Assembly: GCA_045403275.1 (NCBI GenBank)
Contig: JAXIOX010000297.1
Location: 1-28,884, forward strand
Reading direction: 5' to 3'
Origin: Burkholderiales bacterium
GTDB lineage: Bacteria; Pseudomonadota; Gammaproteobacteria; Burkholderiales; JACQAP01
DNA length: 28,884 nucleotides
Shown here: positions 1 through 28,884 of the stretch, piece after piece
How positions within the stretch are numbered: the first letter of the stretch is position 1
How the letters are laid out: every line of letters begins with the position of its first letter
Position numbers and translations under genes: made by a program
The notes under the pieces: generated by a model
Databases searched by the model: none
What the model was told of the DNA's origin: nothing
The model's input: the letters and a program-made list of their open reading frames with translations, nothing else

Positions 1-650
1 TGGAAGAAGCGCCCGATGGCCGCGAAGACTTGCTCAAACATGGGCTCGGTCAGGCGCTTGGTCTGGGTATTGTATCGGCTGCAATGGTAGCTATCGAACA
101 GCGCTAATCCGCACCCCAGACGATATTGCGCGCCGTGTGCAAACTTGTAGTTCGCCGCCTTCTCTCCGGAGGCCATCAACACTGCCCTGTGAGCGATGCC
201 GCCCAGCGCCAGCACTGCCGCTCCCTTCGGCAGCGCCGCCAGCTCGGCGGCCAGATACGCATTGCAGCGCTTCACCTCGTCCACAGCTGGCTTGTTTTCT
301 GGCGGAACGCATTTCACCGCATTGGTGATCCTGCAGCCGGTAAGCAGCAGTCCGTCGTCCACGTGCATCGACTGCGCACGATTGGCGAAACTGAACTTGT
401 GCAGCGTGCGGTATAGCAGCAATCCGGCGTGATCCCCGGTAAACGGCCGGCCTGAGCGGTTGGCGCCGTGCATTCCCGGTGCCAGGCCGACGATCAGCAG
501 CCGCGCTTCGGCGTCGCCGAAAGGCGGCACGGGCCTGGCAAAATAGCCGGGAAATTCCTTTCTGACCCCGTCGAGAAAGTGCGCGAGCCGGCTGCAGCGC
601 CGGCAATCGGCGGAGAAAATGCGTGCATGTCTGGTCTTCATATCAGCCAT
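1..650 (-). CDS. Uracil-DNA glycosylase, family 5 (UdgB-like, Fe-S), 3' end runs off the left edge
   Basis: Not in the ORF track because no stop falls inside the window. Manual translation from ATG 650: MADMKTRHARIFSADCRRCSRL...VGLAPGMHGANRSGRPFTGD...ITNAVKCVPPENKP...RCNAYL...SYHCSRYNTQTKRLT. GLAPG..GANR.GR.FTGD and YHCS.YN are UdgB hallmarks. Alternative ATG at 641. Confidence 0.9.
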   Translation of the reverse strand, partial: MADMKTRHARIFSADCRRCSRLAHFLDGVRKEFPGYFARPVPPFGDAEARLLIVGLAPGMHGANRSGRPFTGDHAGLLLYRTLHKFSFANRAQSMHVDDGLLLTGCRITNAVKCVPPENKPAVDEVKRCNAYLAAELAALPKGAAVLALGGIAHRAVLMASGEKAANYKFAHGAQYRLGCGLALFDSYHCSRYNTQTKRLTEPMFEQVFAAIGRFF

Positions 651-718
651 GCTGTTATCGAAGTTTGCACGCAGGGAGTAAAATGGAGCACTTATCTTGA
701 GATCACCGAATACGTGTC

Positions 719-1285
719 ATGGCAAAAGCCCTTGCGACCGAAATCCGCGCCGGTCAGCTGATCGTAATGGACAAGCGCCTCTGGCGCGTTCTCAAGAGTT
801 ACCACGTTCACGTCGGCGGCCGCGGTGGCGCGTTCATGCAGGTGGAAATGAAAGACGTCGAGACGGGCACCAAGAAAAACGAGCGCATCCGCACCGATGA
901 AAAGATCGAAGTCGCGGAAGTCGAGCCGCACAACATGCAGTTTCTGTATCAGGATGGCGACGGCTACGTATTCATGGACAAGCAGTCCTACGACCAGTTG
1001 ACCCTGCCGGCCGATTTCCTCGAAGGCCAATCCGGCTACCTGCTGCCGAACACCGACGTGATGATCAATTTGTACAACGACCGTCCGATCGGGATGCAAT
1101 TGCCCAGCTCCGTGGTGCTGCAGGTCACCGAGACGGAGCCGGGCCTGAAAAACGCTACCGCCACCGGCTCGTTCAAGCCCGCTATAGTCGAGACCGGAAT
1201 CACGATCATGGTCCCGCAGTTCGTCAGCCAGGGCGAAAAAATCAAGGTCAACACCGACTCGGGCGATTACATCGAGCGGGTCTGA
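719..1285 (+). CDS. efp: Elongation factor P (atypical VGGRGG loop)
   Basis: 188 aa with EF-P architecture: EIRAG N-terminus, QFLYQDG..FMD..SYDQ, TEPGLKNATATGSFKPAIVETG, VPQFV..GEKIKVNT..G.YIER. Confidence 0.95.
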   Translation: MAKALATEIRAGQLIVMDKRLWRVLKSYHVHVGGRGGAFMQVEMKDVETGTKKNERIRTDEKIEVAEVEPHNMQFLYQDGDGYVFMDKQSYDQLTLPADFLEGQSGYLLPNTDVMINLYNDRPIGMQLPSSVVLQVTETEPGLKNATATGSFKPAIVETGITIMVPQFVSQGEKIKVNTDSGDYIERV

Positions 1286-1298
1286 CCGCCCGCGGTCA
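1283..1298. repeat. 7-bp perfect inverted repeat joining the stop codons of convergent efp and the CDF gene
   Basis: TGACCGC-CC-GCGGTCA; TGA 1283-1285 is the efp stop and TCA 1296-1298 is the CDF stop. Confidence 0.6.
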
Positions 1299-2237
1299 TT
1301 TCCCCTCTTCGTGGCGTTGCTCCTCGCGGTGCGCAACGATTTTCACTCGCGCGCGGTAGCCGGGGTTGATGCCGCCTGCCAGTTCCGGTTGCAGGGTCAC
1401 GTGCACGATGTGGAAGCGGATCTGCAGCATGCGCCTTGCGGATTCCAGAAGCAGCGGCCAGTTCGCAAGATCCTCCAGGTCGACGTGCGCGGACAGGGCC
1501 ACCTGCCCGGAGGAAATGTTCCAGACGTGGAGGTCGTGCACCGCCCGCACGCCCTCGATCTGGCTCAGCGCCTGCCCTACTTCTTCCAACCTAACACCGG
1601 CCGGCACGCCTTCCATCAGCACGTGCAGCGCATCGCGCAACAGGCGTACCGTCGATGCCAGGATCAGAAGCGCAATCACCACCGACAGCAGGGCGTCGAT
1701 CGGCTGCCAGCCGGTAAAGTAAATCACTGCGCCGGCGGTGGTCGCGGCGACCGAGCCAATCAAATCGCCGACCACGTGGATAAGCGCAGCCCGCGTGTTC
1801 AGATTGCGTTCGGCGCGACTGATCAGGAAGGCCACGCCGAGATTCACCAGCAGGCCGCAAAACCCCACTACCATCACCCCCAGTCCGGCGACCGGCTGCG
1901 GTTCGAGCAGGCGCTCCACCGCTTCGACCACGATCAACACCACGATCAGCAGCATCGCCAGTCCGTTGACGAAAGCCGCAACCACTTCCGCGCGGGCAAA
2001 TCCGTAGGAATGCCGGTCGCCTGCGGGCCGGGCGGCGACCCGGGCAGCGAACGCAGCGAAACCCAGCGCCAGGGAATCCGAAAACATGTGGCCGGCGTCG
2101 CTCATGAGCGCCAGCGAACCGAAAATCATGCCGCCGCCAAACTCCACCAGAGCGTAGCCCAGCGTGACTGCAAGCGCGATCAGCAGCGTGCGGCCGGCGC
2201 CGTGACCGTGGTGGTGATGGGGCGCGTGGCTAGCCAC
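1296..2237 (-). CDS. Cation diffusion facilitator (CzcD/ZitB-type Zn/Co/Cd efflux)
   Basis: His-rich N-terminus ([10 protein letters not shown]), [32 protein letters not shown]. Start moved to GTG 2237, which overlaps the nagZ stop. Confidence 0.93.
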
Positions 2238-3321
2238 GTTCCCCGACCTGCGGTGTTCCCGCCAGCGGCAACTCGCCGCTGCTGAACCCGACGCCGGCAA
2301 TGGCGTGTACCGCGCGTGTATACGGCTCGGTCTCCTTCAGCGCAGTAAGCGTAGGGGCGTGCGCCCGGCCATGCAGCCGCGCCAGCCGTGCCAGCGACAT
2401 CGGCGAGGCCTTGCGGTCCAGGCCCGCCAGCAATTCATCGGCCGCGACCGGGTTGTTGCAAACCAGCACCATGTCGCAACCGGCATCGAGTGCGGCTTGC
2501 GCGCGCTCGACCATGGTGCCGGCGACGCGCGCGCCCTCCATGCACAGATCGTCGCTGAAAATGACGCCCTGGAAACGCATCTGGCCGCGCAACACCTGCG
2601 ACAGCCAGACACTCGAGAAGCCGGCCGGCTTGCTGTCCACTTTCGGGTAAATCACGTGAGCCGGCATGACCGCGGACAGGCCATGGCGGATCAGGTGCTG
2701 GAAAGGAACCAGGTCGGCCTGTTCGATTTCGCTATAACTGCGGCTGTCCACCGATATGTCGGTGTGCGAGTCCGCGGCAACGAAGCCATGACCCGGAAAA
2801 TGCTTGCCCACTGCCGCCATGCCGCCTTGCCGCAACCCCTCGACCAGCGCCACCGCCAGTTCGCAAACGGCCTGCGGATCGGCGTGAAAGGCGCGGTTGC
2901 CGATCACTGCGCTGCTGCCGAAATCCAGGTCCAGGACCGGTGTGAAACTCAAGTCCACCCCGCAGGCGCGCAGTTCCGCCGCCAGCACATAGCCTGCGGC
3001 ATGAGCCAGATGACGCGCCCGTTGCGGATGCTGGTCCCATACTTCGCCCAGTGCGCGCATCGGCGGCAGCAGCGTGAAACCCTCGCGGAAGCGCTGCACC
3101 TTGCCGCCTTCGTGATCCACCGCGATCAGCAGCGGCGGGTCGCGCAACGCGTGAATCTCGGCGGTCAACTCGGCGACCTGGCGCGGCGAATCGTAGTTGC
3201 GCGAAAACAGGATGACGCCGCCGGTCAAAGGGTGCAGCAGCCGCTGGCGCTCCTCGCGCGTCAGCGCTTTCCCATCGAGGTCAAGCATGACCAGGCCCAG
3301 CGATGTTGGCGCGGCGCTCAT
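2230..3321 (-). CDS. nagZ: Beta-N-acetylhexosaminidase NagZ (GH3)
   Basis: [29 protein letters not shown]...[23 protein letters not shown]. Start at ATG 3321 (MSAAP). Confidence 0.96.
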
Positions 3322-3325
3322 CGCC

Positions 3326-3703
3326 TCAGCCCTCCACCACCACCATCGCGCATGCAAGGTCCCATTCGTGTGACAAAGTCAAGTGGCAGCGGGCCACGCC
3401 GCGGCCTGCCAGGTACTCCGGCAACGCGCCGTGAAACCGGAACTCGGGCTTGCCGATCGTGTCGGATTCCACGCTGATGGCGTGCAGCGTCACCGGAAAG
3501 CGCAGTCCGGTACCCAATGCCTTCGACAGCGCTTCCTTTGCCGCGAAGCGATTGGCGACGAACCAGGTCGGCCGGCTGCTGATCCTGTACGCGGCGCGCT
3601 CGGATGGCGCCAGGATGCGCCCGGCAAACCGGCTGCCATATTGGACCAGCATGCGCTCGATACGGTTCGCATCCGCGAGATCCACGCCGATGCCGATGAT
3701 CAT
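3326..3703 (-). CDS. acpS: Holo-[acyl-carrier-protein] synthase
   Basis: [35 protein letters not shown] 3703 overlaps the pdxJ stop (ATGA). Confidence 0.96.
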
Positions 3704-4440
3704 GCGGCGCGCCCTCCGCAAACCGCGCTGAGATAGAGCGCGACGGTTTGCTTCATGCCGAATTCGAGCGCGTCTGCAATCAAGGCGTGGCCGATCGAAA
3801 CCTCCAGAACGCCGGGAACGGTGCGCAGAAACAGCGGCAGATTGTCGCGGTTCAGGTCATGGCCCGCATTCACTCCCAGCCCCGTGCGCTGCGCGGCTCT
3901 TGCCGCCGCGACATAACGCGCCAGAACCGGCGCCTGTTCGGCATTGCCAAACGCACGCGCGTAGGGCTCCGTGTACAGTTCGACGCGATCGGCGCCGGTC
4001 GCGCGTGCCGCCGCCATGGCGTGGTCCGCCGCATCCATGAACAGGCTGACGCGCACGCCCAGCGTCTTCAATTCGGCGATCACCGGTTGCAGGCGGGCGC
4101 CGTCACGCTCAAGGTCCCAGCCGTGGTCCGAAGTCGACGCGCCCGGGTCGTCGGGAACCAGCGTGCACTGGTCCGGACGTACGGCGCGCACCAGTTCCAG
4201 CATCGGCTGGAACGGATTACCCTCGATGTTGAACTCCACACCGCGCGCGCGCGCCAGCTTGTGAAGTGAATGGACATCGTCAGAGCGGATATGGCGGGCG
4301 TCCGGGCGCGGATGAACCGTGATGCCGTGCGCCCCGGCGTCTATGGCGAGTTCGGCCGCGTGCACGATATTGGGAATGTCGAGAGGGCGCGAATTGCGCA
4401 GCAGCGCGACCTTGTTCACGTTGACGCTGAGTCTGGTCAT
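3700..4440 (-). CDS. pdxJ: Pyridoxine 5'-phosphate synthase
   Basis: GITVHPRPDARHI, NIEGNP, CTLVPD, RVSLFMD, VELYTEPY, GLGVNAGHDLN, EVSIGHALI; conserved recO-pdxJ-acpS order. Confidence 0.96.
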   Translation of the reverse strand: MTRLSVNVNKVALLRNSRPLDIPNIVHAAELAIDAGAHGITVHPRPDARHIRSDDVHSLHKLARARGVEFNIEGNPFQPMLELVRAVRPDQCTLVPDDPGASTSDHGWDLERDGARLQPVIAELKTLGVRVSLFMDAADHAMAAARATGADRVELYTEPYARAFGNAEQAPVLARYVAAARAAQRTGLGVNAGHDLNRDNLPLFLRTVPGVLEVSIGHALIADALEFGMKQTVALYLSAVCGGRAA

Positions 4441-5171
4441 ATCTGCTGGAGTTCACGCAACAGTTGCCGTGTGTGCAATTCCTTATTGTCGAGGTAATGG
4501 TTCATCAGAAAGCGCATCAGGACCTTGCTCTGCGCGAGCGTGCCGGGATCGGTGAAATTGTCGCATGCCAGATCGAGCAGCGTCCTGCCCGTCACTTCCA
4601 CCTGCGCCTCGGCGCGTCCGTTCAACACTACCGGGCCGCGCTCGATCACATAGGTGTAGCGCTTCTGCGGCTCGACGGGATTGCCGGTATCGGCTTCCCG
4701 GTCGAGGCTAAGCGCGTAGCCCAGTTCCTTGAGCAGGTTCTTCTCGAATCGGCGCAGCGTTGCCGCCGGCTCGAGCCGCTGCGCGAGCGCGACGATCGCT
4801 TCGTGATAAACCGTGAACAGCGCGTCGTGGGGATCGTCGCGGGCCAGGAACTTGAGCAGCAGTTCGTTCAGATAGAAGCCGCACATCAGCCCCACGCCCC
4901 TCATTTGCGGGATGACGCCCTGCCATTCGGCTTTGTGCAGCGTGCGCAGCTCGGATCTCCCGGCCCAGGACAGCAACAGCGGCTGGAACGCCATCAACAG
5001 ACCGCGCAGTGCCGACTTGGGACGGCGGGCGCCGCGGGCCACAAGGCTGACGCGTCCGGCATTGCGGGTGAACACCTCCACGACCAGGCTGGTTTCCCGA
5101 AACGGAAAGGTGTGCAGCACAAAGGCCGGCTGTGCATCCTGCCTTTGCCTGTCGCCGCTCACAGTCGTCAT
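4437..5171 (-). CDS. recO: DNA repair protein RecO
   Basis: AFVLHTFPFRETSLVVEVFT...LVARGARRPKS, CGFYLNELL; position after era. Confidence 0.96.
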   Translation of the reverse strand: MTTVSGDRQRQDAQPAFVLHTFPFRETSLVVEVFTRNAGRVSLVARGARRPKSALRGLLMAFQPLLLSWAGRSELRTLHKAEWQGVIPQMRGVGLMCGFYLNELLLKFLARDDPHDALFTVYHEAIVALAQRLEPAATLRRFEKNLLKELGYALSLDREADTGNPVEPQKRYTYVIERGPVVLNGRAEAQVEVTGRTLLDLACDNFTDPGTLAQSKVLMRFLMNHYLDNKELHTRQLLRELQQI

Positions 5172-5175
5172 ATAT

Positions 5176-6066
5176 CTACTCGTATCCCAGGTTTTTCAGC
5201 GCCTTGAGGCTCTCGGCCCAGCCGCTCTTCACCCTCACCCAGACTTCGAGAAAAACCTTGCCGTCGAACAGCTTCTCCATGTCCACCCGCGCCTGGGTGG
5301 CAATGTCCTTCAGCTTCGCGCCGCCTTTGCCGATGACGATCGCCTTTTGGTTCGGTTTGTCCACCACGATGGCCGCGTGAATACGGCGCAGGCCCGCCTC
5401 GATTTCGAACTTTTCCACCACCACGGTCGCCGCGTACGGCAGTTCCTCGCCAAGCAGCCTGAACAGTTTTTCGCGCAGCAGTTCGGCGGCGAGAAACCGT
5501 TCCGTTCGGTCGGTGACCTCGTCTTCGCTGTACAGCGCCGGGCCTTCCGGCAGGTAGGCCTTGACGGCATCCAGCAGCCTGGCGACCTGCGTGCCCTTGG
5601 CCGCGCTGACCGGCACCACCTCCGCAAAATCGAACGCCGTGCTCACCCGGCTGATGAAGGGAAGCAAACGGCTCTTGTCCCTGGCGCGATCGATCTTGTT
5701 GATCACAAGCACGACCGGAATCCGCTGCGGCAGCAGCGCCAGCACCTTGCGGTCGTCCGCGCCGAACACGCCCGCGTCGACCACGAACAGCACCACATCC
5801 ACGCCCTGCAGGCTGTCGGTTACGACCCGGTTCATCAGCTTATTGAGCGCGCCGCCGTGGACGGTCTGAAAACCCGGCGTGTCGACAAGCACCAATTGCG
5901 CGTCGGGTTCGCTGACGATTCCGGTGATGCGGTGGCGTGTGGTCTGCGGACGCCGCGATGTGATGCTCACCTTCATGCCGACCAGGCGATTGAGCAGCGT
6001 GGATTTGCCGACGTTCGGACGTCCGACGATGGCCACGTAGCCGCTGCGATGGACCGACGCGTTCAT
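5176..6066 (-). CDS. era: GTPase Era
   Basis: [12 protein letters not shown] (P-loop), QTTR, DTPG, NKID, KH domain [22 protein letters not shown]. Confidence 0.98.
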
Positions 6067-6737
6067 TTGATCTCCGCCGCAAATTCGTAAGCGGATCTGG
6101 CTGCCTCCTGTTCCGCGGCGCGCCGGCTCGCGCCTTCACCATAGGCGCGAATTCCCAGCTCGGGAACCGTACACTCCACGCGGAAATGCTGCTCGTGCGC
6201 CTCCCCGGAAACGGTCACGATCGCGTATTGCGGCAGTGCCAGGCGCTTTGCCTGCAGGTATTCCTGCAACCGGGTCTTGGGATCCTTGCCCAGCGCGGCG
6301 GGGTCGGTAGCGGCCAGCAGCGGTTGGTACAGCCGCCCCAGGACCTGCTCGGCGGACTCGAAACCGCCGTCGAGGAGAATGGCGCCCATCAGCGCCTCGA
6401 AGGCATCGGCCAGTATCGATGGACGGCGGAAGCCGCCGCTCTTCAGCTCCCCTTCCCCGAGGCGCAAGTGCTCGCCCAGCGACAGCGATGCGGCGATCTC
6501 CGCCAGCGATTGCTGGTTGACCAGGCTGGCGCGCAGTCTCGAAAGGTCTCCCTCGGGTAGCTTCGCGAACCGTTCGAACAGCAGCCGCGCGACAACGAAA
6601 TTCAATAGTCCGTCGCCCAGAAACTCGAGGCGTTCGTTGTGGGGTGTTCCATAACTGCGGTGGGTAAGCGCCTGCCGGAGCAAAGACGCATCGCGGAACT
6701 GGTAGCCAAGTCGGCGTTCGATCGCCTCGTCAGGCAT
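6063..6737 (-). CDS. rnc: Ribonuclease III
   Basis: [15 protein letters not shown] signature, [19 protein letters not shown] dsRBD. Confidence 0.98.
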
Positions 6738-6761
6738 GGGGTGACGGACTGCGCGACAGCC

Positions 6762-7115
6762 TCACCTGCTGCTTCTCGCCTCGAAATCGATGCAGGCGCT
6801 GAGATTGCCGAACAGCTTGACCTTGGTCTGGTAGCTGGCGCTCAGAATCACCGAATTTCCATCGCGAGTGACCTCGATTTCATCTGCTGCGATCGCCTTG
6901 ATGTCATCGATCTGGGCGCGCTTGCTGAACAGCATCTGGATTTCGCGGGTTGAACCGCGCGCCTCCGGAGAACGCGCAATTTCACGCAGGTGCTGAACCA
7001 CTGTTGCATATTCGATGTACGCCGGGATCAGCCTGAGCCCGATGATGGCGCCAAGAATGATCAGTGCCGCGATGAAAATCATGCCGACGAAAGTCACGCC
7101 CCGTTGATGCTTCAT
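6762..7115 (-). CDS. DUF4845-family protein
   Basis: Pilin-like N-terminus KHQRGVTFVG followed by a hydrophobic segment; usual position between lepB and rnc. Confidence 0.85.
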   Translation of the reverse strand: MKHQRGVTFVGMIFIAALIILGAIIGLRLIPAYIEYATVVQHLREIARSPEARGSTREIQMLFSKRAQIDDIKAIAADEIEVTRDGNSVILSASYQTKVKLFGNLSACIDFEARSSR

Positions 7116-7126
7116 GTGTGCTCCCG

Positions 7127-7930
7127 TTAATTGATCCGGTTGCCGATTCGCTTCAGCTCACTGAAGTTCCACCACACCAGGAACGCTTTGCCGACGATGT
7201 TCTCTTCCGGCACGAACCCCCAGTAGCGGCTGTCCGAACTCGAGTCGCGATTGTCCCCCATCATAAAAAAATGCCCGGGCGGCACCACGCAACTAAACTC
7301 GCGTTCATTGTAATCGCAGTTCTCCCGCTGCGGAAACTGCTTGACCCCGGCCAGCTGCAGCGGCGGCGCCTCCGGATTTACGATGATCGAGTGGCGATGC
7401 TCTCCCAGCGTTTCCCAGAAACGCATGGCATGGACGAAGCTCAAGCCGCTGTCGACGTACTGGAAGTCCTCGACCGCTTCCACCGGCACCAGTCTGCCGT
7501 TGATGCTGAGCCGCTTGTTGCGGTATTCGACGTGATCTCCAGGCAGACCGACCAACCGTTTGATGTAGTCGAGCGTCGGATTCTCCGGGTAACGGAACAC
7601 CATCACTTCGCCGCGCCTGGGCTGATTGATGTCGATGATCTTCCTGTTGATGACCGGCAGCCGGATTCCATAGGTGAATTTGTTTACCAGGATGAAATCG
7701 CCGACCAGCAGCGTAGGAATCATCGATCCCGACGGAATCTTGAACGGTTCCAGCAGAAATGAGCGCAGCAGGAACACCAGCAGGATGATCGGAAAGAAGC
7801 TCTTGGGGTACTCGACCCACCAGGGTTCCCTGCCGTCCCGGCCCCGGCGTTTGTACAGGACGAATATGTCCAGCAGCCAGACCGCGCCGGTCACCAGCAG
7901 CAGGACCAGCATGAGCAGTGCGAAGTTCAT
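7127..7930 (-). CDS. lepB: Signal peptidase I
   Basis: EPFKIPSGSMIPTL (Ser), DYIKR (Lys), MMGDNRDSSSDSRYWGFVP. Confidence 0.98.
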   Translation of the reverse strand: MNFALLMLVLLLVTGAVWLLDIFVLYKRRGRDGREPWWVEYPKSFFPIILLVFLLRSFLLEPFKIPSGSMIPTLLVGDFILVNKFTYGIRLPVINRKIIDINQPRRGEVMVFRYPENPTLDYIKRLVGLPGDHVEYRNKRLSINGRLVPVEAVEDFQYVDSGLSFVHAMRFWETLGEHRHSIIVNPEAPPLQLAGVKQFPQRENCDYNEREFSCVVPPGHFFMMGDNRDSSSDSRYWGFVPEENIVGKAFLVWWNFSELKRIGNRIN

Positions 7931-7965
7931 CGGATGTCCACCTTGTTATCCAAATCGCGTGCGGG

Positions 7966-9758
<1,793 letters not shown>

Positions 9759-9759
<1 letters not shown>

Positions 9760-9791
9760 CAGAAAAAAGGGCACGTGACGTGCCCTTTCAT
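9759..9791 (-). other. Candidate 10-codon leader ORF ([10 protein letters not shown]) whose TGA overlaps the lepA ATG
   Basis: Minus strand ATG AAA GGG CAC GTC ACG TGC CCT TTT TTC TGA(TG). No strong SD is visible. Confidence 0.4.
9761..9788 (-). terminator. Rho-independent terminator-like hairpin immediately upstream of lepA
   Basis: Minus strand AAAGGGCACG-TCA-CGTGCCCTTT (10-bp perfect arms, 9788-9779/9775-9766); the T run continues as TTTTTTCT. Confidence 0.7.
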
Positions 9792-9810
9792 GTGGCTTTC
9801 AAAGCCGCGA

Positions 9811-9816
9811 ATTGTA
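9811..9816 (-). promoter_or_regulatory. Putative sigma70 -10 element for lepA
   Basis: TACAAT on the minus strand between the mucD stop and lepA; no good -35. Confidence 0.45.
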
Positions 9817-9877
9817 GCGGATTTTGCCCTCGAACGAGGGGGTTTCGCGGCTGCTTCGCAGCGGTCCGCGGTCGCGC

Positions 9878-11263
9878 TCAGTTGCCGTCCAGCCGCAACG
9901 GAACGTACAAGGCGCCGTCGCCGCGCCGGATCAGCAGCGCCACGCTCTTGGCCTTGTCGAACTGACCGAGCAGCTGAGTCAGTTGCTCGACCGACTTGAC
10001 GTCCTGGTTGTTGAGCGCCATGAGGATGTCGCCCCGGCGGATTCCGGCCTTGGCAGCCGCCCCCTGTACGTCTTCCACCAGCAACCCGCCGCCGATTCCG
10101 AGTTCCTTGCGCTGCTCCGCGGACAGTTCGCTCACCGTCAAACCGAGTCTTGCAACCACATTGCCGGACTTGTTGTCGCGGCGGGCCGGGCGTTGCGCCA
10201 CTTTCTCTTCGGGCATCTCGCCGACCGTAACGGTGACATCCCTGGCCGCACCCTTGCGCCAGATCTGCATCGTGGCCTTGGAACCGGGACGGGTCTGGGC
10301 GACGATGCGCGGCAGGTCGGAAGTCGAGTTCACGGTCTTGCCGTCGAATTTTAGGATCACGTCGGAGGGCTCAAGCCCGGCCTTGTCCGCCGGGCCGCCT
10401 TTCTCCACCGAATTGACCAGCGCGCCGGCCGCCTTCGGCAAGCCGAACGATTCGGCGAGTTCCTTGGTGACTTCCTGGATGACTACGCCGATGCGGCCGC
10501 GGCTGACGCGCCCGGTGGTCCGGAGCTGATTGGTGATGTCCATCGCCACATCGATCGGGATTGCGAACGACAGCCCCATGAAACCGCCGGTGCGGCTGTA
10601 GATCTGCGAGTTCATGCCGACCACCTCGCCCTTCAGATTGAACAGCGGGCCGCCGGAGTTGCCGGGGTTGATCGCCACGTCGGTCTGGATGAAGGGAACG
10701 TAATTCTCCTGCGGCAGCGAGCGGCCCTTGGCGCTGACGATGCCCGCGGTCACGGTGCTTTCGAAACCGAACGGAGATCCGATCGCCAGCACCCATTCGC
10801 CGACCTTGAGCCGTTCAGGATCGCCGACTTTCACCGCCGGCAATCCGCTTGCCTCAATCTTGATCACCGCGACATCGGTGCGCTTGTCCGACCCGATGAC
10901 CTTGGCCTTGAACTCGCGCTTGTCGTTGAGCTTGACGTTGATGTCCTCGGCGGCTTCAACCACATGGGCGTTGGTGAGGATGTAGCCGTCGGCGCTGATG
11001 ATGAAGCCAGACCCGAGCGAACGGGCTTCGTAATCGCGCGGCTGCGGTGGTCCAAAGCGGCGGAAAAAGTCGTAGAACGGGTCATCCTCCGGCACCGGCG
11101 ACTGTGGGCCGCTGCGCGCCGCCGAGGTGGTGCTGACGTTCACCACCGCCGGGCCCTGCTTTTCAACGAGCTCGGTGAAATCCGGCAGTCCCTGGACTTG
11201 GGCGAGGCCCGCGAGCGGCACGAACAGCAGCAAGCAGAAGGAAATGAGGGTTTTTCTGAACAT
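9878..11263 (-). CDS. mucD: Periplasmic serine endoprotease DegP/MucD (Do family, 2 PDZ)
   Basis: Signal peptide, LPDFTELVE, SLGSGFIIS.DGYILTNAHVV, TDVAINPGNSGGPL; follows rseB. Confidence 0.93.
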   Translation of the reverse strand: MFRKTLISFCLLLFVPLAGLAQVQGLPDFTELVEKQGPAVVNVSTTSAARSGPQSPVPEDDPFYDFFRRFGPPQPRDYEARSLGSGFIISADGYILTNAHVVEAAEDINVKLNDKREFKAKVIGSDKRTDVAVIKIEASGLPAVKVGDPERLKVGEWVLAIGSPFGFESTVTAGIVSAKGRSLPQENYVPFIQTDVAINPGNSGGPLFNLKGEVVGMNSQIYSRTGGFMGLSFAIPIDVAMDITNQLRTTGRVSRGRIGVVIQEVTKELAESFGLPKAAGALVNSVEKGGPADKAGLEPSDVILKFDGKTVNSTSDLPRIVAQTRPGSKATMQIWRKGAARDVTVTVGEMPEEKVAQRPARRDNKSGNVVARLGLTVSELSAEQRKELGIGGGLLVEDVQGAAAKAGIRRGDILMALNNQDVKSVEQLTQLLGQFDKAKSVALLIRRGDGALYVPLRLDGN

Positions 11264-11311
11264 CGGGTATTTCCTCTGTTGGGAAACTTGAACTAAAGGA
11301 AGCGAACCGCG

Positions 11312-12295
11312 TTACTTGCCGCGGAAGGACACGGAATTGGCGATCTGCATGACCGTAGATGCGGGAGCTTCACCGAGTACGGTCACGACCTGGTCGTTAA
11401 TGGTCCGGGTGTAGATGTTGATGGCGCCCTGATGCGACAGGCCCTCGTTGATCCGGGTCCGATTTGCCATCGGCTCGATGAACACCGACACCGCCGCCAG
11501 TCCGTCCGAAAACACCATGTGCGTCACCGGAATCGAGTTGCCGAGCTTGCTGCGGCGCATTTCCATGACCTTGCGGAAGCCGCTGGGGAAATTCTTCACG
11601 GCCCAGCCCGACTCGACGTCGCTGGTCAGGTTGTGGGCAAAACGATCCACCCGCCATTCGGGGAAGCTCACGCTGAACGAAGGCTTGACCATGTCGCGGA
11701 TGATCCCGCTGCCGATCGTCAGCTGGGTAAAGCTGAACTGCTCGACCACGTTGTGGCGTTCGTTAACCATGCGGGCCTTGAGCAGCAGTCCGGAATTCGC
11801 CTCTGCCCAGAACTTGTGGCCATAGCGCATGCCGTCGCGCGGTTCCAACACCAGCGCCTGCGAGTCGAAGCCGGCTATGCGTTCCGGCTCGCCCTTGCGG
11901 ATCTGGTAATACTCGGTGAGCGCCGAGAGTTGCTCCGGTAACAGCGCCGGGAAGGTACGCCGCGCAACGCGCTTCTCGCTGCGCATGATCTTGGCGTCGA
12001 GGTAATAGCACATGACTTCATCGTTATTGCGGATGATTTCGCGGCGCGGGCCGTCCAGGATTTCGAGTTTCTCGTATTCGCCGCTGGAGTCCGCGAAATG
12101 CACGATGCGTGAGGTTTCCACCTGGTCGCCGTGCTGGTAAACGAATGTTCCGGAGTAATTGAGCTGGCGCGCCGCGTCGGCGATCCTCTGCAGCATCGCC
12201 AGCGCTTCAAAATCCTGCAACGGGTCGGCCAACGCGGCCCCGGTGATAAACCCAAGCCCGAACAGCGCGGGAAGCAGTAGCGCCGTGCGAGCCAT
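11312..12295 (-). CDS. rseB: Sigma-E regulatory protein RseB/MucB
   Basis: LNYSGTFVYQ, RDGMRYGHKFW, MVFSDGLAAVSVFIE, VTVLGEAP. Start at ATG 12295 (TTG 12301 possible). Confidence 0.93.
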   Translation of the reverse strand: MARTALLLPALFGLGFITGAALADPLQDFEALAMLQRIADAARQLNYSGTFVYQHGDQVETSRIVHFADSSGEYEKLEILDGPRREIIRNNDEVMCYYLDAKIMRSEKRVARRTFPALLPEQLSALTEYYQIRKGEPERIAGFDSQALVLEPRDGMRYGHKFWAEANSGLLLKARMVNERHNVVEQFSFTQLTIGSGIIRDMVKPSFSVSFPEWRVDRFAHNLTSDVESGWAVKNFPSGFRKVMEMRRSKLGNSIPVTHMVFSDGLAAVSVFIEPMANRTRINEGLSHQGAINIYTRTINDQVVTVLGEAPASTVMQIANSVSFRGK

Positions 12296-12297
12296 TA

Positions 12298-12807
12298 TCA
12301 ACGTTGTTCCGGATTCTGCCCGGATACGGTCCGGACGTAAGAAGCCACACCCTGCATCGCCGTACTTGGGGAAAACTGCTGATGCGCGAGCAGGTAGTCG
12401 TTGACGGCGCCGTCGGCCGGCGTGGCGGCCAACTGGGTCTGGGCTCCCGGCGGCACCTGATTGACCGCGAGGTTTTGCCGGGGAACGAAGGGATTATCGA
12501 ACAGGGCGAGCCATGCGACCAGCGCCACGCCCCCGATCGACGCGGCCGCCGAAAGCGCTACGCGGCGGACGGTTCGCAACTGCATTCGTGGCCTTGGCGC
12601 CAGCACCGTGGGCTCCGCGGTGAGCCTGGCGCTGATCTTGACCACCAGTCCGGATGAATACCCCGCTTCACCGCGCATGGCATCTCCGATCAGATGGTAG
12701 GTCTCCCAGGCAGCACGCAGCTCCGGATCTTCCTTCAGCCGCCTCACCTGACCGGCGGCCTCGTGATCCTCGAGTTCGCCATCCATGAATGCAGAGATTC
12801 GCTCCAT
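12298..12807 (-). CDS. rseA: Anti-sigma-E factor RseA/MucA
   Basis: ERISAFMDGEL, WETYHLIGDAMRG, single TM, DYLLAHQQFS. SD GAGGTGG precedes ATG 12807. Confidence 0.93.
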   Translation of the reverse strand: MERISAFMDGELEDHEAAGQVRRLKEDPELRAAWETYHLIGDAMRGEAGYSSGLVVKISARLTAEPTVLAPRPRMQLRTVRRVALSAAASIGGVALVAWLALFDNPFVPRQNLAVNQVPPGAQTQLAATPADGAVNDYLLAHQQFSPSTAMQGVASYVRTVSGQNPEQR

Positions 12808-12809
12808 AA

Positions 12810-13409
12810 TTACCACCTCTTGTCTTTGCCCGTATCCAGCAACGGGCGCAGCCTGTCCGCAATGGTCTCGCGTGCCCGGAAAATCCGCGAACGCACCGTG
12901 CCGATTGGGCAGTTCATCACGTTTGCGATGTCCTCGTAGCTCATTCCTTCGATCTCGCGCAGCGTGATCGCGGTGCGCAAGTCCTCTGGCAATTCTTCCA
13001 TCGTCCGGTTCACGGTGGCCGCTATCTGCCTAGTCATCAGTTCGGCTTCGGGGGTATTCAGGTCCCGGAGTTGGTCGCCATCCTCGAAGTTTTCCGCCTC
13101 CTCGCTGTCGAACTCGGTGGTGGTGGGGGCGCGGCGCCCCATCGCCACCAGATAATTCTTCGCGGTGTTGATCCCGATCCTGTACAGCCAGGTGTAAAAC
13201 GCGCTGTCGCCCCGGAACGAGGGCAACGCCCTGTAGGCTTTTATGAATGCCTCCTGGGCCACGTCTTCCACTTCGGCGGGATCGCGAATGAAACGGGACA
13301 GCAGCCGTCCGAGCTTGCGCTGATACTTCGCCACCAACAGCTCGAAAGCGTGCTTGTCGCCGCGTTGAGCCCGCTCGACCAACTGCTGGTCGACTTCACG
13401 GTCGCCCAT
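12810..13409 (-). CDS. rpoE: RNA polymerase sigma factor RpoE (sigma-24/AlgU)
   Basis: DQQLVERAQRGDKHAFELLV, FRGDSAFYTWLYRI, IANVMNCPIGTVRSRIFRARE. Confidence 0.98.
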   Translation of the reverse strand: MGDREVDQQLVERAQRGDKHAFELLVAKYQRKLGRLLSRFIRDPAEVEDVAQEAFIKAYRALPSFRGDSAFYTWLYRIGINTAKNYLVAMGRRAPTTTEFDSEEAENFEDGDQLRDLNTPEAELMTRQIAATVNRTMEELPEDLRTAITLREIEGMSYEDIANVMNCPIGTVRSRIFRARETIADRLRPLLDTGKDKRW

Positions 13410-13470
13410 CTAGCCACATTTCCTGAATATTCTGGTTGTTGATCGCACTGGGGCCTCGAGTGGGCGCCTA

Positions 13471-13499
13471 AGTATACCCGCCGAGACCTATCCAGGAAA
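13471..13499 (-). promoter_or_regulatory. Putative sigma70 promoter for rpoE
   Basis: Minus strand TTTCCT-N17-TATACT. Confidence 0.45.
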
Positions 13500-13521
13500 C
13501 GCACCGCGATTTGCTAAGCCA

Positions 13522-13548
13522 CAGACAGCGACTGCCCGGCATTAGTTC
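13522..13548 (-). promoter_or_regulatory. Putative sigma-E-dependent (autoregulatory) promoter for rpoE
   Basis: Minus strand GAACTA-N16-GTCTG, close to the RpoE/AlgU consensus GAACTT-N16/17-(G)TCTNA. Confidence 0.6.
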
Positions 13549-13633
13549 ACCTGGGACCGGGGTTATTTGCCCGGCACCGGTCGCGTGCCGGCGGTTGGGT
13601 TACACTGCCGCGCTCCAAATCAGCGAGAAACAC

Positions 13634-15208
13634 ATGACGCGTTTCGATGTCGCGATCGTCGGCAGCGGCTTGGCCGGCCTTACGGTCGCGCTCAATCTGG
13701 CCGACCGCAAAAAAGTCGGCATCATCACCAAGCGCGAATTCCTGGACGGCGCCTCCAACTGGGCCCAGGGCGGCATTGCCGCAGTGCTCGCCAAGGAGGA
13801 TTCGCCCGAGGATCACATCCGCGACACCGAGATCGCCGGCGCCGGACTGTGCAACGCCGAGATCACCCGCTACGTGGTCGAGCGCGGACGCCAGGCCATC
13901 GAATGGCTCATCGGGCAAGGCGTTCCCTTCACCCGGGACGAAACCAGTGACGTGGGCTATCACCTCACCCGCGAGGGTGGCCACAGCCACCGCCGTGTAA
14001 TCCACGCCGCCGACGCCACCGGGCACGCGGTGCAGACGACGTTGGAAGCCAAGGTGAAGGCGCATCCAAACATTACCGTGCTTGAGCATCACATGGCCGT
14101 GGACTTGATCACCGGGCCCAAGCTTGGACAGCCCGAGCGGCGCTGCCACGGGCTCTACGCGCTCGACGAGACCGCCGGACGGGTGGTTACCATCGGCGCC
14201 GATCAGGTTGTACTCGCGACCGGGGGCGCCGGCAAGGTCTACCTGTACACCACCAATCCGGACACCGCGACCGGCGACGGCATCGCCATGGGCTGGCGCG
14301 CCGGCTGCAAGGTGGCAAACATGGAGTTCATCCAGTTTCACCCGACCTGCCTGTATCACCCCCACGCCAAGTCGTTTCTGATTTCGGAAGCGGTGCGCGG
14401 GGAAGGCGGGATACTGCGGCTTCCGGATGGCAGCCGCTTCATGCCGGCGCACGACCCGCGCGCCGAGCTGGCGCCGCGTGACGTGGTGGCGCGGGCCATC
14501 GACTTCGAAATGAAAAAGCGCGGCCTGGACTGCGTTTACCTGGACATTACCCACAAGCCCGCGGTATTCCTGAAAGAACACTTCCCCAACATTTACGCCC
14601 GCTGCCTGGAACTGGGCATCGATATCTCGCGTCAGCCCATCCCCGTGGTTCCTGCCGCGCACTACACCTGCGGCGGCGTGCAGACGGACAAGAACGCTTG
14701 TACCGAGCTGGCCGGCCTGTACGCGGTGGGCGAGACCGCCCACACCGGTCTGCACGGCGCCAACCGACTGGCCAGTAATTCACTGCTGGAATGCCTGGTG
14801 TTCGGGCAGGCCGCCGCCCGCCACATCCTGGGGCAGCAGAGTCCTCGTTCTCCCGCGCTGCCGCAGTGGGACGAAAGCCGGGTCACCGATGCGGACGAAG
14901 AGATCGTGATTTCGCACAACTGGGATGAGTTGCGCCGTTTCATGTGGGACTACGTCGGCATCGTCCGCACCAACAAGCGCCTGGAGCGGGCGCAGCATCG
15001 CATTCGTCTGTTGACCGAAGAGATCCAGGAGTACTACTCCAATTTCCGGGTCACCGCGGACCTCCTCGACCTGCGCAACCTGGTGGCCACCGCCGACCTG
15101 ATCGTAAGGAGCGCCATGCTGCGGCACGAGAGCCGGGGACTGCATTTCAGCCGCGACTATCCCCAGCAACTTTCCGTGGCGCGCGACACCGTGTTACAAG
15201 TGGGGTAA
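13634..15208 (+). CDS. nadB: L-aspartate oxidase
   Basis: [13 protein letters not shown] (FAD), [67 protein letters not shown]. Start moved to ATG 13634; divergent from rpoE. Confidence 0.97.
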
Positions 15209-15640
15209 ATCGGGTATTTGCGGGTGCGCCCGATAGCGCAGCCAGACTCGCAGGCAGCGCCGCTCTTCCGCCGCAGCGCTGTCCGGCATCACCACGACGG
15301 AGCGGAGCCTGCGCCCGCCGTCAAGCTGCACGTTAACCACCGTGAACAATCCGGAAACGAAGGACGAGCCCGCTACGGTGCCTTCGAGCACTGCGCCGCT
15401 GCGAGTCAGCAGTTCGCAGCGTCCGTGGTCGCGCAGCATCACCTCGACCACCGCATCGCCCGACAGCCGTAGCGCGTCGCGGCGCAAGTGAAAAACCAGG
15501 CTTGCGCACAGCGCAATGGTCAGAATCGCAACTGCCCACCAGGCCGGAAGGAACACGAGCACGCACGCGCCGGCGACGACGTGCACGATTGCCAGCAGGG
15601 CGGCCAGCGAGGTCGACGGGGCGATGCCAATGCGCAGCAA
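15194..15640 (-). CDS. ygfX: YgfX-family inner membrane protein
   Basis: Two N-terminal TM segments and C-terminal VMPDS...RRCLRVWL; lies between nadB and ygfZ. Start inferred at TTG 15640, with SD GAGGAG 5 nt upstream. Confidence 0.75.
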
Positions 15641-15661
15641 GGGTACTCCTCGAACTGTGGA

Positions 15662-15669
15662 CTTATAAT
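15662..15669. promoter_or_regulatory. Overlapping divergent -10 elements for ygfZ and ygfX
   Basis: TATAAT at 15664-15669 (+) and TATAAG at 15667-15662 (-) in the 53-bp intergenic region. Confidence 0.5.
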
Positions 15670-15693
15670 CGCGCGAAAGCGGACTCTTGGACC

Positions 15694-16707
15694 ATGGGAC
15701 ACCCCTACGACTGGAACCATATCGCCGACGCCGCGCACGGTGCCCCGCACCCGCATTTTGGCGATCCCCGGCGCGAACTCGAGGCCGCCCGCTCGCGGGC
15801 GGTGGTCTGTCCATTGAGCCATTTCGAGCTGCTGCGCGTTTCCGGGGCCGACGCACAGACTTTTCTGCAGGGGCAACTGACCTGCGACGTGCTCCAGGTC
15901 ACGCCGACTGCGGCGCGCTATGGCGGCTACTGCACGCCCAAGGGCCGCTTGATCGCCGATTTTCTGCTAATGCACACGCCGCAAGCTTACCTGATGCATC
16001 TGCCGGCCGATTTGTGCGCAGTGCTGGCCAAGCGATTGAGCAAGTTCGTGCTGCGGGCCAGGGTCGAGATCGAGCGCGAAACGGCGCTGCGCGCGATCGG
16101 CATCGCCGGTCCGGATGCGGTCGACCTGCTGCGGCAATCCGTGGGCGAGCCCCCGCGCCTGTCTCTCGAATCGATTCAGTATCCGGGTGGCACGCTGTTG
16201 CGCCTTCCCGGAGCCGCGTTTCTGGCAATTGCACCACTGCCGGATATGGCCGGGCTCTGGGACGTGCTTGCCCGTCAGTCCACCCCGGCCGGAATGGAGT
16301 GCTGGAACTGGCTGCAGATCCGCGCCGGCATCCCATGGATCACCGCCGCCACCGCGGAGCAATTCGTGCCGCAAATGGTGGCGCTGGACGCCATTGGCGG
16401 CGTCGATTTCCAGAAAGGCTGTTATCCAGGGCAGGAAATCGTCGCGCGCACGCACTACCTGGGCGAAGTCAAACGCACGCTGCGCGCCGGCCACAGCGAA
16501 AGCCAGGCCGCCGGTGCAGATATGCTGTTGAGCGCAGACGGGAAGACCCGCGGTATGGTGGTGAATGCCGCCCCGGCGCCCGATGGCGGTAGCGACCTCC
16601 TCGCAGTGGTCCAATCCGACGCGGATGGTGAGCAATTGAGGCTGCGCAGCACCGATGGCCCGGGCGTGAGAATCTCGCAATTGAGCCGCGCAGGCCCGGC
16701 ACTGTGA
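15694..16707 (+). CDS. ygfZ: Folate-binding Fe-S cluster repair/tRNA-modifying protein YgfZ
   Basis: GADAQTFLQGQLTCD, CTPKGRLIA, signature FQKGCYPGQEIVART. Start moved to ATG 15694. Confidence 0.95.
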   Translation: MGHPYDWNHIADAAHGAPHPHFGDPRRELEAARSRAVVCPLSHFELLRVSGADAQTFLQGQLTCDVLQVTPTAARYGGYCTPKGRLIADFLLMHTPQAYLMHLPADLCAVLAKRLSKFVLRARVEIERETALRAIGIAGPDAVDLLRQSVGEPPRLSLESIQYPGGTLLRLPGAAFLAIAPLPDMAGLWDVLARQSTPAGMECWNWLQIRAGIPWITAATAEQFVPQMVALDAIGGVDFQKGCYPGQEIVARTHYLGEVKRTLRAGHSESQAAGADMLLSADGKTRGMVVNAAPAPDGGSDLLAVVQSDADGEQLRLRSTDGPGVRISQLSRAGPAL

Positions 16708-16727
16708 ATCCAGGCGCACGCTGAATC

Positions 16728-17012
16728 TTGGCGCTCTGTTATTACGTCTACTACCGCGTGACGCGGCCGCAACAGGCCGGGGTTGCGGTGCGCGGCATGC
16801 AGTCCGAACTGCTGATGCGCAGCGGCGTGCGCGGCCGGCTGCTGACCAAACGCGACGAACCGGAATTGTGGATGGAAGTCTACGAAGGTGTGAACGATGC
16901 ACCGGCATTCGAAGCGGAGCTTGATAGCCTGATTGCCGCGATGAAGCTGGACGGTTTTCTCGCGCCCGGCAGCCGGCGCCATACCGAGTGCTTCGAAGAA
17001 CCATGTGCCTGA
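16728..17012 (+). CDS. DUF4936-like small protein
   Basis: YYVYYRV...R.....LWMEVYEGV...RHTECF pattern; usual ygfZ neighbour in betaproteobacteria. Confidence 0.75.
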   Translation: MALCYYVYYRVTRPQQAGVAVRGMQSELLMRSGVRGRLLTKRDEPELWMEVYEGVNDAPAFEAELDSLIAAMKLDGFLAPGSRRHTECFEEPCA

Positions 17013-17857
17013 TCCTGCTTGCGCATCGCGTCTTTCCAGGACACGTTTTGGTGCTTGCCGCCAATCGCGACGAGTTCTTCGCGCGGCCCACCGAGCCCGC
17101 CGATTACTGGACGGATGCGCCGCATGTTCTCGCCGGGCGCGATCTGGAAAAAGGCGGGACTTGGATGGGCGTGACGCGCGACGGCCGCTGGGCGGCAGTC
17201 ACCAATTACCGTGACGGCACCCGCCCCGAGACTGGTTCACGATCGCGCGGAGAGCTGGTGGCGCGCTATCTGCTCGAAGGTTCATCCGCAGCCGCCTATG
17301 CTGCTGTAGCGGCCAGCGCAGGGGCCGAATATCACGGCTTTAATCTCCTGGTCGGCGATGCCGAGGGGGTGTACTGCGTTTCCAACCGTGGCTCGCGGCC
17401 GCAAGTGCTCGATCCGGGAATCTACGGCCTGAGCAATCACCAGCTGAACACCCCCTGGCCGAAGGTGGAGCGCGGCAGGAGCAAAATGCAGGCCGTGCTC
17501 GGCGGCAAACTGGAGGATCCGACCGAGCCGCTGCTGGCGTTGCTCGCCGACCGTCGACCGGCCGCCGACGACGCCTTGCCCGAAACCGGCGTCAGCCGGG
17601 ATTGGGAGAAACTGCTGTCCTCCGCTTTTATCCGCGCGCCGGGCTACGGTACCCGGGCCTCCTCGGTGCTGCTGATTGAGCGCGGCGGCGAGGCGAGATT
17701 GCGCGAGCGCTCGTTCGGTGCCGACGCAGAACTGCTCGAGGACCGCCGTTTCAACTTTACGGTCGCGCCGGTTCTCTCCCCCTGGCATCCGTCAGTTAGC
17801 AGGTTGTTGAAATCGCCAGGGAACGCCGAGCGTACGGAGAGAAAAACGAGACAATAA
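17003..17857 (+). CDS. NRDE/TANGO2-family protein
   Basis: MCLI N-terminus, LAANRDEFFARPT, GRDLEKGGTWMG, LSNHQLNTPWPKV, YGTRASSVL. Start at ATG 17003. Confidence 0.93.
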   Translation: MCLILLAHRVFPGHVLVLAANRDEFFARPTEPADYWTDAPHVLAGRDLEKGGTWMGVTRDGRWAAVTNYRDGTRPETGSRSRGELVARYLLEGSSAAAYAAVAASAGAEYHGFNLLVGDAEGVYCVSNRGSRPQVLDPGIYGLSNHQLNTPWPKVERGRSKMQAVLGGKLEDPTEPLLALLADRRPAADDALPETGVSRDWEKLLSSAFIRAPGYGTRASSVLLIERGGEARLRERSFGADAELLEDRRFNFTVAPVLSPWHPSVSRLLKSPGNAERTERKTRQ

Positions 17858-17943
17858 CCACCAAGGCACCAAGACACCAAGGAACGCAAATGGGAGTCTG
17901 GAAATGATCCCAGTTTTTCTTGGTGTCTTGGTGCCTTGGTGGT
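17857..17943. repeat. Palindromic element with 25-bp perfect inverted arms built of CACCAAGR octamers
   Basis: ACCACCAAGGCACCAAGACACCAAG (17857-17881) and its exact reverse complement (17919-17943), between convergent NRDE and GNAT genes. Confidence 0.85.
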
Positions 17944-17980
17944 GAGGATTGGGTCGACCATCGAGTTTTTCAACAGCCTG

Positions 17981-18409
17981 CTAGACATCGCGCCACATCG
18001 AGCGGTGCGGAATGCCGGCCTCGATGAATTCCTCTCCTTCCGCGACGAAGCCGTGGCGCTGGTAGAACGCCACCGAACGGGACTGTGCATTGAGCCGCAC
18101 ACGCCGGATGCCGTGGTCGCGCGCCAATCGCAGCAGCGTTTCGAGTAACGCGCTGCCGACACCCCGCCCGCGCCACGACTCCAGTACCGCCATGCGGCCG
18201 ATGTGTCCGTCCGGCAGCAGGCGTCCGGTGCCGATCGCCTGGCCCGCGGCTTCGGCCACGACGTGCTGGCACAGCGCATCGAATTCGTCCCACTCCAGCT
18301 CGATAGGCACGGCCTGCTCGTGTACGAAGACCTGCTCGCGCACGTCCCGTAACGCGCACCGATCGACGTTCCAGTCGGCGGCACGGACGCTGACCTGGGG
18401 CGCAGCCAT
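17981..18409 (-). CDS. GNAT-family N-acetyltransferase (YjcF/ElaA-like)
   Basis: VREQVFVHEQAVP.ELEWDEFD, IGRMAVLESWRGRGVG, LNAQ....FYQRHGF, EAGIPH..M. Confidence 0.92.
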   Translation of the reverse strand: MAAPQVSVRAADWNVDRCALRDVREQVFVHEQAVPIELEWDEFDALCQHVVAEAAGQAIGTGRLLPDGHIGRMAVLESWRGRGVGSALLETLLRLARDHGIRRVRLNAQSRSVAFYQRHGFVAEGEEFIEAGIPHRSMWRDV

Positions 18410-18446
18410 GAATGGTCGCGGGCGTTTCAGGCGTGAAGGGCACCGG

Positions 18447-19187
18447 CTAGATCGTGGCGCCGCCGCCCACCTCGATCACCGCGCCATTGATGTAACTGGC
18501 CTCGTCCGATGCCAGGAATGCGTAGGTATTGGCGATTTCCTCCGGTCTTGCCAGTCGACCCAGCGGCACGCGTTCGATAAGTGCTCGCATCACCTTGTCC
18601 GGGATGGTCTTCAGGATCGGGGTTTCAACGAAACCGGGACAAACCGCATTGGCACGGATGCCTTTGCGACCCAGTTCGCGCGCCCAAGTTTTGGCCATGC
18701 CGATCACGCCGAACTTGCTCGCCGCGTAATTGGTCTGGCCAAAGTTGCCGTACAGTCCGACGACGGACGAGGCATTCAGGATCACCCCCGAGTTCTGCGC
18801 CAGCATCACGTCCACGACCGCGCGGGTACTGTTGTACGTGCCTTTCAGGTTGACATCGATGACGCGGTCGAACTGCTCGTCGGACATATTCCTGAACTGC
18901 GAGTCCTCGACGATTCCGGCGTTGTTCACCAGAGTATCGATGCGGCCGTACCGGGCCATCACGCCCTTCACCATGGCGGCGATGCTGGCCTTGTCGACCA
19001 CGTTAACCACGAACCCGATCGCCTCGCCGCCACCGTTTTCGATCTCCGCCACGACCGCGTCCACCCCTTTGCGGTAGAGGTCACAAACCACCACCCTGGC
19101 CCCCTCCCTGGCAAACTTGAGAGCGGTGGCCTGGCCGATTCCCCGCGCCGAGCCGGTGATGATGCAAACCTTGTCCTTTAGCCGCAT
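18447..19187 (-). CDS. SDR oxidoreductase, FabG/3-oxoacyl-ACP reductase-like
   Basis: TGSARGIG, NNAGI, ASSVVG..GNFGQTNYAASK (YxxxK), NAVCPGFVET. Substrate is not resolvable (FabG vs acetoacetyl-CoA reductase-like). Confidence 0.88.
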   Translation of the reverse strand: MRLKDKVCIITGSARGIGQATALKFAREGARVVVCDLYRKGVDAVVAEIENGGGEAIGFVVNVVDKASIAAMVKGVMARYGRIDTLVNNAGIVEDSQFRNMSDEQFDRVIDVNLKGTYNSTRAVVDVMLAQNSGVILNASSVVGLYGNFGQTNYAASKFGVIGMAKTWARELGRKGIRANAVCPGFVETPILKTIPDKVMRALIERVPLGRLARPEEIANTYAFLASDEASYINGAVIEVGGGATI

Positions 19188-19268
19188 TGGTTGTTTCTCC
19201 TTGTTGATTGGTATTGGTCCGGCAGTGCAACGTGCTGCGTGTTGTCGCGGCGGGTACGAACCGCGCCC

Positions 19269-20260
<992 letters not shown>

Positions 20261-20278
20261 TTAAGTACTGCCGGGAAT

Positions 20279-20304
20279 ATCGAGAGGGATCATTCCCACT
20301 CGAT
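20279..20304. other. Imperfect palindrome centred on the guaA stop (candidate attB of guaA-targeting islands)
   Basis: ATCGAGAGGGA-TCAT-TCCCACTCGAT, 11-nt arms with 1 mismatch; contains GAGTGGGA on the minus strand. Confidence 0.5.
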
Positions 20305-21873
20305 GGTGGCTGGCGGCTTGCCGGAAATGTCGTAGACCACCCGGTTGATGCCGCGTACCTCGTTGATGATTCGATTGGACACTTTGGACAGCAGCGCGTG
20401 AGGCAACTCGGCCCAGTGCGCGGTCATGAAATCCTCGGTCTGTACCGCTCGAAGCGCCACCACGTACTCGTAGGTGCGGCCGTCGCCCATGACGCCGACC
20501 GATTTCACCGGCAGGAACACGGCGAATGCCTGCGAGGTCCGGTCGTACCAGCTATTCCCGTCAGCGCCGACGGCGGCGCGCAATTCCTCGACAAAAATGG
20601 CGTCGGCGCGGCGCAGCAGGTCAGCGTACTCGCGCTTGATCTCGCCCAGGACGCGTACCCCCAGTCCCGGACCCGGGAAAGGATGGCGATAGACCATCGC
20701 GTGCGGCATTCCGAGCGCCACGCCGAGTTCGCGCACTTCGTCCTTGAACAGATCGCGCAACGGCTCCAGCAGTTTCAGGTGCAGCGTGTCCGGCAAGCCA
20801 CCGACGTTGTGGTGAGACTTGATGCTGTGCGCCTTCTTGGTGGTGGCGCCGGCCGATTCGATCACGTCCGGATAGATCGTGCCTTGCGCCAGCCATTTGA
20901 CCTGTGGCAAATTCGCCGCCTCGCGCTGAAATACGTCCACGAACTCGCGCCCGATGATTTTGCGTTTGGCCTCGGGATCGGTGATCCCCGCCAGTTGCCC
21001 GAGGAACCGGTCCGACGCGTCCACGTGGATGACTTTCATGTGCATGTGGTCGGCGAAGGTTTCCATTACCTGCGCGGCCTCGTTTAGCCGCAACAGGCCG
21101 GTATCGACGAACACGCAAGTCAATTGCTCGCCGATGGCGCGGTGGATCAGCGCCGCCGCGACCGAGGAGTCGACCCCGCCGGACAGCCCCAGGATGACCT
21201 CTTCCTTGCCTACGGCCGCACGGATTTTCGCGACCGACTCGGCGATGTAGTCGGGCATGTTCCAGTCGGGCTTGGCCGCACAGATGTCGCGTACGAAGCG
21301 CGCGTAAACGGCCTTGCCCTGCCTGGTGTGCGTGACTTCGGGGTGGAATTGCACGGCGTAGAAGCGGCGGGACTCATCTGCCATGCCGGCGATAGGGGTG
21401 GTTTCGTTGGAAGCGATCACCTTGAACCCCGGCGGCAGCGCGGTAACCTTGTCGCCGTGGCTCATCCACACGTCCAGCAGGCCGTGGCCCTCGCCGTTGG
21501 TGCGGTCCTGGATGCCGTCGAACAGGCATGAGTGGCCGCGGGTACGTACCTGCGCGTAGCCGAATTCACGCACCAGGCCGTTTTCCACCGCGCCGCCGAG
21601 CTGGGCCGCCATAGTCTGCATGCCGTAACAGATGCCCAGCACGGGTACGCCCAACTCGAAAACCACCTGCGGGGCACGCGGCGTTGCTTCTTCGGTAACC
21701 GAACTTGGCCCCCCGGACAGGATGATGCCGCGCGGATTGAAGTCGCGGATGAACTGGTCGCTGACGTCGAAGGGATGCAGTTCGCAGTACACGCCCGCCT
21801 CGCGGACGCGGCGCGCGATCAGCTGCGCGTATTGCGCGCCGAAGTCGAGGATGAGAATCTTGTCGTGCTGCAT
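20290..21873 (-). CDS. guaA: GMP synthase (glutamine-hydrolysing)
   Basis: [54 protein letters not shown]. Start ATG 21873; the TTG 21933 extension is repeat-derived. Confidence 0.98.
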
Positions 21874-21877
21874 TTCA

Positions 21878-21956
21878 GGATTGAGGATCGAGGACTGGGG
21901 ACTGAGGAAACCCCGGTTCGGCTCGTAGCTCAATCCTCATTCCTCAATCCTCAATC

Positions 21957-21957
<1 letters not shown>
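21878..21957. repeat. Heptamer-repeat hairpin (4 x GAYTGAG-like per arm) in the guaB-guaA spacer
   Basis: Plus strand G-GATTGAG-GATCGAG-GACTGGG-GACTGAG ... CTCAATC-CTCATTC-CTCAATC-CTCAATC-C. Confidence 0.85.
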
Positions 21958-23429
<1,472 letters not shown>

Positions 23430-23442
23430 TCACAAAGACGTC

Positions 23443-23471
23443 ATTATACCGATCGACTTTTGCATGGTAAA
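23443..23471 (-). promoter_or_regulatory. Putative sigma70 promoter for guaBA
   Basis: Minus strand TTTACC-N17-TATAAT, 25 nt upstream of the guaB ATG. Confidence 0.65.
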
Positions 23472-23572
23472 TGCCGAACTCTGTAGGGTTTTTTTCGTTG
23501 ACCAGAGGGGTGTGAGCGGATATGTTTAAGGGCCAAGAAGTTGACTTTGACGACACTTCGGGCTGTAAACAG

Positions 23573-23905
23573 ATGGGCCGGTACCGGCGTTTGATGCACA
23601 TGACCGCTTGCATTGTCGCGGCTCTTGGAATCGCGGCACCGGCCTGCGCATCGGGTGTCGCGGCCGGACCCGGGCAGGTGCTCAACGCTGATATCGCGCG
23701 CGCGGCGATCGCGCAGGCCGACCGTGCCGTCAAGCGTGCCGAAGCACAGGGCATGCTCTGGACCACAGCGGACGAGGCGTTGCGAGGCGCGCGGCGCGCT
23801 TTCGAGAATCGAGACCTTGCAGCGGCGGTTGCGCAGGCTCGGGTCGCAAAGGAGCACGCTGAGCTGGCAATCGCGCAGAAGCGCTACCCGCCGTTTCGCA
23901 TCTAG
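23573..23905 (+). CDS. Small exported helical protein (possible SoxK/SoxXA-binding-protein-like fold)
   Basis: Signal-peptide-like IVAALGIAAPACA and Ala-rich helices with LWTTA..AL..A..A.....A...A..A...AELAIAQ. Start uncertain (23522/23573/23594/23600); family call is from recall only. Confidence 0.55.
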   Translation: MGRYRRLMHMTACIVAALGIAAPACASGVAAGPGQVLNADIARAAIAQADRAVKRAEAQGMLWTTADEALRGARRAFENRDLAAAVAQARVAKEHAELAIAQKRYPPFRI

Positions 23906-23919
23906 ATGAAGGAGAGTTC

Positions 23920-24414
23920 ATGCCAAGATTTCACATGACCACCGGTCTGCTGACCACGCTTGCCTGCGGCTGCCTGCTGGCGCTGCCGGCGCTCGGCGAG
24001 TTGTATAAGTGGACCGATGCGGAGGGCAGGGTGCATTACTCTGACCAGCCGCCGCCGCCGAACGTCAAGCAGACGATCACGGTCAAACCGCGCAGCCCCG
24101 CTACACCGACCGCGGCGCCGGCGGCCGAGGGTACGCCTGCGGCAGGGCAAAAAACCTACGTCGAAGAGGATGCGGAGTTCAATCGACGTCGTGTGGAGGC
24201 TGCGGAGCGGGAAGCCGCAGAGAAGAAAGCGGCAACGGAAGCAGCAGAAAAGAAGAAAAATTGCGAGATGGCCAAAGCCCGGTTGGCCGGCCTGCAGAGC
24301 GGCGCACGCGTCTCCCGCTACAACGAAAAAGGCGAGATCGTGTACGTGAATGACGCTGAAATCGCGCAGGAAACTGCGCGCGCAAAACAGGTGGCGGACT
24401 CCTGGTGCAAGTAG
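23920..24414 (+). CDS. DUF4124 domain-containing protein
   Basis: Signal peptide, LYKWTDAEGRVHYSDQPP, C-terminal NC...C pair; SD AAGGAG. Confidence 0.9.
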   Translation: MPRFHMTTGLLTTLACGCLLALPALGELYKWTDAEGRVHYSDQPPPPNVKQTITVKPRSPATPTAAPAAEGTPAAGQKTYVEEDAEFNRRRVEAAEREAAEKKAATEAAEKKKNCEMAKARLAGLQSGARVSRYNEKGEIVYVNDAEIAQETARAKQVADSWCK

Positions 24415-24450
24415 CCCCGCAACTTTGACCGGCCCGCTATCGCCAACACC

Positions 24451-24747
24451 TTAACGGCGTCGGTGCCGGCGGCTTTCCGCGGCGGCACGACGGCGTCTTG
24501 CCTGCTTCGGATCGGCGCTCAGTGCCCGGTAAATCTCGACCCGGTCGCGGTCGCGCACACCGGTGGCCAATGTAACTCGCCGGCCCCACACACCGATCCG
24601 CTGTGTTTTCAGATCGATTTCCGGATGGCGAACGGGGATCCCGGAGGCAATGATCGCCTCTACCACCGGCGCGCCCTCCTCCAGTTCGACTTCGACGGCT
24701 TCCTGCGCCCCCGGCAGGGCGTAAATCACCTGGACGACGACTTTCAT
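24451..24747 (-). CDS. ratB: RnfH/RatB ubiquitin-like protein
   Basis: VQVIYALP, IGVWGR, DRDRVEIYRALSADPKQARRRR; overlaps ratA. Confidence 0.92.
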   Translation of the reverse strand: MKVVVQVIYALPGAQEAVEVELEEGAPVVEAIIASGIPVRHPEIDLKTQRIGVWGRRVTLATGVRDRDRVEIYRALSADPKQARRRRAAAESRRHRRR

Positions 24748-25181
24748 CGCTTCCCGTAGATTTGCTGCGCGCGTCTGACGAAGGCTTCTACGAAAGTGTT
24801 GGCGATGTAATGAAACACCGGCCCGACCAGTTTCTCCAGCAGCCTGCTGGAGAATTCGTAGCGGAGTCGGAACTCGATCTTGCAGGCTTGCTCGCCCAGC
24901 GGTTTGAAATGCCAGCTGCCATCGAGATGGCGGAACGGCCCGTCCACCAGTTTCATTTCGATCAATTGTGGCGGTCGTGACCGGTTCTCCGTGGAAAAGC
25001 GTTGCCTGATGCCGCGATAATCGATTCTGATCGCAGCGTGGGTGACATCGCCTTCTCGCTTAATCACTTCGGAGCCGCCGCACCAGGGAAGGAATTCAGG
25101 GTACCTGGCGACGTCCTCCACCAGCGCATGCATCTGCGACGCGGAATACTCGACCAGCACGGACTTTTCCACCAGCACCAT
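24744..25181 (-). CDS. ratA: RatA/PasT (SRPBCC/Coq10-like)
   Basis: [43 protein letters not shown]; divergent from smpB. Start ATG 25181. Confidence 0.93.
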
Positions 25182-25214
25182 TGAGATTAACGCAGAGTTT
25201 GCGCAAGAGAGGGC

Positions 25215-25223
25215 TGGTAAAAT
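25215..25223 (+). promoter_or_regulatory. Putative extended -10 for smpB
   Basis: TG-G-TAAAAT, 50 nt upstream of the smpB ATG. Confidence 0.5.
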
Positions 25224-25273
25224 ACACGACCACCGCAGAAAAAGCACACGCATCTCGAAAGCCCGGCCTGGAA

Positions 25274-25720
25274 ATGAGCATCGTTCAGAACAAGAAGGCC
25301 TTTCATGATTATTTCATCGAAGAGCGGCTCGAGGCCGGATTGGCGCTCGAGGGCTGGGAGGTGAAGGCAATCCGCGCCGGCGGCGTACAGCTCAAAGAGG
25401 CCTACGTGGTGGTCAAAAACGCCGAGATGGTTCTGATCGGCTGCCACATCAGCCCGCTTTCAGCGGCTTCCACGCATGTTCAAGCCGACCCTACCCGCAC
25501 CCGCAAACTGCTTATGCACGCGGAAGAGATCCGCAAACTGATCGGCAAAGTGGAACGCGCCGGCTATACGCTGGTGCCGCTCGATCTGCATTACACCCGT
25601 GGCCGGGTCAAACTGGAAATCGGGCTCGCCAAGGGAAAAAAGCAGCATGACAAGCGCGACGCCGAAAAGGAGAAAGACTGGAAAAGAGAACAGCAACGTC
25701 TAATGAGACACAAAGCGTAG
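25274..25720 (+). CDS. smpB: SsrA-binding protein SmpB
   Basis: [54 protein letters not shown]. Start ATG 25274. Confidence 0.98.
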
Positions 25721-25737
25721 TTATCCCCGCTTGCGGC

Positions 25738-25786
25738 GCAGGCTAACTTGCCTCGGGCAAGTTAAGCGCGTAGCGCGGCCGGAACC
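25738..25786 (+). repeat. Conserved linker 1 with TAAC-hairpin-GTTA
   Basis: GCAGGCTAACTTGC-CTCGG-GCAAGTTAAG-CGCGTAGCG-CGGCCGGAACC; homologous to 25875-25925. Confidence 0.85.
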
Positions 25787-25857
25787 ACAAACGAGAGGCC
25801 GAAAAGGAAAAGGACTGGAAGCGTGAGCAGCAGAGGTTACTGCGTCAAAGGACCTGA
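25787..25857 (+). pseudogene. smpB: Silent smpB 3'-end copy 2 ([22 protein letters not shown])
   Basis: 71 nt from ACAA to TGA, colinear with 25650-25720; no in-frame start (TAG at 25771-25773 just upstream). Confidence 0.9.
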
Positions 25858-25874
25858 ACCGTCGAGTTTGCAGT

Positions 25875-25925
25875 GCAGGCTAACCTGCTCTTGAGCAGGT
25901 TAAGGGCGCCAGCCCGGCCGGAACT
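25875..25925 (+). repeat. Conserved linker 2 with TAAC-hairpin-GTTA
   Basis: GCAGGCTAACCTGC-TCTTGA-GCAGGTTAAG-GGCGCCAGCC-CGGCCGGAACT. Confidence 0.85.
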
Positions 25926-25996
25926 ACAAGCGCGACGCCGAAAAGGAGAAAGACTGGAAACGCGAACTGCAACGACTTATGAGGCAAAAGGCGTGA
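25926..25996 (+). pseudogene. smpB: Silent smpB 3'-end copy 3 ([22 protein letters not shown])
   Basis: 71 nt from ACAA to TGA; first 35 nt identical to 25650-25684; in-frame TAA at 25901-25903 upstream. Confidence 0.9.
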
Positions 25997-26002
25997 ATCG
26001 CC

Positions 26003-26051
26003 CCTCTAGCCTCTCGCCTCTCGCCTCCCGCCTCACGCCTTCCCCCTCACG
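26003..26051. repeat. Seven tandem heptamers (CCTCWCG-like) running into the trpS stop
   Basis: cctctag cctctcg cctctcg cctcccg cctcacg ccttccc cctcacg. Confidence 0.85.
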
Positions 26052-27249
26052 AATAATCCAAACCCATCGCCTCGCGCACGTCGCGAATGGTCTCATTGGC
26101 AAGCTTGCGGGCGCGATCGCAACCATCGGCGATGATATTGCGTACCAGCGTTGGATCGTCGAGATATGCCTTGGCACGCTCGCGTAACGGCTCCTGTTCC
26201 TTGAGCACTGCTTCGATCACCGGCTGCTTGCACTCCAGGCAACCGATACCGGCACTACGGCAGCCTTTCTGCACCCAGTCCCTGGTGGCTTGGTCGGAGT
26301 ACACCTTGTGGAACTCCCAAACCGGGCATTTGTCCGGATCGCCCGGATCCGACCGGCGCACGCGCGCCGGGTCGGTGGGCATGGTGCGGATCTTCCTGGC
26401 GACGCTTTCGGCAGGCTCGCGCAGCGTGATAGTGTTGTTGTAGGACTTTGACATTTTCTGCCCGTCCAGCCCCGGCATCTTCGAGGCTTCGGTGAGCAGT
26501 GCCTGCGGCTCGGACAGAATCATCTTACCGCCGCCCTCGAGAAATCCGAACAAGCGTTCACGATCGCCCATCGACAGATTGGCAGCCCCCTCCAGCAGCG
26601 CCTTGGCAGCCGCCAGCGCTTCTTCGTCTCCCTGCTCCTGGTAGCGGCTACGCAGTTCCCGATAGAGTTTGCCGCGCTTGACCCCGAGCTTCTTGATCGC
26701 GGCTTCGGCTTTCTGCTCGAATCCGGTCTCGCGGCCGTAGACGTGATTGAAGCGGCGCGCGATCTCGCGGGTGAATTCGATGTGCGGAACCTGGTCTTCG
26801 CCAACTGGCACGCGATTGGCACGGTAGATGAGGATATCTGCACTCTGCAGCAGCGGATAGCCAAGGAAACCGTATGTGGCAAGGTCCTTGTCGGCGAGTT
26901 TCTCCTGCTGGTCCCTATAAGAGGGGACGCGCTCGAGCCAGCCAAGCGGCGTGATCATCGACAGCAGCAGATGCAGCTCCGCGTGCTCCGGCACCCGCGA
27001 CTGGATGAACAGCGTCGCTTGCGACGGGTCGACCCCGGCGGCAAGCCAGTCGATCAGCATGTCCCAGATGTTTTGCTCGATAACTTCCGGTGTGGCGTAA
27101 TGGGTGGTGAGCGCGTGCCAGTCGGCGACGAAGAACAGGCACTGGAATTCGTGCTGCAATCTCACCCAGTTCTTCAGCACGCCGTGGTAATGACCGAGAT
27201 GCAGGCTCCCGGTCGGTCGCATTCCTGAAACCACGCGATCGACAAACAT
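26047..27249 (-). CDS. trpS: Tryptophan--tRNA ligase
   Basis: SGMRPTGSLHLGHY (HIGH), YPLLQSADIL, VPVGEDQVPHIE, KMSKS. Confidence 0.97.
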   Translation of the reverse strand: MFVDRVVSGMRPTGSLHLGHYHGVLKNWVRLQHEFQCLFFVADWHALTTHYATPEVIEQNIWDMLIDWLAAGVDPSQATLFIQSRVPEHAELHLLLSMITPLGWLERVPSYRDQQEKLADKDLATYGFLGYPLLQSADILIYRANRVPVGEDQVPHIEFTREIARRFNHVYGRETGFEQKAEAAIKKLGVKRGKLYRELRSRYQEQGDEEALAAAKALLEGAANLSMGDRERLFGFLEGGGKMILSEPQALLTEASKMPGLDGQKMSKSYNNTITLREPAESVARKIRTMPTDPARVRRSDPGDPDKCPVWEFHKVYSDQATRDWVQKGCRSAGIGCLECKQPVIEAVLKEQEPLRERAKAYLDDPTLVRNIIADGCDRARKLANETIRDVREAMGLDYS

Positions 27250-27258
27250 TCTGTTCCT

Positions 27259-27936
27259 CTAACGAATCCCGAAAATCCCGCCGATATCGAAAACTGCCGC
27301 CAGTACACCGATAAAGGCGCCGACAAACGGCATCATGACGGCACCGAGCACGCCCAGGAACATCAGGACCAGCAGTATGATCATTCCATAGGGCTCGACC
27401 ATTGCGAAGCGATAGGCCGCCGCGCGCGGCAGCAGGCTCACCGCGATGCGCCCGCCGTCGAGCGGGGGCAGCGGCAGGAGATTCAAAACCATGAGTACCA
27501 CGTTGATGATGATGCCGCCGCGCGCCATCAGGATCAGGGGCTCGGTGAAATAATTCTGCGGCATGCCCTGCGCGAGCTTGATTGCCAGCGCCCATATGAT
27601 CGCCATCAACAGATTCGCGCCCGGGCCCGCCGCGGCGACCCACAGCATGTCGCGCTTCGGATTGCGCAACCTGCCGAAGTTCACCGGCACAGGCTTGGCC
27701 CAGCCGAACGCATACTTGCCACCGCTCGCGATCAGGATCAGAGCCGGTATCAATATGGTGCCGATCGGATCGATGTGACGGATCGGGTTGAGCGTAATCC
27801 GGCCCGCCTGATACGCGGTAAGATCGCCGAAGTGCCTGGCCGCGTACCCGTGCGCCGCCTCGTGCAGTGTAATCGCGAAAATCCCCGGTATTGCGTACAG
27901 CGCGATGAGACGAACGATGCTTTCGAATTCGTTCAT
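27259..27936 (-). CDS. Site-2 protease family (M50) membrane metalloprotease
   Basis: HEAAH (HExxH), TLNPIRHIDPIG, AAGPGANL, NLLPLPPLDGG. Start ATG 27936 overlaps the yciO stop. Confidence 0.93.
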   Translation of the reverse strand: MNEFESIVRLIALYAIPGIFAITLHEAAHGYAARHFGDLTAYQAGRITLNPIRHIDPIGTILIPALILIASGGKYAFGWAKPVPVNFGRLRNPKRDMLWVAAAGPGANLLMAIIWALAIKLAQGMPQNYFTEPLILMARGGIIINVVLMVLNLLPLPPLDGGRIAVSLLPRAAAYRFAMVEPYGMIILLVLMFLGVLGAVMMPFVGAFIGVLAAVFDIGGIFGIR

Positions 27937-28562
27937 GCCCTGGCCCTGAATGGTGCCGCGCTTCCCTTGCCCTGCCTCACGATCACGGGCGCCTGTTCGG
28001 TGAGATCCACCACCGTTGTCGCTTCCACCCCGCAAGGACCGCCGTCAAGGATCAGATCCACGTTGTGCTCGAGGCGGCCGCGGATTTCCGCGCAATCGTT
28101 GAGCGGTGTTTCATCGCCCGGAAGAATCAGCGTCGAACTCAGGATCGGTTCGCGCATTTCCTCGAGCAGGGCCCGCACTACCGCGTGATCCGGCACACGC
28201 AGACCGATGGTCTTGCGCCTGGGATTGAGCAGGCGTTTCGGCACCTCGCGCGTGGCCTTGAGAATGAAGGTATAGCTTCCCGGTGTCGCCGCCTTGAGGC
28301 TGCGGTACTGTGCGTTGTCAACGACCGCGTACTGACCCAGTTCCGACAGATCCCGGCATATCAGGGTGAAATGATGATGCTCGTCGACCTTGCGGATGCG
28401 GCGGATGCGCTCCATCGCTGTCTTGTCGCCGATATGACAGCCGAGCGCATAGCAGGAGTCGGTGGGATACACCATCAATCCGCCGTCGCGCACGATTTCC
28501 ACTGCCCGCCGGATCAGGCGCGGCTGGGGATTGTTCACGTGGATCGAAAAATACTGTGCCAT
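27933..28562 (-). CDS. yciO: Sua5/YciO/YrdC-family protein (L-threonylcarbamoyladenylate synthase-like)
   Basis: MAQYFSIHVNNPQPRLI, YPTDSCYALGC, TIGLRVPD, TTVVDLT. Start ATG 28562. Confidence 0.92.
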   Translation of the reverse strand: MAQYFSIHVNNPQPRLIRRAVEIVRDGGLMVYPTDSCYALGCHIGDKTAMERIRRIRKVDEHHHFTLICRDLSELGQYAVVDNAQYRSLKAATPGSYTFILKATREVPKRLLNPRRKTIGLRVPDHAVVRALLEEMREPILSSTLILPGDETPLNDCAEIRGRLEHNVDLILDGGPCGVEATTVVDLTEQAPVIVRQGKGSAAPFRARA

Positions 28563-28569
28563 GGCCGGG

Positions 28570-28884
28570 TCAGGGGGCGGACCGCAACGCTTCCCGGTCC
28601 TGCCACAGTCCGCGCGCGCCAAGCGGGATCGGCGGAATATCGCCCAGATCGGCAGCTCCTTTCGCCGCCGCGTGAAAGTCGGAGCCCGCGGATAGGCTGA
28701 ATCCGAAGTGCTTTGCCAACCGTAACAGTGGCAGAGGGTTGGCACGAAGCCCGCCGCTTATTTCAAGCGCCTTTCCGCCATGCTGTTTGAATTCATCGAG
28801 CAACGCGTGCATCTGAAGCGGCGCAAGACGGTATCGGTCCGGGTGCGCCAGCACTGCGTGGCCGCCCGCGCCACGGATCCAGCC
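28570..28884 (-). CDS. PHP-domain phosphoesterase (YciV/TrpH-like), 5' part beyond the right edge
   Basis: Open frame from the window edge: WIRGAGGHAVLAHPDRY...SAGSDFH; usual neighbour of yciO. Confidence 0.85.
   Translation of the reverse strand, partial: GWIRGAGGHAVLAHPDRYRLAPLQMHALLDEFKQHGGKALEISGGLRANPLPLLRLAKHFGFSLSAGSDFHAAAKGAADLGDIPPIPLGARGLWQDREALRSAP

Follow-up and report, generated by a model that had tools for sequence, protein, structure and literature searches.

An array of smpB gene ends, probably built by stacked small mobile cassettes, and a guide-carrying structured core common in Betaproteobacteria

The end of smpB occurs three times in tandem in the window, the 28,884-nt stretch of DNA from a Burkholderiales bacterium (genome G000) that was analysed here, and we consider it likely that this array consists of two stacked small non-autonomous mobile cassettes placed before the original gene end. 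Each cassette is made up of cargo, a short stretch of foreign flank (a few bases), a guide and a structured core of ~60 nt. A unit enters precisely where the gene body meets the matching A-N... sequence at the end of the resident gene, with no target-site duplication and no bases lost; its cargo then serves as the expressed end, and the displaced end is left as a silent downstream copy. Cassettes of this family are common in Betaproteobacteria.

The smpB array and its variants

The features of the locus are as follows.

25277..25720, + strand: smpB coding sequence (147 aa; Pfam SmpB 5.6e-59; ORF list)
25650-25720, + strand: tail 1, expressed, the last 71 nt of smpB; belongs to unit 1
25650..25786, + strand: unit 1 (137 nt), made of tail 1, 7 nt, guide and core 1
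25728..25733, + strand: guide of unit 1 (CGCTTG), complementing the start of tail 1 (CAAGCG, 25651-25656)
25734..25786, + strand: core 1 (covariance model R1, 75.8 bits, E 1.8e-20; consensus structure), with the junction after 25786
25787..25925, + strand: unit 2 (139 nt), made of silent tail 2 (25787-25857), guide and core 2 (R1, 79.6 bits)
25866-25870, + strand: guide of unit 2 (GTTTG), pairing with CAAAC at 25788-25792
25871-25925, + strand: core 2, within unit 2
25926..25996, + strand: tail 3, silent and displaced, followed by native flank
26003..26040, no strand assigned: heptamer array (CCTCTCG x5.4; TRF), between tail 3 and the trpS stop
26047..27249, - strand: trpS, convergent neighbour (Pfam tRNA-synt_1b 1.9e-60)

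A repeat search recovered in-register, indel-free copies at 25650-25734, 25787-25871 (64% identity) and 25926-26010 (82%), and the translations matched those already given, confirming three copies of the 71-nt smpB end (starting at 25650, 25787 and 25926, spaced by 137 and 139 nt) that a sequence-only reading of the window had described. Comparison of codons between copies 1 and 2 revealed 6 identical, 12 synonymous and 5 non-synonymous codons; copies 1 and 3 are identical over the first 35 nt and then differ by 6 synonymous and 2 non-synonymous codons. These counts agree with those of the earlier reading, the recount having added only the stop codon to the synonymous class. For copies 1 and 2, Nei-Gojobori analysis counted 13 synonymous changes on 11.8 sites and 8 non-synonymous changes on 54.2 sites, and for copies 1 and 3 the changes numbered 5 and 3, respectively; binomial tests against the neutral expectation (p = 9e-6 and 0.006, respectively) upheld the proposed synonymous bias of the divergence, and the substitutions among the SmpB tails are few and conservative. 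Copies 2 and 3 are silent, as had been stated: both lack a start codon and are preceded by an in-frame stop, 6 codons before copy 2 and 9 codons before copy 3.

Logan unitigs of run X1 covered both tail1-linker1-tail2 (25650-25816) and tail2-linker2-tail3 (25787-25955) with 0 mismatches. Since X1 is probably the source sample of the window's assembly, this support comes from an independent assembler, not from an independent sample. In runs X2-X4 of another study, near-identical contigs (0-3 mismatches) joined position 25649 directly to 25787, skipping exactly 25650..25786, and depth over 25674-25707 was 0 in X2-X4 and 7 in X1; on this basis, unit 1 is the newest, gene-proximal cassette. The junction from the smpB body to tail 2, which the sequence-only reading had suggested looking for, is thus present in these contigs. 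The presence/absence of the 137 nt is clean, with no duplication beyond the carried cargo and 4 nt shared at the edges. The expressed tail accordingly differs by strain (tail 1 in G000, tail 2 in X2-X4), and the consequence for SmpB is passive in that strains express different, conservatively substituted tails.

Across one genus, smpB loci of congeners carry 1, 2, 3 or 4 tails, which provides the unit-number variation among relatives that had also been put forward as a check. In G012, an orthologue of unit 2 lies beside the smpB body, followed by a tail3-like end, and unit 1 is absent, so G000 differs by one additional proximal unit. The tail-number variation, G012 and X2-X4 together support the model, first drawn from the sequence, of sequential insertion of ~138-nt non-autonomous units at ACAA with the old tail pushed downstream. 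Tail 3 is probably the ancestral smpB end, since the distal copy in every multi-tail locus is of this kind and adjoins the native flank leading towards trpS, in line with the earlier assignment of copy 3; it is also kept in the two-tail strain. Tail 1 is 92% identical to the distal tail of G012 vs 86% to tail 3 of G000 itself, and the native single tail of G022 matches tail 2 at 92% identity; the cargo is therefore foreign and not a product of local duplication. The distal tail of G002 is a tail2/tail3 hybrid, indicating that recombination between tails occurs, and a related G002 unit carries the 8-nt guide CGCGCTTG.

The neighbours of the array are a ratA-like gene, rnfH, trpS and further housekeeping genes. 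The heptamer array lies outside the cassette and is unrelated to it; such arrays are abundant, with ~60 similar ones in G000, and the X2-X4 contigs differ by 7 nt at 26003..26040.

Core fold, guide and target genes

The linker between the tails is a structured core of ~60 nt that forms a three-way junction with strong covariation. It comprises a GGC/GCC helix, hairpin P2, whose TAAC/GTTA base is invariant, and hairpin P3, which varies; a 3-bp covarying helix (RGY/RCY) closes the junction, and the guide helix stacks on this 3-bp helix. Core 1 follows this plan in the order CGGCGCA, GGC, hairpin P2 (TAAC..GTTA), AG, hairpin P3, CGGCC, GGA and ACC. In 131 distinct copies, standard pairs filled 91.3% of cells vs 73.7% in shuffles, none of 500 shuffles reaching 91.3%, and fell to 29-38% with slid partners; compensatory changes were found in 551 cells, and the covariation score was 0.432 vs 0.146. 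The 3-bp closing helix occurs as GGC/GCC (32), AGT/ACT (15) and GTC/GAC (3), and its excess of G.T wobbles over C.A mismatches (23 vs 5) identifies the cassette-sense strand as the folding strand. Covariation also links the 5' half of each core to its 3' half; this, together with the two-tail strain that joins the smpB body to tail 2, led us to reject a parse of the smpB units as core plus following tail. Folding energies of the two smpB units are unexceptional (z -0.6 to -0.9), and a tRNA-borne copy lacking left-hand cargo reaches z -6.1. C-GNA-G triloops, which we take to be typical of stable DNA mini-hairpins, are frequent in the core hairpins.

The cargo is a copy of the terminal segment of the target gene and starts with A, usually as ACAA, AAAA or AAAG. 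The guide, located upstream of the core, reverse-complements the opening 5-24 nt of the cargo; guide-cargo helices scoring at least 9 were found for 39 of 96 cores vs 5 of 90 controls. Long guides reach 21-24 nt, and the cassette model does not account for their origin. Units end in ...GGARCY with A as the next base, giving the junction GGCCGGARCY^AMAR (caret, boundary), and this RCY^A boundary lies 20-35 nt past GTTAAG; the base after the core is A in 95 of 96 cores, and the first base of the unit is A in 52 of 59 units. Units measure 75-150 nt with precise ends at all loci, have conserved structure only on their 3' side and contain no terminal inverted repeats. Because each inserted unit rebuilds a perfect target, arrays grow gene-proximally.

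Contrary to the framing of the sequence-only reading, the system is not specific to smpB or ssrA: the linker is a structured element that occurs genome-wide and order-wide at many genes, at heads as well as tails. In G000 alone, more than 10 different target genes were found, and gene end, guide and core follow one another at the head of nuoD and at the tails of acs, mraY, proB, a pstB-like ATPase gene, a PCD gene and a sigma-70 gene; a further tail target, read by eye, is presumably nrdA. Within a single genome, one core family can be present at more than 20 different target genes. Elsewhere the unit follows the tails of folE2 (x5), accB (x5), recA (x3), gapA (x3) and glmS (x3), often in tandem, and the complete genome G061 contains 40 copies, including a 5-unit near-identical array.

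At the nuoD head of G000, three copies of the first 11 codons differ at 8 nt with 0 amino-acid changes, and the folding strand is antisense to operon transcription. The same codon is occupied in six further organisms, where the guides covary with the local codons (e.g. TTGAGC paired with GCTCAA). The anticodon loops of tRNA-Phe and tRNA-Ser contain cores without left-hand cargo; at these insertions the local guide matches poorly, and a new 5' half, here the replacement part, is found on the right-hand side of the core. With respect to replication, where IS200/IS605 elements strongly favour the lagging-strand template, ~30 of 52 sites in the complete genome G092 fit that orientation, no more than gene-strand bias would give.

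As to mechanism, the unit may travel in folded, single-stranded form, probably circularised by joining the 3' end of the core to the first A of the cargo, and a trans-acting strand transferase would cut 5' of the guide-paired A. The circle model accommodates the tRNA-loop insertions but did not predict them, and no circle or excision intermediate was observed. Such cut logic would resemble that of integron attC cassettes or the guide-directed cleavage of IS608, with a different fold. A combination of cargo and guide could arise when a core just downstream of a gene is mobilised from an upstream site that pairs by chance with the guide.

Distribution, enzyme search and alternative explanations

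The element was found in all 37 genomes of the genus (1-41 copies each) and in 62 of 150 other genomes of the order (63 of 151 with G000 included; 38 of 96 genera), and in 0 of 149 genomes sampled from the other orders in its class. The same architecture is also seen in complete and isolate genomes, the isolates including Azonexus caeni KACC 11481, Novimethylophilus kurashikiensis La2-4, Pigmentiphaga daeguensis JCM 14330 and Paraburkholderia lacunae S27. A phage or plasmid origin was rejected: blastn against plasmids and phages gave no matches, and scanning 2.9 M viral contigs for the pattern returned 3 matches, the one looked at being a chance match inside a microvirus capsid gene.

Candidate enzymes were sought by co-occurrence and by linkage. 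Y1 HUH transposases (IS200/IS605, RAYT) showed no phyletic association, with Y1_Tnp in 42 of 63 element-positive vs 51 of 88 element-negative genomes, and relaxases (PF03432, TrwC) and Y2 HUH proteins were not found in high-copy complete genomes. G061 has no Y1_Tnp, RVT_1, Y2_Tnp, IS110 DEDD transposase or relaxase; RVT_1 reverse transcriptase is likewise absent from the complete genome G118, which also carries 40 copies, and DEDD_Tnp_IS110 from G170 and G044. Linked integrases were not enriched: only 3 of 80 loci had any tyrosine recombinase ORF within 8 kb, one being Xer-like and the remaining two representing a single interrupted integrase gene in one MAG. The G061 chromosome has only two full-length tyrosine recombinases, which we take to be XerC and XerD. 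Mimicry of Xer/dif sites, as in IMEX, was dismissed, as the junction motif is unlike dif and the targets are gene ends; the dif site of G000 is a canonical 28-mer on contig C27. Diversification of the DGR type was also dismissed, with tail differences not adenine-specific in the required direction and no reverse transcriptase. An Rfam 15 scan of 25000-26400 (E up to 10) returned only three chance miRNA/lncRNA matches and thus yielded no known RNA family for the core. For 37 weak-guide cores, as much as 6 kb of upstream sequence was searched for an autonomous copy with a distant guide partner, and none was convincing. Clustering of ORFs around the 80 loci returned target genes such as nuoD and no recognised candidate enzyme, most of the top clusters having no assigned identity, and a full-text literature search that included literal motif strings, with most subscription journals outside its scope, found no description of the family.

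The core might instead be a host-useful structured repeat, such as a REP-like mRNA stabiliser or protein-binding site, next to which gene ends were repeated by local duplication, unequal crossing-over and gene conversion with no transposition. This would fit the many arrays of near-identical units, as expected from unequal exchange, the hybrid tail of G002 and the negative transposase searches; however, the cargo of the middle and proximal copies is foreign, has diverged synonymously and matches native tails of other species, the same core occurs at dozens of genes unrelated to one another, the guide fitting the gene in each case, and the 4 nt shared at the edges of the 137-nt indel are far below the needs of RecA. 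The antisense position of the element at nuoD moreover means that a 3'-UTR role cannot be general, and we regard this explanation as unlikely. Replacement ends are also known from integrative elements such as phage 21 and e14 at icd and ICESt1/CIME at fda, and synonymous replacement ends with displaced old ends, as found here, are a hallmark of them. That the cassettes are relics of such integrase-driven phage or ICE elements, with cargo deleted and the core as an arm-type att remnant, is nevertheless very improbable given the scarcity of linked recombinase ORFs, the precise ends and 75-150 nt size of units at all loci and their near absence from viral contigs, plasmids and phages; one core family also serves more than 20 target genes per genome, whereas an integrase has one att site.

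An element acting at the RNA level, either a small ribozyme or an RNA of intron type, reverse-splicing into guide-matched sites and returning to DNA by retrohoming, would agree with the target-pairing internal guide, the strongly covarying fold and the insertions in tRNA anticodon loops, home of bacterial group I introns. We give it equally little credence, as G061 and G118 have no RVT_1, Rfam offers no match, the folding strand is antisense to operon transcription at gene heads, the genes are rescued by duplicated ends and not by splicing, and the hairpins often carry triloops of a kind typical of DNA. A switchable repertoire of SmpB tails, which the sequence-only reading had offered as its alternative, would be a programmed system for this trans-translation factor, and the expression of tail 1 in G000 and tail 2 in X2-X4 is as such a system would have it. 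The few, conservative substitutions and the identical architecture at numerous unrelated genes, among them nuoD with its heads coding for identical peptides, make this highly unlikely; nor does any invertase or dedicated recombinase lie near the smpB array, where that reading had likewise noted no recombinase. An assembly artefact merging the smpB ends of co-occurring strains was a further concern of the same reading, and the fragmented MAG (308 contigs) and the two-tail strain in other samples could be taken to favour it, but the mismatch-free unitigs across each tail-core-tail junction, the occurrence of the architecture in complete and isolate genomes and the internal covariation of the core halves leave it hardly any probability.

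Relation to known systems and implications

In integrons, attC is a folded single-strand site with AAC/GTT triplets, and once the cassette is circular, its start pairs with the 5' arm of its own site. Units of the present family are likewise promoterless and arrayed, with the newest nearest the entry point; the cassette start pairs with its own site (pairing and strand asymmetry are seen, and single-strandedness would follow the attC case), and the TAAC/GTTA base of P2 recalls the triplets. In contrast to integrons, there is no IntI, attI or Pc platform, and arrays lie at many gene ends. The boundary is Y^A, beside the guide helix, and not G^TT (G^TTRRRY in the R' box); the fold is a ~60-nt three-way junction and not an R/L-box hairpin; the crossover partner is set by a variable, covarying guide and not by a fixed protein-read core; and what is carried is part of a gene, homologous to the target.

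IS608 reportedly chooses its cleavage and target sites by base pairing with a short internal guide. The IS200/IS605 family resembles the cassettes in its single-strand hairpin ends (a single-stranded form being the one proposed for the cassettes), absence of target duplication, guide-set resettable specificity and short non-autonomous derivatives (PATE/REP). The guide here is 5-24 nt long vs 4 in IS608 and, on the folding strand, pairs with bases on the 3' side of the cut; A followed by a variable guide complement makes up the target, whereas IS200/IS605 elements have a fixed tetra- or pentanucleotide and similar hairpins at both ends. The cassettes further differ in having gene-end cargo and no association with Y1 HUH, and any replication-strand bias they have seems weak. 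Replacement-end integrative elements at icd, fda and in tRNA/tmRNA islands share the new, synonymously diverged end, the displacement of the old one and tandem accretion, but they span kilobases and use a cognate integrase and one att site, in contrast to 75-150 nt and many targets here. MITE, REP and REPIN sequences are similarly short, structured, non-coding, multi-copy and non-autonomous; the cassettes differ from them in lacking terminal inverted repeats and target-site duplication, in guide-directed insertion at gene ends and in capturing target sequence that is passed on horizontally. Group I and II introns also have a target-pairing internal guide and reside in conserved genes, including tRNA anticodon loops, but the cassettes are ten-fold smaller, match no ribozyme family, occur at high copy in complete genomes with no reverse transcriptase and keep the gene whole by a duplicated end instead of splicing.

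We tentatively suggest that the family may constitute a new class of DNA mobile element, a reading that we see as quite possible but short of likely. Its ~60-nt three-way-junction scaffold with a reprogrammable 5-24 nt guide would direct clean, orientation-specific single-strand cassette insertion 5' of 'A + guide complement' by a host or other betaproteobacterial strand transferase; it would survive in essential genes by means of the replacement end and move gene termini between species. If true, this would be a new mode of DNA movement, in which an element of fewer than 150 bases has its target written in a short internal guide and the spare gene end renders insertion into essential genes harmless. 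It would account for silent gene-end copies beside smpB, nuoD, recA, glmS, gapA and tRNA genes and for MAG assemblies breaking at such loci, and an enzyme acting on a small folded programmable scaffold would be of interest beside the IS110 bridge RNA and IS608 recombinases. Termini of core genes would then be exchanged between species, and differences in the SmpB C-terminal tail among strains would be a passive by-product, not design.

Tail variation and cargo origin at smpB

The smpB gene (Pfam SmpB, 5.6e-59) has as neighbours in the window, from gene calls and Pfam matches, a ratA-like gene, rnfH on the other strand and a convergent trpS; the ratA-like gene and rnfH are usual smpB partners. 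A repeat search found its last 71 nt again at 25787 and 25926, both copies being in register and free of indels, with identities to the first tail of 64% and 82% and periods of 137 and 139 nt, respectively.

Features of the smpB array in the window
25277–25720, smpB, ending in tail 1 (expressed, from 25650)
25650–25786, unit 1, beginning with tail 1
25787–25925, unit 2, beginning with tail 2 (silent)
25926, start of tail 3 (silent)

Each unit consists of a cargo (the gene-end copy), a guide and a core of about 60 nt, and is inserted at the boundary between gene body and cargo. The three tails described in the sequence-only reading were confirmed, and its translations and codon tallies proved correct on recomputation. 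The synonymous bias that it had noted was borne out by site counts, since between tails 1 and 2, 13 changes are synonymous (11.8 sites) and 8 are non-synonymous (54.2 sites; p = 9e-6), and between tails 1 and 3 the counts are 5 and 3 (p = 0.006). Tails 2 and 3 are silent as arranged, as had been stated: neither has a start codon, and the frame is closed by a stop 6 codons upstream of tail 2 and 9 codons upstream of tail 3; no promoter-like or terminator-like sites were found across 25100–26200.

Comparison with congeners showed higher identity of tail 1 to the distal tail of G012 (92%) than to tail 3 of its own genome, the MAG G000 (86%), and identity of tail 2 to the native single tails of G022, G020 and G001 at 92%, 90% and 89%, respectively. 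Because of these cross-species identities and the synonymous bias, we count the horizontal origin of the cargo as established; each tail was once the functional end of the gene in some lineage, evolved there, and was later carried in. Replacement gene ends are known from integrative elements, such as phage 21/e14 at icd and ICESt1/CIME at fda, which leave the same signature; here the entire element is 137 nt. At the smpB locus of G022, the 17 nt directly 3' of the stop of its single tail 2-type end resemble the unit 2 guide and P2 start with an internal deletion. This stretch may be a decayed core, in which case the native-looking tail of G022 would itself be cassette-borne.

Comparison of tail and core number at 20 smpB loci of the genus revealed a single tail and no core in the majority, two tails and one core in G002, G012 and G019, three tails in G000, and four tails with three cores in A-B-A-B order in G015; the last pattern shows duplication of a two-unit block. 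The clearest result came from comparing Logan contigs of four public runs with 25300–26300. Unitigs of X1, probably the source sample, span tail 1–core 1–tail 2 and tail 2–core 2–tail 3, whereas contigs of X2–X4, runs of another study, join 25649 to 25787 with 0–3 mismatches, so that precisely unit 1 (137 nt) is missing; in these three runs, the tail 1-specific part has zero depth. The edges of the missing segment share merely 4 nt (ACAA). One unit, precisely present or absent, thus distinguishes strains that are nearly identical, and these strains express different SmpB tails. Both the variable unit number (1–4 tails) and the body-to-tail 2 junction, which had been proposed as checks, were thus present.

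Whether unit 1 was gained or lost was considered from the congeners. In G012, an orthologue of unit 2 adjoins the smpB body and is followed by a tail 3-like end, so that G000 has one additional proximal unit; this layout favours a gain in G000. The layout of G002, a unit 1-like cassette followed by a tail 2/tail 3 hybrid, would also allow an older origin of unit 1 and later precise loss. Gain or loss alike, the difference is a site-specific event.

A C-rich heptamer array, (CCTCTCG/CCTCACG)n, lies at 26003–26040 between the convergent smpB and trpS stops; similar arrays are very abundant in G000 (about 60 other places) and congeners. The X2–X4 contigs differ by 7 nt at this array, consistent with a copy-number difference of one repeat unit.

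The core at other genes and tRNA loci

A search of G000 (308 contigs, 78% complete) with 25640–26046 found core matches on further contigs. On contig C14, where nuoD is on the opposite strand, the core lies between copies of its first 33 nt; all three copies encode MAEIRNYTMNF, the middle one differing by 8 nt and the distal one by 1 nt. Pattern and model searches recovered further copies.

Further core loci in G000
mraY, core after duplicated gene end
pterin-4a-carbinolamine dehydratase gene, core after duplicated gene end
pstB-like ABC ATPase gene, core after duplicated gene end
proB (PUA domain), core after duplicated gene end
sigma-70 gene, core after duplicated gene end
ribonucleotide-reductase-like gene (identified by eye only), core after duplicated gene end
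C187:1400–1900 (L172), repeated acs (acetyl-CoA synthetase) tail, variant core without hairpin P3
C177:3330–3700 (L011), tRNA-Phe(GAA), orphan 5' half, then 3 cores
C187:1080–1340 (L012), tRNA-Ser(GGA), orphan 5' half, then 1 core

Since the same core follows many other gene ends, nothing in the smpB array is specific to smpB; the array exemplifies a repeat family that occupies the heads as well as the tails of genes. Orientation relative to the gene body was always the same. Arrays of three to five near-identical units were present at the tails of folE2, accB, recA, gapA and glmS and at the nuoD head; folE2 is occupied at the identical site in two families, and nuoD at the identical codon in six organisms besides G000. 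The glmS 3' end is the classical attachment region of Tn7; in G022 (C2:33000–34200) it has three cassette units in addition to the native end.

The tRNA cores of G000 have no left-hand cargo and lie in anticodon loops, within broken copies of tRNA-Phe and tRNA-Ser(GGA), followed by a short 3'-half remnant, a spacer and an intact tRNA. The arrangement shared by six organisms comprises the native upstream region with the tRNA 5' half, the core or cores, 7–24 nt of the 3' half, a 14–32-nt spacer, and a second 5' half (4–9 nt leader) joined to the native 3' half; for tRNA-Phe(GAA) and tRNA-Ser(GGA), four organisms besides G000 have this layout. At the element-free locus of G002 and G012, an intact tRNA-Ser follows the homologue of the G000 left-hand upstream region; the inserted DNA is therefore the core plus right-hand cargo restoring the 5' half. 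Expression of the intact gene must depend on read-through and on processing by RNase P. Pairing between the local guide and the anticodon-loop target is poor.

Counts by R1, the covariance model of the core, gave 30–35 copies in G000, 1–41 per genome in 37 genomes of the genus, and 40–58 in each complete genome. Within the order, the search covered 151 genomes, counting G000, and found copies in 63 of them, which belong to 38 of 96 genera; a sample of 149 genomes from the remaining orders of the class contained none. Matching record titles include Thiobacillus, Methylophilaceae, Rhodocyclaceae, Sulfuritalea, Dechloromonas, Gallionellaceae, Sideroxydans and several isolates.

Guide and core anatomy

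Alignment of 14 copies with RNAalifold gave the order guide, C, RGY, GNA, GGC, P2 (TAAC..stem..GTTA), AG, P3 (a variable hairpin), C, GCC, GGA and RCY, followed by A..., in which GGC pairs with GCC and RGY with RCY. The acs variant reads GGCTAAT-stem-GTTAT-GCCGGAGCT; because it lacks P3, this hairpin is dispensable and sub-families exist. In alignment A3, in which 131 distinct copies drawn from many genera are fitted to R1, standard pairs filled 91.3% of cells, compared with 73.7% after shuffling (0 of 500 shuffles reached the observed value) and 29–38% with slid partners. Compensatory changes occurred in 551 cells. In the junction statistics, the 3-bp helix was GGC/GCC in 32, AGT/ACT in 15, GGT/ACC in 6 and GTC/GAC in 3. 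G.T wobbles outnumbered C.A mismatches (23 vs 5); therefore the strand reading cargo–guide–core is the one that folds.

The base after the core was A in 95 of 96 cases (AAAA 35, ACAA 29, AAAG 12). The guide pairs either with the bases after the junction or with the beginning of the gene segment that lies upstream; helices of guide with cargo scoring at least 9 were found at 39 of 96 cores, compared with 5 of 90 control positions. Among the 59 units whose guide helix is clear, the first base of the unit was A in 52, usually preceded by G. Pairing of guide with cargo covaries with the host gene: nuoD guides read ...GATGAATTT, ...GCTCAATTT or ...ATGAACTT, following the local codons (longest reported, 21 nt), and at the G000 nuoD the unit 1 guide fits head 1 and the unit 2 guide head 2. 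The unit boundaries and the pairing of guide, cargo and flank are established; insertion is clean, without target duplication, and units stack proximally.

Candidate mechanism and relation to known systems

The intermediate would be a folded single strand and may be circular; a strand transferase acting in trans would cut 5' of the guide-paired A. The tRNA layout fits a circular unit whose opening lies 5' of the A that begins the guide helix; the cargo would lie within the guide-helix loop in the smpB type, or between the core 3' end and the helix in the tRNA type. C-GNA-G triloops, typical of stable DNA mini-hairpins, are frequent in the element (e.g. GCGAAGC), a hint that it acts as DNA and not as RNA. 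The guide-paired bases of the folding strand lie 3' of the cut. This polarity is shared with tyrosine recombinases acting on folded substrates (IntI on attC, XerCD on CTX phage), which test homology 3' of the cut, and is opposite to that of IS608, whose guide reads bases 5' of it.

Y1 HUH transposases showed no association with the element (42 of 63 carriers vs 51 of 88 non-carriers) and were absent from the complete carrier genome G061. No reverse transcriptase (RVT_1) was found in the complete genomes G061 and G118; among five high-copy genomes, Y2 HUH transposases were not found in four, IS110 DEDD transposases were not found in three, and the relaxases PF03432 and TrwC were found in none. 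The G061 chromosome has only two full-length tyrosine recombinase genes, which we take to be XerC and XerD; mimicry of dif was rejected, as dif is canonical and unlike the unit junction. No integrase was enriched near elements, and replication-strand bias was weak (about 30 of 52 sites in G092). The responsible enzyme may be a host function confined to this order. In the MAG MFD06435.bin.2.8, two tyrosine-recombinase gene copies (L084, about 4220–5240; L094, about 4790–5740) are each in two open frames, broken exactly at a core; the gene may simply be one more target, or it may point to a linked enzyme. The mechanism of single strand, circle and transferase is our tentative best guess.

The integron cassette is closest in working and IS608 is alike in its use of a guide; the element lacks the defining features of both, as well as those of MITEs, introns, retroelements, IMEX and integrase-driven islands. 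Rfam 15 contained no matching family, and full-text literature searches, including literal motifs, whose coverage leaves most subscription journals outside, returned no description, an older one under another name being possible. A dedicated SmpB function is unlikely, and the anatomy and mobility of the element are very probable as described here. The exact absence of unit 1 in X2–X4 and the variation in unit number support the cassette model of the sequence-only reading, and the evidence supports its extension to a family of gene-end-replacing mini-cassettes that bear guides and occur across the order.

Follow-up and report, generated by a model that had tools for sequence, protein, structure and literature searches.

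Element E: an apparently undescribed structured element at duplicated gene ends in Betaproteobacteria

The attC sites of integrons are at least 57 nt long, contain L boxes, an unpaired spacer and extrahelical bases, and are recombined by IntI as a folded bottom strand. REP and REPIN sequences consist of a single palindrome of 20-40 nt with a conserved GTAG head and occur in hundreds of copies, and the PATEs of the IS200/IS605 group insert 3' of a fixed motif of 4-5 nt without duplicating their target. The ends of genes are the targets of other elements. Integrative elements surveyed by K. Williams reportedly target the ends of tRNA, tmRNA or protein genes and carry a replacement gene end, and rhs and cdiA toxin genes have displaced "orphan" C-terminal tips. 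Guide-directed and folded-strand systems include the EBS/IBS pairing of group II introns, the bridge RNA of IS110, and the folded single-stranded attP of CTX-phi, which is used with XerCD.

In this study, we examine a locus of a Burkholderiales bacterium (G000) at which the 3' end, or tail, of smpB is present in three copies, and compare it with related loci in the same and in other genomes. The stretch of DNA that was analysed, called the window here, comprises the 28,884 nt of contig JAXIOX010000297.1 (assembly GCA_045403275.1). Each linker between the smpB tails contains one copy of an element, named E, with a conserved core of about 53-55 nt. No description of E was found in the literature, either by motif strings or by concept, and E is apparently an undescribed element that is widespread in Betaproteobacteria. 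Its newness would be lessened if the mechanism proved to be IntI- or HUH-dependent.

The smpB coding sequence lies on the plus strand at 25276..25720 (from the list of open reading frames) and 40 of 41 related genomes have an orthologue of it. The first of the three tail copies is formed by the final 71 nt of this sequence (25650-25720); the copies are 71 nt long each and are repeated at spacings of 137 and 139 nt. Unit 1 (25650..25786, plus strand) starts at the A of G^ACAAG and is made up of arm a, tail 1, a spacer, arm a' and element E1; arm a' (25728-25733, CGCTTG) pairs with arm a at 25651-25656. E1 spans 25734..25786 and consists of a 5' CGGCG, AGGC at 25740-25743, a hairpin P2 at 25744-25764 (TAAC...GTTA), a second hairpin P3 at 25766-25776 with a GTA triloop, GGCCGGA at 25777-25783, and a 3' ACC. 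Unit 2 (25787..25925, plus strand) contains the displaced tail 2 at 25787-25857, with an in-frame stop at 25855-25857, a spacer with a' at 25858-25870, and element E2 at 25871..25925. The parts of E2 are a 5' CAGTG, P2 at 25881-25902, P3 at 25904-25915, GGCCGGA at 25916-25922 and a 3' ACT, and the inverted arms of its P2 are perfect over 10 nt (25881-25890 and 25893-25902). Tail copy 3 (25926..25996, plus strand) runs directly into the native smpB-trpS spacer, and the sequence 3' of it aligns with this spacer in relatives that have no element or one unit; to judge from the alignment, tail copy 3 is the resident, oldest smpB tail. Just past it, at 26003-26048, the spacer holds a tandem array of about five copies of the heptamer CCTCTCG, and CTCRCC-rich runs resembling this array are present in the smpB-trpS spacer of relatives.

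An earlier reading of the window from its letters alone (the sequence-only reading) had claimed that both linkers share a motif at an equal offset from the tail stop, and this was borne out. TTGC lies at +10 nt and GCAGGC at +17 nt from the stop in both linkers, and the anchored pattern AGGCTAAC-N-GTTAAG-N-GGCCGGA was matched twice in the window, at 25740-25783 in E1 and at 25877-25922 in E2, with no match in 100 dinucleotide-preserving shuffles of the window. Both elements are also matches of a covariance model built from 95 copies of E, at 60.7 bits for E1, which is itself a training member of the model, and at 60.8 bits for E2.

E begins with C-R-G-Y-G, ends with G-G-A-R-C-Y, and consists of a short stem that closes the element and two hairpins (P2 and P3), both variable and covarying, linked by invariant bases. 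In the closing stem, bases 2-4 of E pair with its last three bases to give a 3-bp inner stem that covaries (G-C 92 and A-T 34; G-C 104 and T-A 11; C-G 67, T-A 26 and T-G 23), while the first base of E, a C, stands opposite the first flanking base, an A, as a boundary mismatch in 124 of 133 copies. P2 and P3 are together enclosed by an invariant GGC...GCC clamp. The base of P2 is TAAC/GTTA and P3 lies between GTTAA and GGCCGGA; both stems covary freely, and P2, 27-42 nt in length, is mostly a continuous helix with one bulged A. The compensatory change that the sequence-only reading had noticed in the TAAC/GTTA stem is real, as the same positions covary across the 133 family members, in which the first variable pair is T-A in 57, C-G in 28, G-C in 23 and A-T in 5. 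Another part of that reading had to be revised: the palindrome of about 27 bp that it took for the conserved unit corresponds to P2 only, E having a second hairpin and a closing stem besides, and the boundaries of E are at this closing stem and not at GTT. The broader proposal of a hairpin-forming, structure-constrained signal that defines the repeat unit is supported.

The hairpin loops are mostly GNA triloops closed by C-G on the plus strand (56 in P2 and 52 in P3), and C-GNA-G is a known ultra-stable DNA mini-hairpin motif (PMC13037366). Tandem G.A pairs are frequent in the hairpins of E, and G.T wobbles occur on the same strand as the GNA loops. From these loops, pairs and wobbles we infer that the plus strand, as it is written in the window, is the folded strand and that the fold is DNA-like. 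The minus strand had been considered as the folded strand from C.A mismatches; this was dropped, the mismatches being the one conserved boundary mismatch. Folded as circular DNA, units 1 and 2 of the window gave the closing stem, the clamp and the two hairpins, as predicted. There is also a shorter variant of E without P3, CAGTG-A-AGGCTAA, a hairpin and TTA-C-GCCGGAACT (L229, L231, L235, L238 and L246), which several species have at the nuoD site and which is also found in miniature elements (MITEs) with terminal inverted repeats (TIRs).

Across the family, E forms the 3' end of a unit of the form A-a...a'-E. In 83 of 133 copies (62%), the 11 nt to the left of E, arm a', have a reverse complement of at least 9 of 11 positions, arm a, located 3-175 nt upstream, as compared to 4% in controls; perfect a/a' pairs numbered 31, and the right flank was also matched by a' in only 16 copies. 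Units start with AAAA or ACAA, that is, at G^A(A/C)AA, and a G is directly 5' of the unit in 61 of the 83. To the right of E the sequence starts with A(A/C)AA as well, and in 59 of the 83 it is a diverged direct repeat of the unit start, 10-76 nt long and 58-91% identical. The left flank of E is TTT or TTG in 104 of the 133 copies. Units are 70-180 nt in size and encode no protein; bare units have an arm hairpin of 4-5 bp (A-MAAC, a GNA loop, GTTK) and form arrays with a period of 69-75 nt. In the window, arm a' of unit 1 favors its own unit start, with a pairing energy of -8.7 kcal/mol as compared to -3.9 for the next copy, and the order is opposite for unit 2 (-6.0 for its own start, -10.1 for the next copy).

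The signal is not specific to smpB; E also flanks tRNA genes, a pterin dehydratase gene, nuoD, mraY, rpoD and pstB. In G000, repeated tails are found at smpB, mraY, pstB, the sigma-70 gene (rpoD) and the pterin-4a-carbinolamine dehydratase (PCD) gene, a repeated head is found at nuoD in three copies, and parts of tRNA-Ser and tRNA-Phe are repeated as well. Where insertion falls within the last or first codons of a gene, the unit brings a replacement gene end and the resident end is displaced outward as a silent copy. With both tails and heads replaced, E lies on opposite strands relative to the gene, which favors action at the level of DNA. The displaced nuoD heads of G000 (L002, 1292-1581; contig C14, minus strand) form open reading frames, of 41 and 48 codons, which start with MAEIRNYTMNF and continue into E, read as its reverse complement; coupling to nuoC could allow their translation into short peptides. 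At tRNA-Ser(GGA) (L163, contig C187) and tRNA-Phe(GAA) (L164, contig C177), the E unit is located in a partial upstream copy of the tRNA, with a partial 5' half, broken in the anticodon loop, to the left of E and the intact tRNA 40-70 nt to the right. The topology of these two loci is the reverse of that at protein genes and is not predicted by the simple model. tRNA-Phe is a target again in other species (L049, L137 and L144).

The divergence between the copies was analysed by a codon-phase test that needs no reading frame, applied to 30 repeat pairs of at least 24 nt each. Among 254 mismatches between unit-start copies, 66% fell in one codon phase as compared to 48% under the null (z about 10), with an observed sum of 167 against a null standard deviation of 4.2 and a maximum of 139 in 5000 permutations. 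In clear cases the peptide and the stop codon are kept, and the mismatches of the mraY tail number 2/1/12 by codon position. Because the differences are concentrated in one codon phase, they argue that the displaced copies are diverged former functional alleles and did not arise by simple decay of duplicates. Decay, as is expected of a silent copy, is seen in the displaced nuoD head of G051, G043, G024 and G046, which carry old insertions.

Filled and empty sites can be compared at several loci. At smpB, the element is missing from many species; a single unit is present in G012, G002 and G019, and at least three are present in G015. The single unit of G012, which is its first and functional one, corresponds to unit 2 of G000, from which it differs by two loop bases of E and one spacer base, and therefore G000 gained unit 1 on the gene side. 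The E1 variant is also present at smpB in G002, and a copy with a 44-nt core identical to that of E1 occurs at some locus of G051. In both halves, E1 and E2 agree with their counterparts from other species; as neither is a hybrid, the crossover must be placed at the boundary of the unit, outside E. At rpoD, empty sites consist of the stop codon followed by the spacer, and filled sites have an 11-nt replacement tail, a loop, the exact reverse complement of that tail, E and the old tail, with arm a' covarying with the functional tail (AAC or AAT codon). At nuoD, the nuoC stop abuts the nuoD start in the empty site; units of families A and B occur alone in some species, G000 and G011 have them stacked as A-then-B, and the rightmost, outermost nuoD copy lies in its native context, as in an element-free relative. 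In a complete genome, copies of a TIR MITE of about 250 nt differ by one 78-nt unit, inserted at G^ACAT. For smpB, rpoD, nuoD and the MITE, the comparison of filled and empty sites puts the junctions in the closing stem, at TTK^C and Y^A. At the three genes, the comparison shows that whole units were added on the gene-body side, building stacks such as the three smpB tails.

Two families of TIR MITEs of about 250 nt carry an E unit as a passenger (L192-L205, in the complete genomes G062 and G093). The ends of one family are GGAAACGCTGAA and those of the other are CAGGCCGTTGAAAAAC, adjoining CTAA/TTAG. Carriage of E in MITEs explains the identical E cores at eight or more dispersed loci, and some MITE copies have an E-less footprint in which the 5' CGGCGCA is fused to GCC. 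E was itself considered as a TIR MITE, and this identity was rejected: it has no TIRs and no short target-site duplication, and it is a passenger in the MITEs of G062 and G093. Separately, the nuoC-nuoD spacer of relatives (L224, L227, L232 and L240-L249) is a hotspot for other small insertions, unrelated to E, that have internal repeats of their own of the GACAGGAT, CACAGAG and TTTGCG types.

In the assembly of G000, 12 copies of E were found by regular expression and 26 by the covariance model, and E is present in most genomes of the genus. Of the 151 genomes and 96 genera of the order that were searched, 67 and 41, respectively, had a match to the model; named isolates and complete genomes are among them. 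The 151-genome tallies of E, IntI and Y1 include one unpublished genome, G063, and another, G049, enters some further tallies; no sequence-level claim uses either. A scan of one genome per species gave more than 118 contigs that match E, nearly all of them labelled Betaproteobacteria or Burkholderiales, with one stray Bifidobacterium label. Isolates with E are Azonexus caeni, Novimethylophilus kurashikiensis, Pigmentiphaga daeguensis and Paraburkholderia lacunae. Genomes have about 5-30 or more copies, and single-contig and 3-contig genomes have 27 to 30 or more; many copies come from metagenome-assembled genomes (MAGs), and isolates and complete genomes show the same architecture. Homologues of the linkers in other genomes, the lack of which would have refuted the sequence-only reading by its own criterion, do exist and are again tied to duplicated gene ends. 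No match to E was found among plasmids by blastn. Viral contigs gave three matches to the E pattern, a number within the chance expectation estimated for that collection: a chance match in a microvirus capsid gene, a host rpoD locus, and a true bare unit on a phage-like contig. The bare unit (L251, 4510-4590) lies between a helicase gene and a DUF6511 gene on this 8.6-kb IMG/VR contig, which is a possible vehicle for horizontal spread.

Whether E belongs to a described class was weighed on several lines of evidence. The base of P2, GGCTAAC...GTTAAGC, is close to the RYYYAAC and GTTRRRY boxes of attC sites, fitting at 6 of 7 and 7 of 7 positions, respectively (linker 2 has GTTAAGG), of which only AAC/GTT is truly diagnostic. 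Moreover, E and IntI are associated across the 151 genomes, where 41 have both, 26 have E only, 24 have IntI only and 60 have neither (odds ratio of about 3.9, not phylogeny-corrected). That E is an unconventional attC-like site, with units exchanged by IntI as miniature cassettes, is nonetheless unlikely. The attC likeness drawn by the sequence-only reading does not extend to the junctions, which are at the closing stem and not at the attC-type G^TT crossover of R', and E lacks L boxes and an unpaired central spacer, the one bulged A being its only analogue of extrahelical bases. No E arrays lie in the 75 kb around intI of G093, G119 and G062, and the attC sites of the G093 integron are canonical, about 65 nt long and unlike E. 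Of the 26 E-positive genomes without IntI, many are at least 98% complete; G027 has no IntI and 23 copies of E, and G062 has at least 30 copies and an intI pseudogene only. The G093 integron (L215, 14400-18000) is chromosomal, with an intact intI (485 bits) and attC sites of the form GCCCAAC...GTTAGGC spaced 445-1500 nt. In its small size, GC-richness, intergenic position, hairpins and regularly spaced tandem arrays, E also resembles a REP-like structural or regulatory element of the host, such as an mRNA stabilizer or protein-binding site, and the duplications would then be by-products of slippage or unequal crossing-over. We consider this quite improbable, because slippage leaves unexplained the fixed polarity of the units, their G^A(A/C)AA start, the complementarity of a' to coding sequence, the codon-phased divergence, and the unit families that are common to several species and stacked in order; a REP-like role is also at odds with the occurrence of E in either orientation relative to the gene. 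E differs from REP sequences in that it comprises three helices, lacks the GTAG head and is present in 5 to 30 or more copies, and the REP table of PMC2817692 contains no consensus that matches it. E neither flanks RAYT genes nor shows co-occurrence with them (E versus Y1 tally 43/24/49/35, odds ratio 1.3); a loose E-motif scan found nothing at 11 of 12 RAYT-like loci or at contig C226 of G000, and gave a single loose match at L150. The RAYT-like Y1 transposase gene on C226 (2000-4100) is flanked by short repeats of its own, of the GGAACTAAAG and GACCCCTTGCATTTT types, and not by E.

The two hairpins, the constant left flank, and a right cleavage site that pairs with the 5'-end bases of E, which recalls guide/cleavage-site pairing, would suit a palindrome-associated element of the IS200/IS605 type mobilized as single-stranded DNA by a Y1 HUH transposase. 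This identity is very unlikely, as Y1_Tnp was not found in the E-rich genomes G062, G027 and G015, and the flanking duplications of E (a target copy) and its right-flank constraint (AMAA) are absent from IS200/IS605 elements. Among the five E-rich genomes searched, an IS110 gene was found in only one, and an IS91 Y2 search gave none, with the control likewise silent. The compact multi-helix fold, the strong covariation and the resemblance of the unit arrays to rolling-circle satellites would suit an RNA-level element, such as a small ribozyme or a retro-mobile RNA that a reverse transcriptase copies back. An Rfam 15 scan of both strands of 25000-26400 gave no relevant match at E-values up to 10, RVT_1 is present in only one of five E-rich genomes, DNA hairpins are indicated by the GNA triloops and the tandem G.A pairs, and E occurs in both orientations relative to transcription, all of which make this explanation highly improbable. 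Least credible of all is that the smpB tail array is an artefact of metagenome assembly or, as the sequence-only reading had suggested, the scar of a large excised smpB-targeting island. G000 is indeed a MAG of 308 contigs and 78% completeness, but the same architecture is seen in isolates and in genomes of 1-3 contigs, arrays at the same locus are present in several species, and many different genes are targets. The units are, furthermore, complete and common to several species, and open reading frame clustering across 118 E loci revealed no recurrent neighboring protein and no recurrent recombinase, the largest cluster covering 11 loci. By these comparisons, E does not fit attC sites, REP/RAYT systems, IS200/IS605 ends, TIR MITEs or Rfam families.

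The explanation that we favor, with a probability of roughly 0.6, is that E units are small non-autonomous mobile cassettes that are active as folded single-stranded DNA. The mobile form would be a folded single strand, probably circular, with E enclosed by a stem that a' and a would form. A putative enzyme acting in trans would cleave the unit at Y^A and join it to a G^A target that continues with bases similar to the unit's arm a; arm a' may instead guide by pairing with the target, thereby aligning the two cut sites. Units with a gene end in the loop would serve as replacement cassettes, and the complementarity of a' to coding sequence could result from template switching at quasi-palindromes or from a hairpin-capped intermediate. 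Counted against this explanation are the lack of a recurrent recombinase neighbor, a replication-strand bias relative to dnaA that is not consistent (suggestive in G062, none in G093 or G119), the tRNA loci, the a' pairing of unit 2, and the many copies that come from MAGs. A stronger version, which we offer tentatively and would not yet expect to hold, is that the units are programmable single-stranded DNA integration cassettes, in which the a' arm (10-15 nt) selects the target, a host or other enzyme cuts at Y^A and G^A, and a replacement gene end is delivered. If true, this version would mean guide-directed insertion by an element with no protein gene of its own that rewrites the termini of essential genes.

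Should mobile E units be confirmed, they would represent a widespread, overlooked class of tiny mobile DNA in Betaproteobacteria. Essential genes (smpB, nuoD, mraY, rpoD and the tRNAs) would survive insertion because each copy brings a replacement end, and this would account for the stacks of silent gene tails and heads. The units would also provide a route for horizontal allele replacement at gene termini, by a structure-guided and possibly sequence-programmable chemistry of single-stranded DNA insertion. E is, in addition, an annotation hazard that gives rise to false short open reading frames, pseudo-tails and split tRNAs.

Compared with the known systems, E units resemble integron cassettes in being small, promoterless and stacked, with the newest next to the entry point, and E resembles attC in that it is defined by structure, has few invariant bases (AAC/GTT) and probably folds as single-stranded DNA. 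In contrast to attC, the junction of E is in another helix, its core of about 55 nt has a GGC/GCC clamp and a second hairpin, and it does not adjoin intI or attI; in contrast to integron cassettes, each unit has a copy of its target with it and integrates within genes, and many hosts of E lack IntI. Like IS200/IS605 ends, PATEs and REP/REPIN sequences, E is a non-autonomous hairpin element with a constant left-flank motif and internal guide-type pairing, but it is low in copy number, carries flanking target copies, does not co-occur with Y1 and does not flank RAYT genes. An element-borne nucleic-acid arm that matches the target is shared with group II introns and IS110, and the folded single strand may mimic a duplex site as does the attP of CTX-phi; unlike group II introns and IS110, however, E is linked to no intron, ribozyme, reverse transcriptase or IS110 gene, it pairs through a DNA arm that adjoins the core, and its targets differ among copies. 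As with gene-end integrative elements and the rhs/cdiA tips, insertion of E is healed by an element-borne copy and displaced ends pile up in tandem. Gene-end elements are kilobases long, encode an integrase or rely on homologous recombination, and have one fixed target each, whereas the E unit is 70-180 nt long, encodes no protein, and uses one core to serve many targets.
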